Assembly: GCA_902558395.1 (NCBI GenBank)
Contig: CACEDS010000005.1
Span: forward strand, 1,770-65,769
From: an uncultured SAR86 cluster bacterium
GTDB taxonomy: Bacteria; Pseudomonadota; Gammaproteobacteria; Magnimaribacterales; D2472
Direction: 5' to 3'
DNA length: 64,000 nt
The notes beneath the pieces were generated by a model. That model was not told the origin of the DNA. It was given only the letters and a program-made list of their open reading frames with translations, and did no database searches. The first letter of the stretch is position 1, and each line of letters begins with the position of its first letter. A program made the translations under genes and the position numbers. Shown here one piece after another: positions 1 to 64,000 of the stretch.

Positions 1-324
1 CATGGTTATTTGACTAAAGAAGTCCAATGTAGCCTTTGTTTTAGTATCTTCTTCTGCATAAAAAACGGTCACAGTTAAATTTAGTTTTGTTGGTGGATAG
101 TTTACAAACGAACTTAATTGATAGGTTAACATGTTGGCATAACCCCAGCAGTGACTAACAATTTCTAAATCAAACTTTCCCTTTACTGCCTTGCGATCTG
201 CTTCATCAGGTATTTTATCGCGAAACAATGACTGTGGTAAAATACGACCAAACACTAAACGATAAGCTTGTATAGCAAAGCTATTAAAGCCATTTGGTGA
301 AAATGTTTTTGTTTCTATCATCAT
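1..324 (-). CDS. Putative glycosyltransferase (GT-A/family 2-like), N-terminal part only; runs off the window edge
   Basis: Hand translation gives an open frame from ATG at 324: MMIETKTFSPNGFNSFAIQAYRLVFGRILP...LEIVSHCWGYANMLTYQLSSFVNYPPTKLNLTVTVFYAEEDTKT. It resembles the N-terminus of GT2-like proteins of marine Gammaproteobacteria. Not in the ORF track. Confidence 0.55.
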   Translation of the reverse strand, partial: MMIETKTFSPNGFNSFAIQAYRLVFGRILPQSLFRDKIPDEADRKAVKGKFDLEIVSHCWGYANMLTYQLSSFVNYPPTKLNLTVTVFYAEEDTKTKATLDFFSQITM

Positions 325-538
325 AAATAAGTAAGCCAAAAAAGAATCTGTTCTAATAAAAGGATACCATATTGCTTAACATTACTGCTAACCGAACTGA
401 ATCAAGACTCTCCAATGATTTTGGTCAATTAGGCATTTCATTTAGGTTATTGTTTGGAAAATAAATTTAATTTAACTTTGATAAGCTTTCCTTATTAATT
501 TTTTAAAATTTCTTTTTTAATTAATGCTTGATGAAATA

Positions 539-1996
539 TTACCTTCTTGAATTATAGAAATTTAGATTCTTATCTTTGATTGAAAAAACCCTAACCGCAA
601 AAATGTCCTTTAAGTAGTTTTGATAATTTTTCCACGGTGCTTTATTGCCTTGTTTGGGCATCAAATTCAAACCTCTTTCAAAGTATCCAGAAGTGAAGTC
701 AATTAGCCTATCCTCACCGTGAGCATCTTTATCATCAATTGGCTCACAACAACTTACACCTTTTTTATCCATTAGATTTATTAATCTGCAAACATATTCA
801 CATGTAAGATCTGCACGAAGTGTCCATGAGGCATTTACATACCCAAAGGACATTGCAAAATTTGGAACTCCACTTAACAACATTCCTTTATAGGTTAATC
901 TCTCATTAGGAATCACTTTCGCATTATCAATAGCAACATCGATTCCATTTAAAGAATTTAATTCAATACCAGTAGCAGTAACAATGATATCTGCTTTAAT
1001 TTTTGTACCAGAATTTAAAAGAATTCCATCAGATTGAAACTCCTCAATAGTATCTGTAACTACAGATGATTTTTTATCTTTAATTGATTGAAAAAGATCA
1101 CTATCGGGGACTAAACATATCCTTTGGTCCCATGGTTTATATGAGGGGGTGAAGTGTTGCTCAACATCATAGTCCGCTCCAAGCTCATCTCTAATCATAT
1201 CTAGTATTCTATTTTTAGTAGCTTCTGGATATTTTCTAGCAATAAAAAAAGTCCAACTCTGAAATAAAATATTTTTCCATCTAATTAAAAAATAAGTAAG
1301 TTTTACTGGAAGAAATTTTCTTAAAAATTTATTTATAATATCTTCACTCGGGCTTGATACAACATATGTTGGTGATCTTTGAATCATTACTACATGCTCT
1401 GCCTCTTTAGCAATTTCTGGAATAATTGTTATAGCTGTTGCGCCGCTTCCAATAACGGCAATTTTTTTATTTTTATAATCTATTGAATTATTCCAAAATT
1501 GAGGATGAATTATTTGACCCTGAAAATGTTCTTGATTCTTAAAGTAGGGCATATGAGGTTTTGTATAACTATAATAACCACCACATAAAAATAAAAAATT
1601 ACATGTCATTTTTTTATTAAGAGATCCTTCATATACCTCAAGCTCCCATAGTGATTTTTTTGAATTCCAGTTTGCAGAGCTAACCTTATGATTAAGAAGA
1701 ATATCCTTCATCAAATTATTTTCAGTTATTGTTTCTTTAAGGTATTCAAGAATAGAAGGCCCATCGGCTATAGATTTATCATGTATCCATGGTTTAAACC
1801 TATAACCAAGCGTATGCATGTCTGAATCCGATCTTATACCAGGATATCTAAAGAGATCCCATGTTCCGCCAATACTTTCTCTGCCTTCAAGGATTAAGAA
1901 GGACTTGTTAGGGCATGATTTTTTTAGATTGTATCCAGCTGCTATGCCTGATATGCCTGCTCCAACGACAACAACATCTTTATGAGTGTTTAAAAT
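539..1996 (-). CDS. Flavin-containing monooxygenase (EthA/AlmA-like, class B FMO/BVMO)
   Basis: The frame stays open upstream of the track start (1819) and encodes DVVVVGAGISG and GGTWDLFRYPGIRSDSD. Downstream are FQGQIIHPQFW and a second Rossmann motif GSGATA. Start is probably ATT (1996) or ATA (2002). Confidence 0.9.
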   Translation of the reverse strand: MLNTHKDVVVVGAGISGIAAGYNLKKSCPNKSFLILEGRESIGGTWDLFRYPGIRSDSDMHTLGYRFKPWIHDKSIADGPSILEYLKETITENNLMKDILLNHKVSSANWNSKKSLWELEVYEGSLNKKMTCNFLFLCGGYYSYTKPHMPYFKNQEHFQGQIIHPQFWNNSIDYKNKKIAVIGSGATAITIIPEIAKEAEHVVMIQRSPTYVVSSPSEDIINKFLRKFLPVKLTYFLIRWKNILFQSWTFFIARKYPEATKNRILDMIRDELGADYDVEQHFTPSYKPWDQRICLVPDSDLFQSIKDKKSSVVTDTIEEFQSDGILLNSGTKIKADIIVTATGIELNSLNGIDVAIDNAKVIPNERLTYKGMLLSGVPNFAMSFGYVNASWTLRADLTCEYVCRLINLMDKKGVSCCEPIDDKDAHGEDRLIDFTSGYFERGLNLMPKQGNKAPWKNYQNYLKDIFAVRVFSIKDKNLNFYNSRR

Positions 1997-2035
1997 AGTT
2001 ATGACCTATATAATTTTTTCAGTTAAAATTTTTTT

Positions 2036-2815
2036 ATGAAATATATCTTACTATCTATTTTCATTTTTTCTAATTTTTTGTTTTCTTCTGAAGTTCAGGT
2101 AACTGGTTTAAAAAATAAAAATCCTGAGAGAGTTTTATATATTGGTAATAGTTATCTTTATTACAATGATAGTCTGCATAATCATGTCAGGCGTATGCTT
2201 GAAGAATTCTACGCAAATGAAATTGATACTAGTAATTACAAGCTTGTAACAATAAGTGGTTCAAGATCATGGCATCACAATATTGATTATCCGATTGAAC
2301 ATAAAAATCTGGGAGCTGAAAACCCTTTTCAACTTGTTATCTTTCAAGGAGGTAGTGGGGAAACTAATACTGCTTCCGAAAGAAAGATTTTTGCTGAAAC
2401 AACTAAAGATGTGATTAATACAATTCATAAATCCGGTGCTGAAGCAGCTTTGTATATGATTCATGCATACGTTGAGCCTCATGAAAATGCAGATCCTCAA
2501 ATGATGAAAGATATAAAACAAATGTATATTGAGGCAGGCAATAAAAATAATGCTTTAGTTATTCCTGTTGGTATTGCATTTGAAAATGCATACAAAGTTC
2601 AGCCTGATATTGTTTTACACAAACCATTTGATGGCAGTCATCCAAGCCTTCTTGGAACATACTTAGCTTCATGTGTAGTTCTTGCTAGTATTACCCAAAA
2701 AACTCCTATTGGAATCAACTATAACTATTTTGATGAAATTAGTGATTCAGATAAAATCTTTCTTCAGAAAATAGCTCATTCAACTGTTGAAGAATTTTTT
2801 AATATACAGCTTTAA
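2036..2815 (+). CDS. Secreted SGNH/GDSL-type hydrolase (DUF4886-like)
   Basis: Signal peptide; block I RVLYIGNSY; block V DGSHPS. Confidence 0.75.
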   Translation: MKYILLSIFIFSNFLFSSEVQVTGLKNKNPERVLYIGNSYLYYNDSLHNHVRRMLEEFYANEIDTSNYKLVTISGSRSWHHNIDYPIEHKNLGAENPFQLVIFQGGSGETNTASERKIFAETTKDVINTIHKSGAEAALYMIHAYVEPHENADPQMMKDIKQMYIEAGNKNNALVIPVGIAFENAYKVQPDIVLHKPFDGSHPSLLGTYLASCVVLASITQKTPIGINYNYFDEISDSDKIFLQKIAHSTVEEFFNIQL

Positions 2816-3099
2816 TAGTCGTTAACGTCTTTTGTAACTTGTTTCTTTTTCACAATAAAATTTAAGAGAAAGGATAGAGCAAGAGATACAACAGCCCAAA
2901 AAATTAATGCGGATGACCAACTGTCGATTAAATTTGAAAGAGTTCCATTTTCTTGGAGTTTTAATAATAATCCTGTAAAGAGGCCGCTAACTCCCATAGG
3001 TAAAAAGACGATTAGCGTACCATTTGTAAGTTCTATGATAGCTAAAACTAAACCAATAATTAGCCATACATTTCCAGAAAATAAAAATTCTTCAATCAT
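2812..3099 (-). CDS. Short NfeD/YbbJ-like membrane protein
   Basis: WLIIGLVLAIIEL motif, three hydrophobic segments, coupled to the SPFH gene. Confidence 0.7.
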   Translation of the reverse strand: MIEEFLFSGNVWLIIGLVLAIIELTNGTLIVFLPMGVSGLFTGLLLKLQENGTLSNLIDSWSSALIFWAVVSLALSFLLNFIVKKKQVTKDVNDY

Positions 3100-4012
3100 T
3101 TACCTCATCCTTTTTTTTAACTGTATCAAGAAATAGCTCAATTGTACCTAGTGCTTTAGTAATATCTGATGGTACAACTAAAGTTTTAGTTTGATTTGAA
3201 GATGCCAATTGTGATAAACCATCAACTTGCCTTTTCATAATTTCAAAATTAATTGCTGGCTGACCATCATTATTAATTGCCTCTGCAACAAGCCTTGTTT
3301 GTTCCGCATCAGCCTCGGCTTTAATTTTTACAGCATAAGCCTCAGCATCTGCAGCAACTTTAACAGCTTCAGCTTGTTTTTCTGCCTCATATAGCTCAGC
3401 ATCAGCCTTTAATTCAATACTTCTTTTGTCACCTTCAGATCTTGCAATTGTTGCTCTTCTTTCTCTTTCGGCATTAAGTTGCTGTCTTTGTGATTCCTTT
3501 GTTTTTTCATCAACTAATACATCTAAAATTTCAGTTCTTGTGACTTCAACACCCCATACTTCTGCTGCTTTTGATAATCGTGTTGCTATTTCTTGGTTCA
3601 TTGCCTCTCTACTTGACTGAAGATCATCTAATTGCAGTTTTCCTGCAGCTGACCTGATTACAGATATAGCTGTATTCTCAAGTGCAAGGTCTATGTTTCT
3701 TATTCTATAAACTGATTTAGATGCATCTAAAACTCTGAAGAAAACAGTCGATACTAGCTCAACTTCAACATTATCTTCAGTTATTACTGACATTTTGAAA
3801 GGTGGTAATTGCCTTTCAAGAATATCAACCTTAAAAGCTACACGATCAATAAAAGGAACAATTAAAGATAGTCCTGATTCTAAGGTTTTTGTATATTTAC
3901 CAAATCGCTCAACAACATAAACTTTAGATTGTGGGACAATTTTTATTCCTAAATAAATTACATATATTATTAAAACAACTAGAACAATTGAAACAATACT
4001 ACTCACGCTCAT
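3092..4012 (-). CDS. SPFH/band-7 (stomatin/QmcA-like) protein
   Basis: N-terminal TM, VVERFGKY, VITEDNV, AERERRA coiled coil; GAGG SD before ATG 4012. Confidence 0.9.
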   Translation of the reverse strand: MSVSSIVSIVLVVLIIYVIYLGIKIVPQSKVYVVERFGKYTKTLESGLSLIVPFIDRVAFKVDILERQLPPFKMSVITEDNVEVELVSTVFFRVLDASKSVYRIRNIDLALENTAISVIRSAAGKLQLDDLQSSREAMNQEIATRLSKAAEVWGVEVTRTEILDVLVDEKTKESQRQQLNAERERRATIARSEGDKRSIELKADAELYEAEKQAEAVKVAADAEAYAVKIKAEADAEQTRLVAEAINNDGQPAINFEIMKRQVDGLSQLASSNQTKTLVVPSDITKALGTIELFLDTVKKKDEVND

Positions 4013-4163
4013 AAAAACCTCATTAAATGTTAAATTTATAAACATATTTTATAAAACAAATAACAAGATTCATACATTTTTAATGATTAATTTTAATTAC
4101 TATAAATATACATAATTAACTACTTCAGGCTAATTAAATAAAAATAAAGTGTATAATTTTTGA

Positions 4164-5252
4164 ATGAAAATTGGTGTCCCTAAAGAAATCAAAAACAATG
4201 AATATAGAGTTGGACTAACTCCTAATTCAGTTCGTGAATTAGTTAAAAATAATCATAAAGTTTTCATCCAAAAAGATGCAGGATCTGAAATAGGATTCAG
4301 TAATTCTGAATACAAAGAAGCTGGAGCTCTAGTAATTAATACTGCTGCAAAACTTTACGAGTGCTCAGAACTTATAGTTAAAGTAAAAGAACCTATTCCA
4401 GAAGAATTTAATTATCTACATAGTAAACATACAGTTTTCGCATATTTACACCTAGCAGGAGATCCTAAAACAGGTCTAGAGTTAGCTGCTACCGGTATCA
4501 CAGGTATTGCCCTAGAGACTGTGACAGCTGATGATGGAACAATGCCTTTACTCTCTCCTATGAGCTCAATTGCAGGTCAATTAAGTATTGTTGTTGGCTC
4601 TTATCATTTATTGAAACCTAATAAAGGCATGGGTACTTTAATAGGAGCTATGAGTGATGTTGACCGAAGAGTGGTTACGGTAATTGGTGCTGGTGTTGCT
4701 GGAACTATGGCTATAGAGAAAGCAATTAATAACAAAGCCCATGTAAAAATTATTGAGCTATCGCAAAAGCGACTAGATGAGCTGCGTGCGATATATGGTG
4801 ATGAAAATGTTGAATATATTTTATCAACTGATTCTTCAATTGAAGAATCATTAAAGGAATCAGATCTTGTAGTTGGGGCTGTGTATGTTATTGGTAAGCA
4901 GGCTCCTAAAGTTGTTAAAAATTCTATGTTAGAAAAAATGAAGCCAGGTGCTGTTATGGTTGACATATCAATTGATCAAGGCGGTTGTTTTGAATCTAGC
5001 AAACCTACTACACATGATAATCCTACATACGAAAAAGATGGAATTATTCATTATTGCGTAACCAATATGCCAGGCGCTGTTCCTTTAACTGCAACTCAGG
5101 CATTAAATGAAGCAACTTTGCCCTATATTCTTGAGCTAGCAAATAAAGGAATTGATAAGGCCTTAGATGAAAATAAGCATTTGGAAAACGGCCTCAATAT
5201 TAAAAACTCAGAAGTTGTTCATGAAGGAGTTAAAGAAGCACTATCAGCATAA
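4164..5252 (+). CDS. ald: Alanine dehydrogenase
   Basis: MKIGVPKEIKNNEYRVGLTP, GAGVAG, VDISIDQGGCFE, HYCVTNMPGAVP. Confidence 0.95.
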   Translation: MKIGVPKEIKNNEYRVGLTPNSVRELVKNNHKVFIQKDAGSEIGFSNSEYKEAGALVINTAAKLYECSELIVKVKEPIPEEFNYLHSKHTVFAYLHLAGDPKTGLELAATGITGIALETVTADDGTMPLLSPMSSIAGQLSIVVGSYHLLKPNKGMGTLIGAMSDVDRRVVTVIGAGVAGTMAIEKAINNKAHVKIIELSQKRLDELRAIYGDENVEYILSTDSSIEESLKESDLVVGAVYVIGKQAPKVVKNSMLEKMKPGAVMVDISIDQGGCFESSKPTTHDNPTYEKDGIIHYCVTNMPGAVPLTATQALNEATLPYILELANKGIDKALDENKHLENGLNIKNSEVVHEGVKEALSA

Positions 5253-5255
5253 GCA

Positions 5256-6038
5256 ATGAGCACCCCAATATACTATGTAGATGCTTTTACTGATAATCTT
5301 TTTTCAGGCAATCCAGCGGCTGTAATATTTTCACAACTCAATGATAAAAAATTAATGCAGAAAGTTGCTGCTGAAAATAATCTTTCAGAAACCGCATTTA
5401 TAAGAGAAGAAAATGGTATTTATCACATAAGGTGGTTTGCTCCCTTATGCGAAATAGATTTGTGTGGTCATGCAACGTTAGCATCTGCTTTCATTTACTT
5501 TAAATATATTCAGCCAGAAAGCACTAAGTTTGAAGTTCAGTCCCTGAAAAATGGCATTTTAAAAGTAACAAAAAAAGATAATTTATTAACTCTAGATTTT
5601 CCAAAAGATTCATTATCTAAATATGATGACTTTGATTTTGTAGAAAAAATAATTAATACCAAACCTACTGAATTGTTTATTGGAAGAAATGATGTACTAG
5701 CAATAGTAGAGTCTGAAGCCATGGTTAGAAAGCTTGATATTAATTTTGAACTATTAAAAAAATCATCAATGAGGGGTTTAATAGTTTCTTCTAAAGGTGA
5801 AAGTTGTGATTTTGTATCTAGATTCTTTGCTCCATCTTCAGGAGTTTATGAAGATCCTGTAACAGGTTCTGCGCATACAACATTAATACCTTATTGGTCA
5901 GACAAACTAAACAATACTTCACTAAAGGCTCAACAACTTTCTGAAAGAGGCGGGGTGTTATTTTGTGAAGATAAAGATGATAGAGTTTTTATTGGCGGTA
6001 ATGCCGTGGAATATTTAAAGGGCGAAATAAATATTTAG
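5256..6038 (+). CDS. PhzF family isomerase/epimerase
   Basis: VDAFT..FSGNPAAV, NLSETAF, EIDLCGHATLA, EDPVTGSAH. Confidence 0.92.
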   Translation: MSTPIYYVDAFTDNLFSGNPAAVIFSQLNDKKLMQKVAAENNLSETAFIREENGIYHIRWFAPLCEIDLCGHATLASAFIYFKYIQPESTKFEVQSLKNGILKVTKKDNLLTLDFPKDSLSKYDDFDFVEKIINTKPTELFIGRNDVLAIVESEAMVRKLDINFELLKKSSMRGLIVSSKGESCDFVSRFFAPSSGVYEDPVTGSAHTTLIPYWSDKLNNTSLKAQQLSERGGVLFCEDKDDRVFIGGNAVEYLKGEINI

Positions 6039-6616
6039 ATTAATTTAGTTAATTTTCTATAGTGTTTTCTGCAAACGGGCATATAAATATCATTTCCACC
6101 AACCACAACCTTAGAACCCTCAGTTACAACTTTGCCAGAATCATCTTTTCTAACAACCATGGTTGCTTTTCTGCTGCATAGAGAGCATATGGTTTTCAGT
6201 TCAATTAAATTATCTGCTAATGCTAAAAGTTCTGAACTGCCTTCAAACAATTCACCTCTAAAATCAGTTCTAATCCCATAGCACATTACTGGATAATTTA
6301 GCCTGTCAGCAACTAGCCCTAACTGCCTTACTTGTTCTTTAGTTAAAAACTGAGCTTCGTCTATAAGAATACAACTTAAATTCTCTGATTTATTATATTT
6401 AATAAAATTAATAAAATTAAAATCTTTGTTGGCTATTACAGCTTTGGCTTTTAAACCAATTCTTGAAACAATTTGACCCTTTGATAATTTACTTGTTTCA
6501 TTTGGAAGAAAAATCATCGTATCTAGACCATTTTCTTTGTAATTATGATTAGACTGCAGCAAAGATGTTGATTTTCCTGCGTTCATTGTTGAGTAAAAAA
6601 AATGAAGTTTAGCCAT
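6035..6616 (-). CDS. tdk: Thymidine kinase
   Basis: YSTMNAGKST, IDEAQFL, YGIRTDFRGELFEGS, Zn-binding Cys. Confidence 0.95.
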   Translation of the reverse strand: MAKLHFFYSTMNAGKSTSLLQSNHNYKENGLDTMIFLPNETSKLSKGQIVSRIGLKAKAVIANKDFNFINFIKYNKSENLSCILIDEAQFLTKEQVRQLGLVADRLNYPVMCYGIRTDFRGELFEGSSELLALADNLIELKTICSLCSRKATMVVRKDDSGKVVTEGSKVVVGGNDIYMPVCRKHYRKLTKLI

Positions 6617-6653
6617 GATTTTAATTTAAATAATAAGTAGGTAATAATAGTTC

Positions 6654-6887
6654 ATGAACGTTTTTCAAGAAAGGGGTATTACACATCTAGATCTTCATGG
6701 CGAAAGACATTTTGATGCTACTCTAAAGATCTTGGACTTTGTTCTTCAATATCAAAAGGAAATACCATTAATCATTATCTGTGGAAATAGCAATCAAATG
6801 ATTAAGATTGTTACTGAGGAATTGAAAAAAAATGCAATCAAATACTCTTCACCAAGATTTGGTATTATTAGAGTGGAAGGATTATAA
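6654..6887 (+). CDS. Minimal stand-alone Smr-domain protein
   Basis: LDLHG and IICGNS motifs; 77 aa; directly upstream of gcdH. Confidence 0.6.
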
Positions 6888-6889
6888 CA

Positions 6890-8047
6890 ATGAATAAATA
6901 TGACATTTTACTGCTTGATGATCTTTTATCTGAAGAAGAATTAAGTATTCAACAAACTGCAAGGGATTATTGTCAAAACCATCTAATGCCCAGAATATTA
7001 GAAGCAAATAGAAATGAAGTTTTTGATAAAGAAATATACAAAGAGATGGGTGAGCTTGGTTTCTTGGGGGCACCAATAGATGGATATGGTTGTGCAGGAG
7101 TTAATTATGTTTCGTATGGGTTAATTGCTCGTGAAATCGAGCGTGTTGATTCAAGTTACAGATCTGCATATAGCGTCCAAACTTCATTAGCAATGCATGC
7201 TATTTATAAATTTGGATCTGAAGAACAGAAAGAAAACTATTTACCAAAAATGGCCTCAGGTTCTTTGATTGGTTGTTTTGGTCTAACTGAGCCTGACGCT
7301 GGTTCAGACCCTTCATCGATGAAAACAAATGCTAAACAAGTGGAAGGCGGTTATATTTTAAATGGCTCAAAGACCTGGATAACCAATTCACCCATAGCAG
7401 ACGTCTTAATTATTTGGGCGAAAGATGAAGAGGGTATATTAAGAGGTTTTATTGTTGATAGGGAATGTAAAGGTCTATCAACCCCAAAACTTGAAGGTAA
7501 ATTCTCATTAAGAGCTTCAGTTACAGGTCAAATTTTTCTTGATGAAGTTTTTGTTGATGAGAATAAAATTTTACCTCAAGTCCAAAGTTTCAAAGGTCCA
7601 TTTTCATGCCTTAATATGGCAAGATATGGTATTGCTTGGGGTGCTATTGGAGCCGCTGAATTTTGTTGGGAGCAAAGCTTGAATTATAGTTTGGAGAGAA
7701 AACAGTTTGGTAATCCTCTCGCATCAAAACAACTGATTCAAAAAAAATTAGCTGATATGCAGAGTGAAATTGCCTTAGGCCTTCAGGGAGTATTGCGCGT
7801 TGGTCGTCTTATAGACTCTAATCAAATGAAACCAGAAATGATTTCCTTAGTTAAAAGAAATAACTGTATGAAATCTTTAAATATTGCTAGAAGTGCTCGA
7901 GATATTCATGGTGGAAATGGAATTAGCGATGAGTATCACATCATAAGACATTGTATGAACCTTGAAGCAGTAAATACATATGAGGGAACTGAAAGTGTGC
8001 ACGCCCTAATTCTAGGGAGCGCACAAACTGGAATACCTGCTTTTTAG
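6890..8047 (+). CDS. gcdH: Glutaryl-CoA dehydrogenase
   Basis: [45 protein letters not shown]. Confidence 0.92.
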
Positions 8048-10170
8048 TTTTCTAGATATTTCTTTAAGAATTTTTCTTGAACTTGATAGTGTTCGAGTCT
8101 TGCAAGCTCGCCATAAAATCCATGACCTTCATATGCTTGCATATGCCATTCATATGTTTTACCAAGCCTTTCCATTTCACTTCTTAATCTTCGAGCGTGC
8201 TCCACTGGAACAACACGGTCATTTGTACCATGAGAAATAAGTACAGGAGCTTTTATGTTTTCTACATGCAAAAGCGGGGATATCTCGTTAATATACTTAT
8301 CGGCATCAGGTCCCTTGTCATCACCCCATTCAAGCCTACCTTCATCTTCCCATGTATTAAATCGACTAGATTTAGAACCAAAACCTTTTAAAAGGTCTCT
8401 CATATCTGCAACTCCAACAAAATTTATTACACATCTATATAGTTCGGGAGTAAATACGGCTCCAGCCATTGAAGCATATCCTCCATAACTGCCACCTGCT
8501 ATACATACTCTATCCTCATCAGCATAACCATTTTCTATAGCCCAATACACTCCATCACTTAAATCATCTTGCATTGTTTTACCCCATTGACGATTTCCTA
8601 GAACATAATGGTTTCTTCCATAACCTGTTGAGCCTCTATAGTCAGGCTGCAATACGTTATAGCCTCTATTTGTTAAAAACTGAACCCAGCCATCATAACC
8701 AAAGCCTTCTTTAACATTAGGTCCACCGTGAGGCAAAATAATAAAGTAGTTTTTATCTGTTTTTTTCTTTGAGAGTGACAGATACCCTGTAATAGTTAGA
8801 CCATCCCTGGCTTTATACTTAACTAGTTGTTTTTTTGTTAAAACATCTCTATCTAACCATGGGCTATTTTGATAAAGCATAAAAACTTGTCCTTTAAGCA
8901 GATCGAAATAATAGTAATCTCCAGGATTATTTGAGTTATAGACTCTAAATACACCTTTGGTGTTGTTGCCATCGCTTGTTTGAATTGCAACCCAGTCATT
9001 TGGAAAAATGGCTTGAAGTGACTCTCTTAACTGTCTTGATGTAAACTTAATTTCATCAGACTGTTTGTCAGCTTCATTGTTTATCTCATTTGCTTCGTCG
9101 TCAAAGTATAAGGTTGTTGGCTCAGCCCCTGCATAAGTTAATGATCTTAGCTGACCAGTTTCTTGATTGACATTAGCGCTCATAGGAGTTCCAGATCTAC
9201 AACCGCCTGTAAAACCACCAATGTCATATATTGAATCCGCATATACTAAATCTGAAAATTCTCTGGTTTTTGGGTTATAAATATATAAAGCATTTTTATC
9301 TAGATCTTCTATAACGTTCATATTTGTATCAAATTTTTGACCAGACACTAACCATCTTCCATCGTCTAATAAGGCAACAGGGGTGAAGTGAGGTTCCTGA
9401 CATCTGTATCTAAAATGCTCAGACCATTTTTTTGAATCTTTATCATAGGTGTATAAAACTCTTTCAATGCCAACATCTGTCATCACAGTTACGGGATATC
9501 CATCATCGTCTTCTACTGAAAAATAGATTACTTCATAATCTTCAATATCAGGACCCCTTGCAATCAATTTTGGAACACCAGTTCTAATATTTAGTTTGTA
9601 GTAATCCGAAACCCTTGAACGTCTTTTATTCCAATAAACAAAAACCTCATCATCAACTTCGGGATTTGTATTGTAGACTTCAAAACCTCTCAACCCTTCA
9701 GCTCCAAATTGGTATTCAAGTAATGATCTTTTTCTTGAACCATCAGCATTCATAGCAAATACTTGAAGAGCATTCATATTTCTACCAACTTGCTCAAAAG
9801 CTTGCGGCATAAATGAAAATCTATTATCACTTAACCAGCTAAAACTGCTAATCCCATTTCCTGGAGTTCCATCAAATAAAACTTGCCTACTCATATCAGA
9901 TAACTTAATCATCGTTAAGCCTCTGTATCGTGAACTTTTTTCAACATACTCACTTTTGACGTCGTGAATATCACATTCATTTTCTTTTGGGGACGTTAAA
10001 ACCGCTAAATATGTACCACTTGGTGACATTTGAAATCCATACGTATTAGACCAACAAGAAAAATGCTCAAGAGGAATTTCTTCGTATTTTTCAGCATTTA
10101 TTTGTGTTGAAAAACCTATAAATGAAATCACTAGTGAATAGCATGTAATGGATTTAAATTTTTTTAACAT
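8044..10170 (-). CDS. Secreted S9 family (prolyl oligopeptidase/acylaminoacyl) peptidase
   Basis: Signal peptide; PHGGP; catalytic GGSYGG, D in GTNDRVV and H in EGHGF. Confidence 0.92.
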
Positions 10171-10250
10171 ATTTGATACCGGTTAGAAGTTATGAATTTG
10201 TTTTAATTTTAAAACAAAATTTCTCATTGAGACAAGTATACTTTACATAG

Positions 10251-10264
10251 TTGATTTAAATCAA
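10251..10264. promoter_or_regulatory. Palindrome TTGAT-TTAA-ATCAA (FNR/ANR-type consensus) in a divergent promoter
   Basis: Perfect 14-bp palindrome between the S9 peptidase and TBDR genes. Confidence 0.4.
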
Positions 10265-10371
10265 TTAAACATAAACACACTTTTAATATACTAAATATCT
10301 AATTTTTTATTGTATTTTTCTTTTTTTTTAATTTAAACTAACAAAAAACTTATTTTACGAGGGGATATCGT

Positions 10372-13300
10372 ATGTATTATAAAAATTTATTCACATTTTT
10401 AAGTGTTGGTCTTCTATCAACATTTCTTCTAGCAGACAACCCAGGTGAAGAGCCTGTTGTAGAAGAGGCAGAAGTTGTTGAAACCTCTGAAACTTCTGTT
10501 GAGCAAGTTATAGAAGAGGAAACGTCATCAGAAGAAATGACAGAAAATGAAGACGGTGCAGTTGTTCTAGAAAAAGTAGTTGTTACTGGATCAAAAATTA
10601 AAAAAGCACAAGTTGAAGGACCATTGCCTTTACTTGTGATTACAAAACAAGATATAGATAACTCTGGTTTTAGAAATCTAACAGAAGTGCTTCAATCTAT
10701 CCCTTCAGCTAATGCAAGCACACAGAACGAGTCAAAAAATAATTCATTTACTCCTAATGCTAATGAATTAGATCTAAGAAATCTTGGTCCTGGTAGAATT
10801 TTGTATCTTGTTAATGGAAGAAGAACTGCAGATTACCCAATACCTTTTAATAATGCAGGCAATATTGCAAATATCGGAGTTATACCTAACGGTTTGATTG
10901 ATAGAATTGAAGTTTTATCTCAAGGTGCATCTGCTATTTATGGGTCGGATGCTGTTACCGGTGTTGTAAATGTTATAACAGTTAAAGGTAAGGATTTTCA
11001 AGAGTTAGATGTAGATTTCATGGAGACGCAATATGAGGGTAAAAACCAATATTCATTATCGTATACAGCCGGTGGCTTCTTCGGCAACTCAAGTTGGACA
11101 TTTGGAGTTGATTATACTCATGTAGATCCTATGACTTATGCTGATAGACCAGGTCACGACTCATTTGTTAATGATCCTGATTACGGTGTCAGATATACAG
11201 CACCTAGATACGGACTTTACTGGTATACAGGAAATGGACAAAAAGGATGGTATGGTTCTTCTGAGTTTCCAAGTACGCCAACTTGTGAAGAGTTAAGTGG
11301 CGGTGAGTTTTTTGATTTTGATAAACAAGATCCTGAATGGCTATACGCTGGATCATATCCTGGAAGAGGTTGTGGTTGGGATTATGGCAGTGAAAGATTC
11401 GGTGGTAGTTCTCAAACTATTGTGAATGAAAGAGAGGATCTTGCAGCTATATTAAGTTTTACTCATAACTTTGATAATGGTATAGAGTTAAACTCAAGAC
11501 TTTACTCATGGACCGATGAAGCTTTCTATAGAGGGTACCCAAGATTCTGGCAGCATAGCTATTTTCTTGATCCGCAGAGAATTAATGCCTTACAGCAAGA
11601 ATCAACTGATCCTGCTAATGCATATTCAACCGGTTCATTGTCTGCAACATACTTCTTAAGATTCTTTGCACCTTCAATGGGTCCTAATGCTGATAGAAGA
11701 AATGATATTACTGAGGAAGTAAACGATTTTTATGTTGGTCTAAATGGCTTTTTTGAAAACGGTTGGGAATGGGAAGTTGGCTATAACTCTACAACTTATG
11801 ATTATGAAAATGTTAAACAAGATTTCACGAATGCAATAGATGATTACATGTACGGTGTTGGCGCTACTGATGCTGAAGGTAATCTTCTTACTGGTTCATA
11901 TAGACAGTGGCAATACGGTTATGCATACTCAAATGATTTTCTTAATTCTTATGGTCTAGGAGATGCACCTTGTGGTAATGAACTTTTTGGTTACCAAGTT
12001 TGCTTCCTTCCAGACAGATTAATGGGAGTTATGACAAATGAGCAATTGGGAACTTTCTTAGCAGATGACACTCTTAAAGCAGAATCGTCGCAGTCTACTC
12101 TAGATATTTTAGTCTCTGGTGAGTTTGAATTAGCAGGTAAATTTGTAGGTTTTGCTGTTAGTGCTGATATGCAAGAACAAGATTATGACTTAATGCCTAA
12201 CGCTAATAGATTAGCAGGAGATGTATTTAAATCAGGTTCTGTTATTGATGGTGGTGGAGAAAGGGATAGAAAATCCATTGGTGCTGAATTCTCATTACCC
12301 GTTACTGACAAGCTTGAAATGACACTAGCAAGCAGATACGACAGTTATGATGATGCATCGTCTAATGTTGGTTCTAGGGTTTCAAATATGCTTAATTTTG
12401 CATACAGACCCAATGCAAGCTTGCTTATAAGAGGATCAGCTTCTGAAACATTTAGAGCTCCAGATATGAATTACTTATTCCAAGCTTCATCATCTGGTTT
12501 TTATAATAGCGCGACAGACTGGGTAAAATGTTACGCATACGCTGTATCTGGTGACCCAGACTATAACTATGCAGATTTTACAGAGTGTGAAACAAGCACC
12601 CCATCTGTCAAAGGTTTCTTCTCAGGTAATACAGAGCTTGAAGAAGAAGAGGGTGAAAATTTTCAACTTGGCTTAGTATGGTCTATTGATGATAATACAA
12701 CTTTTAAAATTGATGCATATCAAGTAATTCTTGAGGGCGCTGTTAGTACTGAAAGTATTACAACACTTAACTTACAAGAGGGTAAATGCTTGTATGGTGA
12801 AGATTTTGCAACTTTCATGAGAACTAATATTACCGACAGAGATTGTGATCTTGTGAATAGTAAAATCACCAGGGCTGCAATTACTCCTGATCCTATAAGT
12901 GGTAATACAGCTCCAATTGGTACATGGACAGAAGTATATCCTGCATATGTAAACCAATCATCTCTTGAGTATCAAGGAATAGATTGGAGTTTAGATTATA
13001 GATTTGAAACTGAGAACCTTGGTGATTTTTACTTTGGCGTTCTCTCATCTCATATAATTGCTGTTTATCAAAAATTTGATGTGCAGTCAGATGAGGTTGA
13101 ATATCTAAGTACATATACATATGAACCAAGATCGCAACAAAATGCATCAATTTCATGGGTATATCAAGATTTCAGTACTACATTGTTCATGGACAGATTA
13201 GGACATATGGAATGGGGTAGTAGAGGTAAATCTGATCCTCATATAATATCCAATCTCACTACAAGGTATAACTATAGTCCTGATATTAACGTATATTTTA

Positions 13301-13425
13301 GTATCAGAAACTTAGATGATAAAATGCCACAAAGAGATCCTGGTTATGGATACCCATACTATAATCAAAATTACTTTAGTGCTTTTGGTAGATATTATTC
13401 TGCAGGTTTCAACTATAGATTCTAA
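10372..13425 (+). CDS. TonB-dependent receptor
   Basis: Signal peptide, EKVVVTGS TonB box, plug LRNLG..R.LYLVNGRR, IDRIEVL..GASAIYGSDAV.GVVN, C-terminal YRF. Confidence 0.95.
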   Translation: MYYKNLFTFLSVGLLSTFLLADNPGEEPVVEEAEVVETSETSVEQVIEEETSSEEMTENEDGAVVLEKVVVTGSKIKKAQVEGPLPLLVITKQDIDNSGFRNLTEVLQSIPSANASTQNESKNNSFTPNANELDLRNLGPGRILYLVNGRRTADYPIPFNNAGNIANIGVIPNGLIDRIEVLSQGASAIYGSDAVTGVVNVITVKGKDFQELDVDFMETQYEGKNQYSLSYTAGGFFGNSSWTFGVDYTHVDPMTYADRPGHDSFVNDPDYGVRYTAPRYGLYWYTGNGQKGWYGSSEFPSTPTCEELSGGEFFDFDKQDPEWLYAGSYPGRGCGWDYGSERFGGSSQTIVNEREDLAAILSFTHNFDNGIELNSRLYSWTDEAFYRGYPRFWQHSYFLDPQRINALQQESTDPANAYSTGSLSATYFLRFFAPSMGPNADRRNDITEEVNDFYVGLNGFFENGWEWEVGYNSTTYDYENVKQDFTNAIDDYMYGVGATDAEGNLLTGSYRQWQYGYAYSNDFLNSYGLGDAPCGNELFGYQVCFLPDRLMGVMTNEQLGTFLADDTLKAESSQSTLDILVSGEFELAGKFVGFAVSADMQEQDYDLMPNANRLAGDVFKSGSVIDGGGERDRKSIGAEFSLPVTDKLEMTLASRYDSYDDASSNVGSRVSNMLNFAYRPNASLLIRGSASETFRAPDMNYLFQASSSGFYNSATDWVKCYAYAVSGDPDYNYADFTECETSTPSVKGFFSGNTELEEEEGENFQLGLVWSIDDNTTFKIDAYQVILEGAVSTESITTLNLQEGKCLYGEDFATFMRTNITDRDCDLVNSKITRAAITPDPISGNTAPIGTWTEVYPAYVNQSSLEYQGIDWSLDYRFETENLGDFYFGVLSSHIIAVYQKFDVQSDEVEYLSTYTYEPRSQQNASISWVYQDFSTTLFMDRLGHMEWGSRGKSDPHIISNLTTRYNYSPDINVYFSIRNLDDKMPQRDPGYGYPYYNQNYFSAFGRYYSAGFNYRF

Positions 13426-13435
13426 TTGACAATAT

Positions 13436-13466
13436 AAAAAAAGCGCCTTTATGGCGCTTTTTTTTT
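13436..13466 (+). terminator. Rho-independent terminator
   Basis: AAAAAAAGCGCC-TTTAT-GGCGCTTTTTTTTT after the TBDR. Confidence 0.9.
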
Positions 13467-13532
13467 GTAATGATTATAAATACTTTGTCATGCATTAATG
13501 TATATAATATCTATACGTTTTAGGAAAAAATT

Positions 13533-14282
13533 ATGAAATTTAAATATCTCTTCTTACTTATACCATTAACAATAATTTCTCAAGAAATAATTGATGATGC
13601 TATAGACCTTCAAGTTGATTCTTCAAGTTTATCAATTCAAGCTCAAGCAGATATTGAAAGATTAGATGAAGTTTCAAAAAAATTATATTTTGATTACAAA
13701 GATACACTCAATGAATATAAATCATTAAAGAACTATGATGATCAATTATCTAAAATTATTGACTCACAGGTAGATGAAATACAAAGTATTAGAGAGCAAT
13801 TAGATTCTTTAGACGATATTAATATTGATATTCTTCCATTACTAAAAAGAATGATCGATGCTTTAAGAAAGTTTATTGAACTAGATATACCTTTTTTACT
13901 TGAAGAAAGAATAAATAGAGTAAATAATCTTGACGACCTAATTCTTCGATCCGATGTTACAACTGCTGAAAAATATAGAAAGGTTTTTGAGGCATATCAA
14001 ATTGAATCTGATTTTGGTAAAACTATAGAAAATTACTCAAGCTATATCTCATTAGATGACCAAGAAATAGCTGTAGATTATTTTAGACTTGGAAGACTGG
14101 GACTTTTTTATAGAACCCCGGATGGAGATGAAACTGGATACTGGAATGAATTTGAAGAAAGATGGATTCATGTTGGTAATGATTTAGATAAAGACATAAA
14201 AAATGCATTAGACATCTCAAATAGACAGGCACCTCCTAATTTTATTTCATTGCCTTTGAAACCAATAAGTGAGGATAAGTAA
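13533..14282 (+). CDS. DUF3450 (TtpB-like) periplasmic coiled-coil protein of the TonB2-type system
   Basis: LDIPFLLEERI.R, EKYRKVFEAYQIE, RLGRLGLFY; first gene of the operon. Confidence 0.85.
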   Translation: MKFKYLFLLIPLTIISQEIIDDAIDLQVDSSSLSIQAQADIERLDEVSKKLYFDYKDTLNEYKSLKNYDDQLSKIIDSQVDEIQSIREQLDSLDDINIDILPLLKRMIDALRKFIELDIPFLLEERINRVNNLDDLILRSDVTTAEKYRKVFEAYQIESDFGKTIENYSSYISLDDQEIAVDYFRLGRLGLFYRTPDGDETGYWNEFEERWIHVGNDLDKDIKNALDISNRQAPPNFISLPLKPISEDK

Positions 14283-15606
14283 TATGTTATTAAATAGATT
14301 ATTTGTAATTACATTTTTAAGCATTTCTTTATTCGCACAAGAGGGTGAGGAAATACCAATTTCTGAAGTAAGAGATAATAAAATCAAGGCACTTCTAGAA
14401 ATTGTTAAAGAAAATAGGGATATATATGTTTCTGAAGATAAAGAGAGATTAAATAAGTTTATTAATCTTGTTGATGAAAGAGAAAAAATGCTTCAAAAAG
14501 CTAAAACTCAACTTGCTAATGAGCAGAACAGAAATAAAAGGCTTGAAAAGACATTCGAAGAAAATGAAAAAACTTTGGCTGAACTTGAGGATAGTCTTCA
14601 AATTAAGATTGGTGTCCTTGGGGAGCTTTTTGGAGTTACGCGTCAGTTTGCTGGAGAACTTCTTGCAAGCTCTGAAAAAGAAGTAACTTTCTTTGAATAT
14701 AATGATCGTCCCGATGTTCTTAAAAAGGTTGGCTCTAAAAAAGTCCACAATTTAGATGACTTTGAATCTTTATGGCTAAGTTATTTTGATCAAATAGTTG
14801 CTGGAAGCGAGATTATTAAATTTAATGCTCCAATAACACTTCCAAATGGCGAAAGCATTGCTGGAAATGTTATACGTTATGGTTTATTTAATGCTGTTTA
14901 TAACAATAAGTTTTTAGAACCAAAACCATCACTTAATTCATTTCAATTATTAGCTAGTCAACCAGAATCTTCTGTTACAAAATCACTTAAGAAACATGGT
15001 AAAGCCAATGAATATGCTGCTATTTCTATTGATCCAACTAGAGGATTTTTGCTGTCATTATATTTAGATAAGGCTGGATGGTTAGAAAGAATTGCTCAAG
15101 GAAAATCAATAGGTTTTATAATCATCTTAATTGGTTTAATTGGCGTAGCTTTCTCATCATACAAGCTATATTTATTATCCTTTTACAACAAAGAAATTCT
15201 TGATGAAAAAAATAGCGACTCTATTATTAGTAGAATGACTGCTGTTTCACAAAGCTCATCATCAAATGAATCAAAAGAAAATTCTATCGATGAACTTATT
15301 GTTAATTACTCTGCACAAGTTGAATGGGGTAATAACTGGATAAAATTCTTTGCTGCAGTTGCACCATTACTGGGTTTATTAGGAACTGTTATTGGTATGA
15401 TTGAAACGTTCCAAGCCATTACATTATTCGGCACAGGTGACCCTAAACAGATGGCTGGAGGAATATCTCAAGCATTAGTCACAACAATGCTTGGTTTAAT
15501 AGTCGCAGCACCTCTTTTAGGTCTTTATACATATCTTTCTGAAAAATCTTCAACAATTTTGCAATATCTTGAAGAAAGAGCTTCTTATCTATTATCGAAG
15601 GTGTAA
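14269..15606 (+). CDS. TtpC-like long MotA/TolQ/ExbB proton channel
   Basis: IDPTRG, APLLGLLGTVIGMIETFQ, GDPKQMAGGISQALVTT. Confidence 0.9.
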   Translation: MRISNMLLNRLFVITFLSISLFAQEGEEIPISEVRDNKIKALLEIVKENRDIYVSEDKERLNKFINLVDEREKMLQKAKTQLANEQNRNKRLEKTFEENEKTLAELEDSLQIKIGVLGELFGVTRQFAGELLASSEKEVTFFEYNDRPDVLKKVGSKKVHNLDDFESLWLSYFDQIVAGSEIIKFNAPITLPNGESIAGNVIRYGLFNAVYNNKFLEPKPSLNSFQLLASQPESSVTKSLKKHGKANEYAAISIDPTRGFLLSLYLDKAGWLERIAQGKSIGFIIILIGLIGVAFSSYKLYLLSFYNKEILDEKNSDSIISRMTAVSQSSSSNESKENSIDELIVNYSAQVEWGNNWIKFFAAVAPLLGLLGTVIGMIETFQAITLFGTGDPKQMAGGISQALVTTMLGLIVAAPLLGLYTYLSEKSSTILQYLEERASYLLSKV

Positions 15607-15609
15607 GTT

Positions 15610-16119
15610 TTGCTTGACGATCTATTTACAAGAGGTGGCCCGGTTTTATTTTTATTATTTTTGTTAACATTTCTTATATTTACAATTTTTATAAATAAAT
15701 ATTCTTTTTTATATTTTGATAGAGATCTATGGTTGAAAGATAAATTTAATGATTTTGTTAATAACAATCCTCCTACAATGCTTTCTTTAAAACAAGTTGA
15801 TAGTACTTTTATAGCTGAGCTAAAGAGAGTTTCTAATCAAAATATTAAATTGCTAGATGGGTTAATTGGAATGTGTCCAATGATTGGTTTGTTGGGGACT
15901 GTCTACGGCATGATAGAAGTTTTTGAAGTTTTATCATTTTTAGGTACTGGCAACCCAAGAGCAATGTCTTCAGGTGTTGCTAAAGCAACTATACCAACTA
16001 TGGCTAGCATGGTTATCACTTTATTTGGTTTGTATTTTAGACAAGATCTTAGTTATAGAATTGATAAATATATTAATGAAGCAACGTTGCTATTCAAAAA
16101 AGAGGGATATTCACATTGA
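15610..16119 (+). CDS. exbB: ExbB/MotA/TolQ family protein
   Basis: CPMIGLLGTVYGMI, GVAKATIPTMA; TTG start. Confidence 0.88.
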   Translation: MLDDLFTRGGPVLFLLFLLTFLIFTIFINKYSFLYFDRDLWLKDKFNDFVNNNPPTMLSLKQVDSTFIAELKRVSNQNIKLLDGLIGMCPMIGLLGTVYGMIEVFEVLSFLGTGNPRAMSSGVAKATIPTMASMVITLFGLYFRQDLSYRIDKYINEATLLFKKEGYSH

Positions 16120-16520
16120 GAAGAAAGAATAGAAGACAGGCCGAGGATGGTAATTTAGATCTTACTCCAATGATGGATATTGTTTTCATCATGTTAATTT
16201 TCTTTATTGTGACAACATCATTTGTAAAAGAAACTGGGGTTGATATTAATAGACCTAATGCTGAAACAGCTGAAAGAGATGAAAAAGGAAATATCCTAGT
16301 TGCTATAACAGCAACAAATGAAATCTGGATTGATAAAAGAAGAGTAGATTTGAAGGCTGTAAGAGCCAATATTGAAAGATTAAAGATTGAATATCCTGAG
16401 GGGTCAGTAATTATACAAGCCGATAAAGAGTCTAGATCAGGGTTGCTGGTTGAAGCAATGGATCAAATTAGGCTAGCTGGAGTTCAAAATATATCAATTG
16501 CAGCAAAAAATGATTCGTGA
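16116..16520 (+). CDS. exbD: ExbD biopolymer transporter
   Basis: LTPMMDIVFIMLIFFIVTTSF, IQADKE. Confidence 0.95.
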   Translation: MRRKNRRQAEDGNLDLTPMMDIVFIMLIFFIVTTSFVKETGVDINRPNAETAERDEKGNILVAITATNEIWIDKRRVDLKAVRANIERLKIEYPEGSVIIQADKESRSGLLVEAMDQIRLAGVQNISIAAKNDS

Positions 16521-17136
16521 ATATAGAAGATACACCAATGTAATACTTCCCTTTGTAATTACATTTTCTGTATTTCTTATAATTCAAGAATTAATTTCAA
16601 GGTCTGGTGAAACTAATACAAAAAATAAAAAACCCAACTTTGTAGAATTTATAAGAATTAAACAAAATGATAATCTTCAAGAAAGAACAAGAACACTTCC
16701 TGACAAACCTCCTCAACCCAAGAGACCGCCACAACCAAAACTTGAGCTTGATGATTCAAAGCCACCTCCAATGAATAACTTTGATTTTGATGTGCCTGAT
16801 TTTTCTTTACCAACTGATTTTTCAGGTGCGTTTTTAGGAGCTATGCAAGGATTAACAGCTGGAACTAGTCAGCTCATTCCAATTGTTAAAGTTGCACCGA
16901 GATGCCCTAGAGAGGCTGCTCTATCAGGTATAAATGGTTCAGTTTTAATGTTACTTAATGTAAATGCTTCTGGAAGAGTAGATAAAGTGGTTATTAAGCA
17001 AGCAAAGCCATCTAATATTTTCAGCAAAGAAGCTGCAAGAGCTGTAAGACGTTGGCAATTTAAACCAAAAACTATTGATGGTATTGCAGTTGATCAGATG
17101 GGCGAATTATTAGTGGAGTTTGAGTGCAATGTTTAA
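16510..17136 (+). CDS. tonB: TonB energy transducer
   Basis: N-terminal TM, Pro-rich linker PDKPPQPKRPPQP, C-terminal domain AVRRWQFKP. Confidence 0.9.
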   Translation: MIREYRRYTNVILPFVITFSVFLIIQELISRSGETNTKNKKPNFVEFIRIKQNDNLQERTRTLPDKPPQPKRPPQPKLELDDSKPPPMNNFDFDVPDFSLPTDFSGAFLGAMQGLTAGTSQLIPIVKVAPRCPREAALSGINGSVLMLLNVNASGRVDKVVIKQAKPSNIFSKEAARAVRRWQFKPKTIDGIAVDQMGELLVEFECNV

Positions 17137-18352
17137 AGTTTTATTATCTTTTATATTTATATTTTTAACGACTTTGCCAGTAAAAATTTATGCTTCTGAA
17201 GATTCTATAAGTCAATTCACATACGGCTATCTCAAAAGAGTTAATGACTTTCTATCAGATGGTGATTATGAAAATGCGGAAAAGGAGCTAAGCATCTTAT
17301 CAAAAAGATATTTTCTTAATGAGCAAAGCTACGAAAGATCTTTAATTAACCAACTATGGGGAAATTTGTATGCTACTCAAGCCAAATATGATCAAGCAAT
17401 TATCGCCTATGAAGCATCATTAAAATTTAGAAAAATTCCTTTAATAACAAATCTGCAAGTTAGAACTAACTTAGCGCAATGTTATTTTCAAGTAAAAAAT
17501 TTTAAAAAAGTAATAGATGTTCTACTTGAATATAAAAAAGAAGCTGAAAAAAGAGGACAAGAATTTTCGCCGAAGAATAGAGTTTTAATAGGTATTTCAT
17601 ATTATTACGAAGAAGATTTTCAATTGGCATACGATTATATTTCTTCTGCAAATAATATGTCTTTAAAATATGAAGAAGACTGGTTGAGATATGAATTAGC
17701 TTTAGCAGTAAAGCTTAATAAAATTGAAGAAGCAATAGAAACAGGCCAGTTATTGATATACATCAATCCTGAAAAAAAAGAATACTGGACACAAGTAAGC
17801 GGTCTATATTACACCCAAAATAAAGACAATGAATCTTTAGCAGGGCTTGAATTGGCTTTTGATAATGAGTTATTAGTTGAAAGCAAAGAATATAAAGACC
17901 TTGCCAGATATTACTTATACAAAGGGTTGCCTCAAAAAGCAGTAAAAGTTCTAGATTATGGTTTTAAAAATGATTTTTTAGAAATTGATCATAAAAATTA
18001 TGAACTTCTAGCTGACTCTTATTTTATAGCTAGAGATAGAGAAAACGGAATAAAAGCGCTTCAGAAGTCATTATCACTTAAAGAAGACTCAGATATAGCA
18101 TTTAAGATTGCTAGATTTGGTTTCGAAGATGAAAATTGGGTACTAGCATTAAAATATTTTAATGAAGCTAAGAAGTTGGGGTGGAATAAATCACCTGGAA
18201 GGTTAGAGTTATTGATGGGCATAACACAATATGAACTTGGTAATCTCAATGAATCTATTAATTTTTTTAACATAGCATTAGATCAAGATGATACAAAGTC
18301 AGCAGCAGAAGGCTGGATTTCCTTTGTGGAAGATATTATTAAGAATTCTTAA
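17129..18352 (+). CDS. TPR-repeat periplasmic protein (TtpD-like)
   Basis: Signal peptide, repeated TPR-like helices, last gene of the TonB operon. Confidence 0.8.
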   Translation: MFKVLLSFIFIFLTTLPVKIYASEDSISQFTYGYLKRVNDFLSDGDYENAEKELSILSKRYFLNEQSYERSLINQLWGNLYATQAKYDQAIIAYEASLKFRKIPLITNLQVRTNLAQCYFQVKNFKKVIDVLLEYKKEAEKRGQEFSPKNRVLIGISYYYEEDFQLAYDYISSANNMSLKYEEDWLRYELALAVKLNKIEEAIETGQLLIYINPEKKEYWTQVSGLYYTQNKDNESLAGLELAFDNELLVESKEYKDLARYYLYKGLPQKAVKVLDYGFKNDFLEIDHKNYELLADSYFIARDRENGIKALQKSLSLKEDSDIAFKIARFGFEDENWVLALKYFNEAKKLGWNKSPGRLELLMGITQYELGNLNESINFFNIALDQDDTKSAAEGWISFVEDIIKNS

Positions 18353-18389
18353 TTAATGAACTTACTGGTATCATAATTGTCCAACTAAA

Positions 18390-19067
18390 ATGATAATATC
18401 AACTCAAAATCTTAAAAGGTCTTTTCAGGTAGGGTCTGAAAAAGTTGAAGCGTTAAAAGGAATAAATTTATCAGTTGAAAAAAGTGAATTCCTATCAATC
18501 ATGGGTCCGTCAGGTTCTGGCAAGACTACATTAATGAACATTATAGGTTGCTTAGATACACCAACCGAAGGCACATATCATTTAAATAATAATTTAGTGA
18601 ATGATTTAAGTGATGATGAATTAGCAAGAATTAGAAATAAAGAAATTGGTTTTGTATTTCAGTCTTTTCATCTCCTTGCAAAGAATTCTGCCCTAAATAA
18701 CGTTATGCTTCCATTAAAATATGCTGGTGTTAGAGAAGATAATGCGATCACGATGGCAAAAAACGTTCTTGATAAAGTAGGACTTACAAACAGAATAAAT
18801 CATTCACCATCCGAATTATCTGGTGGACAACAACAAAGAGTAGCTATAGCTAGAGCCCTTGTTAATAAACCAAGTATAATTTTTGCCGATGAACCTACTG
18901 GAAATTTGGATTCCCAAACTGGAGATGATGTAATGAATTTATTCAAAGAATTAAATGAACAAGGTCAAACAATTATATTAATTACCCATGAAGAAGATAT
19001 TGCTAGGCAATCAAAGCGTATAATAAATATCAAAGATGGACTAATAGAATCAGATTATAAAATATAA
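18390..19067 (+). CDS. MacB/LolD-type ABC ATPase
   Basis: GPSGSGKTT, LSGGQQQRVAIARAL, ADEPTGNLD. Confidence 0.93.
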   Translation: MIISTQNLKRSFQVGSEKVEALKGINLSVEKSEFLSIMGPSGSGKTTLMNIIGCLDTPTEGTYHLNNNLVNDLSDDELARIRNKEIGFVFQSFHLLAKNSALNNVMLPLKYAGVREDNAITMAKNVLDKVGLTNRINHSPSELSGGQQQRVAIARALVNKPSIIFADEPTGNLDSQTGDDVMNLFKELNEQGQTIILITHEEDIARQSKRIINIKDGLIESDYKI

Positions 19068-19073
19068 ATAATT

Positions 19074-20279
19074 ATGAAAATTAAATTAAAAAATACTTTT
19101 TACATTGCAGGTCTTGTAATTCTAATCTCCTCATGTGGTTCAGATGAAAAACCTCAACAAGAGACTACTTTTTATAAAAGGGAAAATGTTTCTACTAAAC
19201 AACTTGAATTATCGATAGAAGCATCTGGAATAATAGAGGCTATATCATCAGTGGAAATCAAGTCAAAGGCTTCTGGTGAAATTCTTTTTTTAGGCGCCGA
19301 AGTGGGAGACCTTGTTGAGAAAGGATCTATTCTGGGTCAAATTGATCAAAGAACTCCAAAAAATATTCTAGATCAAGCCATGTCTGATCTTCAGGCCTCG
19401 AAAGTTAGGTTGGATAATGCAAAGTCACAATTTGATAGAGGAAAGGAATTACATGCTAATGCAAGTATTTCAGATAAAGATTTTGAAGATATACAAGAGG
19501 GCTTTGCACAGGCCAAGTCTACTCTCGTTAGGACGGAGGTATCTTATGAAAATGCTAAGATTGCATTAGATGACACTATAGTAAGATCACCTGTTCAAGG
19601 CACAATTATTTCAAGACCGGTTGAAGTTGGTCAGGTAATATCATCTCCAACTTCTGCAGTTGGTGGTGGCACCATTCTTATGACCATGGCTGATTTATCA
19701 AAAGTAAGAGTTAGGGCATTGGTTGATGAAATTGATGTAGGTAAAGTTTCAATAGGTCAGGTTGTATCAATTAAAGTTGCGGCATACAGAGATAAAGAAT
19801 TTTTTGGTGTTGTTTCTAAAATTGAACCACAGGCAAAAATAGAACAAAATGTTACTACATTCCCTGTATTAATAGACATAGATAATGATGAAAATCTACT
19901 TTTATTAGGTATGAATACAGATGTTGTTATCGAAGTTTTAAATAAAGAAGTTTCTCTAAGCACTCCTACAATGTCACTTCGAACAAGAAAAGATATTTAT
20001 TCTGCTGCCGGTATTTTAAATATTTCAAAAAACACTGTAGATTCTTTCTTGGTTGAAATTCAAGAGGGGGAGAATTTTAACAAATTTATTGTTATAAAGG
20101 ATTCTAAAGATGGGCCTCAATTAACTTGGGTAAAAATAGGAGTATCTGATCTATCTAATGTAGAAATTTTGAGTGGGTTGAAAGAAGATGATTCAATCTT
20201 TATTTTACCCAGCAAAAGCTTATTTGATTATCAAAAGCGCTTTAAAGAAAGAGTACAAGCATCATTTAGTTTTGGATAA
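19074..20279 (+). CDS. MacA-like periplasmic adaptor (lipoprotein)
   Basis: Lipobox-like ISSC, VEIKSKASGEI, IVRSPVQGTI, VDEIDVGKV. Confidence 0.88.
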   Translation: MKIKLKNTFYIAGLVILISSCGSDEKPQQETTFYKRENVSTKQLELSIEASGIIEAISSVEIKSKASGEILFLGAEVGDLVEKGSILGQIDQRTPKNILDQAMSDLQASKVRLDNAKSQFDRGKELHANASISDKDFEDIQEGFAQAKSTLVRTEVSYENAKIALDDTIVRSPVQGTIISRPVEVGQVISSPTSAVGGGTILMTMADLSKVRVRALVDEIDVGKVSIGQVVSIKVAAYRDKEFFGVVSKIEPQAKIEQNVTTFPVLIDIDNDENLLLLGMNTDVVIEVLNKEVSLSTPTMSLRTRKDIYSAAGILNISKNTVDSFLVEIQEGENFNKFIVIKDSKDGPQLTWVKIGVSDLSNVEILSGLKEDDSIFILPSKSLFDYQKRFKERVQASFSFG

Positions 20280-21487
20280 TGCTATTTAAAGAATCAATAA
20301 TCTCTGCTTTATCTTCAATTAGATCTAATATTGTTAGATCTTTTTTAACCACCCTTGCTATTATTATTGGCACTGCAGCTGTTATTGCCGTAATTGGCTT
20401 GGGGTCTAGTGCCAATAAAGCTTTAGATGAACAAATTGATGATTTTGGTCCAAGAACGCTTGTTGTTAGTCCGGGTCAAAATAGGAGAGGCGCTGTTACA
20501 AAGGGCTTTATTCCTTTAGACATTAAAGATGCATATGCCTTAGAAAAAAATGAAGAGCATAACTGGATGATATCCCCATATATTTCTAGAAATAGGCAAG
20601 TAAAATTCAATAACGCTAATATAAATCAAAGGATAAGAGGCAACTTACCTATTCACTTTAAGGTAAGGGGATATGACGTTGAATATGGAAGAATTTTTAA
20701 TGATGATGAAAATTTTGGAAGAAAAAGAGTTGTAGTTTTGGGGGCTGCTGTTCCAAAAGAATTAAAGACAAGCCCTCAAAATATTTTAGATAAAGAAGTT
20801 CTTATCGCTGGAACAGGATATAAGGTAATAGGCATTCTTGAAGAAGAAGGTAATACAGGATGGCAAAGTCCAGATGAAGAACTCTACGTTCCTCTATTAA
20901 CTGGCGCTCAAAGATTATTTGGTACTAAGAATGTAGATTCTATAAACATTGGTGTTGAGAAAGATGCAAATGTTGATGAAATTATGATGTCCATAGAAAG
21001 AATCCTAAGAGCTCAACACGATATTGGACCAGGTGCTGATAATGATTTCAATATCAATGATTATAGTCAATTTAGTGATTTAAGAAGACAGGCAACTGGT
21101 ATATTCACAGCATTAATTGCTGGTATTGCTGGTATAAGTCTTGTTGTTGGTGGCATTGGCGTTATGAACATTATGCTTGTTTCAGTTACAGAAAGAACAA
21201 GAGAAATTGGTCTCAGAAAAGCCTTGGGCGCAACCCACAAAGCAATAATGTCTCAGTTTATTGTTGAAGCAATACTTTTATGTGTAATTGGAGGCTGTAT
21301 AGGAGTATTTTTAGGAACTAGTGTTCTTTATTTGCTTGCTTCGTTTCAAGATTGGCCTTTTGCAATGCCTTTTAGTGCAATAGTTGGTTCAATTACTTTC
21401 TCTGCTATGGTTGGTTTATTTTTTGGAATTTGGCCTGCAAGAAAAGCAGCAAAGTTAGATCCAGCAATTTCCTTAAGATATGAATAA
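20279..21487 (+). CDS. MacB/FtsX-type ABC permease
   Basis: RSFLTTLAIIIG, GGIGVMNIMLVSVTERTREIGLRKALGA, PARKAAKLDP. Confidence 0.93.
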   Translation: MLFKESIISALSSIRSNIVRSFLTTLAIIIGTAAVIAVIGLGSSANKALDEQIDDFGPRTLVVSPGQNRRGAVTKGFIPLDIKDAYALEKNEEHNWMISPYISRNRQVKFNNANINQRIRGNLPIHFKVRGYDVEYGRIFNDDENFGRKRVVVLGAAVPKELKTSPQNILDKEVLIAGTGYKVIGILEEEGNTGWQSPDEELYVPLLTGAQRLFGTKNVDSINIGVEKDANVDEIMMSIERILRAQHDIGPGADNDFNINDYSQFSDLRRQATGIFTALIAGIAGISLVVGGIGVMNIMLVSVTERTREIGLRKALGATHKAIMSQFIVEAILLCVIGGCIGVFLGTSVLYLLASFQDWPFAMPFSAIVGSITFSAMVGLFFGIWPARKAAKLDPAISLRYE

Positions 21488-21502
21488 TTTTTTAATTAAA
21501 AT

Positions 21503-22018
21503 TTAACTATAAAACTCTTCTAACACATACTCAAAAATTGATTTTTGGTTTATAAAATCAATATCATCAACATACCTATCTAAAAATTCTTTGAGCATTG
21601 CTTGATTGTTTGGTTTTACAAGAAATTCATCAGGAAAAATTGAGTCCATGCAACCAACATTTGTGGATAACACTGGCGTGTTAAGTGCAAGAGCCTCTAA
21701 GGCGGTTTGAGTGCCACTATCATCAATTGAAGAGAGAATAAAAACTTTTGCTTTTGCTAATTCTTGAAGGATATTTTCACGCGGCATAAGATTTTTTAAA
21801 TTAATTTTATTATCTAAATTTAGGCTTTTAATAAGTTCTTTTAGAGTTTTGTATTCAGGACCATCACCAATAATTATTAGCTCTCTTTTAATATCCACCC
21901 AAGATCTTATTAAGAGATCAAATCCTTGAATTTTTTCAAATTTACCTACCGTCAGTGCATGATTCTCTTTTGTTGTTCTTGATATAATTTCATCCGGATC
22001 AAAATCAATTATTTTCAT
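21503..22018 (-). CDS. GT4 glycosyltransferase C-terminal (nucleotide-sugar-binding) domain only
   Basis: VGKFEKIQGFDLLI, IIGDGPE, LEALALNTPVLSTNVG; only 171 aa. Confidence 0.7.
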   Translation of the reverse strand: MKIIDFDPDEIISRTTKENHALTVGKFEKIQGFDLLIRSWVDIKRELIIIGDGPEYKTLKELIKSLNLDNKINLKNLMPRENILQELAKAKVFILSSIDDSGTQTALEALALNTPVLSTNVGCMDSIFPDEFLVKPNNQAMLKEFLDRYVDDIDFINQKSIFEYVLEEFYS

Positions 22019-22992
22019 TGTGATATTCTTTTTAACAATTCAAAGGACACTTTTTCAACTTCAGCAAAAATTTCACTGTGTTTATTTTTATTAACCATTT
22101 TCATTTTGTGTAATCCGTCAACCATTTTTGAATATTCCACATAACCAACTTGTTTATTTTCAAGAAGATTATGCATAAGGTTTATAATTTTATTTTTCTT
22201 AAAAAATTTCATATTAAATAAATATGTATCACCTTTTGTAGAAAGACATTCAAAAACCATATTTACACTATCTTGAGTCACGACCTTGATAGCTGAATTT
22301 TTAATTGCTTCATCAATATCATTTTTTGCTATTTCTAAATTAGAAAATTTATTTTTTAAGATCTTTATTTTTTGTATTAATTCTTTAGGAGTTCTTCTTG
22401 ATGTGTAGAGAGCCCAATGCATATTTGAATGAAGCGATAAGATGTATTCTATTTGATTTAATATTTTTTTCTGATCAAAAATATAATGCTTGTTTTCACC
22501 GCCTATACCAATGAAACCTAATTCTTTATCTGGCTGCCGATCGCTAACCTGGGCAAGAGACCCGTTATAAAAAATAACATTTCTTCTATTTGGTAATTTA
22601 TGATTATCATGATTGGGAGCACAAATAATATCAAACTCACGTTGAAAAAAGCCTGGGACTAGAACACTTATAGCCTTAATATTTTTAGAATAATCTCTTT
22701 TTAATGCTTTTTTAATTAAAACCATTCTAGTATAAACATTTGACCCAGCACCGATAACAATATCTATATCTTGTTTTTTATATTTTAGTAATGCTAAATG
22801 AGGCCAATTTTCTTTTCCTGCCATAAAATAATTTGTTGCATGATCAAATACATCTAGATATCTTTGAGAAGGGCTTATGAAGTAATCTTCTACAAAAATT
22901 TTGATTTCTATATTTTTTGAAATTTCATCAAGCAGAACTTTAACTTGCTTTTCATGACCTTTTTTACCATCTTTAATCCATAATATATTCAT
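22015..22992 (-). CDS. ELM1/GtrOC1-like putative glycosyltransferase
   Basis: WIKDGKKGHEKQ, FDIICAPNHD, IGG, TSRRTP, VTQDSVNMVFE. Confidence 0.8.
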   Translation of the reverse strand: MNILWIKDGKKGHEKQVKVLLDEISKNIEIKIFVEDYFISPSQRYLDVFDHATNYFMAGKENWPHLALLKYKKQDIDIVIGAGSNVYTRMVLIKKALKRDYSKNIKAISVLVPGFFQREFDIICAPNHDNHKLPNRRNVIFYNGSLAQVSDRQPDKELGFIGIGGENKHYIFDQKKILNQIEYILSLHSNMHWALYTSRRTPKELIQKIKILKNKFSNLEIAKNDIDEAIKNSAIKVVTQDSVNMVFECLSTKGDTYLFNMKFFKKNKIINLMHNLLENKQVGYVEYSKMVDGLHKMKMVNKNKHSEIFAEVEKVSFELLKRISQ

Positions 22993-23046
22993 AGAATAAG
23001 TATAAATCTATTTTTAGCCGATATCTCTTGATAATATTTTTTTAAG

Positions 23047-23229
23047 ATGAAAGAAAACCTTCGACAAATAGCCATTTCATTAATTACACAGTATGGAGAT
23101 GAAGCCCAAACTATTGCAATGTTACGTGCTGCTGAATATGCTGCAATACTAAATTCTGTTGAATGGGCAAAGTGGGAAGAAATTTCATTGCTAATTGAAA
23201 CAATCAATCAACAACCGCACGATGGGTGA
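23047..23229 (+). CDS. Small hypothetical protein (60 aa)
   Basis: Plausible helical sequence (LITQYGDEA..IAMLRA...W..I); fills the gap between divergent genes. Confidence 0.65.
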   Translation: MKENLRQIAISLITQYGDEAQTIAMLRAAEYAAILNSVEWAKWEEISLLIETINQQPHDG

Positions 23230-23277
23230 TTTAAATAGTTAATATCTAATTTTTTTAAAATAAGTTAATCTTAAAAT

Positions 23278-23745
23278 ATGAAAAATATTTTTAATAAAAA
23301 AACTCTATTAGATAATTTTTTATCTGCATTTGGTGCATTTTTATGTATTAGCTTGCTTTCATATCTTCATTTTTCTGATTATGGAGAAATATGGTTAATA
23401 CCTCCTTTTGGGGCTAGCATGGTTTTAGTAATGGCAGTTCATGATAGTCCGCTTGCAGAACCAAAGAATATTTTCTTAGGCCATACACTATCAGCCTTAA
23501 GCGGAGTGGTAATATTTACATTAATGGGATCTTCATTTATTTCTCTTGGAATTGCTGTGGGTCTAGCAGTTTTTGTTATGGCAACTTTCGATTCAATTCA
23601 TCCTCCAGCTGGAGCAAATCCAATTATTGCAATACTCGGCGGTAAGGGATTGTCCTTTGTGTTAATGCCAGTTGCTTTGGGGGCTGTTGTTATAATCTTA
23701 TTTGCACTCTTTTATAACAAATTGTTAGGTCGCGATTACCCTTAA
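23278..23745 (+). CDS. HPP family membrane protein
   Basis: PPFGASMVL, SPLAEP.N..GH, IHPPAGA. Confidence 0.92.
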   Translation: MKNIFNKKTLLDNFLSAFGAFLCISLLSYLHFSDYGEIWLIPPFGASMVLVMAVHDSPLAEPKNIFLGHTLSALSGVVIFTLMGSSFISLGIAVGLAVFVMATFDSIHPPAGANPIIAILGGKGLSFVLMPVALGAVVIILFALFYNKLLGRDYP

Positions 23746-23797
23746 TTTTTCTTTTAAAATAAGTTTCCATAATATATTCATTTATAATGAATTTATT

Positions 23798-24109
23798 ATG
23801 AATAAGGGATCTACTGAAAATAGAATAATTAATACCCTTAATAAATGCATGAATCTAACTTCATTAAAGATACTCAATGAAAGTTTTATGCACAATGTTC
23901 CAGTGAATGCTGAAAGTCATTTTAAAATTATCATAGTTAGTAACGATTTTAATGATTTATCTCACATACAAAGACATAAACTTGTCTATAAACACTTAGG
24001 TACTATTATGGATGATATACATGCTCTTTCTATACATTCTTTCAACGAAGAAGAATTTAGATTGAATCCACCTATCATGGACTCACCTGAATGCGCTCAT
24101 AAAAAATGA
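23798..24109 (+). CDS. bolA: BolA family protein
   Basis: NESFMHNVP..AESHFK, QRHKLVY, IHALSIH. Confidence 0.9.
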   Translation: MNKGSTENRIINTLNKCMNLTSLKILNESFMHNVPVNAESHFKIIIVSNDFNDLSHIQRHKLVYKHLGTIMDDIHALSIHSFNEEEFRLNPPIMDSPECAHKK

Positions 24110-24110
24110 T

Positions 24111-26582
24111 ATGAAAAATTTAATATCTAAATATTCAATTTTCGTTATTAAAAATCCTTTAATAATATTATCTGCTGTTGTGTTGGTAATTTTGATTGCA
24201 TCTCAAGGCATTTCAAATTTTAAGTTAGATGCATCTTCGGATGCGCTGGTTTTAGAGGGCGATGAATCATTAAAAACATACAGAGAAAACGAGAAGGAGT
24301 TTGGAGATTCCAGTTTTTTAATAGTTACTTTTAAGCCTGAATCCGAACTTTTTTCATACCAATCATTAAATCAGCTTTCTCAAATTGAAGAATCGTTATC
24401 AAAGTTAGATGGCGTTGATTCGGTTTTGTCTTTACTAGATGCCCCAATCTTTTTTCAACCAAAAGTAGGGCTTACTGAGGTTGCTGATAATTTAAAAGAC
24501 TTAACAACTGAAGGTATTGATCTAAGTAAGGCGAAACAAGAAATTATTAATAATCCTATTTATCGGGATTTAATTATTAGCAAAGATGGCTCAACTACTG
24601 CAATGCAAATTGTTTTAAGAGGTAATGATGAGTATGACTTATTGATATCAAATCGTTATCGAATTTTAGAAACACTTAAATCTAAAGAACCAATAACTAA
24701 TGAAAGTAAAACAATACTACAAAATGATCTAGATAGTATTAACAAAAGAATTAGTCAGCTTAATAATAACGAATCTAATTTTAATTCTTTTTTAGTTTCT
24801 GAAATAAGAAGCATTCTTGATGGACATAGAAACAATGCGACTTTGTATCTTGGCGGCCCAGCAATGATTACTTCAGATATGATGGAATATATTAGGTCTG
24901 ATCTTGTAGTTTTTGGTATTGCAGTTGCTTCAGTTTTTGCAGTTATGTTATTTCTTTTCTTTGGAAATATTTGGTTTGTAATACTCCCAATATCTAATGC
25001 TTTTTTAACAACCTTTGTCACTGCCGGCTTTCTTGGTTATATGGATTGGAAAATAAGCGTTGTTTCTTCAAATTTTATTGCCTTATTATTAATTTTGACA
25101 ATTTCTTTGACAGTCCATGTCTTAGTAAAAATTAATGAATTACAAAAAGGCTCTTCAGATAATAATGAATCATTAATAGATGCTGTAGATCAAATGTTTT
25201 TGCCTTGCTTTTTTGCAGCTATTACAACCGCTGTAGCATTTTTATCATTACTTTTAGGAGACCTAAAGCCAGTTATTGAATTTGGAAAAATGATGGCATT
25301 TGGAATATCTATAGCTTTTATTTTTACTTTTTCATTCTTGCCTAGTTCATTAAGCTTAATTAAAAATAACAAAAGCAAAGATTACTTATCGCTTCATAAA
25401 ATTACTAATAAAATCTTAGCTACCTCTAAGAAATACTCTACCTATATTTATTTAACTTTTAGTGTTGTTTTTTGTGTACTGATATTTGGAACAACAAAGC
25501 TGGTAGTTGAGAATAGATTTGTTGATTACTTTGACGAGGAAACTGAAATATATCAAGGAATGTTAGAGATTGATCAAAACTTAGGTGGCACAGCAACATT
25601 AGATATCATAATAAAAGAGCCATCATTTATAGCTTTAGATGATTTAATTGAAGATGAGTTTTTTGATGATAGTCTTTTTGATGATGAAAGTAGCAGCGCA
25701 TCTGGTTATTGGTGGAATGTTTATTCATTAGCTGAGCTTGAAGAAATTCATGATTATTTAGATTCTCTTCCTGAAATTGGTAAAGTCCTTAGCGTAGCTA
25801 GCGGTATTAAACTTGCAAGACTAATTAATGATGGAGAAGATTTAAATGATCTAGAATTAGCTCTTTTAAGATCTGTATTACCCGAAGACATTAGAGAGAC
25901 ACTTCTTTACTCATATATAAATAAAGATGATTCAATTGTAAGAATCTCGACAAGAGTCAATGAATCAGCTGAAAATCTTAATAGAAATCAGTTACTTGAA
26001 AAAATTAATAATGATTTGATAACAAAGTTTAATTTATCAGAAGATAGGTTTGAGATTACTGGATTAGCAGTTCTTTATAACAATATGCTGCAATCTTTGT
26101 TTCAATCACAAATAGGTTCTTTGCTTTTAGTATTTAGTGTCATTGCTTTAATGCTCTTGTTAATCTTTAAGTCATTTAAAATAATGATTATTGGATTAAT
26201 ACCAAATATTTTTGTTGCTTCTTCTGTTGTGGGCACCCTAGGATTGTTAAAAATTCCATTAGACATTATGACTATAACTGTTGCAGCAATAAGTGTTGGA
26301 ATGGCTGTAGATAATACTATTCACTATATTTACAGATATAAAAAAGAAATTAAAATTACTAATTCAATTGAGATGGCTTTACAAAATGCTCATACAACTA
26401 CAGGAAGAGCTATTTTTTATACCGCAGCTACAATTGCAACTGGCTTTTCGATATTGTCATTGTCTAACTTTTTTCCAACTCAACTTTTTGGAATATTTAC
26501 TGCGCTGGCTATGTTAATAGCCTTTATTTCCTCATTGTCTCTTCTTCCAAATTTGTTGGTTAAATTTAAAGTTTTCCAATAA
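24111..26582 (+). CDS. MMPL/RND-superfamily transporter
   Basis: LDASSDALVLEGD, two TM blocks, GMAVDNTIHY, TTAVAFLSL. Confidence 0.88.
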   Translation: MKNLISKYSIFVIKNPLIILSAVVLVILIASQGISNFKLDASSDALVLEGDESLKTYRENEKEFGDSSFLIVTFKPESELFSYQSLNQLSQIEESLSKLDGVDSVLSLLDAPIFFQPKVGLTEVADNLKDLTTEGIDLSKAKQEIINNPIYRDLIISKDGSTTAMQIVLRGNDEYDLLISNRYRILETLKSKEPITNESKTILQNDLDSINKRISQLNNNESNFNSFLVSEIRSILDGHRNNATLYLGGPAMITSDMMEYIRSDLVVFGIAVASVFAVMLFLFFGNIWFVILPISNAFLTTFVTAGFLGYMDWKISVVSSNFIALLLILTISLTVHVLVKINELQKGSSDNNESLIDAVDQMFLPCFFAAITTAVAFLSLLLGDLKPVIEFGKMMAFGISIAFIFTFSFLPSSLSLIKNNKSKDYLSLHKITNKILATSKKYSTYIYLTFSVVFCVLIFGTTKLVVENRFVDYFDEETEIYQGMLEIDQNLGGTATLDIIIKEPSFIALDDLIEDEFFDDSLFDDESSSASGYWWNVYSLAELEEIHDYLDSLPEIGKVLSVASGIKLARLINDGEDLNDLELALLRSVLPEDIRETLLYSYINKDDSIVRISTRVNESAENLNRNQLLEKINNDLITKFNLSEDRFEITGLAVLYNNMLQSLFQSQIGSLLLVFSVIALMLLLIFKSFKIMIIGLIPNIFVASSVVGTLGLLKIPLDIMTITVAAISVGMAVDNTIHYIYRYKKEIKITNSIEMALQNAHTTTGRAIFYTAATIATGFSILSLSNFFPTQLFGIFTALAMLIAFISSLSLLPNLLVKFKVFQ

Positions 26583-26591
26583 TATATTCTA

Positions 26592-27695
26592 ATGGGTCCA
26601 TTAAAGGGTGTAACAGTTTTAGAGTTTTCAGGTATTGGTCCTGGCCCATACTGTGGAATGCTCCTTGCAGATATGGGTGCTGATGTAATCAGACTCAGCA
26701 GAATCGGTGATAAAGATTCTCATAATAAATTTGACATCCATAACAGATCAAAAAGATCCATCGTTGCAGATTTAAAAAATCCTGAATCAGTTAGAGAAAT
26801 ACTCAAATTAATTTCTTCAGTCGATGTTTTGTTTGAAGGCTTTAGACCAGGGGTTATGGAAAAATTAGGACTAGGTCCCGAAGAGTGCTTGAAGATCAAT
26901 AAAGCTTTGGTTTATGGAAGAATGACGGGGTGGGGTCAGGATGGGCCTATGTCTAAAAAAGCTGGACATGATATTAACTATATCAGTTTATCTGGAGCAC
27001 TAAATGCAATAGGAAAAAAAGATTCAAATCCAGCCATACCACTTAACTTGGTGGGTGATTATGGTGGTGGGGGCATGATGCTTGCTATGGGAATACTTGC
27101 CGCTGTTATAAATTCGATAAAAACTGGAAAAGGTCAGGTGGTTGATTCTGCAATGGTTGATGGAAGCCTATCTTTAATGAGTTTTTTTTATTCATTAAAA
27201 GAAATGGGTTACTGGAAAGATGAAAGAGAATCTAATTTTCTTGATGGAGCATCACATTTTTACAATACTTATGAATGTTCTGATAATAAGTATCTTGCTG
27301 TTGGATCTATAGAGCCACAATTTTATTCAATTTTATTAGAGAAGCTTGAATTAGATGATCCTAAGTTTCAAGACCAAATGAATAAAGAAATATGGGGAGA
27401 ATTGAAAGATTTAATCGCACAAAAAATTAAATCTAAGACAAGAAATCATTGGGTAAATATTTTTTCTGATACTGATGGATGTGTGACTCCAATATTAAAT
27501 ATGGATGAAGCTAAAGAAGATGATCATAATATTGCAAGGAATGCATTTATTGATATAGATGGATTTAATCAACCGGCACCGGCTCCAAGGTTTTCTGTTG
27601 ATAAATTATCAATAAAACATAATTCCAAAAAAGTTGGTTCTGACGTTGATGATATCTGTAAAGAATATAATTTAGACAGAAAAGCTTTTATTTAA
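26592..27695 (+). CDS. CaiB/BaiF family CoA-transferase (alpha-methylacyl-CoA racemase-like)
   Basis: GIGPGPYCGMLLADMGA, EGFRPGVMEKLGLGP, AGHDINY, NLVGDYGGG. Confidence 0.93.
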   Translation: MGPLKGVTVLEFSGIGPGPYCGMLLADMGADVIRLSRIGDKDSHNKFDIHNRSKRSIVADLKNPESVREILKLISSVDVLFEGFRPGVMEKLGLGPEECLKINKALVYGRMTGWGQDGPMSKKAGHDINYISLSGALNAIGKKDSNPAIPLNLVGDYGGGGMMLAMGILAAVINSIKTGKGQVVDSAMVDGSLSLMSFFYSLKEMGYWKDERESNFLDGASHFYNTYECSDNKYLAVGSIEPQFYSILLEKLELDDPKFQDQMNKEIWGELKDLIAQKIKSKTRNHWVNIFSDTDGCVTPILNMDEAKEDDHNIARNAFIDIDGFNQPAPAPRFSVDKLSIKHNSKKVGSDVDDICKEYNLDRKAFI

Positions 27696-28473
27696 AAAAA
27701 TTCATACTGTTCTGAAATGTTGCATTAGCCAGTTCATTTATATCAATTCTAACCAGGCTAGCTATCTCGCTTGCAATATGAGGAAGATAAGAGGGCTCAT
27801 TCCTATTATTTTTTGGTTTATCGTTAAGATTCCTAGGAATTAAATACGGACAGTCAGTTTCAATCATAAGCTTTTCAATAGGAATATTGATCAAGGATTT
27901 TCTTAAATCTACATTTCTTCTCTCATCACATATCCAGCCAGTGAGACCAATATGAAATCCCATCTCTAGATAGTCATCTAATTCTTTTTGCGTTCCAGTA
28001 AAACAATGGACAACAGCCTTTGAAATATCTTTTTTATATTTTGAAATAATTTTCATAAAATCTTCATGAGCATCTCTTTGGTGCAGAAATAATGGTAGAT
28101 TAGTTTCTATAGCAATTTTAATTTGCTCATCAAATGCATATAGTTGTTCTTCATATGATGATATATTTCTGAAAAAGTCTAACCCAGTTTCTCCAATGCT
28201 ATGAGGTTTATATTCTTCAATAAGTTTCATCATCTCTTCAGAGGATAACGAATCAAATTCATTTGCATGATGGGGATGAACCCCAATAGTAAAAAAACAT
28301 GAATCTTTGTTATCTTGATAAATTCTATAAACTTTTTCAGCATCATTAAGAGAAGCTGATACTACTAAAAATTTTGTTACATTATTTTTTTTAGCTCTTT
28401 GAATAACTTCGTTTAAATCTTTATCAAAACGATCGCTTGAAAAGTTACAAGCTATATCAAATAGGTTATTCAT
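27688..28473 (-). CDS. tatD: TatD family nuclease
   Basis: GVHPH, IGETGLDF, LHQRDAH, VHCFTG, ETDCPYL. Confidence 0.92.
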   Translation of the reverse strand: MNNLFDIACNFSSDRFDKDLNEVIQRAKKNNVTKFLVVSASLNDAEKVYRIYQDNKDSCFFTIGVHPHHANEFDSLSSEEMMKLIEEYKPHSIGETGLDFFRNISSYEEQLYAFDEQIKIAIETNLPLFLHQRDAHEDFMKIISKYKKDISKAVVHCFTGTQKELDDYLEMGFHIGLTGWICDERRNVDLRKSLINIPIEKLMIETDCPYLIPRNLNDKPKNNRNEPSYLPHIASEIASLVRIDINELANATFQNSMNFFK

Positions 28474-28525
28474 ATGGTGTACATAATTTTTATTAAAAGG
28501 AATTATGAACTAAAATTGATGAATC

Positions 28526-29368
28526 ATGAATCAATTTGATCAATTTCAAAATGCTTTGTTATTAGAAACTATTTCTGATAATACTTATAGCATTAACCCT
28601 GATTCTAGATATTTTGTTGGCAAAACTCCTCATGGTGGTTATTTAAATGCACTTATGCATAAGGCATTAACATCATCGGTGCCTCATTCAGTAGCAATTA
28701 GCTCATCGATACAATATTTAGATAGGATTGAAGCAAAGCACTTTTTGTTAGAGGTTGAGATATTTAAAGTATCTAGGGGAACATCATCAGGCATTGTTAA
28801 GCTTTTACAAGATGGGAAGATATGTACCGTATTCAATGCTATATGCTCAGACTTTGAACATATGAAGGGATATGACGCGTTAGAGACAAACCCACCTAAA
28901 ATTATTAAAGAATTTTCAAGAGATGAATATAAAGATTTAAATTATGACAAAATATCACCAAGTTTTACTCCTTCATTTATTCATCAACTAAGCTGTACTA
29001 TTCACCCACATCATGCTTGGTGGGATAGAGATATAGATGCAGATGATGCAGAAGCTAGGTGTTCATCATACATGCAAATGGATGGGGGTATACCTGATCA
29101 GTATGTTTTATCATTCTATGTAGATGTGGCACCACCTGTTGTATCAAATAAATACGGACCTTTGGGTTGGATACCGACATATAGCTTGACTACCCATATA
29201 AGACAAATGCCCACTACCGAAATCTTATTTGCTGATTTTATTGCAAAAGATATTAACAAAGGTTTTTTTGAACAAGACTGTAATATTTGGGATTTAAATG
29301 AGAATTTAGTTGCTTCAAGTCGACAACTCACTAGAATACTAAAGTCAGAAGAAAAACTATCTAATTAA
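28526..29368 (+). CDS. Double hot-dog thioesterase family protein
   Basis: TPHGGYL, DVAPP, WIPTYSLTTHIR, LVASSRQL. Confidence 0.85.
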   Translation: MNQFDQFQNALLLETISDNTYSINPDSRYFVGKTPHGGYLNALMHKALTSSVPHSVAISSSIQYLDRIEAKHFLLEVEIFKVSRGTSSGIVKLLQDGKICTVFNAICSDFEHMKGYDALETNPPKIIKEFSRDEYKDLNYDKISPSFTPSFIHQLSCTIHPHHAWWDRDIDADDAEARCSSYMQMDGGIPDQYVLSFYVDVAPPVVSNKYGPLGWIPTYSLTTHIRQMPTTEILFADFIAKDINKGFFEQDCNIWDLNENLVASSRQLTRILKSEEKLSN

Positions 29369-29379
29369 AAGGAAGAATT

Positions 29380-30231
29380 ATGCAATTCAAAGGAACCAAA
29401 AATTATATTGCTACTGAAGATTTAAGTATGGCCGTTAATGCATCAATGGCACTTGAGAGACCTTTATTAATAAAAGGTGAACCTGGGACAGGTAAAACTT
29501 TGCTTGCAGTAGAAGTTGCAAAAGCTTTGGATATGGAGCTTATTGAGTGGCATATTAAATCAACTACAAAGGCTTCACAGGGTTTATATGAATATGATGC
29601 TGTAACAAGACTAAGAGATTCTCAACTTGGAGATGAGCGAGTAAAAGACATTAAAAATTATATTAAAAAAGGGAAGCTATGGGAGGCTTTTACATCGGAA
29701 AAGCAAGTTGTTTTATTAATTGATGAGATAGATAAGGCAGATATTGAGTTTCCAAACGATTTGCTTCAAGAAATAGATAGAATGGAATTCTTTTGCTATG
29801 AAACAGGTGAAACAATTAAGGCAAAGCATAGACCTTTGATTGTGATGACTTCAAATAATGAAAAGGAATTACCTGATGCTTTTTTAAGACGATGTTTCTT
29901 TCATTATATTCAGTTCCCTGACAGAGATACTATGAATAAAATTGTTTCAGTACATTACCCAAAAATTAAAAAGAAGCTTGTAAATGAAGCACTCGAAATA
30001 TTTTTTGATTTAAGAAAAATACCAGGTTTAAAGAAGAAACCATCCACCTCTGAATTAATTGATTGGCTGAAGCTTCTTTTATCAGACGATATGCCTGATG
30101 AAATATTAAAAAATGCAGACTCATCAAAAGCTATACCACCTTTATATGGAGCATTACTCAAAAACGAACAAGATGTTCAGCTATTAGAGCGTCTTGCATT
30201 TATGTCGCGAAGAGAAGCTGCTAATAAATAA
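29380..30231 (+). CDS. MoxR family AAA+ ATPase
   Basis: GEPGTGKT, IDEIDKADIEFPNDLL, TSNNEKELPDAFLRRC. Confidence 0.93.
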   Translation: MQFKGTKNYIATEDLSMAVNASMALERPLLIKGEPGTGKTLLAVEVAKALDMELIEWHIKSTTKASQGLYEYDAVTRLRDSQLGDERVKDIKNYIKKGKLWEAFTSEKQVVLLIDEIDKADIEFPNDLLQEIDRMEFFCYETGETIKAKHRPLIVMTSNNEKELPDAFLRRCFFHYIQFPDRDTMNKIVSVHYPKIKKKLVNEALEIFFDLRKIPGLKKKPSTSELIDWLKLLLSDDMPDEILKNADSSKAIPPLYGALLKNEQDVQLLERLAFMSRREAANK

Positions 30232-31407
30232 ATGTTAATCAATCTCTTTCAAACCGTTAGATCTTCTGGAGTACCTTGCACTCTAAGAGAACTGCTTGAT
30301 TTGTTAGGAGCCTTAGAAAAACAATTAGTTTATGCAAATATTGATGATTTTTATTATTTATCTAGAGCGATTTTGGTAAAAGATGAAAAACATTATGATA
30401 AATTTGATAAAGCTTTTGATATTTACTTTAAGGGTATTGAAAAGCTTGAGGATATATTTCAAGCATTAATTCCTGAAGATTGGTTAAGAAAGGCCTTTGA
30501 AAAGGAGTTAGATCCAGAAGAGTTAAAGAAAATTAAATCACTTGGTGGTCTGGATAAGTTACTTGAAGAATTTAAAAAAAGGTTAGAAGAACAAAAAGAA
30601 AGACATGAGGGCGGTAATAAATGGGTTGGTACCAATGGCACATCTCCATTTGGACATGGAGGTCAAAATCCTGAGGGTATAAGAGTTGGTGGAGAGGGCG
30701 GTCAAAAAAGTGCAGTTAAAGTTTGGGAACAAAGACAATATAGTAATTTAGATGACTCAATAATTATTGGCATAAGAGATATTAAGATGGCCCTAAGAAG
30801 ACTTCGAAAATTTGCCCGTCAAGGTAATGATTTGGAGCTAGATATGGATGGGACAATAAAGTCTACTGCTAAAAATGCAGGATATTTAGACATACATATG
30901 GTCCCGGAAAGATCGAATACTGTAAAAGTGTTAGTGCTTTTTGATGTTGGTGGGTCAATGGACCCATACATAAAATTATGTGAAGAGTTATTTTCTGCCA
31001 TTAAGACTGAATTTAAACATTTGGAGTATTACTATTTCCATAATTGTATTTATGAATCTGTTTGGAAAGATAACTTAAGACGTTCACAAGAACGATTTTT
31101 AGTTCAAGATATGATTAATAAATATTCTTCAGATTATAAAGTTATTGTTGTCGGAGACGCCACTATGGCGCCATACGAGATAACAAATCCTGGTGGTAGC
31201 ATTGAACATTGGAATGAAGAAGCTGGTCATGTCTGGATTAAAAGGTTGTCAGAACATTTTGATAATATGGCGTGGCTAAATCCTGTTCCTAATGATCACT
31301 GGGACTACACATCATCAGTATGCATTTTAAGAGATTTATTTGATAACAGAATGTATCCCTTAACACTAAAAGGTTTAGAAGAGGGAATGGCTGAATTATC
31401 AAAATGA
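30232..31407 (+). CDS. VWA-domain (CoxE-like) partner of MoxR
   Basis: MIDAS-like DVGGSMD, YYYFHNC, VGDATM, WLNP. Confidence 0.9.
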   Translation: MLINLFQTVRSSGVPCTLRELLDLLGALEKQLVYANIDDFYYLSRAILVKDEKHYDKFDKAFDIYFKGIEKLEDIFQALIPEDWLRKAFEKELDPEELKKIKSLGGLDKLLEEFKKRLEEQKERHEGGNKWVGTNGTSPFGHGGQNPEGIRVGGEGGQKSAVKVWEQRQYSNLDDSIIIGIRDIKMALRRLRKFARQGNDLELDMDGTIKSTAKNAGYLDIHMVPERSNTVKVLVLFDVGGSMDPYIKLCEELFSAIKTEFKHLEYYYFHNCIYESVWKDNLRRSQERFLVQDMINKYSSDYKVIVVGDATMAPYEITNPGGSIEHWNEEAGHVWIKRLSEHFDNMAWLNPVPNDHWDYTSSVCILRDLFDNRMYPLTLKGLEEGMAELSK

Positions 31408-31423
31408 TTATAGGGGAAATAAT

Positions 31424-32764
31424 ATGAATAAAAACGGAATAAAATGGGGTCCATTTACATTAAGGATTCCTTTCATACACACTAAACTTTTAACTGCAGA
31501 GTTTTTGCAAGGCTTAGTCATATCTGGAGCTACTGCGCTTGCAGCTGCGCCTGTTGGGATGGCGCTGGGATTGTCTCTAGATGAGGCGATTGCTGCTTGT
31601 TTTATAGCTAGCTTTTTAATTACCTCAAGCCCCATTATTTTTGGTGAACCAATGGCTGCCGGATGGATAACCCCAGCCTTACCATTAGTCATAGGTTTTT
31701 TTATAACAAAAGGTATGTTTAATGGAGTTTATCAAGTTGAGACTTTTCATTATATGTCTGCAATGGCAATTGAGTTCACTCTGCTTGTTTTGATTTTGGG
31801 TTTAACAGGTATTGGGAAACTAATTGTAGAAAAGGTTCCAAACGGACTAAAATCCGGAATTATTTTAGGTGCTGCTCTGGCAGCGTTCTATCAAATTTTC
31901 TTTAGTGACTTTGATAGATATATTGGTAATGCACCAGTATCTATGATCTCTGCTTTACTAATTTGTACTATTACAACTTTTTCAGAGCCTTTTAAAAGAT
32001 TAGCTCAAAATAATAAAATACTTGCTCTTATTGGATCATTAGGTTTACTGCCTGGTTTTATAGTTGCAGCAATTGTAGGTTATATTACCGGTGAAATTAG
32101 TTGGAGTATAGAATGGGGTTTGGCCGTCCCTGCAGTTGGAGATGTGTATTCTCAAACATCACCATTATCAATTGGCTTTCCACCAACTGAGATGTATTTA
32201 GAAGTATTGCCTCTGGTGATTATTGGTTATCTGTTACTTTTTGGTGATTTTGTTACAGGCATAGAAGTTATTAAAGAGGGTCAAGAAAAAAGACCAGATG
32301 AAATAATAGATATTGATATTAATAGATCTCATAACAGTGTTGGCATTAGAAATGCAATAGGAGCTATAGTTAACCCTTTTTTCCCGACTCAGGGCGCTTT
32401 ATGGACTGGTGTTCATGTAGTGATTATCGAAAGGTGGAAACAAGGAAAAGAAGCTATGGATTCATTGTTTGATGGTATCCATTCTTATTATTTAATGGGA
32501 ATTCCTTTTCTATTTTTCGTAGTTCCATTTATTGATGTTATGGAACCACTAATGATTGTAGCATTGGGAGTGACTCTCATTTTAACCGGTCTCGCATGTT
32601 CATACATTGCTATGTCACTAGCTACTAAAAACTCTGAAAAAGCAGTATCTCTCGTTACTGCAGTTTTGATTGCTTTTGGTGGAGAGTACATGTGGTTAGG
32701 AATATTGATTGGACTCATTTTAAGTTATGCACTAGTCGACAATAAAGATATAGAAAATGGCTGA
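31424..32764 (+). CDS. Polytopic inner-membrane permease (NCS2/xanthine-uracil-like, uncertain)
   Basis: About 12 hydrophobic segments; GWITPALPL, YLLLFGD. Confidence 0.55.
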   Translation: MNKNGIKWGPFTLRIPFIHTKLLTAEFLQGLVISGATALAAAPVGMALGLSLDEAIAACFIASFLITSSPIIFGEPMAAGWITPALPLVIGFFITKGMFNGVYQVETFHYMSAMAIEFTLLVLILGLTGIGKLIVEKVPNGLKSGIILGAALAAFYQIFFSDFDRYIGNAPVSMISALLICTITTFSEPFKRLAQNNKILALIGSLGLLPGFIVAAIVGYITGEISWSIEWGLAVPAVGDVYSQTSPLSIGFPPTEMYLEVLPLVIIGYLLLFGDFVTGIEVIKEGQEKRPDEIIDIDINRSHNSVGIRNAIGAIVNPFFPTQGALWTGVHVVIIERWKQGKEAMDSLFDGIHSYYLMGIPFLFFVVPFIDVMEPLMIVALGVTLILTGLACSYIAMSLATKNSEKAVSLVTAVLIAFGGEYMWLGILIGLILSYALVDNKDIENG

Positions 32765-33680
32765 ATTTGCACTAGAGATCAATAACTTACAAAAAGTATA
32801 TGACAATAATGTTGTTGCTTTAAAAGGTATTGATTTAAAAGTTCAAAAAGGAGATTTTTATGCTTTGCTGGGTCCCAATGGAGCTGGCAAGTCTTCGACC
32901 ATTGGAATAATAGGATCACTTGTTACAAAGACTGCTGGAAATGTCTCAGTTTTTGGTAATGATATAGATATTGATTTAAATAAAGCAAAATCAATGCTGG
33001 GGGTTGTATCTCAGGAAATTAATTTCTCTCAATTTGAAAAAGTTTTAGATATAGTAGTAACCCAAGCTGGGTTCTATGGAATACCTAAGTCCATAGCAAT
33101 GCCTAAAGTTGAAAATATTCTTAAAAGATTAAGCTTATGGGATAAGCGAAATGATCAAGCTCGAACCTTATCAGGCGGTTATAAAAGAAGGTTAATGATT
33201 GCAAAAGCACTAATTCATGAGCCGCAACTTTTGATTTTAGATGAACCAACAGCAGGTGTTGATATTGAGTTAAGAAGAGAAATGTGGTCATTTTTAAAAG
33301 AAATAAATAAAAACGGAACAACTATTATTTTAACCACACACTATCTTGAAGAGGCTGAACAATTGTGTAGAAATATAGGCATCATAGATAAAGGTACCAT
33401 AGTAGCAAATACCAGTATGAAGGATTTGTTAGGAACGCTTAATGTGCAAGGTTTCGTTTTTGATCTAGATCAACCGCTTAAAGAGGTACCAGTAATTGAG
33501 GGCTTTCCATTAAAGTTAGAAGACCCTTTGACTCTTGTCGCTGCTGTTAATAAAGATAGATCAATTAATGCTCTTTTTTCTGAGCTAACAAAATTAAATA
33601 TAAAAATAAAATCAATGAGAAACGAAGCAAATAGACTCGAAGAGCTATTTATAGAAATGGTTAATGCTAATGAAAACTAA
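32757..33680 (+). CDS. yadG: ABC-2 type ATPase (YadG-like)
   Basis: GPNGAGKS, LSGGYKRRLMIAKAL, DEPTAGVDIELRR. Confidence 0.88.
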   Translation: MAEFALEINNLQKVYDNNVVALKGIDLKVQKGDFYALLGPNGAGKSSTIGIIGSLVTKTAGNVSVFGNDIDIDLNKAKSMLGVVSQEINFSQFEKVLDIVVTQAGFYGIPKSIAMPKVENILKRLSLWDKRNDQARTLSGGYKRRLMIAKALIHEPQLLILDEPTAGVDIELRREMWSFLKEINKNGTTIILTTHYLEEAEQLCRNIGIIDKGTIVANTSMKDLLGTLNVQGFVFDLDQPLKEVPVIEGFPLKLEDPLTLVAAVNKDRSINALFSELTKLNIKIKSMRNEANRLEELFIEMVNANEN

Positions 33681-34449
33681 TTTTAATGTATCAGTTTCTC
33701 TTTGGACTTTAACCGTTAAAGAGGTGAGAAGGTTCTTAAGAATATGGGTTCAAACCCTTGTTCCTCCTGCGGTTACCATGTCTTTATATTTTGTAATATT
33801 TGGTTCACTTATTGGTCCAAGAATTGGTTCAATGGATGGCTTTGATTATATTCAGTATATGATCCCAGGTTTAATAATGCTTTCAGTTATTACAAACTCA
33901 TACAATAATGTAGTTTCGTCTTTTTACTCAGTTAAGTTTCAAAAATCAATTGAGGAGCTATTAATTTCACCAATGCCTAATTGGGCCATTCTTTTAGGAT
34001 TTGTTTTAGGGGGTGTGTGTAGAGGTGTGTTAATTGGAATAATTGTATTTGGTGTAAGCTTATTATTTTATCCAGATTTCACAGTTGCTAATCCTGTGCT
34101 AACAGTAACAGTATTATTTTTAACATCTATATTATTTTCATTGATGGGATTTATTAACGCTGTCTTTGCAGATAGCTTTGATGATATTTCCATTATTCCA
34201 ACTTTTATTCTGACACCTTTGATTTATTTGGGCGGTGTTTTCTATTCAATCAATATTCTTCCTGATGTTTGGAGGTCTATCTCTATGGCAAATCCAATGC
34301 TTTATGTTGTTAATACATTTAGAGAAGGGATGTTAGGTGTGAGTGATGTATCCATCTCTTTTTCTCTTGGAATGATTGTAATATTTATATGTGTTTTAAC
34401 AGGGGCATGTTTATATTTTCTTAAAAAGGGAACAGGTATAAGGCAATGA
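33670..34449 (+). CDS. yadH: ABC-2 permease (YadH-like)
   Basis: KEVRRFLRIWVQTLVPP, SVITNSY.NVVSSF, PLIYLGGVFYS. Confidence 0.9.
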   Translation: MKTNFNVSVSLWTLTVKEVRRFLRIWVQTLVPPAVTMSLYFVIFGSLIGPRIGSMDGFDYIQYMIPGLIMLSVITNSYNNVVSSFYSVKFQKSIEELLISPMPNWAILLGFVLGGVCRGVLIGIIVFGVSLLFYPDFTVANPVLTVTVLFLTSILFSLMGFINAVFADSFDDISIIPTFILTPLIYLGGVFYSINILPDVWRSISMANPMLYVVNTFREGMLGVSDVSISFSLGMIVIFICVLTGACLYFLKKGTGIRQ

Positions 34450-35165
34450 AAACCAAACATCTAGGAAAAAATAATTCTAAGCCAGCCATTGGATATAAGA
34501 TTCTTGATCCAATTGAAAGAATTAGGAGTTCAGAAAGTTTTGGTTATGATTTTTGGAATGCATATGAATTTAGTTATTTAGATGTTAATAAACAACCAAC
34601 GTTAAAAGTCTTAGAGATAAAGATACCCGCATCATCTAAATTTATTATAGAGTCGAAATCTCTCAAACTTTACTTAAATTCTTTTTATAAAAAAACTTTT
34701 CTAAGTGATAGACATGTTCTAACAAAAATTGCAAAAGATCTTTCTAAAGTGTCTTCATCTAGAATCGAATTAAAATTTGTAAAAAAATTTCAAGTCGAAC
34801 CTAGCTCCTTAAATTTAAATACTACAACAAGAAAATATACAAAAAAAAATCATCCAGTTTGTTTTGATGGCTTTCGCTCAATTTGTCCTGTTACCTCTCA
34901 ACCAGATTTTGCAAAAATTTATATTTTGACTCCTGCAAAAATTGAAACTAAATGGCTTAGAAAATTATTATCATCATTTAAAGAGAGCGGTGAATTCCAT
35001 GAGCAATGTATTGAAAATATTTTTTCTAAATTGAGTAAAAATTTTCCTAATGAAAATATTGAAGTTTGTGGTAGATTTTTAAGAAGGGGTGGCATAGATA
35101 TTAATCCAATAAGATCTTCAAAAAAGACTTTATTTTTTAAAAATTTCAGAGCATTCAATCAATAA
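34446..35165 (+). CDS. queF: NADPH-dependent preQ0 reductase (long form)
   Basis: WNAYEFS, ESKSLKLYLNS, catalytic RSICPVTSQPD, FHEQC, RRGGIDINP. Confidence 0.88.
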   Translation: MKTKHLGKNNSKPAIGYKILDPIERIRSSESFGYDFWNAYEFSYLDVNKQPTLKVLEIKIPASSKFIIESKSLKLYLNSFYKKTFLSDRHVLTKIAKDLSKVSSSRIELKFVKKFQVEPSSLNLNTTTRKYTKKNHPVCFDGFRSICPVTSQPDFAKIYILTPAKIETKWLRKLLSSFKESGEFHEQCIENIFSKLSKNFPNENIEVCGRFLRRGGIDINPIRSSKKTLFFKNFRAFNQ

Positions 35166-35198
35166 AATTCATTTCAAAGTATTGTAGAATGCGTTTTC

Positions 35199-35288
35199 GG
35201 AGAGATGGCAGAGTGGTCGATTGCGCTACCTTGGAAAGGTAGTAACTGGGCAACTGGTTCCGGGGTTCGAATCCCCGTCTCTCCGCCA
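35199..35288 (+). tRNA. tRNA-Ser(GGA)
   Basis: GGAGAGA/TCTCTCC acceptor, anticodon arm CTACC-TTGGAAA-GGTAG, long variable arm, GTTCGAATC, encoded CCA. Confidence 0.97.
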
Positions 35289-35337
35289 TTTTAAATTAAT
35301 AGTTGTATATGGCTGAGATGACTTATATGATTCAAGG

Positions 35338-35922
35338 ATGAACAGCTTTAAGCTACAAAATTTTTTAGCAATTTCTATAACTGTTTACTTTATAACTATT
35401 TTTGTATTTTCTTTTTGGTCAGGTCTTACACAACAGTCACCTCAAGCCTGGATCGGAAGTCTTGCATATTTACCACATGGCTGTAAGGTCATGTTTATTT
35501 GTTTTTTTAGATACAAAGCTGTACCAGCATTATTTTTAGCTGAATTTACTGGGCAATTATTAGAATGGCCAAATACCGATATGACTTACATGTATGCAGG
35601 ATCAATTACATCAATCTTATGCGTTCTTTTGGCTGCAGAGTTAATAAAATGGACCCAAATAGCTAGCTTTAAACCATCTGATATCTTTCTGGAAGTTAAT
35701 TTTAATAATTATAAATATATAGTATTTGTTATAATTCTATCAGCGCTCTTTAATTCAATATTTACCAATCTTGTCCTATCACAACTTAATCAAATTCCAA
35801 TTAATGTTGCAGTTATAGCAAGGTTTTATGCAGGTGATATTATTGGTTCATTATTATTTATATTGTTTGCAGTAATAGCTTTTAAATTACAGACGAAATT
35901 AATGCTAACTCAAAAAAATTAA
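35338..35922 (+). CDS. MASE1-like integral membrane protein, paralog 1
   Basis: About 5-6 TM segments; YLPHG and GDIIGS motifs resemble the MASE1 P..G and GD..G motifs; no output domain. Confidence 0.55.
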   Translation: MNSFKLQNFLAISITVYFITIFVFSFWSGLTQQSPQAWIGSLAYLPHGCKVMFICFFRYKAVPALFLAEFTGQLLEWPNTDMTYMYAGSITSILCVLLAAELIKWTQIASFKPSDIFLEVNFNNYKYIVFVIILSALFNSIFTNLVLSQLNQIPINVAVIARFYAGDIIGSLLFILFAVIAFKLQTKLMLTQKN

Positions 35923-35973
35923 TAAAATTAGATTACTGTTGTTAATAAATCTCATCAGTTATATATTATGTGT

Positions 35974-36267
35974 ATGAGTAAAACATATATTGAACAACTA
36001 GCTAATCTTCTTCAGATGTTACAAAATCTTGATCGAGATCTAAACCTTGTTTCATTCAATGAAACTGAGAAAAAAATTTACTATACCATTGCCTATGAAG
36101 TACATAACAAGGGTAAATGTAATATTTCTGATGTAATTGAATCATCAGGTTTTTCGCGTTCTACAGTCTACAAAGCCATTAAAGCTTTTGAAGATAAAAA
36201 AATGGTCAGATTAATACAGTCACATACAGATAGAAGAGAGGTTTTTTTAGATTTAATTACAGCTTAA
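35974..36267 (+). CDS. MarR-like winged-helix DNA-binding protein
   Basis: NISDVIESSGFSRSTVYKAIKAF HTH and SHTDRREVFL wing; promoter spacing favours ATG 35974. Confidence 0.8.
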   Translation: MSKTYIEQLANLLQMLQNLDRDLNLVSFNETEKKIYYTIAYEVHNKGKCNISDVIESSGFSRSTVYKAIKAFEDKKMVRLIQSHTDRREVFLDLITA

Positions 36268-36290
36268 TTTTTTCAAAAAACTTTTAATAA

Positions 36291-36866
36291 ATGAAATATT
36301 TTATTCAAGTCTCTTTAATTACCTATATAGCATCAATGCTTGTTTACACTCTATGGTCATCTATTACTTTTGCTACCTTAGACAAAGGGTGGATTGGTAG
36401 CTTAGTTTATTTACCACATGGTTGTAGAGTTATATTTTATTGTTTCTTTGGTGCTCGATCCTTGCCAGCACTTTATGCAGCAGAAATAACTGGGCCAACT
36501 CTTGTTTGGGGTGATCAATATTTAGACTACTGGACTTTTGCAAGCATATCTTCCTTGCTATCAGTAGTAGTTGCTGTTGAAATTGTAAAGTGGTCTAGAG
36601 TTTCTACTTTCAATTACAACATTCTTAAAAAGGTTAATTTTGCTAATTATAAATTCCTTATTTTTGTAATTATTATATCTGCTTTATTTAATTCAATATT
36701 TACTAACTTAGTTCTTTCAATCATCAATGGAGTAAATATTGGTGTTGAAGTAATTGCAAGATTCTTTATTGGCGATATGCTTGGCTCGACTGTTTTCATA
36801 ATTTTTTTAATTATTTTATTTAATTTACTGCAACAAAGAAGACTCTATAAAGTTCACGAAGACTAA
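36291..36866 (+). CDS. MASE1-like integral membrane protein, paralog 2
   Basis: Shares WIGSLxYLPHGC, SALFNSIFTNLVLS and VIARF..GD..GS with 35338..35922. Confidence 0.55.
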   Translation: MKYFIQVSLITYIASMLVYTLWSSITFATLDKGWIGSLVYLPHGCRVIFYCFFGARSLPALYAAEITGPTLVWGDQYLDYWTFASISSLLSVVVAVEIVKWSRVSTFNYNILKKVNFANYKFLIFVIIISALFNSIFTNLVLSIINGVNIGVEVIARFFIGDMLGSTVFIIFLIILFNLLQQRRLYKVHED

Positions 36867-36875
36867 ATTGTTGTA

Positions 36876-36895
36876 TACTGTATATTTATACAGTA
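36876..36895. promoter_or_regulatory. LexA (SOS) box within a sigma70 promoter
   Basis: TACTGTATATTTATACAGTA (CTGT-N8-ACAG) lies between -35 TTGTAT (36871) and -10 TATAAT (36894); 17-bp spacer. Confidence 0.88.
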
Positions 36896-36905
36896 TAATT
36901 TCATT

Positions 36906-37118
36906 ATGAATAACGTAGTAAAATTAAACAACCTTGATCCTATTGTTGAAAGATACTTATCATCAGTAGATAAATCATCAATTAAAAAGACTTTAGCATT
37001 TGAATATTTTAATAATGATGTTAATGAACTTGATAAATTCATTAGTAGTCAAATCAATAATAAAGTCCTTACATCAGATCCTATTGAACCTAAGGCTCAA
37101 ATGGAATTTTCATTCTAA
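36906..37118 (+). CDS. Orphan 70-aa protein, predicted SOS-inducible, with C-terminal beta-clamp-type motif QMEFSF
   Basis: ORF track; dedicated promoter with LexA box; no recognisable family. Confidence 0.75.
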   Translation: MNNVVKLNNLDPIVERYLSSVDKSSIKKTLAFEYFNNDVNELDKFISSQINNKVLTSDPIEPKAQMEFSF

Positions 37119-37173
37119 TTTTTTATAAAAAAAAATTTCTTTATTTAGGTTTTTTTCTGTATATAATTTAAGA

Positions 37174-37389
37174 GGGTGTCTTGTTAAGTGGTTTTTTAAG
37201 GGGACTGTTTAGCATTTTTATTATTACCCTGAACATGGAGGTGGTCCTATTAGTATTTATTTAATAACAGGAAACGGAGGATTCACCTTTTGACACGAGG
37301 TAATCTGTAAGTTTTCGACTAGTTCTAAATTGCAGTCGCAATTAAACTAGATTTTTTTATAACCCCCAAGTTTTCTTGGGGGTTTTTTT
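37174..37389 (+). ncRNA. Candidate small RNA (or sORF-bearing RNA) with SD-like/GGA motifs
   Basis: TATAAT at 37162; GC-richer than other spacers; hairpin 37319-37350; intrinsic terminator; no ORF of 60 aa or more on the + strand. Confidence 0.5.
37361..37389 (+). terminator. Rho-independent terminator
   Basis: AACCCCCAAG-TTTT-CTTGGGGGTT followed by a T run. Confidence 0.9.
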
Positions 37390-37400
37390 ATCTTTTTAAT

Positions 37401-38282
37401 ATGGAAATAAGGTACTGGATACTATTAACTTTTTTAGGTGCTCTTTGGGGAAGCGCTTTTATGTTTATTAAAGTTGCCACACCAGAGTTTGGACCTGTTG
37501 CTTTAGTTAACACAAGATTAATTATTGCTTCATTAATTTTCTTACCCATTCTTTTAAGAAATAAATACATTCATCTACTAAAACCAATATGGAAACAAGT
37601 TTTGGTATTAGCAGTAATGAATAACGCTATTCCTTTTACATTATTTTCATATGCAAGTTTTGGTGCTGACTCAAATATATTAGCCATATTAAATGCAACT
37701 ACTGCATTTAATACCATGATGATTGCTTATCTATGGATAGGTGAGAATGTTACTTTAAAACAATTATGTGGTTTAGTAATTGGTTTTATTGGTGTGTTCA
37801 TTCTTGTAAATCCGCAAAATTCTAATACTACTTTAATTTCAAGCTTGTCTGCTTTACTGGCTGCTTTTTTCTATTCGTTTTCTACAGTTTATATACAAAA
37901 AAATTCTGTTAACGCTAATAAAATGGTATTGATAGGGTGGTCGATTATATTTAGTGCTGTAATTATGTTACCTGTAACTATTTTTTACCTTCCAGAATCA
38001 ATACCTTCAGCAGCTGCCATCTCATCTGCTATTTGGCTTGGTGCTATTTCAACCGGTTTGGGCTTCATTGGGTACGTAAGATTAATTGATAAAATTGGTG
38101 CTGTAAAAACTTCAACTGTTGCTTACTTTCTTCCTGTCTTTGGTATTATCTGGGGAGCTATATTTTTAGATGAACTTATAACTTCAACTATTGTCATTGG
38201 ATGTTTTGTCGTCCTTATTGGAATTTATCTTTCTAATTCAAATAAAAAAGGGTATGTTAATTCTGTAAATACTAAAGCTTAG
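37401..38282 (+). CDS. DMT/EamA family transporter
   Basis: LWGSAFMFIK, NNAIPFTL, YFLPVFGIIWG; about 10 TM. Confidence 0.9.
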   Translation: MEIRYWILLTFLGALWGSAFMFIKVATPEFGPVALVNTRLIIASLIFLPILLRNKYIHLLKPIWKQVLVLAVMNNAIPFTLFSYASFGADSNILAILNATTAFNTMMIAYLWIGENVTLKQLCGLVIGFIGVFILVNPQNSNTTLISSLSALLAAFFYSFSTVYIQKNSVNANKMVLIGWSIIFSAVIMLPVTIFYLPESIPSAAAISSAIWLGAISTGLGFIGYVRLIDKIGAVKTSTVAYFLPVFGIIWGAIFLDELITSTIVIGCFVVLIGIYLSNSNKKGYVNSVNTKA

Positions 38283-38284
38283 TT

Positions 38285-38671
38285 ATGAACGAAACTGATA
38301 TTCAAAAATTACTCCAAGAAGCCAATGACCATGTTCCAAGACTGTCTTTTGAAGAAGCAAATAATATTATCTCTACAGTGGATACTTTAATAATAGATGT
38401 TCGAGAGACCTCTGAGATAGAAGCAACAGGGTTGATTAAAAATGCAGTTAATATACCCAAAAGCATAATTGATGCTAATTTTGATCATTCATTAATAAAG
38501 AATCATCTAAATAACAATGAGGATGTAACTATTTTGGTTTACTGTGCAGTAGGGGTAAGATCAGCCCTTGTTGGACATAAGCTAATTAAAAATGGTTATA
38601 AAAAAGTTCTAAACCTTGGTGGTTTTTCAGAATGGACTTCACTCAACGGCCCAATAGAACCTATCAATTAA
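38285..38671 (+). CDS. Single-domain rhodanese
   Basis: IDVRETSE, active site YCAVGVRS, NLGGFSEW. Confidence 0.9.
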   Translation: MNETDIQKLLQEANDHVPRLSFEEANNIISTVDTLIIDVRETSEIEATGLIKNAVNIPKSIIDANFDHSLIKNHLNNNEDVTILVYCAVGVRSALVGHKLIKNGYKKVLNLGGFSEWTSLNGPIEPIN

Positions 38672-38708
38672 AAAACTATACATATTTATATATATTTCTA
38701 ATAAATAC

Positions 38709-38747
38709 TGAACTTAAAAATCCCTATATATGAACGTTTTTATCCCT
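38709..38747 (+). promoter_or_regulatory. Tandem direct repeat TGA-N8-ATCCCT (22-bp period) upstream of the TBDR
   Basis: TGAACTTAAAAATCCCT and TGAACGTTTTTATCCCT. Confidence 0.55.
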
Positions 38748-38801
38748 TAGAAAAGGCTCATTAATGATAACTTAAGAATGTTAATCATTAGGGGGAATAT
38801 A

Positions 38802-41345
38802 ATGATGTTCAAATTTAAACTTAATAGACTATTTTTTGTAGTTCTTTCACTATCAGTATTTACAATTCAAGCACAAGATTCATCATCTGAATCAGCGGAT
38901 GCAATAGAAGAAGTGATTACTACAGCAAGAAGAACAGAAGAATCTGTAACTGATGTTCCAATAGCAATTAGTGCTTTTACAGGATTAGACTTAGAAGAGA
39001 AAGGTATAGCCAATATGGAAAACCTTCCAAGTATTGTTTCTAATATTAATTTTCAAAAATCTGCAAACAATCAAAGTGTTGCTAACGTAAGTGTAAGAGG
39101 AATGGGCTCATCCAGAGGAGCCATCCAATGGGATAATAAAATTGCTTTATATGTTGATGATGCATATATGATTAGGCCTCAAGGATCTTTATTTGATCTT
39201 TTTGATGTTGCTAATCTTCAAGTTCTAAAAGGACCTCAAGGAACACTTTTTGGAAAAAATACATCATCTGGTGCAATTTTAGTTAACAATAATTTACCAG
39301 TTGTTGGTGAATTTGATAGCACAGTGAAAGTTTCTATGGGGCAAAGAAATCTGAATTCTGTGTCAGCAATGGTGAATTTACCTCTAACTTCTAATGCAGC
39401 CTTGAGGGTTGTTGGAATTACAAAAAAACAAGACGGTTATATAAACAACCTTGATGGTTTTGGTGATGATGGCGGCATCATTGATAATGAGACATTTAGA
39501 GCAATGCTCTCAGTAGATATTACTGAAGATTTAAATCTTTTGTATACATATTCTATGTTTGATTCATCTGGGACTGCTGTTTATGCTAACTGTGAAGTCT
39601 ATACAAATTCACCAATGTTAGCTGGCGGACCGGCATTAAACTTTATACCAAATGATATGAAAACTAGAGCTGTTGAGGATTGTAATGCTACAGGTCATTA
39701 TGATTCATATCATGATTCTACTTTTGGTGATTCGTATTTAGATTTAGATAAGACTCTTTTAAAACTTACTTATGACCTTGGGTCTGATAGCACTCTTACA
39801 TTTATTCATGCAACTGCAAAACATGACGATCAGGAAACAGGTTGGGCAACTGGAGCTAGTAGGTATGACTTTCCTGATATAACTCTTGTAGGTCCAAGAG
39901 TTCAGGATACAGACGGCTCAACCACAGAGATTAGATTTAATGGCCTAGCTATGGAAGGTAAACTTCAATATGCTTTTGGTTACTTTGAGTCTGATGTTGA
40001 TGGTAATATGGTCAACCCAACAATACGTGCAGCTGGTTTTGAAGCTTCATCACAACTAATTGGCCCAGGCCAGGCACCAGCCCCGCTGGTTGGACTTCCT
40101 ATAAATATAGCTGATATTGCAAAGGTAGCTCTATTTCAAAACTCAAGTGGTGTTGAATATGTTCATTCAAGTGCGATATCTGAAGCTGTATATGGAGAAG
40201 TTGTATATTCTTTAACTGATAGTGTTAACCTTACTTTAGGTTATAGATCTTCTGAAGATATTAAAGGTATTGATATCAGAGCTGTTTATCCTGAAGGCGG
40301 AATGAATTTAAATCCTGTTTATCATGCATTTGCTTTAACAAGTATAAATCCTGCATTAATAGGACTTGCAAATCTAACAGCTCCATATATGGATGCTGGA
40401 AAGGATGCTTGGGAAATTTCTTTTGCCCCAGCTCCTGGAGCAAGATATCATGCATCAAAATGTGATCCTATTTATGGCTCATTCTCAAATCCTCTTACCG
40501 GAGGAACAGGATACTGTTCAATCGAGAGAACCTATGATAATGACTCAATGAGATTTATTGCTGACTATACATTTGATAATGGGAATATGATTTATGCCTC
40601 ATATAGTGAGGGCTATATGCCAGGAAATACTAATAATTCAGTTTTAGGAGTTGGTGCAAAAACTCTTGAAGCTGAAACAACCGAAGTAGTTGAATTTGGT
40701 ACCAAATCTTCATTTATGAATGGAAGGCTAAGATTGAGTGCTGCTGTATTCGATCAAGATTTTTCTAATAAATCAGTAGTCTCATCAGCTATTGATGCAA
40801 ATGGACAATCAACTGTTATAAATACCATACAACCTACCGTAGAGATGTCAGGGTATGAATTTGATATTTCATATGACTTGACTGAATCATTAGTTTTAGC
40901 CGTTTCAGTTGGCCATGTTGAGGGTGATAATCCTGCATCGGATCTAGAATATAATGTCAGCGGCCAAAATGATTCGAGTAATATATCTCTTACACATAAG
41001 GGTATGATTGGAAAAATACCTGCAGTTACCGTATTAAGGACTAATACAGTCGGCGATGATATCATGTCAGAGAACCCTTTAAATTGTGGTCCTATACCAT
41101 TATATGAAGGTTGCGCTGCTAACGGTGGACCTAATCAGATTACAAATCCTGAATACACACTTGCTAATTTAAACATTAATTTAATGTTAAGTGAGAAAGC
41201 TCAGGTAAGCTTCTTCATTGATAACCTAACAGATGAAGAATATAGATATGCTTCCTTTGGAGATATAACAACAACTCTTGGAACCATATCATGGTTTAGC
41301 GGACCACCAAGAACAACTGGTATAAGCTTTACTGTTAATTACTAG
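38802..41345 (+). CDS. TonB-dependent receptor
   Basis: IEEVITTARRTEES..DVPIAIS, VLKGPQGTLFGKNT, C-terminal GPPRT.G..F..NY; GGGGG SD before ATG 38802. Confidence 0.95.
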   Translation: MMFKFKLNRLFFVVLSLSVFTIQAQDSSSESADAIEEVITTARRTEESVTDVPIAISAFTGLDLEEKGIANMENLPSIVSNINFQKSANNQSVANVSVRGMGSSRGAIQWDNKIALYVDDAYMIRPQGSLFDLFDVANLQVLKGPQGTLFGKNTSSGAILVNNNLPVVGEFDSTVKVSMGQRNLNSVSAMVNLPLTSNAALRVVGITKKQDGYINNLDGFGDDGGIIDNETFRAMLSVDITEDLNLLYTYSMFDSSGTAVYANCEVYTNSPMLAGGPALNFIPNDMKTRAVEDCNATGHYDSYHDSTFGDSYLDLDKTLLKLTYDLGSDSTLTFIHATAKHDDQETGWATGASRYDFPDITLVGPRVQDTDGSTTEIRFNGLAMEGKLQYAFGYFESDVDGNMVNPTIRAAGFEASSQLIGPGQAPAPLVGLPINIADIAKVALFQNSSGVEYVHSSAISEAVYGEVVYSLTDSVNLTLGYRSSEDIKGIDIRAVYPEGGMNLNPVYHAFALTSINPALIGLANLTAPYMDAGKDAWEISFAPAPGARYHASKCDPIYGSFSNPLTGGTGYCSIERTYDNDSMRFIADYTFDNGNMIYASYSEGYMPGNTNNSVLGVGAKTLEAETTEVVEFGTKSSFMNGRLRLSAAVFDQDFSNKSVVSSAIDANGQSTVINTIQPTVEMSGYEFDISYDLTESLVLAVSVGHVEGDNPASDLEYNVSGQNDSSNISLTHKGMIGKIPAVTVLRTNTVGDDIMSENPLNCGPIPLYEGCAANGGPNQITNPEYTLANLNINLMLSEKAQVSFFIDNLTDEEYRYASFGDITTTLGTISWFSGPPRTTGISFTVNY

Positions 41346-41394
41346 TTTTCAATGACCTAGCTAAACATTTAGCTCCCCGGAATCATTGATACTT

Positions 41395-41419
41395 AAACCC
41401 CTCAAATGAGGGGTTTTTT
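41395..41419. terminator. Rho-independent terminator between the TBDR and tRNA-Arg
   Basis: AAACCCCTCA-AA-TGAGGGGTTT followed by a T run. Confidence 0.85.
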
Positions 41420-41424
41420 ATATA

Positions 41425-41501
41425 TGGTGCGCCCGGGAAGATTCGAACTCCCGACCCCTTGGTTCGAAGCCAAGTACTCTATCCAACTGAGCTACAGGCG
41501 C
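41425..41501 (-). tRNA. tRNA-Arg(TCG)
   Basis: Reverse complement GCGCCTG...CTTGG-CTTCGAA-CCAAG...GTTCGAATC...CGGGCGCACCA. Confidence 0.95.
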
Positions 41502-41521
41502 ATAAACGGTATTATATTCTT

Positions 41522-42520
41522 TTAGCTATTAGAATGACGATAATCGTTTGGAGTAACCTTATTCCATCTTACAAAAGCTCTTCTAAAACTAGCTGCTTCA
41601 CTATAATTTAGTAACATGGCTATATCTGAAATAGTTAAATTAGTTGTAGTAAGATATTTTTTTGCTAGAACATCTCTAACTTCATCGCAAATAATTCTGT
41701 AACTTGAAGATTCCTCTTTTAATCTTCTTCTCAGTGTGCTTTCACTCATATGAAGTTTGAAGGCAACTTTTTTTATATCAGGTAAATCATCCCCAGCTTG
41801 AAGTAGCATTCTTCTCGTAGCAGCGGAGAAGTTTTCTACTTTGTTCAAATCTCGTAAAAGTCTTTCGCATTGTTCTTCATAAATAATATGAACTGCAGAG
41901 TTTGCAGCAACTAGTTTTTCTTTACTTAAATCAATTGGAACAGATATTTCATTATGTAGTTGATTAAATTTTACATTACACTTTAGTATCGATTCATAAA
42001 GCTCTTTTTTATCTATTCCCTCATGTTGAAAACTTATTGTAAATTTTAATTTATCGTTATTTAAAATAGTCTTAAGAAGGTAAATTGATTGAGATATTAT
42101 TAGCTCAGTTAATAATTTTTTTTGCAGATTGCTTAAAACACTTAATGAAACTCTTAGAGTATATTGAGAGTTATGTGAGTCAGATAAAACATTAAAATTA
42201 ATCCCAGTTCCTAGCAATAACTGATACCTATTAATTAATTTTATAGCTTCTGAAAGACTTGAACAGCTCATGAGCGCAAAACCAAAAGATCCAAAATAGG
42301 TTACATCTACTCTTTGACCTAGCTTTATCATTAAAGCTTCATCTTTAGTATAGTTATAGGCATAGTCAATGATTCTAGGTAAATCAATTTCTTGTATTGG
42401 TTTGTTTAAATCTATTTTTGCGTTCTTGATAATATCTTCAGTTGTGAAACCTGACTCTCTGGATATATCTAATAGTTTATCTACTAGGAGATTTAAGTTT
42501 CTATTTGATGAATTTAACAT
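41522..42520 (-). CDS. AraC family regulator (Arabinose_bd_2-type N-terminal domain)
   Basis: FGSFGFALMSC, MSESTLRRRL, LNYSEAASFRRAF.RW..TP..YR. Confidence 0.92.
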   Translation of the reverse strand: MLNSSNRNLNLLVDKLLDISRESGFTTEDIIKNAKIDLNKPIQEIDLPRIIDYAYNYTKDEALMIKLGQRVDVTYFGSFGFALMSCSSLSEAIKLINRYQLLLGTGINFNVLSDSHNSQYTLRVSLSVLSNLQKKLLTELIISQSIYLLKTILNNDKLKFTISFQHEGIDKKELYESILKCNVKFNQLHNEISVPIDLSKEKLVAANSAVHIIYEEQCERLLRDLNKVENFSAATRRMLLQAGDDLPDIKKVAFKLHMSESTLRRRLKEESSSYRIICDEVRDVLAKKYLTTTNLTISDIAMLLNYSEAASFRRAFVRWNKVTPNDYRHSNS

Positions 42521-42547
42521 TTGTAAACATAATAATTAAAATATTGA

Positions 42548-42585
42548 TGAATTAAAACATCTCTATTATGACTTAAAATATCTCT
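42548..42585 (+). promoter_or_regulatory. Tandem direct repeat TGA-N8-ATCTCT (21-bp period), probable AraC-family operator
   Basis: TGAATTAAAACATCTCT and TGACTTAAAATATCTCT in the araC/hydrolase divergent region. Confidence 0.6.
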
Positions 42586-42638
42586 CTTATATATGACCAT
42601 AATTGCTATTCTATGTTGCGATTTATGAGGAATAGATT

Positions 42639-43445
42639 ATGACGATGATTAAAAGAGACCCTTCGTTTGAACTGAAGAAACACTTATCTTCAAACTGGGC
42701 TAACGATGATGCATTTTTAACTGCAGTTTTAAATGCTTTAAGTTTCTGTTTTCCAAAAGGTGAGAAGTTTTTTATGAATAGTGTTCGTGCATTCAAAGAA
42801 GACGTTAGACTAAAGGATATGTCAGAAGAGATTCGTATGTTCTGCATACAAGAGGCAACACATACAAGAGAGCACATCAAATACAACCAACTATTATGTG
42901 AGCTTAAGGGGTATGACTTAGAAAAGTTAGAAAGCATATTTGTAAAAAGTTTAGAAAAATCCTATACAGATAAAGTAGACAACAAAACACGATTAGCAAT
43001 AACAACTGCAATAGAACATATCACAGCAACAATGGGTACCAATATCTTAAAAGGTAAAATTCTTAAATCAGATAATCCAGTAGTAGATATGTGGAAGTGG
43101 CATAGTTTAGAAGAGGTTGAGCATAAATCAGTATCACACGATGTTTATCAAACAATCAATGGTTCAAATAAAGTTTTGAGGATTGTAATGAAATTGGCAT
43201 TGATTGATTTAATTTTTGTAATTACAAGAATTGCAATCAAGATGTTAAAACATGACAAGCAATTTTGGAAATTATCTACATTTAAAAGCATGTTCAAATT
43301 CTTCTTTTCTAAAAAAGGAGCACTAAGAGTTAATTACGCAGACTATAAATCATTTTTTGATAAAGATTTTAACCCTGAAACACACGGAAGTGATTTGGAC
43401 TTAACCCCATGGAAAGAAAGGTTTAGTACCAATCAATTTGTCTAA
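42639..43445 (+). CDS. Predicted metal-dependent hydrolase (Metal_hydrol, ferritin-like ExxH motifs)
   Basis: FPKGEKFF, QEATHTREH, AIEHIT, WHSLEEVEHKSV. Confidence 0.88.
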   Translation: MTMIKRDPSFELKKHLSSNWANDDAFLTAVLNALSFCFPKGEKFFMNSVRAFKEDVRLKDMSEEIRMFCIQEATHTREHIKYNQLLCELKGYDLEKLESIFVKSLEKSYTDKVDNKTRLAITTAIEHITATMGTNILKGKILKSDNPVVDMWKWHSLEEVEHKSVSHDVYQTINGSNKVLRIVMKLALIDLIFVITRIAIKMLKHDKQFWKLSTFKSMFKFFFSKKGALRVNYADYKSFFDKDFNPETHGSDLDLTPWKERFSTNQFV

Positions 43446-43483
43446 AAAGTATCTGTTTTTAATCACTGTGTTAGGATAATTTA

Positions 43484-45529
43484 ATGATAAAAAAGATTGG
43501 CGGAGTGGTATTAATATTAATACTCATTCTTGGTGGTTTTATTTTCTATGGTTTATTTATTCTTGACGTAGATAAAGAACAACAAGTCCAAACGTCATTA
43601 GATGATTCTTATTATCAGGTAGCTGATTTATTGGACACCGATTCTTTATCTATGCCTAATCCAAATAAAAATGCATATTTCGGTGATTTGCATATACATA
43701 CTTCAAATTCATTTGATGCATACACATTTGGATCTTTAAGTAATCCTGACATGGCTTATAAATTTGCTCAAGGAGAGTCAATTCCTCATCCGACTGGTTA
43801 TGATATACAGCTGAGAAGGCCGCTAGATTTTTATGCGGTAACTGACCATGGTTTTTTTCTAGGACTTCTACCAACCGCTGCAGACACTAACTCTTTGTTT
43901 TCCAAATATGAGTATACAAAGCCAGTCCATAATTTAAATGAATCTCGACCTGATGGGTTTTTAGAAGTTTTTAAAAGAGGTGGATTATTTACGGATTTTG
44001 CTAGAACAACCATCGAAGGCATCAGAAATGGCACAATTGATAATAACCTCATAGATAATGTGCAAAAAAGTGTTTGGCAAGAAACAATAAAAGCTGCTGA
44101 TGATGCATACAAGCCTGGTATTTTTACAACCTTTGCAGGTTACGAATATACTTCATCTGAAGACTTATACAATAATTATCTTCATCGTAATGTGATATTT
44201 GAGGACACTAAAAATCTTCCCGATAAAATTTTTTCTAGACTTGATAGCATGAACCCCGAGCCATTATGGGAATGGATGAACGGTCTTAGAGAAAATGGTG
44301 TTGATAGTTTAGCTATTCCTCATAACTCAAATATTTCTGGCGGCTCTGCCTTTTCTAATAATGATTTTAATGGCGGACCAATTGATGATGCTTATGCATC
44401 TAATAGGTTGCTAAATGAACCATTAGTTGAAATAACTCAAGCCAAAGGAACCTCTGAAACTCATCCATTAATTTCAAAAAATGATGAATGGGCCTCATTT
44501 GAAACCGCTACACCACCCAGGTATCCATCAAATGAAATGAAAAATATTAAGGGTTCATACGTAAGAAATGCATATTTGAGAGGTCTTGCAATTGAAGAAA
44601 AAGGAATTGTTAATCCATATAAATTTGGTCTTATTGGTTCTAGCGATAGTCATGTAGCTGGTGGATCATATAATGAAGAAACACATTTTTCTAAAATCGG
44701 CATGGTAGATGGCACTCCTAAGCTGAGGGGTTCAGTACCTTTTAATAAAACTTTTGGTTATATCATGAGCAAGATTCCCGGTTCTGAATCAGAAGAAGTT
44801 TCTCGAGGAATGGCAAGTCTTATGAAATATGTTGATAATAATTATTATCTCAACGCAGGAGACCGAGTTATATATTTTGGTGCCTCTGGACTTGCAGGTG
44901 TTTGGGCTGAAGAGAATACAAGGGAGTCAATTTTTGCTGCTTTCAGAAAAAAAGAAACCTTTGCAACATCAGGTCCTAGAATCAAGGTGAGATTTTTTGG
45001 TGGCTATGATTTAGAGAATTATAGTCTTTCAGATGAAAATCTCATTAGAAAGGCTTATTCATTGAGCACACCTATGGGCGGTGATCTTATTACAGATAAT
45101 CAAATCAGTCCAACATTTTTAATTTGGGCAGTTTCAGATCCACTTAGTAATAAATTACAAAGATCTCAAGTAGTTAAAGGATGGGTCGAAAACGGAGTCC
45201 ATAATGAAAAGGTTTTTGATGTAGCATGTTCAGATGGTTTGAAGATTAATCCAATAACTCATCGTTGTCCAGACAATGGAGCAGAAGTTAATCTTAATGA
45301 CTGTTCAACTACAGCAAACATAGGCGCATCAGAGCTTAAAACCTTCTGGAAAGATCCAGAATTTAATTCTGATATGAATGCTTTTTATTATGTTCGTGTT
45401 ATAGAAAATCCATCATGCAGATGGTCAACTTGGGATGCTGTTAGAAACGGGGAGAAACCAAGATCTGATATTGATTCAGTTATTCAAGAAAGGGCTTGGT
45501 CCTCACCAATTTGGATTAAATCAAGTTAG
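43484..45529 (+). CDS. DUF3604 (PHP-like) membrane-anchored protein, paralog 1
   Basis: YFGDLHIHT, DFYAVTDH, GYEYT, HRNVIF, IPHN, GSSDSH, QERAWSSPIW. Confidence 0.88.
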   Translation: MIKKIGGVVLILILILGGFIFYGLFILDVDKEQQVQTSLDDSYYQVADLLDTDSLSMPNPNKNAYFGDLHIHTSNSFDAYTFGSLSNPDMAYKFAQGESIPHPTGYDIQLRRPLDFYAVTDHGFFLGLLPTAADTNSLFSKYEYTKPVHNLNESRPDGFLEVFKRGGLFTDFARTTIEGIRNGTIDNNLIDNVQKSVWQETIKAADDAYKPGIFTTFAGYEYTSSEDLYNNYLHRNVIFEDTKNLPDKIFSRLDSMNPEPLWEWMNGLRENGVDSLAIPHNSNISGGSAFSNNDFNGGPIDDAYASNRLLNEPLVEITQAKGTSETHPLISKNDEWASFETATPPRYPSNEMKNIKGSYVRNAYLRGLAIEEKGIVNPYKFGLIGSSDSHVAGGSYNEETHFSKIGMVDGTPKLRGSVPFNKTFGYIMSKIPGSESEEVSRGMASLMKYVDNNYYLNAGDRVIYFGASGLAGVWAEENTRESIFAAFRKKETFATSGPRIKVRFFGGYDLENYSLSDENLIRKAYSLSTPMGGDLITDNQISPTFLIWAVSDPLSNKLQRSQVVKGWVENGVHNEKVFDVACSDGLKINPITHRCPDNGAEVNLNDCSTTANIGASELKTFWKDPEFNSDMNAFYYVRVIENPSCRWSTWDAVRNGEKPRSDIDSVIQERAWSSPIWIKSS

Positions 45530-45629
45530 TATGATTGTGCATTTGAGCATAATCAATCTACACTTATATTGATTGACTATAGATAGTTGAGTTGATTTAA
45601 TTAATTTATATATATTTGGGGAGAAAATA

Positions 45630-47780
45630 ATGAAATCAATGTTTATAAAGCTCTTAATAGCTATACCAGTAATCTATTTAGCTTTATTTGTTGGTTTATG
45701 GTCATCAGTAACTGATTCCAGGCCAATGCTTAGCTTGTTAGATCTGATGAGATCAGATAGCGCTACTGAAATTGTTGATTTTTCATCTGATGAGGAAAAA
45801 TCGTCCAAGCCAAAACCAAAACCTAATAAAGATAGAAATCCCTATTATGGCGATCTTCACGTTCACACCAAGCATTCTTTTGATGCCTATATATTTGGTG
45901 TCACAGCAACACCTAACGATGCATATAGGTACGCTAAAGGAGAGGGAATTATGCATCCCATGGGATATGAGATGAAATTACAAGAACCATTAGATTTTTA
46001 TTCAGTAACTGATCATGGTTTCTTTATGGGTATGTTGAATGCTTGGGCAGACACCTCAACTGATATCTCTCAAAAAGATTTTGCTAAACCTTTTCATGAC
46101 TTAAATGAAATAGAAAATATAACACCTGAATCTGCTGGACCAAGATCGGCATTATTTAGCTCAATTCTTGGGGGCACTATTACACAAACTTATTCAGATT
46201 TAAGCCCTAACGTAATGAAGGCTTGGTTTACAAAAAATACTCAAGCTGCCTTGAGGTCATTTGATTATGAAATTCATAAATCAGCTTGGGAAGATGTAGC
46301 TAAAGCAGCTAATGAACATAATGATCCAGGTCATTTCACAACATTTATTGGATATGAATTTACAACCTCAACAAATATTGAGGGCGGTAACTTACATAGA
46401 AATGTTATTTTTAATTCATCAAAGGCACCTATTAGACCTTGGACAAGAATAGATTCAATAAATCCAGAGGATTTATGGACGTGGCAAGATAAATTACGAG
46501 ATAAAGGTGTTGATACTGTTTCAATACCTCATAATCCAAATGGATCAAATGGCCAAATGTTTGAAATGGAGACATTTTATTCCGATCCAATTAATAGAGA
46601 ATATGCTGAAAAAAGAATGAGAAATGAGCCTATAGTTGAGGTTACTCAAGTAAAAGGTACTTCAGAGACGCATCCTTTACTTTCACCAGATGATGAATGG
46701 GCTGATTTTGAAATAATGGATGTAAGAGTGGGAAGTAGGCCGCCAACCTACAGTAGGCCTTCTGGTAGTTATGTTAGAGAAGCTTATTTAAACGGATTAA
46801 CATTAGAATTTACCAAGCAAGGTAATCCTTATAAATTTGGTTTAATCGGTTCTTCTGATACACATACTGGTGCTGGTGCTTTCGATGAATCAAATTATTG
46901 GTCTAAGGTTGGTATTCTTGATGGTGATCCTGAAAATAGAGGGTCTGCACCTCTTGCTCCAGAGAACCTAGAGTTGATGGACAACTACATGAGGGCATTT
47001 AATCAACCACGAAGTACCGTTAGCTTAGAGCAAGGCGAATATGCAAATACAGGTTTTACTCAATGGGGCGCGTCAGGTTTAGCTGCTGTTTGGGCAGAAG
47101 AAAATACCAGAGACTCAATATTTAAAGCCTTTAAAAGAAAAGAAACCTTTGCAACAACAGGAACTCGTATTGCAGTTCGATTCTTTGGTGGTTTTAACTT
47201 ATCAAGTATAGATCTAAACTCTGAGATGCTTGTTAGTCAAGCCTATCAAAACGGAGTAACTATGGGTTCTGATCTAGTAGGTGATGGTGATAAAACACCT
47301 GAATTTATTGTTTGGGCACAAAGAGATAAAAATGGTGCTCCGCTTCAAAGAGTGCAAATCATAAAGGGTTGGATTGATGCAGCGGGTAGAACTTATGAAA
47401 AAGTTTATGATGTTGTGTGTTCTGATGGTCTTCAAGTTGATCCTGTAACAAACAGATGCCCCGATAATGGAGCTAAAGTAAATATCAACGATTGTTCTAT
47501 AACTCAAAATATTGGCTCGTCAGAATTGAAAGCAAATTGGATTGATCCAGATTTTGATAATGAAACTAAGTCTTTTTATTATGCAAGAGTACTAGAAAAT
47601 CCTACCTGTAGATGGAGTACATGGGATGCAATAAGTAGAGGCTTTAAACCAAGAGAAGATTTACATGATACTATTCAAGAAAGAGCTTGGTCATCACCGA
47701 TATGGTACATTCCACCAGCAAGTGATGTTGATGTCGTTCCTCTTGGGGGAACAGTAAGAATGATTAATTTAAGTACTTAA
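45630..47780 (+). CDS. DUF3604 (PHP-like) membrane-anchored protein, paralog 2
   Basis: YYGDLHVHT, DFYSVTDH, GYEFT, HRNVIF, IPHN, GSSDTH, QERAWSSPIW. Confidence 0.88.
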   Translation: MKSMFIKLLIAIPVIYLALFVGLWSSVTDSRPMLSLLDLMRSDSATEIVDFSSDEEKSSKPKPKPNKDRNPYYGDLHVHTKHSFDAYIFGVTATPNDAYRYAKGEGIMHPMGYEMKLQEPLDFYSVTDHGFFMGMLNAWADTSTDISQKDFAKPFHDLNEIENITPESAGPRSALFSSILGGTITQTYSDLSPNVMKAWFTKNTQAALRSFDYEIHKSAWEDVAKAANEHNDPGHFTTFIGYEFTTSTNIEGGNLHRNVIFNSSKAPIRPWTRIDSINPEDLWTWQDKLRDKGVDTVSIPHNPNGSNGQMFEMETFYSDPINREYAEKRMRNEPIVEVTQVKGTSETHPLLSPDDEWADFEIMDVRVGSRPPTYSRPSGSYVREAYLNGLTLEFTKQGNPYKFGLIGSSDTHTGAGAFDESNYWSKVGILDGDPENRGSAPLAPENLELMDNYMRAFNQPRSTVSLEQGEYANTGFTQWGASGLAAVWAEENTRDSIFKAFKRKETFATTGTRIAVRFFGGFNLSSIDLNSEMLVSQAYQNGVTMGSDLVGDGDKTPEFIVWAQRDKNGAPLQRVQIIKGWIDAAGRTYEKVYDVVCSDGLQVDPVTNRCPDNGAKVNINDCSITQNIGSSELKANWIDPDFDNETKSFYYARVLENPTCRWSTWDAISRGFKPREDLHDTIQERAWSSPIWYIPPASDVDVVPLGGTVRMINLST

Positions 47781-47803
47781 ATTTAATAATCTTAGACGAT
47801 AAA

Positions 47804-48598
47804 TTGAAATACAAAGTTTTAATATTTTTTATTATTGGAATTTGTTTGTATCTGGTTGATACAGCAATGAGTGCTGATGAAGATAAAAATATATTTGTCT
47901 CAGACCAAGAGATCCTTAGTTTAATTAGCGCATGGAAATCACAGGTTGGCAGAGATCCAACTGATGATGAGCTAGCAAGAATAATTAATAATTTAATTGA
48001 TGAGGAAATTCTCTATAGAGAAGCACTCCTTTTAGGATTAGATCAAGAAGATACTATTATCAAAAGGAGGCTTGCTCAAAAGATCTCATTTTTAAAAGAA
48101 GAATCCATTCCTGAGATTCCAACTACTGAAGAACTGAAAAAGTATTATGAAAATAATAAAGAAAAGTACTATATCGAACCTTCTTTTACATTCACTCATT
48201 ATTATTTTTCAGAAAACAACAATTCACTTGAAAGGTCTCAACAAGCTATAAAAGCTCTTCAAGATAATACCAAAGTTAAATCTGATCCATTTTATTTGGG
48301 TAAAACTTTTGCAAACGAACCATTGAGAAATATAAATACTAATTTTGGCAAAACTTTTAGTAAAGAATTAATAGAAGCAGATCTCAATCAATGGAATGGT
48401 CCATTTGAATCCACTTACGGACATCATATTGTTTATGTAAACTCTGTTAACCAAGGTTACATTCCTGAAATTGAAGAGGTATTAAGACAGGTAGAGGTTG
48501 ATTTCTTGCAAATAAAAAGAGAGCAAGCAGTAAAAGTTTTTTTAAATAATATCAGATCGGAATACACAATTTTTATAAATCCAGATCTTAAATTTTAA
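47804..48598 (+). CDS. PpiC/parvulin-type (Rotamase_2) chaperone
   Basis: EEILYREALLLGLDQEDTIIKRRLAQK, WNGPFESTYGHHIV; TTG start. Confidence 0.85.
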   Translation: MKYKVLIFFIIGICLYLVDTAMSADEDKNIFVSDQEILSLISAWKSQVGRDPTDDELARIINNLIDEEILYREALLLGLDQEDTIIKRRLAQKISFLKEESIPEIPTTEELKKYYENNKEKYYIEPSFTFTHYYFSENNNSLERSQQAIKALQDNTKVKSDPFYLGKTFANEPLRNINTNFGKTFSKELIEADLNQWNGPFESTYGHHIVYVNSVNQGYIPEIEEVLRQVEVDFLQIKREQAVKVFLNNIRSEYTIFINPDLKF

Positions 48599-49548
48599 TG
48601 AAAAAATTATTATCTTTTTTTCTTTTAATTAGCTCTTTTAATCTTTTATCTCATGAATTTAATCCGGCTCATTTAATCATAGATCAGTCTAATAATAACC
48701 AAAGCTCTTATGATGCTACTTGGATGTATCCGGTTAAAAATATAGGAAAAAGAGCTGATGTTATCTTTCCAGATATATGCATTCCAACAGGCTCAGATCC
48801 ATTTGTGCAAGGGAAGTATATTATTGAAAAAATTTCACTTGAATGTAGTGAGCCTATTAAAGGCAGATTTATAGAGATTATTAATTTAAGTGTTTTAACC
48901 GATGCATTAGTTACTATAAATTTTAAAGAAGATACCTTTGAGGGGTTGGTTAATGTTCAAAGAAATAAATTAGAAATCCCATTAGTTGAACAATATTATC
49001 CAACAGCATATTTATATCTCGGAGTTGGTCATTTATTTGACGGACTTGATCATATTTTATTTATATTTGGTTTATTGTTTTGTATTAGCGGTCTAGTAAA
49101 TATTATTAAAACCATAACTGCATTTACAGTCGCTCACAGCATTACTTTAGGTCTTTCTGTCTTCGACCTCATTTATTTACCTCAAGGCACGGTAGAAGCT
49201 CTTATTGCGCTGACAATTGTATATTTAGCGTTAGAAATTAATGACAGTGATAAACAGCTTAAAACTCCCTGGGTAATGGCTTTTAGCTTTGGCTTACTTC
49301 ATGGTTTAGGTTTTGCAGGAGCATTAAGCGATATAGGGATTGCCAACGATCAAATGCTATTATCATTACTGTTTTTTAATATTGGTATTGAATTAGCCCA
49401 AATAGCACTTATCCCAATTCCTCTAATATTGATTTATGTTGCTTCAAAGATTAATTTTGAGAACTATCTGCAAATAACAGCAAGTTTATGTATAGGTGGA
49501 ATGGGTTTTTATTGGTTTATAGACCGTGTAATTGGTATCATTCTTTAA
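48598..49548 (+). CDS. HupE/UreJ family membrane protein with periplasmic N-domain
   Basis: Signal peptide then HE; LGVGHLFDGLDHILF, TAFTVAHSITL, FGLLHGLGFA, FNIGIELAQ. Confidence 0.88.
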   Translation: MKKLLSFFLLISSFNLLSHEFNPAHLIIDQSNNNQSSYDATWMYPVKNIGKRADVIFPDICIPTGSDPFVQGKYIIEKISLECSEPIKGRFIEIINLSVLTDALVTINFKEDTFEGLVNVQRNKLEIPLVEQYYPTAYLYLGVGHLFDGLDHILFIFGLLFCISGLVNIIKTITAFTVAHSITLGLSVFDLIYLPQGTVEALIALTIVYLALEINDSDKQLKTPWVMAFSFGLLHGLGFAGALSDIGIANDQMLLSLLFFNIGIELAQIALIPIPLILIYVASKINFENYLQITASLCIGGMGFYWFIDRVIGIIL

Positions 49549-49570
49549 TAATTTCTGAATAGTTAAGAAA

Positions 49571-50770
49571 ATGCTTAATTTTTCAAACACAAATGTTCTT
49601 CTTTGCGTTACTGGTGGTATAGCTGCATACAAGTCTGCAGAAATTATTCGCTTATTTAAAAAAGATGGAGCGGATGTAAGAGTTATAATGACAGAATCAG
49701 CAAAGGAGTTTATAACTCCCTTAACTCTTCAAGCTGTTTCTGGAAATGAGATACATGATTCGTTATTAGACGTTAAAGCTGAATCTGCAATGGGCCATAT
49801 AGAATTAGCTAAATGGGCAGATATTATTTTAATTGCTCCTTGCACGGCAGAATCTTTAGCGAAGATAACTCACGGTAGAGCAGACGATTTAATGGGATCT
49901 GTAATTCTAGCTTCTAATGCAACTTCGTACATAGCACCTGCAATGAATACAACTATGTGGCTCGATAAAAGTACCCAAGAAAATTTTCGAACGCTTGTAT
50001 CTAGAGGTATAAATTTTATTGGTCCAGATGAAGGAGAGCAAGCTTGTGGTGATGTAGGACCTGGAAGACTTGTTGAGCCTGAAAAGATAATTGAGTTAAT
50101 TAAGTCTGATTTACATAAAGGTCCTTTGTCTGGAAAAACTATAACTATTACTGCCGGCCCAACAAGAGAACAAATAGATCCAGTGAGATATATATCAAAT
50201 AATAGCTCAGGAAAAATGGGTTACGCTCTTGCAGAGGCAGCAAAGCTTCAAGGCGCAAATGTGAATCTTGTTAGCGGTCCTGTATCTTTAACAGCAAACA
50301 GAGGAATAAATTTATTTAAAATTAATTCTGCTGCTGAAATGCTTAATAAGGTTTTTGAATGTATGGAATCATCTGATATTTTCATATCTTGCGCAGCTGT
50401 TGCTGATTTCAAACCAGCTAATTATTCAGACACAAAAATTAAGAAAGAAGAGTCAGAAAATCTTGAAATTAATTTAGAAAAAAATCATGACATTTTGTCT
50501 GAGGTTTCTAAACGTCATAATTCAGCTTACATTGTTGGATTTGCTGCGGAAACTTCGAATGTAAATGATAATGCAAGCAAAAAATTAAATTCAAAAAATC
50601 TTAATATGATTATTTCTAATGACGTATCAGATAAAACTATAGGTTTTGATTCGGATGATAATGAGGTCCATGTTATTACAAAAAATGAAACTATTTTTCT
50701 TAAAAAAGATAAAAAAATTAAAATTGCTCGTGAAATATTAAATATAATCGCTCTAAATATTAAATCTTAA
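49571..50770 (+). CDS. coaBC: Phosphopantothenoylcysteine decarboxylase/ligase
   Basis: TGGIAAYK, MGHIELAKW, PAMN, TAGPTRE.IDPVRYISN.SSGKMG, GFAAET. Confidence 0.96.
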   Translation: MLNFSNTNVLLCVTGGIAAYKSAEIIRLFKKDGADVRVIMTESAKEFITPLTLQAVSGNEIHDSLLDVKAESAMGHIELAKWADIILIAPCTAESLAKITHGRADDLMGSVILASNATSYIAPAMNTTMWLDKSTQENFRTLVSRGINFIGPDEGEQACGDVGPGRLVEPEKIIELIKSDLHKGPLSGKTITITAGPTREQIDPVRYISNNSSGKMGYALAEAAKLQGANVNLVSGPVSLTANRGINLFKINSAAEMLNKVFECMESSDIFISCAAVADFKPANYSDTKIKKEESENLEINLEKNHDILSEVSKRHNSAYIVGFAAETSNVNDNASKKLNSKNLNMIISNDVSDKTIGFDSDDNEVHVITKNETIFLKKDKKIKIAREILNIIALNIKS

Positions 50771-50772
50771 CT

Positions 50773-51588
50773 ATGTCAGCTCAATCGGATAAAAAACAAA
50801 CTACGTTATCTTCATTAAAAAAGATGAAAGATCAGGGGGAAAAATTTACTTGCTTAACATCCTACGAATCGACACTAACGTCAAAAATATGTGATGCAGG
50901 AGTGGATGTTGTCCTTGTTGGTGATAGTCTTGGTATGGTTATTCAAGGCCATGACAGTACATTACCTGTAACAATGGATCAGCTGATTTATCACTTAGAA
51001 TGTGTGGTTAAAGGCAATAAAGGGGCTCATATAATGGCGGATATGCCGTTTATGAGTTATGCAACTGATGATATGGGTCTTGAGAATGCAAAAAGGCTCA
51101 TGCAAGCAGGAGCAAATTCAATAAAAATTGAAGGCGGAGAGTGGATTTCTAAAATGGCATCTATGCTAGCGGATAGAGGAATACCTGTATGTGCTCACAT
51201 GGGGCTAACACCTCAGGCTATAAATAGAATAGGTGGTAACTTTGTTCAAGGCAGAAACCCTGAAAAACATGAATTGATTATTAATGAAGCTAAATCTCTA
51301 GAAGAAGCTGGAGCTTCATTATTACTTCTTGAATGCGTACCAGATGGATTAACTAAATTAATCATGAATGAGATATCAATTCCTGTAATTGGTATTGGTG
51401 CCGGATCAGCAACTGATGGTCAGGTAATGGTTGTGCATGATTTGCTCGGTATTTCATGCTTAGATAAATTGCCAAAATTTGTTAAAAACTTTATGGAAGA
51501 CTCTAGTTCAATTCAAGAAGCTCTAGCTAATTATGTTAAAGAGGTAAAATCTGGAAATTTTCCTGCGAAAAAGCATACTTTTTATTAA
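50773..51588 (+). CDS. panB: 3-methyl-2-oxobutanoate hydroxymethyltransferase
   Basis: LVGDSLGM, ADMPFMSY, KIEGG, HMGLTPQ, IGIGAG. Confidence 0.96.
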   Translation: MSAQSDKKQTTLSSLKKMKDQGEKFTCLTSYESTLTSKICDAGVDVVLVGDSLGMVIQGHDSTLPVTMDQLIYHLECVVKGNKGAHIMADMPFMSYATDDMGLENAKRLMQAGANSIKIEGGEWISKMASMLADRGIPVCAHMGLTPQAINRIGGNFVQGRNPEKHELIINEAKSLEEAGASLLLLECVPDGLTKLIMNEISIPVIGIGAGSATDGQVMVVHDLLGISCLDKLPKFVKNFMEDSSSIQEALANYVKEVKSGNFPAKKHTFY

Positions 51589-51594
51589 GATATA

Positions 51595-52407
51595 TTGAAA
51601 ATTATAACCGAATATCAACAATTTAAAGAATTTAGAAGCACTATTGAATCAATTTCATTTGTCCCAACAATGGGAAATTTACATAAAGGTCATATGACAC
51701 TAATTGATAAGGCAAGATCCTATGATTCTCATGTGACTGCTTCAATATTTATTAACCCGCTTCAGTTTAACGACGCTAGCGATTTTAATAATTATCCTAA
51801 ATCTTTAGATGATGATATTGCTCTTTTATCTAAGCATGGTTGTGATTCTGTTTTTATTCCAGATTCTTCAATACTTGATAACATTAAAGAGATAAAAGCA
51901 CCTGATACAGCCTTATATCTCTGTGGAATGAATAGACCGGGCCACTTTGATGGGGTTTTAACTATTGTTAATAAATTATTTGAAATAACGAAACCTACTA
52001 GATCATTTTTTGGTAAGAAAGATTTTCAGCAATTAACTCTAATAAAGAATTTTGTTATCGAAAATAATCTACCTATAGAAATTATAAGTGTGGAGACTGT
52101 AAGAGAGCTAAATGGATTAGCAATGTCATCTAGAAACAATAGACTATCTGAATCTGATAGAAAAAAGGCCTCTAAACTTTATGAAACTCTTTCTTCAATC
52201 AAAGACAATTCAAGTAACTTGTCTAATGAAATCATTAAGAGCCATAAAGATGAGTTAACAAAAAAAGGTTTTGACGTTGATTATTTATCAGTTTGCGATC
52301 CGATAAGTTTAAAGGATCTCGAAGACTTTAATTCGAAGCCATTTTTGGTTGCTATTGCCGCATCTATTAGTGGAATTAGGCTCATCGATAATATATTAAT
52401 TGACTAG
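51595..52407 (+). CDS. panC: Pantoate-beta-alanine ligase
   Basis: PTMGNLHKGH, RPGHFDGV, FGKKDFQQ, MSSRN, RLIDN. Confidence 0.96.
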   Translation: MKIITEYQQFKEFRSTIESISFVPTMGNLHKGHMTLIDKARSYDSHVTASIFINPLQFNDASDFNNYPKSLDDDIALLSKHGCDSVFIPDSSILDNIKEIKAPDTALYLCGMNRPGHFDGVLTIVNKLFEITKPTRSFFGKKDFQQLTLIKNFVIENNLPIEIISVETVRELNGLAMSSRNNRLSESDRKKASKLYETLSSIKDNSSNLSNEIIKSHKDELTKKGFDVDYLSVCDPISLKDLEDFNSKPFLVAIAASISGIRLIDNILID

Positions 52408-52454
52408 CTATATCCTTTAAATATCCTAAATAATTACTTATACTTCGCATCGTT

Positions 52455-52844
52455 ATGTTAAAAACATTACTCAAATCAAAGCTACATCGTATCAACGTCA
52501 CTCAAGTTGAGCTTGACTATGAGGGCTCGTGTGCTGTTGACCAAGACTTTTTAGATGCTGCAGGGATGCAGGAATATGAGAGAGTAGATGTATACAATGT
52601 AACAAATGGCGAAAGATTTTCAACATATCTAATATTAGCTGAGCCAGGATCAAAGACTTTATCAGTTAATGGTGCGGCAGCTCACAAAGTATCCTTAAAT
52701 GATATTGTTATAATATGTACATATGGCGAATTTGATGAAGCTGAATCAGCTAAACATAAACCAACTCTTGTTTACTTCGATAAAGAAAATAATGTAACTG
52801 GAATTAAAAATTCAATTCCACAACAAAAACTTCATTCTGTCTAA
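52455..52844 (+). CDS. panD: Aspartate 1-decarboxylase
   Basis: KSKLHR, YEG-SC autocleavage site, NGERFSTY, NGAAAH. Confidence 0.96.
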   Translation: MLKTLLKSKLHRINVTQVELDYEGSCAVDQDFLDAAGMQEYERVDVYNVTNGERFSTYLILAEPGSKTLSVNGAAAHKVSLNDIVIICTYGEFDEAESAKHKPTLVYFDKENNVTGIKNSIPQQKLHSV

Positions 52845-53736
52845 AAAGTATTACATCGTTGCTGTATTATTTTTTTCATTAAACATATTTTCTGATACTA
52901 AATTAATTATTTTAGGTTCTGGTACACCTAACCCAGATCCTGAAAGATATGGTTCATCTTATGCAGTTGTAGTTAATGAGAGTGCTTATTTAGTTGATTT
53001 TGGTCCTGGAGTTATGAGAAGGGCATCTGCAATGTCACCATCATATGGCGGGCAATTTGAGCAAATGGAAATAGCTAATATTGAGCATGCATTTTTAACA
53101 CATATACATTCCGATCATTCTGGAGGTCTAGCTGATTTAGTTTTGTCTCCATGGGTCATGGGTAGAGACACAGAACTTAAGTTATTTGGTCCAAAGGGTT
53201 TGAAAGATATGGTCACAAAAATAACAGAAGCTTATCAACTGGATATCGACTATAGATTATATGGAACTCAGCCAGCAAACAAGAAAGGTTTCGTATCAAT
53301 AGTTAAAGAAGTAGAAGAAGGGGTTATTTTTAAAGACGCAAACGTAACTGTTACTGCTTTTTATAACAACCACGGTGATTTGAAAGAGAGTTTTGGCTAC
53401 CTTTTTGAAACAGAGGATAAAAAAATAGTTTTCTCTGGTGATACGGCAATTAGTGATAATCTAAAAAAATACTCTAAAGGTGTGGATATTCTTGTACACG
53501 AGGTTTACTCAAGTGAAGGATATAAATCAAAAACCGCTGATTGGAAGATATATCACAAAGCACATCACACCTCGTCTATAGATTTAGGAGTTCTTGCAAA
53601 AGAGCTTAATCCAAAAACTCTAGTTCCATCTCATATTTTATTTTGGGGAGCATCAGAGGATTCTGTTATAAAGGACATAAAATTAAACTTTACTGGAAAA
53701 GTAATATTAGCTGAAGACCTATTGGTTATTGAATAA
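52837..53736 (+). CDS. Secreted MBL-fold hydrolase (RNase Z/AtsA-like)
   Basis: Frame open upstream of the track start, encoding a signal peptide plus ILGSGTP and LVDFGPG; THIHSDH, SGDT, VHE, HT motifs. Probable CTG start overlapping the panD stop. Confidence 0.85.
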   Translation: MSKKYYIVAVLFFSLNIFSDTKLIILGSGTPNPDPERYGSSYAVVVNESAYLVDFGPGVMRRASAMSPSYGGQFEQMEIANIEHAFLTHIHSDHSGGLADLVLSPWVMGRDTELKLFGPKGLKDMVTKITEAYQLDIDYRLYGTQPANKKGFVSIVKEVEEGVIFKDANVTVTAFYNNHGDLKESFGYLFETEDKKIVFSGDTAISDNLKKYSKGVDILVHEVYSSEGYKSKTADWKIYHKAHHTSSIDLGVLAKELNPKTLVPSHILFWGASEDSVIKDIKLNFTGKVILAEDLLVIE

Positions 53737-53827
53737 CACTGGTTATCTTAATATGGCAGTGTGAAATAAACATTGACCATTGTGTATGTTGTCTGTACCC
53801 TTCGGCCAAAGCATTACAAAGGACTAA

Positions 53828-55051
53828 ATGAAATTTAATGATCTGAAGCTATCAGACCCAATTTTAAGATCATTAAAAGATCAAAATTACAAAAAACCAA
53901 CACCTATTCAAGCTGAAGTTATTCCAGCAGTTTTAAATAATAGTGACATTATGGCTGCTGCACAAACTGGAACTGGTAAAACTGCAGCATTTGTTTTACC
54001 AATACTCTCAAAATTATCCAATCCAAAATACAAATATAAAGGTCATCAGTTAAGAGCCTTAATAGTAACGCCTACTAGAGAGCTAGCAGCTCAAGTAAGA
54101 GAGAGTGTTAATACATACAGCAAATATTTAAGTATACGCTCAACTGCAGTTTATGGAGGTGCGAGAATACACAACCAAAGATTAAAGCTAAGAAAAGGTA
54201 TAGATGTCTTAGTAGCTACTCCAGGAAGATTGTTAGATTTACATAATCAAAAATCGGTGAATTTAAAGAATATTGAGATATTAGTGCTAGATGAAGCTGA
54301 TCAAATGTTAGATATGGGATTTATTCATGATATTAAAAAGATAGCCAATCTATTACCAGATAGACGACAAAATCTAATGTTCACTGCAACATTTTCAGAT
54401 TCATTTAGATCATTAGCTACGAACATGGCTGAGAAGGCTATTGAGATTTCTGTCACTAACGATAATGAAACGGGTGAGAATATTAATCACTACATTCACC
54501 CTGTTGATAAGTCTAGAAAAGCAGAATTATTAATCGAACTCATCAAGACTAAAAAATGGGATCAAGCTTTAGTCTTTACTAGAACTAAGCACGGCTCTGA
54601 CAGACTTCAAAAACAACTAGACAAGGTTAATATTAATTCAAAAGCCATTCATGGAAATAAGACGCAAAATAATAGAATGAAAGCTCTTGAAGCTTTTAAA
54701 AATAATAAAATTCAAATTCTGGTAGCAACAGATGTTGCAGCAAGAGGTATAGATATAAAAAGAATGTCACAAGTCATAAACTTTGATGTCCCAACTGTTG
54801 CCAAAGATTATGTTCATAGGATTGGAAGAACAGGCAGAGGAGGTGATATGGGTGAGGCAATTACGCTTGTTAGTGCAGATGAATTCCGTCTTTTAAGGGA
54901 TATTGAAAAACTTATAAATAATAAATTAGAAAGGGTAGAGATTGAAGGTTTTGAACCAGAGCACGTGGTTCCAATAAAAGATAAACCAAATAAGAAAAGA
55001 TTCCATAATAAAAAAGGATTTAAAAAAAGAAATAAATCTCGAAAGGGTTAA
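53828..55051 (+). CDS. rhlE: DEAD-box RNA helicase RhlE-like
   Basis: AQTGTGKT, PTRELA, DEAD, TAT in place of SAT, HRIGRTGR, basic tail. Confidence 0.9.
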   Translation: MKFNDLKLSDPILRSLKDQNYKKPTPIQAEVIPAVLNNSDIMAAAQTGTGKTAAFVLPILSKLSNPKYKYKGHQLRALIVTPTRELAAQVRESVNTYSKYLSIRSTAVYGGARIHNQRLKLRKGIDVLVATPGRLLDLHNQKSVNLKNIEILVLDEADQMLDMGFIHDIKKIANLLPDRRQNLMFTATFSDSFRSLATNMAEKAIEISVTNDNETGENINHYIHPVDKSRKAELLIELIKTKKWDQALVFTRTKHGSDRLQKQLDKVNINSKAIHGNKTQNNRMKALEAFKNNKIQILVATDVAARGIDIKRMSQVINFDVPTVAKDYVHRIGRTGRGGDMGEAITLVSADEFRLLRDIEKLINNKLERVEIEGFEPEHVVPIKDKPNKKRFHNKKGFKKRNKSRKG

Positions 55052-55055
55052 ATAA

Positions 55056-55132
55056 TGGCGCGCCCGGAGAGATTCGAACTCCCGACCCCTTGGTTCGTAG
55101 CCAAGTACTCTATCCAGCTGAGCTACGGGCGC
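55056..55132 (-). tRNA. tRNA-Arg(ACG)
   Basis: Reverse complement GCGCCCG...CTTGG-CTACGAA-CCAAG...GTTCGAATC...CGGGCGCGCCA. Confidence 0.97.
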
Positions 55133-55137
55133 TTTTA

Positions 55138-55308
55138 TTAAAGTTTGCGGGCCTCATCAGGAAGCATAACAGGAATACCGTCTTTTACAGGATAGGCTAA
55201 TCCAGATTCTTCAGAAATTAGTTCATTGGCCTCTTTATCATATTTAAGAGGTTTTTTTGAAACCGGACAAACAAGTATATCCAGTAATTTTTGATCTAAT
55301 ATGGTCAT
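55138..55308 (-). CDS. Trm112 family protein (YcaR-like), 56 aa
   Basis: Hand translation [21 protein letters not shown]...[20 protein letters not shown]; below the ORF-track length cutoff. Confidence 0.92.
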
Positions 55309-55389
55309 AATTCTGAAGTATACATTAGGATTTATTTAGAATATATATATGCTATTGTAATCGCTTAAAAATATGCTTTTTAAATAATT

Positions 55390-56154
55390 ATGAACCATTT
55401 ATCAATACAAGCCTTAGATGAGTTTCCTATAATCAATCCTGGCGATAATTTGTGTTCAATTATCATAGATTCCATTAAAGGCAATGAAATTCTTATTGAT
55501 GATGGTGATGTTATATTGCTAGCTCAAAAAATTATTTCAAAATCAGAAAATAGATTTAAAAATTTATTAGAAATCAATCCTTCAGAGAAAGCTATAAAAT
55601 TAGGAAAGAGCCTAGGTAGAGATCCATCATTTATGCAACTTATCTTGGATGAATCTAATGAGATATTAAGTACTGAAAAAAATGTAATCATTGTTGAGCA
55701 CAAACTTGGGTACATAAACATTAATGCAGGCATTGATAAATCTAATATTTCAAAAAATAAAGATCTTGTTCTATTACTGCCAGAGAATCCAAAAAAAAGT
55801 GCAAATGACATTCAAACTCAAATCAGTTCAGAGTTAGATAAAGATATTAGTTTAATAATCACTGATTCGATGACTAGGCCATATAGGTCTGGAGTAACGA
55901 ATTTTGCAATTGCCAGTTCTAATATTCAGAGTCTTATAGATTTAAAAGGTGAAGAAGATATTTTTGGAAATACATTGCATGCTACAGAAATTGCCATTGC
56001 TGATGAATTAGCTGCTGCTGCCGGACTATTAATGGGTCAAGGCAATGATATGAAGCCTGTGGTGATAATTAAAGGTTTTGATAGATCAAATTATTCTGTT
56101 AATAATGCCTATGATTTAATAGTCAATAAAGACGAAGACTTGTATCGTTTCTAG
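55390..56154 (+). CDS. cofE: Coenzyme F420-0:L-glutamate ligase
   Basis: P.INPGDNL, AQKIISKSE, NAGIDKSN, LLPENP, ITDSMTRPYRSG, ADELAAAA.LLMGQ. Confidence 0.9.
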   Translation: MNHLSIQALDEFPIINPGDNLCSIIIDSIKGNEILIDDGDVILLAQKIISKSENRFKNLLEINPSEKAIKLGKSLGRDPSFMQLILDESNEILSTEKNVIIVEHKLGYININAGIDKSNISKNKDLVLLLPENPKKSANDIQTQISSELDKDISLIITDSMTRPYRSGVTNFAIASSNIQSLIDLKGEEDIFGNTLHATEIAIADELAAAAGLLMGQGNDMKPVVIIKGFDRSNYSVNNAYDLIVNKDEDLYRF

Positions 56155-56180
56155 TCCACTTAATAATTTATAATTAGAAT

Positions 56181-56945
56181 ATGAAATTCAGCTTAAATTT
56201 AAACAAGATTGCTTTATTAAGAAACGCTAGAGGAGAAAACAATCCTTCTTTAGAGGATTATGCTTATCAAGCAATTAATCTTGGTGTTGATGGTCTTACT
56301 TTGCATCCAAGGCCTGACCATAGACATGCAACAAGCGAAGATGTGATTTCATTAAATAAAATATGTAAAGAAAGAGATGTAGAGTTTAATATTGAAGGTA
56401 ATCCATTTTCTGAGCCTGCAGATTCTTTTCAGGGCTATGTAAATTTAGTTAATGTTTGTCGGCCAGATCAGGCAACTCTTGTTCCAGATCTACCAAATCA
56501 AATAACTTCAGATCATGGCTGGGAGAGTGGTGATCATGATGATGATTTAATTAATGTAATAAGCAATTTGAATGATCTTTGTAAAAATACATCGATCAGT
56601 TTGTTTGTAGATAATTTAAAAAATAATAATACAAATTTAGATGCTATAGATTATGCGCTTAGGGTTGGTGCCAATACTATTGAAATACATACTGGTGAAT
56701 TTTCAAAGTTAATCGATTTAAATGATTTAACTATTAATACTAAATTAGAAGAATTAATCTATACCGCAAAAGATAAAAATTTAATGGTTAATGCAGGACA
56801 TGATTTGAATTTAATTAATTTACCTCATTTAGTAAAAATAGGTGGTGTAAATGAGGTATCTATCGGTCATGCAATTGTAGTTGATGCCTTGAATTATGGC
56901 TTTGAAGACACTATAAAGAGGTATATAGAGGTTATTAAGGGATAA
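56181..56945 (+). CDS. pdxJ: Pyridoxine 5'-phosphate synthase
   Basis: NLNKIALLRNARG, TLHPRPD.RH, NIEG, TLVPD, NAGHDLN, EVSIGHA. Confidence 0.95.
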   Translation: MKFSLNLNKIALLRNARGENNPSLEDYAYQAINLGVDGLTLHPRPDHRHATSEDVISLNKICKERDVEFNIEGNPFSEPADSFQGYVNLVNVCRPDQATLVPDLPNQITSDHGWESGDHDDDLINVISNLNDLCKNTSISLFVDNLKNNNTNLDAIDYALRVGANTIEIHTGEFSKLIDLNDLTINTKLEELIYTAKDKNLMVNAGHDLNLINLPHLVKIGGVNEVSIGHAIVVDALNYGFEDTIKRYIEVIKG

Positions 56946-56947
56946 AC

Positions 56948-57262
56948 ATGACAATAGAAGAAAAATTAAAACAGCAAATTAAAGATAATGATATTTTAAT
57001 TTATATGAAGGGAACCCCTTATGAGCCTCAATGTGGTTTTTCTGCTCGTACAGTTCAAGCTTTAATAGAGTGTGATGCACAGTTTTCATACGTTGATGTA
57101 ATTGAAAACAATGATGTTAGAACTGCATTACCTTCTGTTTCAGATTGGCCAACTTTTCCTCAGGTATTTATAAAAGGTGAATTAATCGGTGGCGCTGACA
57201 TAGTAGCCCAAATGCACGCCTCTGGTGACTTGCTAAAAGCTATTCAAGAAGCAACCAGTTAG
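56948..57262 (+). CDS. grxD: Monothiol glutaredoxin Grx4
   Basis: MKGTP..PQCGFS, WPTFPQ, GGADI. Confidence 0.96.
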   Translation: MTIEEKLKQQIKDNDILIYMKGTPYEPQCGFSARTVQALIECDAQFSYVDVIENNDVRTALPSVSDWPTFPQVFIKGELIGGADIVAQMHASGDLLKAIQEATS

Positions 57263-57840
57263 CTGTATTTATTTATTATTTTACAAAATACTTTAGCAGT
57301 AACATCTGAATCGTATGCTGCTGAATGAGCTTCCTTTGAATCATAATCAATATCTAATAACTCACATATTCTAGCTAATACAGTTTGGTTGGTAGCAAGA
57401 GCACCAAGCGTTACGGTATCTAGAACTGAAAATGGATGAAAGGGTGATCTCTTGATACCGTTTCGTTCAATTGCAGCATTTAAAAACGAACTGTCGAAGT
57501 GAGCATTATGACCAACTAAAATTGCTCTTGAGCATTCATATTTATTTTTTGTTTGATTAATTATTTTAAATAGTTCTTTTAGGGCAACTTCTTCTTCTAC
57601 TGCATTTCTTAATGGGTGATCTAATTTAATTTTAGTAAATTCAAGAGATTCATCTTCAACTATTAGTCCTTGATAGGGTTGTATATGATATCTATGAGTC
57701 TCGCCCACAACCAATTGTTTATCTTCTTCTTCAATAAGAGTAATAGCAATTTCAAGGATGGCATTATTGAGAGGATCAAATCCACCAGTTTCAAGATCAA
57801 CAACAACTGGTAAATATTTTCTAAATCTATCTTTAAGCAT
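57259..57840 (-). CDS. rnt: Ribonuclease T
   Basis: RFRKYLPVVVDLETGGF, LVGHNAHFD, PFHPFS, AHSAAYD. Confidence 0.95.
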   Translation of the reverse strand: MLKDRFRKYLPVVVDLETGGFDPLNNAILEIAITLIEEEDKQLVVGETHRYHIQPYQGLIVEDESLEFTKIKLDHPLRNAVEEEVALKELFKIINQTKNKYECSRAILVGHNAHFDSSFLNAAIERNGIKRSPFHPFSVLDTVTLGALATNQTVLARICELLDIDYDSKEAHSAAYDSDVTAKVFCKIINKYS

Positions 57841-58514
57841 CAGTCAGATTTGTTTTTAATAAGATCATTTACAGCATCATCTGTTAATTCATGAATACTC
57901 TTTAAATCTTTTTGTGCTATGTGAATTTGCATATTTTTGAGATTCTTGGATTTATCTATATTTCTATTGGTGATTTGCGTATTTATTGTTTTACTAATAT
58001 TAAGATTTTCATCTGAAAAATTTTTTAACTTAGATCTTTTTTTATCCCTACCAAGAGATTCTTTAAGATCAAAAAAGTATTGAGAAGCATCCCTTGCTTT
58101 TTTGATTGATTTGGTCGAAGTAGAGACTATTTCTATACAATCTACTGGACAAGGCTCAATGCAAAGCTCACATCCTGTACAAATATCATCAATGACAGAG
58201 TGCATCATGTTTGCAGAACCTACAATTGCATCAACAGGGCACGCATCAATACATTTCTTACAACCAATACATTCTTCCTCAATAATAGAAACTTTTTGCT
58301 CTTTAATTGTTGGACCGTATTCAATATCAACTTTCTTAATATTCTTTTTTAAAATAGTGTTGAGGTTTTTAAGTGTTTTTTCACCACCTGGCACACATCT
58401 GTCATGAGGATCACCATCTACAATGGCTTGAGCATATTGTTTACAACCCGGTGTATCACATCTACCGCATTGTATTTGAGGTAACTCTTTGTGTATTAAG
58501 TTAATTAATTCCAA
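57840..58514 (-). CDS. RnfB/RsxB-like Fe-S protein without N-terminal TM
   Basis: LPQIQCGRC..GC..YA, CVPGG, two CxxCxxCxxxCP motifs. Confidence 0.85.
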   Translation of the reverse strand: MELINLIHKELPQIQCGRCDTPGCKQYAQAIVDGDPHDRCVPGGEKTLKNLNTILKKNIKKVDIEYGPTIKEQKVSIIEEECIGCKKCIDACPVDAIVGSANMMHSVIDDICTGCELCIEPCPVDCIEIVSTSTKSIKKARDASQYFFDLKESLGRDKKRSKLKNFSDENLNISKTINTQITNRNIDKSKNLKNMQIHIAQKDLKSIHELTDDAVNDLIKNKSD

Positions 58515-58519
58515 TTTAC

Positions 58520-59560
58520 TTACTTTTTGACGCCAAGTTTCTCTTGAAGTTTTGAATTTGAAGTTGTGTATCCAAAGGGCACTCGCTCACCAGGGTATAA
58601 CCTTTTGTATGCCTCTTGAACTGCCAGTGTTGTCTCATGAAAACCAGATAAGATTAGGTCTAGTTTTCCTGGATAATCGTTAATATCTCCTACTGCAAAT
58701 ATACCTTCCACTGATGTTTGAAAATTTTCAGTATTTACAGATATTTTTTTACCATTTAGATCTATATTCCATTCAAGGATAGGACCTAACTTTTTATTTA
58801 AACCAAATAGAAACAGAAGTTCATCAGCTTCATAATGTTCTATTTCATTAGTATCAAAGTTCTTTAATGATACTCCTTTTACTTTATCTGAACCTTCAAT
58901 ACTATCAATCAAATAAGGCGTAAGAAGCTTTATCTTCCCAGCAGCAACCAATTCACGCATTTGTTCCTCAGTATGCTGAGCTCCTCTAAAGGCATCTCTT
59001 CTGTGAACCAGTGATAAAGATTTTGCTTTCTCAGCTAACTCAACACACCAGTCAAGAGCTGAATCACCTCCGCCAAATATAAAGATATCCTTATTTTCAT
59101 AAGTTGATTTTGAGCGCACAGCATAGGTAACACCCTTATTAATAAATTTATCAGGATCTTCTATATTGGGTGGTCTTCTTGGCTCAAAAGATCCGGCACC
59201 AGCTGCTATAAAAATATTTTTTGTAGTTAGTTTAGTTCCCTCATTAGTTTTTACTGACCAGTATTTATCATCTTTATGATCAATCTCAGTTATTTCTTCA
59301 ACTCTTTCATTAAGTATTAGCTCATAATTAAATGGCTTAATTTGTTCTAACAAAGCATCAACATGCTCTTGAGCAGTCTGAAAGGGCACCCCAGGAATGT
59401 CATAGATTGGTTTTTCTGGATAAAGCTCAGCACATTGGCCACCTGGTTTATCAAGATTATCTATAAGGACACAGTTCAAACCTAGCAGTCCTGCCTCAAA
59501 AACTGTAAAAAGCCCAACAGGACCAGCGCCAACAACAACAATGTCAATTTCTTTAGCCAT
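58520..59560 (-). CDS. TrxB-type ferredoxin-NADP+ reductase
   Basis: GAGPVG, GGQCAELYPEKPIYDIPG, GGGDSALDW, GDINDYPGKL.LILSGFHE. Confidence 0.9.
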   Translation of the reverse strand: MAKEIDIVVVGAGPVGLFTVFEAGLLGLNCVLIDNLDKPGGQCAELYPEKPIYDIPGVPFQTAQEHVDALLEQIKPFNYELILNERVEEITEIDHKDDKYWSVKTNEGTKLTTKNIFIAAGAGSFEPRRPPNIEDPDKFINKGVTYAVRSKSTYENKDIFIFGGGDSALDWCVELAEKAKSLSLVHRRDAFRGAQHTEEQMRELVAAGKIKLLTPYLIDSIEGSDKVKGVSLKNFDTNEIEHYEADELLFLFGLNKKLGPILEWNIDLNGKKISVNTENFQTSVEGIFAVGDINDYPGKLDLILSGFHETTLAVQEAYKRLYPGERVPFGYTTSNSKLQEKLGVKK

Positions 59561-61518
59561 TACTTAACCCTTAAACCAGGAACAGCTCCAGAATCTGGAG
59601 AAATTAAATATATACCTTTATCATCACTTGAGGCTAAAACCATTCCCTCTGATAAACCGAACTTCATTTGTCTAGGTGCTAGATTACTTACTAATACAAC
59701 CATTTTATCTATTAATTCATCAGGGCTGTATGCTGCTTTTATTCCAGCAAATACACATCTTTCACCTAACTCGCCAACATCTAGTTTAAGTTGAAGAAGT
59801 TTATCTGCTCCTTCAACAAGTGACGCTTCAACAATCTTTGCAACTCGTAAATCAATTTCTGCAAATTGGTCGATATTAATATAGTTATTTTCTTCGGTCA
59901 TTTCTTTTTCCTCAGGGATAATAATAGGGTCTAGTCTTTTTAATAGTGGTTTATATTTATTAATGTCTTTCTCAAGTTTTTTTTCAACATCATCAAAGGA
60001 TTGGTTGGTTTGATTTAGAAATTTGAAAGCTTCTTGAGTTATTTTTGGAATAATTGGACTCAGATAAATAGTTAAGATATTAAATGCATTAAGAGCTGTT
60101 GTGGCAATATATGCAGCCTCATCTTTATCTTTTTTCCAAGGCGTATTGTCGTTTATATATTTATTGGTAATATCTGCCAAATCCATAATAAGTCTTACAG
60201 CTTTAGAGAAATTTCTTCTTTCAAAATGTTCTATTATCGATTCATGTTGACTTGAAACTTTTTGAATTAAATCAAGATCATATGTTTCTGATAACTTATT
60301 ATCATTTTTTGCTATAAAGGATGAGCATCTGCTAGCAATATTTAAATATTTACCAACAAGGTCTGAATTTATTCTTTGAACATAATCTTCAAAATTAAGA
60401 TCTATATCTTCAACCTTGTCATTCAATTTTGCAGCAAAATAATATCTTAAGGTTTCAGGATCACAAATTTCTGCAAATTCTTTTGCCATAATTCCTGTAC
60501 CTTTAGATTTTGACATCTTCTCACCATTGATAGTCAAGAATCCATGAACATAAATACCGTTTGGTATTTTAAAATTTGATGCACTTAATAGGGCTGGCCA
60601 AAATAAGCCATGAAAGTAAGCAATGTCTTTACCTATAAAATGATAAATTTCATAATCAGAGTTCTCTGACCATAAAGTACTCATATCTACTTTATTTTTT
60701 GCAGCCCAATTATCAATAGAAGCTATGTATCCAATTGGGGCATCTAACCATACATAAAAATATTTATTATCTTCACCTGGTATTTCAAAACCAAAATATG
60801 GAGCATCACGTGAAATATCCCATTGTTGGAGATCATCATTTAACCATTCGTTTAATTTATTGGTTATAGGTTTTTGTAAATCGCCATTTGAAAGGAATTC
60901 TTTTAAAGCATCAATTTTTTTTGGTAGATCAAAAAATAAATGTTCACTTTCTTTATTAATTGGCTTGGTGTTTGAAATTACTGATATAGGGTCTTTTATT
61001 TCACTTACATCGTAAGTAGCACCACATACACTACAGTTGTCACCATGTTGATCTTCAGCGCCACACTTTGGACATGTGCCTTTAACAAATCTATCAGACA
61101 AGAACATTGATTCACTTTCATCAAATAATTGATTAATAGTATTTCTTGTAATAAAACCGTTATTTTTTGCCTTTGAATAGATAAGCTCTGAGTATTTCTT
61201 ATTTTCCTCTGAGTGAGTTGAATGATAATTTGTAAAGTTAATATCATAAAGTTTGTAAGTTTCCTCATGATCTTTTTGAATATCTTTAATAAGTTTTTCT
61301 GGAGAAATACCCATTTCTTTTGCTTTAAGCATAACTGGAGTGCCATGAGTATCATCAGCACAAAAGAATAAACACTCGTTACCAGTGTTATTTTGAAATC
61401 TTGACCAAATATCTGATTGAACAGCTTCAAGAATATGCCCAAGGTGTAGCGAGGCATTTGCATAAGGCAAAGCCTGAGTAATTATTATTTTTCTGCCTTT
61501 AGCTGTAGTTGAGCTCAT
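59560..61518 (-). CDS. metG: Methionine-tRNA ligase with C-terminal tRNA-binding domain
   Basis: ALPYAN..HLGH, Zn knuckle, [30 protein letters not shown]. Confidence 0.97.
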
Positions 61519-61553
61519 ATATAAGCTGTATTATATGTGAAAAAGCATCTCAT

Positions 61554-62246
61554 ATGACCATTAAGAAAATATTTGCTATAGCATCTGCAAAAGGAGGAGT
61601 AGGCAAAAGCTCAATAACTGCAGGTATGGCTATAGAGGCAGCAAAGAGCTATAAAGTTGGCTTACTGGATGCAGATATTTATGGTCCAAACCAACATCTT
61701 TTATTTGAAATAGATAACACAAAACCCCAAATTATTAAAAAAAATGAGAAGAAGTTATTTAAACCCGTTGAGGCAAGCGGGGTATTAATAAACTCTATGG
61801 GACTAATATTGGATTCAGAAAAAGCAGCACTTTGGAGAGGACCTATGTTAAGTGGAGCTATAAAACAATTAATCCATTCAACTGATTGGGGTGATCTAGA
61901 TATATTGTTTGTTGACATGCCCCCAGGAACAGGAGATGCATACTTAACTATTGCATCTGAAATAAAACCTGATCACTCAATATTAGTATCAACGCCAAGT
62001 AAATTAGCACAACATGATCTTATTAGATCCATCGAGCTATTTAATAAACTAGATATAGATATTCTTGGGTACATTGAAAATAATATTTCAGATAATAAAT
62101 TTACCAATGATTTTGATTTAATTACAAAATTTAATATTAAAAAATTAGCAACAATTGATTTTAGTAATGATATTTATAATTTTGATCCTAATAAAACACA
62201 TATTTCATTTAAAGCTATATCTAGCCTTATCAGATCGCTTGTATAA
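61554..62246 (+). CDS. mrp: Mrp/ApbC-family P-loop NTPase, reduced
   Basis: SAKGGVGKS, DADIYGP, WRGPM, DMPPGTGD; divergent from metG as in other Gammaproteobacteria. Confidence 0.85.
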   Translation: MTIKKIFAIASAKGGVGKSSITAGMAIEAAKSYKVGLLDADIYGPNQHLLFEIDNTKPQIIKKNEKKLFKPVEASGVLINSMGLILDSEKAALWRGPMLSGAIKQLIHSTDWGDLDILFVDMPPGTGDAYLTIASEIKPDHSILVSTPSKLAQHDLIRSIELFNKLDIDILGYIENNISDNKFTNDFDLITKFNIKKLATIDFSNDIYNFDPNKTHISFKAISSLIRSLV

Positions 62247-62253
62247 TTAGGAG

Positions 62254-62952
62254 ATGAGAGGTTACTTTTTAATATTTATTTTATTCGGTTCCTCGCTGTA
62301 TGCAGAAGATATAAATGATCCCTTTGAAGATATAAATAGAGTTACTTTTGAGTTTAATGAATCTTTGGACCGAAATTTTTTAAAACCTGTTGCCAAAACA
62401 TATTCAAAAGCACCAAAGCCAATAAAAAAAGGTGTTACTAATTTTTTTAATAATTTAGAAGAAGTTGAAACCACTGTTAATCAAGTTTTACAAGGAAAGC
62501 CTAAACTCGCTCTTAATGACTTAACTCGTTTTGTTATAAATTCTACAATCGGTCTTGGTGGTTTTATAGATGTTGCAACAAAAATGGGTCTTACAAGGCA
62601 TGAAGAGGATTTTGACCAAACATTAGCTTTATGGGGAGTTCCATCAGGTCCATATATTATGCTGCCAGCTCTTGGACCATCGTCACTTAGAGATACTCTT
62701 AGCAGACCATTTTCTTCATTTTTATCTGTGACTTTTCATATGACGGAATCCGATGTCAATATTGCTCTAAAGGGCATTGATGCGCTTGAAACAAGAGAGC
62801 GCCTTTTAGAAATCGAATCACTTATTTACGGCGATAGATATGATTTTGTAAAAGATTCATATATCCAGTATCTGAATTATGAAGTTAAAGATGGGGTAGA
62901 TGTTGAGGATGAGTTTTTAGAAGAAATGGACGACTTTTTAATAGATCAATAA
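62254..62952 (+). CDS. mlaA: VacJ/MlaA phospholipid-asymmetry protein
   Basis: DPFE.INR..F.FN, RFVINSTIGLGG, EDFDQTL..WGVPSGPY.MLP.LGPS. Confidence 0.92.
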   Translation: MRGYFLIFILFGSSLYAEDINDPFEDINRVTFEFNESLDRNFLKPVAKTYSKAPKPIKKGVTNFFNNLEEVETTVNQVLQGKPKLALNDLTRFVINSTIGLGGFIDVATKMGLTRHEEDFDQTLALWGVPSGPYIMLPALGPSSLRDTLSRPFSSFLSVTFHMTESDVNIALKGIDALETRERLLEIESLIYGDRYDFVKDSYIQYLNYEVKDGVDVEDEFLEEMDDFLIDQ

Positions 62953-63909
62953 ATCTTCTAATTCTTTTCTATGCTGACCAAGAGATTCTTTTTTTATTAC
63001 TTCTAAAATCTTAATCCTAAAAGTTTTTGCAAATTTATCACCTCGCGATAGGCCAAAAAGGTGTTTCATCATTTTTGATAAGTCATGGCCTTCTTGAAGT
63101 TTATCTTCAACATAATCTAAATACTGATTAAGAATAGATTTTTTAGAATTTATATTTGACTCAATACCATATAGTTCTGTATCAATGTCTTTAATTAAAA
63201 AGGGGTTTTCATATGCTGCTCTTCCAATCATAACTCCATCAACATATTTAAGATGATCTTTGCATTCATCTATAGTTTTAATACCGCCATTAATTGTAAT
63301 GTTTAGATTAGGAAAATCTTTTTTTAATTGATAAACATAATCGTATTTAAGCGGGGGAATATGTCTATTTTGTCTTGGACTCAATCCTTTCAAAATACCA
63401 TTTCGTGCATGAATGATAAAATGCTTAATCCCAGCATCTTGAACAATATTTACAAAATTATATAAAAATTCATAATCTTCATGATGATCAACTCCAAGTC
63501 TACACTTTATAGTTACTGGAACCTTGACATTTGTTTGCATTGCACTTAAACACTCTGCTACGTGTTCTGGCTCAAGCATTAAACAAGCACCAAATCTACC
63601 TTTTTGAACTCTATCGGATGGGCAACCAACATTTAAATTGATTTCATCGTAACCATAATCCTCGGCTATTTTTGCAGATTTAACTAAATCATCAACATTA
63701 GAACCTCCAAGCTGAATTGCAACAGGATGCTCCTCTTTATTGAACTCTAGTTGATGGAAACATTTGCCATAAAGAATGGCTCCGGTTGTAACCATTTCAG
63801 TATATAAAAAGACTTTTTTAGAGATTAATCTTAGAAGATATCTGTCGTGCATATCAGTATATTGCATCATCGGAGCTATAGATGCCTTATGCATGTTTGA
63901 ATAAGACAT
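62938..63909 (-). CDS. dusA: tRNA-dihydrouridine(20/20a) synthase
   Basis: APMM, QLGGS, NLNVGCPSDRVQKGRFGACLM, GLSPRQNR.IPPL. Confidence 0.95.
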   Translation of the reverse strand: MSYSNMHKASIAPMMQYTDMHDRYLLRLISKKVFLYTEMVTTGAILYGKCFHQLEFNKEEHPVAIQLGGSNVDDLVKSAKIAEDYGYDEINLNVGCPSDRVQKGRFGACLMLEPEHVAECLSAMQTNVKVPVTIKCRLGVDHHEDYEFLYNFVNIVQDAGIKHFIIHARNGILKGLSPRQNRHIPPLKYDYVYQLKKDFPNLNITINGGIKTIDECKDHLKYVDGVMIGRAAYENPFLIKDIDTELYGIESNINSKKSILNQYLDYVEDKLQEGHDLSKMMKHLFGLSRGDKFAKTFRIKILEVIKKESLGQHRKELEDLLIY

Positions 63910-63911
63910 TC

Positions 63912-64000
63912 TTACAATAGATATACGATGGATAAGAATCCAACAATTGATAAAACAATTGTGTATGGAAGGGCCATCATGACCATTCTTAGATAAGATA
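63912..64000 (-). CDS. nhaB: Na+/H+ antiporter NhaB, C-terminal fragment (runs off the window edge)
   Basis: Hand translation SYLRMVMMALPYTIVLSIVGFLSIVYLL* matches the NhaB C-terminal SYxRMVxMALPYT motif. Confidence 0.8.
   Translation of the reverse strand, partial: SYLRMVMMALPYTIVLSIVGFLSIVYLL

Follow-up and report, generated by a model that had tools for sequence, protein, structure and literature searches.

What does a protein of 70 residues do whose gene stands behind a LexA-type operator and whose chain ends in a peptide of the kind that binds the DNA sliding clamp? The question is raised by a small open reading frame in the window (the whole stretch of 64,000 nucleotides of SAR86 DNA analyzed here, to whose numbering all coordinates below refer unless a contig is named), which a first-pass annotation had singled out as an SOS-controlled orphan microprotein. 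The elements it listed are all found where it had placed them: a 24-bp palindrome, TATACTGTATA-TT-TATACAGTATA (36874-36897), contains the motif CTGT-N8-ACAG; the hexamers TTGTAT (-35; 36871-36876, plus strand) and TATAAT (-10; 36894-36899, plus strand) are spaced by 17 nt; and the -10 hexamer ends 6 nt before an ATG (36906) that opens a plus-strand reading frame of 70 codons (36906-37118, stop included), ending in PIEPKAQMEFSF (QMEFSF). The operator proper, TACTGTATATTTATACAGTA (36876-36895, assigned to neither strand), is a perfect 20-nt box of the type TACTGT-N8-ACAGTA; it takes up the whole promoter spacer and extends into the -10 hexamer.

Taken by themselves, these elements do not stand out. 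The core CTGT-N8-ACAG is not significant in the window (one match against 0.52 expected, and at least one in 40 of 100 shuffles), and the promoter is absent from a simple consensus promoter scan of the window, because TTGTAT matches TTGACA at three of six positions only; the case therefore rests on context and conservation. Conservation was read from 50 homologous loci encoding 41 distinct proteins, the box being scored where upstream DNA is present (one locus lies at a contig end). The full TACTGT-N8-ACAGTA box precedes the gene in 40/40 of these loci, and the -35 hexamer in relatives is closer to consensus (TTGACT, TTTACA, TTGAAT), at a spacing of 17-18 nt. A -10-like hexamer lies 4-10 nt before the ATG in all 29 homologous loci scored for it, most commonly at 6 nt (11 loci), as in the window. 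No Shine-Dalgarno sequence precedes the ATG at 36906, and none of 28 of the 29 homologous loci has a Shine-Dalgarno-like word, the remaining one showing a GGA trinucleotide only. From this arrangement we infer that the mRNA is leaderless or near-leaderless.

The context is given by the host genome (1.29 Mb in 8 contigs, 33% G+C, 93% complete). The annotation had taken the box for a LexA operator, and the genome bears this out: it encodes LexA (LexA_DNA_bind match, 84.5 bits) and RecA, and boxes of the same type stand before recA, umuDC and lexA itself. With up to one mismatch, TACTGT-N8-ACAGTA occurs at five places in the 1.29 Mb (a reversed control pattern at three), four of them directly upstream of recA, umuDC, lexA (with one mismatch) and the microprotein frame; at the fifth the spacer is rich in G+C. 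Scanning with a matrix derived from the four operator sites, a circular procedure of use as a screen only, turns up one extra, weaker LexA-like site, TACTGTATATATGTATAGTT (C2:197499-197518, outside the window), located 27 nt upstream of a frame of 130 codons, behind which lies a gene for a DNA methyltransferase; the site could belong to a fifth target of the SOS response or be left over from a mobile element. Judged by its strong operators, the SOS regulon of this organism would comprise recA, lexA, umuDC and the microprotein gene. Two of its members serve as an internal control for the start of the microprotein: lexA and umuD (C3:68539-68572 and C3:93997-94034) have the same layout of a box, 13 nt devoid of a Shine-Dalgarno sequence, and an ATG, which makes the leaderless start credible and suggests that leaderless SOS transcripts may be the rule in this organism; recA, unlike lexA and umuD, has a Shine-Dalgarno sequence (AGGAG). 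Across the order, lexA is found in 58/61 genomes and a single Y-family polymerase in 55/61, both spread over all four families. Box, promoter and companions make it probable that the gene is repressed by LexA and induced by DNA damage in vivo.

The reading frame stands alone: before it ends a gene for a membrane protein (stop at 36866), after it comes the promoter that serves an RNA element, and no conserved partner frame was found beside it in the loci compared. A minus-strand frame in the same place (36863-37042) was considered and rejected as lacking support. Searched with the single protein, 33 of 61 related genomes yield a relative, and metagenomes yield 295 proteins, the latter all unnamed or 'hypothetical'. 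Among the 154 genomes of the order with a completeness of 80% or more, a profile built from 26 members detects the protein in 75; the matches fall into its own family, f1 (61/74), and the sister family f4 (13/20), with none in the 30 genomes of f2 or the 29 of f3, even though both of these keep lexA and umuC or umuDC. Against 1.84 billion representative proteins, the profile has 58 matches, all short and many of them truncated or chimeric metagenome calls; two (P0150, P0156) carry unrelated N-terminal extensions. A homologue of 59% identity occurs in a single-cell genome that is tabulated as SAR86 in PMC4611503, which identifies the clade as SAR86.

Throughout this set the frame stays open with conserved ends in 40 of the 41 distinct proteins, down to about 30% identity, and among eight ungapped homologues dN/dS lies between 0.14 and 0.50 in 25 of the 28 pairs with unsaturated dS. 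Together, these comparisons indicate that the gene is a real, conserved, clade-restricted gene of two families in one order. The term 'orphan' in the annotation is too strong, because the gene forms a clade-restricted family of its own. Since f2 and f3 do without it while retaining lexA and umuC, and since it is a pseudogene in one genome (G011), it must be dispensable for the SOS response as such. That pseudogene (L015, G011:C3:109474-109683), in a genome of the same genus, has three TGA and two TAA codons in frame and keeps a perfect LexA box and the promoter. The homologues of f4 (L035, L036) have 54 residues, without the region of the first helix, and QKSLF or QKDLF as their tail; the final base of the LexA box is overlapped by their ATG, and next to their loci a 16S rRNA gene, encoded on the opposite strand, has its 3' end. 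Contigs assembled from RNA libraries overlap the reading frame in three of four runs (X1, X2 and X4, not X3), with library DNA as a possible source; they show no start, strand or induction, and no conclusion on expression is drawn from them.

The protein divides into three parts. Residues 12-55 (36939-37070, plus strand) are predicted by AlphaFold2 to form a bundle of three helices (12-19, 23-34 and 39-55), residues 56-64 (37071-37097, plus strand) form a linker of variable length and sequence for which no secondary structure is predicted, and residues 65-70 (37098-37115, plus strand) are the tail motif QMEFSF. The prediction, made with a 26-row alignment, has a mean pLDDT of 78.5, with block means of 89-93 over residues 11-50; past residue 55 it shows no secondary structure, the block means being 62 for residues 51-60 and 72 thereafter. 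In the alignment M1, D22, A31, F35 and Q65 are invariant (26/26) and F70 is conserved in at least 90% of rows; the core of the helical domain consists of D22, K23, A31, F32, Y34 and F35, and the linker accumulates insertions and deletions and has no conservation. The protein is without a membrane segment.

The annotation had recognized no family for this protein, and none has emerged from the searches. Neither the microprotein nor any of the 26 members matches a Pfam family at cut-off, SulA and DinI included, and the family finds no match in NCBIfam or PHROGs. A profile search against the sequences of the PDB has a best E-value of 6.5, Foldseek finds no PDB structure at an E-value of 0.001 or below, the best Z of VIA-align over 48,161 chains is 4.7, and the ESM Atlas yields no usable match. 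Between Z 3.3 and 4.3, VIA-align returns many three-helix segments of sigma region 4, LuxR proteins and homeodomains, which we read as a generic arrangement. The helical domain of about 45 residues belongs to no known sequence or fold family, and searches of the open-access literature on SAR86, LexA and the SOS response, and clamp motifs found no description of such a protein.

The tail is the part of the protein that speaks most directly of a function. Natural clamp-binding motifs follow the patterns Q-aliphatic-x-[L/M]-[F/L] or Q-aliphatic-x-[L/M]-x-[F/L] and sit in disordered termini or loops, as set out in PMC11139829, and QMEFSF fits the hexameric pattern given there except in position 4, which is Phe instead of the published Leu or Met. 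The tail lies in a predicted disordered terminus, with Q65 invariant and the flanking linker variable, and the check proposed in the annotation, whether tail and box are conserved together, comes out in its favour: next to the box at every scorable locus, a tail of the form Q-x-x-[LMFI]-(x)-[FLIW] is kept in 40 of the 41 distinct homologues, the exception being the pseudogene. Both lengths of the motif occur across the family, the pentameric one as QLELF(S), QLAMF, QLELL, QKSLF, QKDLF, QPELL and QPELI, the hexameric one as QLELSF, QLELPF, QLEFSF, QLEFRF, QLEFTF and QMEFSF. Position 4 is Leu or Met in 21/40 homologues and Phe in 19/40; a few homologues have Pro or Lys in position 2. Two proteins of the host offer a comparison: its Hda begins with MNKPKQLTFPW, a hexameric motif that likewise has Phe in position 4, and its UmuC carries QYSLF, presumably in the place of the clamp motif of E. 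coli UmuC. As a background, the strict clamp motif ends 6 of the 3039 host reading frames of at least 50 codons (the microprotein included), and a loose form of it ends 54.

How such a tail would sit on the clamp was modelled by co-folding the microprotein with the host DnaN (26-row alignment), in three runs and with three controls. The complex has an ipSAE of 0.68 (0.69, 0.68 and 0.65 in the individual runs) against 0.00, 0.01 and 0.00 for the controls, the mark applied to this score being reached by 58 of 80 solved complexes and by 2 of 110 mismatched pairs. Between the runs, at least 79% of contacts coincide, and the pLDDT of the partner is at least 70. The modelled interface consists of residues 59-70 in the canonical peptide cleft of DnaN, in keeping with the annotation's view of the tail as clamp-binding. 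In host numbering, which by alignment to solved clamps equals the E. coli type up to about residue 190 and is one higher thereafter, the model contacts 9 of the 12 residues of subsite I (T172, G174, H175, L177, P242, R246, V247, V360 and M362) and 6 of the 8 of subsite II (H175, N320, M362, P363, M364 and R365), the lists of subsite residues being those in PMC11139829. The model sets Q65 against subsite II and lodges F68 in subsite I, an arrangement that PMC11139829 describes for known ligands. Across 26 aligned clamps from the order, the residues that line the pocket show no variation or next to none. Because many clamp-peptide structures have been solved, the score may in part reflect the memory of the model; what the co-fold shows is the likeness of the tail to a clamp ligand, short of binding.

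Taking operator, conservation and model together, we consider it probable that the locus is a LexA-repressed, leaderless or near-leaderless SAR86 gene for a soluble protein of 70 residues that binds the sliding clamp after DNA damage. In such a mechanism, RecA-stimulated cleavage of LexA would free the promoter and the microprotein would accumulate; its tail would dock into the hydrophobic cleft of DnaN, the site common to Pol III alpha and epsilon, Hda, the delta subunit of the clamp loader and UmuC, so that the helical domain would be held on clamps, at forks as well as gaps, in competition with other clients. An SOS-induced ligand would compete for a cleft that UmuC, Hda, the clamp loader and the replicase all use, and the conservation of the helical domain argues that something is brought to the clamp as well, which makes a tethered factor more likely than a protein that does nothing but compete. 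The likeliest outcome would be that replication is held up once damage has occurred, or that access to the clamp shifts toward Pol V, which is the only translesion polymerase of the genome. Because the conserved helical domain is without an assigned partner or activity, this effect on replication is something that we infer. Of the annotation's own refuting conditions, none that the analysis covered went against it, and its interpretation is supported. The more specific proposal of a minimal substitute for ImuA/B, also made in the annotation, finds no support in anything analyzed here.

Known systems offer several comparisons. Like the clamp clients Pol II, Pol IV, UmuC, Hda, Pol III alpha and epsilon and MutL, the microprotein has a short motif with Gln at its head and two hydrophobic positions at its end; in these clients the motif sits in a disordered terminus and occupies a two-subsite cleft, which for the microprotein is the case in the model only. 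The Q-P variant of MutL, given in PMC11139829, is echoed by the homologues that end in QPELL and QPELI. The microprotein differs from the clients in that a three-helix bundle, some 45 residues long, is its sole domain, with neither an enzymatic nor an AAA+ module beside it, and its family differs in the Phe that about half of its members have in position 4. [quoted passage not shown] Both are toxins of toxin-antitoxin systems, held in check by an antitoxin and ClpXP, whereas the microprotein stands alone under a LexA operator; no antitoxin or adaptor gene in an operon with it was found at the locus or at those of its relatives. It matches no family profile of Pfam or NCBIfam.

A further analogue is E. 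coli UmuD2C, which is SOS-induced, interacts with the beta clamp and slows replication before translesion synthesis, as described in PMC4045847. Of its two components, UmuD resembles LexA and cleaves itself, and UmuC is a polymerase; the microprotein is unrelated to either and much smaller, and belongs to the same regulon as umuDC. SulA, SidA, YneA and SosA are, like the microprotein, short LexA-controlled effectors devoid of DNA-repair enzyme activity. They act on the division machinery, and most of them are membrane-anchored. From proteins of this type the microprotein differs in being soluble and in having a clamp-type tail. Its modelled binding mode is that of known clamp clients, and as a stand-alone LexA target without family or antitoxin it differs from all of its nearest analogues.

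Other readings have been weighed against a brake or competitor. The protein could be a clamp-tethered adaptor for translesion synthesis or gap repair, in which the tail does no more than localize it; we think this unlikely, and equally so the particular form in which the helical domain recruits or regulates UmuD'2C, RecA filaments or SSB, or shields clamps at gaps from unloading. The domain is conserved beyond the needs of a spacer (D22, A31 and F35 invariant, K23, F32 and Y34 as consensus), the homologues are mostly acidic (pI 4-6 in 22/26), which fits protein binding better than DNA binding, and umuDC, with the single Y-family polymerase, is the only SOS effector operon that strong operators in the host genome reveal beside recA, lexA and the microprotein gene. 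Against a role as adaptor, however, the fold resembles only generic three-helix arrangements (Z at most 4.7), and f2 and f3 keep umuDC without the microprotein gene.

A different target altogether is considered improbable. Small LexA-controlled proteins elsewhere are often division inhibitors, and SulA and UmuD are substrates of proteases; by analogy, the microprotein could be a checkpoint effector, such as a SulA-like inhibitor of division, whose hydrophobic C-terminus could serve as a degron of the Lon/ClpXP type that limits its lifetime. No match to SulA occurs in the 93%-complete host genome, and in f2 the fourth box controls a protein of about 62 residues with a C-terminal membrane helix, which has the usual look of such an inhibitor. 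The microprotein itself is without a membrane segment, however, and its invariant Gln, the fixed spacing and the coexistence of pentameric and hexameric forms answer to the needs of clamp binding, not to those of a degron; moreover, it is exactly the tail segment that the co-fold puts into the cleft, with controls at 0.01 or below. The f2 protein is unrelated to the microprotein: at L100 (G046:C1, about 360020) and L104 (G040:C2, about 371227) a perfect LexA box overlaps its ATG, and it has a hydrophobic C-terminal helix (MKDIYRQNRPSGQP...); possibly it is an SOS effector of the membrane type that occupies the corresponding regulatory slot. In the f3 genomes G038 and G041, LexA boxes are found only at recA, lexA and umuDC.

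Modulation of RecA or LexA, in the manner of DinI, RecX or PsiB, would equally be a way for a small, mostly acidic, helical protein under a LexA-type operator to tune the SOS response, and DinI has no match in the host genome; but the microprotein resembles neither DinI nor RecX in sequence or fold, recX is already present elsewhere in the genome, and the conserved clamp-type tail would be left unexplained, so that we regard this as very improbable. That the frame is open by chance and the box controls something else, for instance by read-through into the structured RNA downstream, is hardly credible: although no terminator-like site lies between the frame and the terminator of that RNA (37361-37384) and RNA-library contigs cannot prove expression, the homologous frames are open with conserved ends in all but one case, dN/dS does not exceed 0.50, the fold is predicted with confidence, the RNA has a conserved extended -10 promoter of its own, and several genera keep frame and box without the RNA.

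Returning to the clamp-binding microprotein, a broader reading would place it within the economy of the organism. SAR86, one of the most abundant heterotrophs of the sunlit ocean, is exposed to UV stress at all times and has a genome of about 1.3 Mb. We offer it tentatively, the balance leaning somewhat against it, that the SOS response of SAR86 has been pared down to four operons, the fourth of which, the leaderless microprotein gene, would encode an effector of a new class that reprograms the clamp, replacing a SulA-type division checkpoint by one that acts through replication; in a variant of this reading, held just as tentatively, the microprotein would gate the single translesion polymerase. 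In either form of the reading, the sister lineages would fill the slot with an unrelated membrane microprotein or leave it empty. If it is indeed one of only four LexA targets kept, the microprotein is probably central to surviving DNA damage. A dedicated SOS-induced clamp ligand would, if real, be a mechanism new to the literature searched, and would add a natural binder of the peptide cleft to a site that is a target of antibiotic design.

The surroundings of the gene offer several observations of their own. Upstream lie a tRNA (35199-35285) and two paralogous membrane proteins of about 190 residues (35338-35922 and 36291-36866) that have no Pfam family, with a 99-residue regulator of the MarR/TrmB type (35968-36267) between them. 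Downstream, a conserved structured RNA of about 225 nt (about 37168-37395, in the stretch 37155-37395, plus strand) starts right after the microprotein frame and precedes a gene for an EamA transporter (37401-38282). It is equipped with an extended -10 promoter of its own, TGTATATAAT, and at 37361-37384 with a strong terminator, and stands directly before the EamA gene in 17 of 18 aligned loci. No Rfam family matches it. An identity as 6S RNA was rejected, since the host 6S RNA is found at C1:39782-39955, and so was one as SRP RNA, for which there is neither a match to RF00169 nor a fitting motif layout; a search for the small SRP RNA (RF00169) returns nothing at E 10 or better in the 93%-complete genome, and the SRP RNA of the host may be divergent or unassembled. 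The element is a candidate for an orphan riboswitch, a leader or a small RNA. Compensatory changes occur in 17 of its 49 predicted pairs, its fold has a z-score of -3.66, it is covered very deeply in the RNA-library contigs of four runs, and it contains a conserved GGAGGUG(G/A)UC that is complementary to the 3' end of 16S rRNA.
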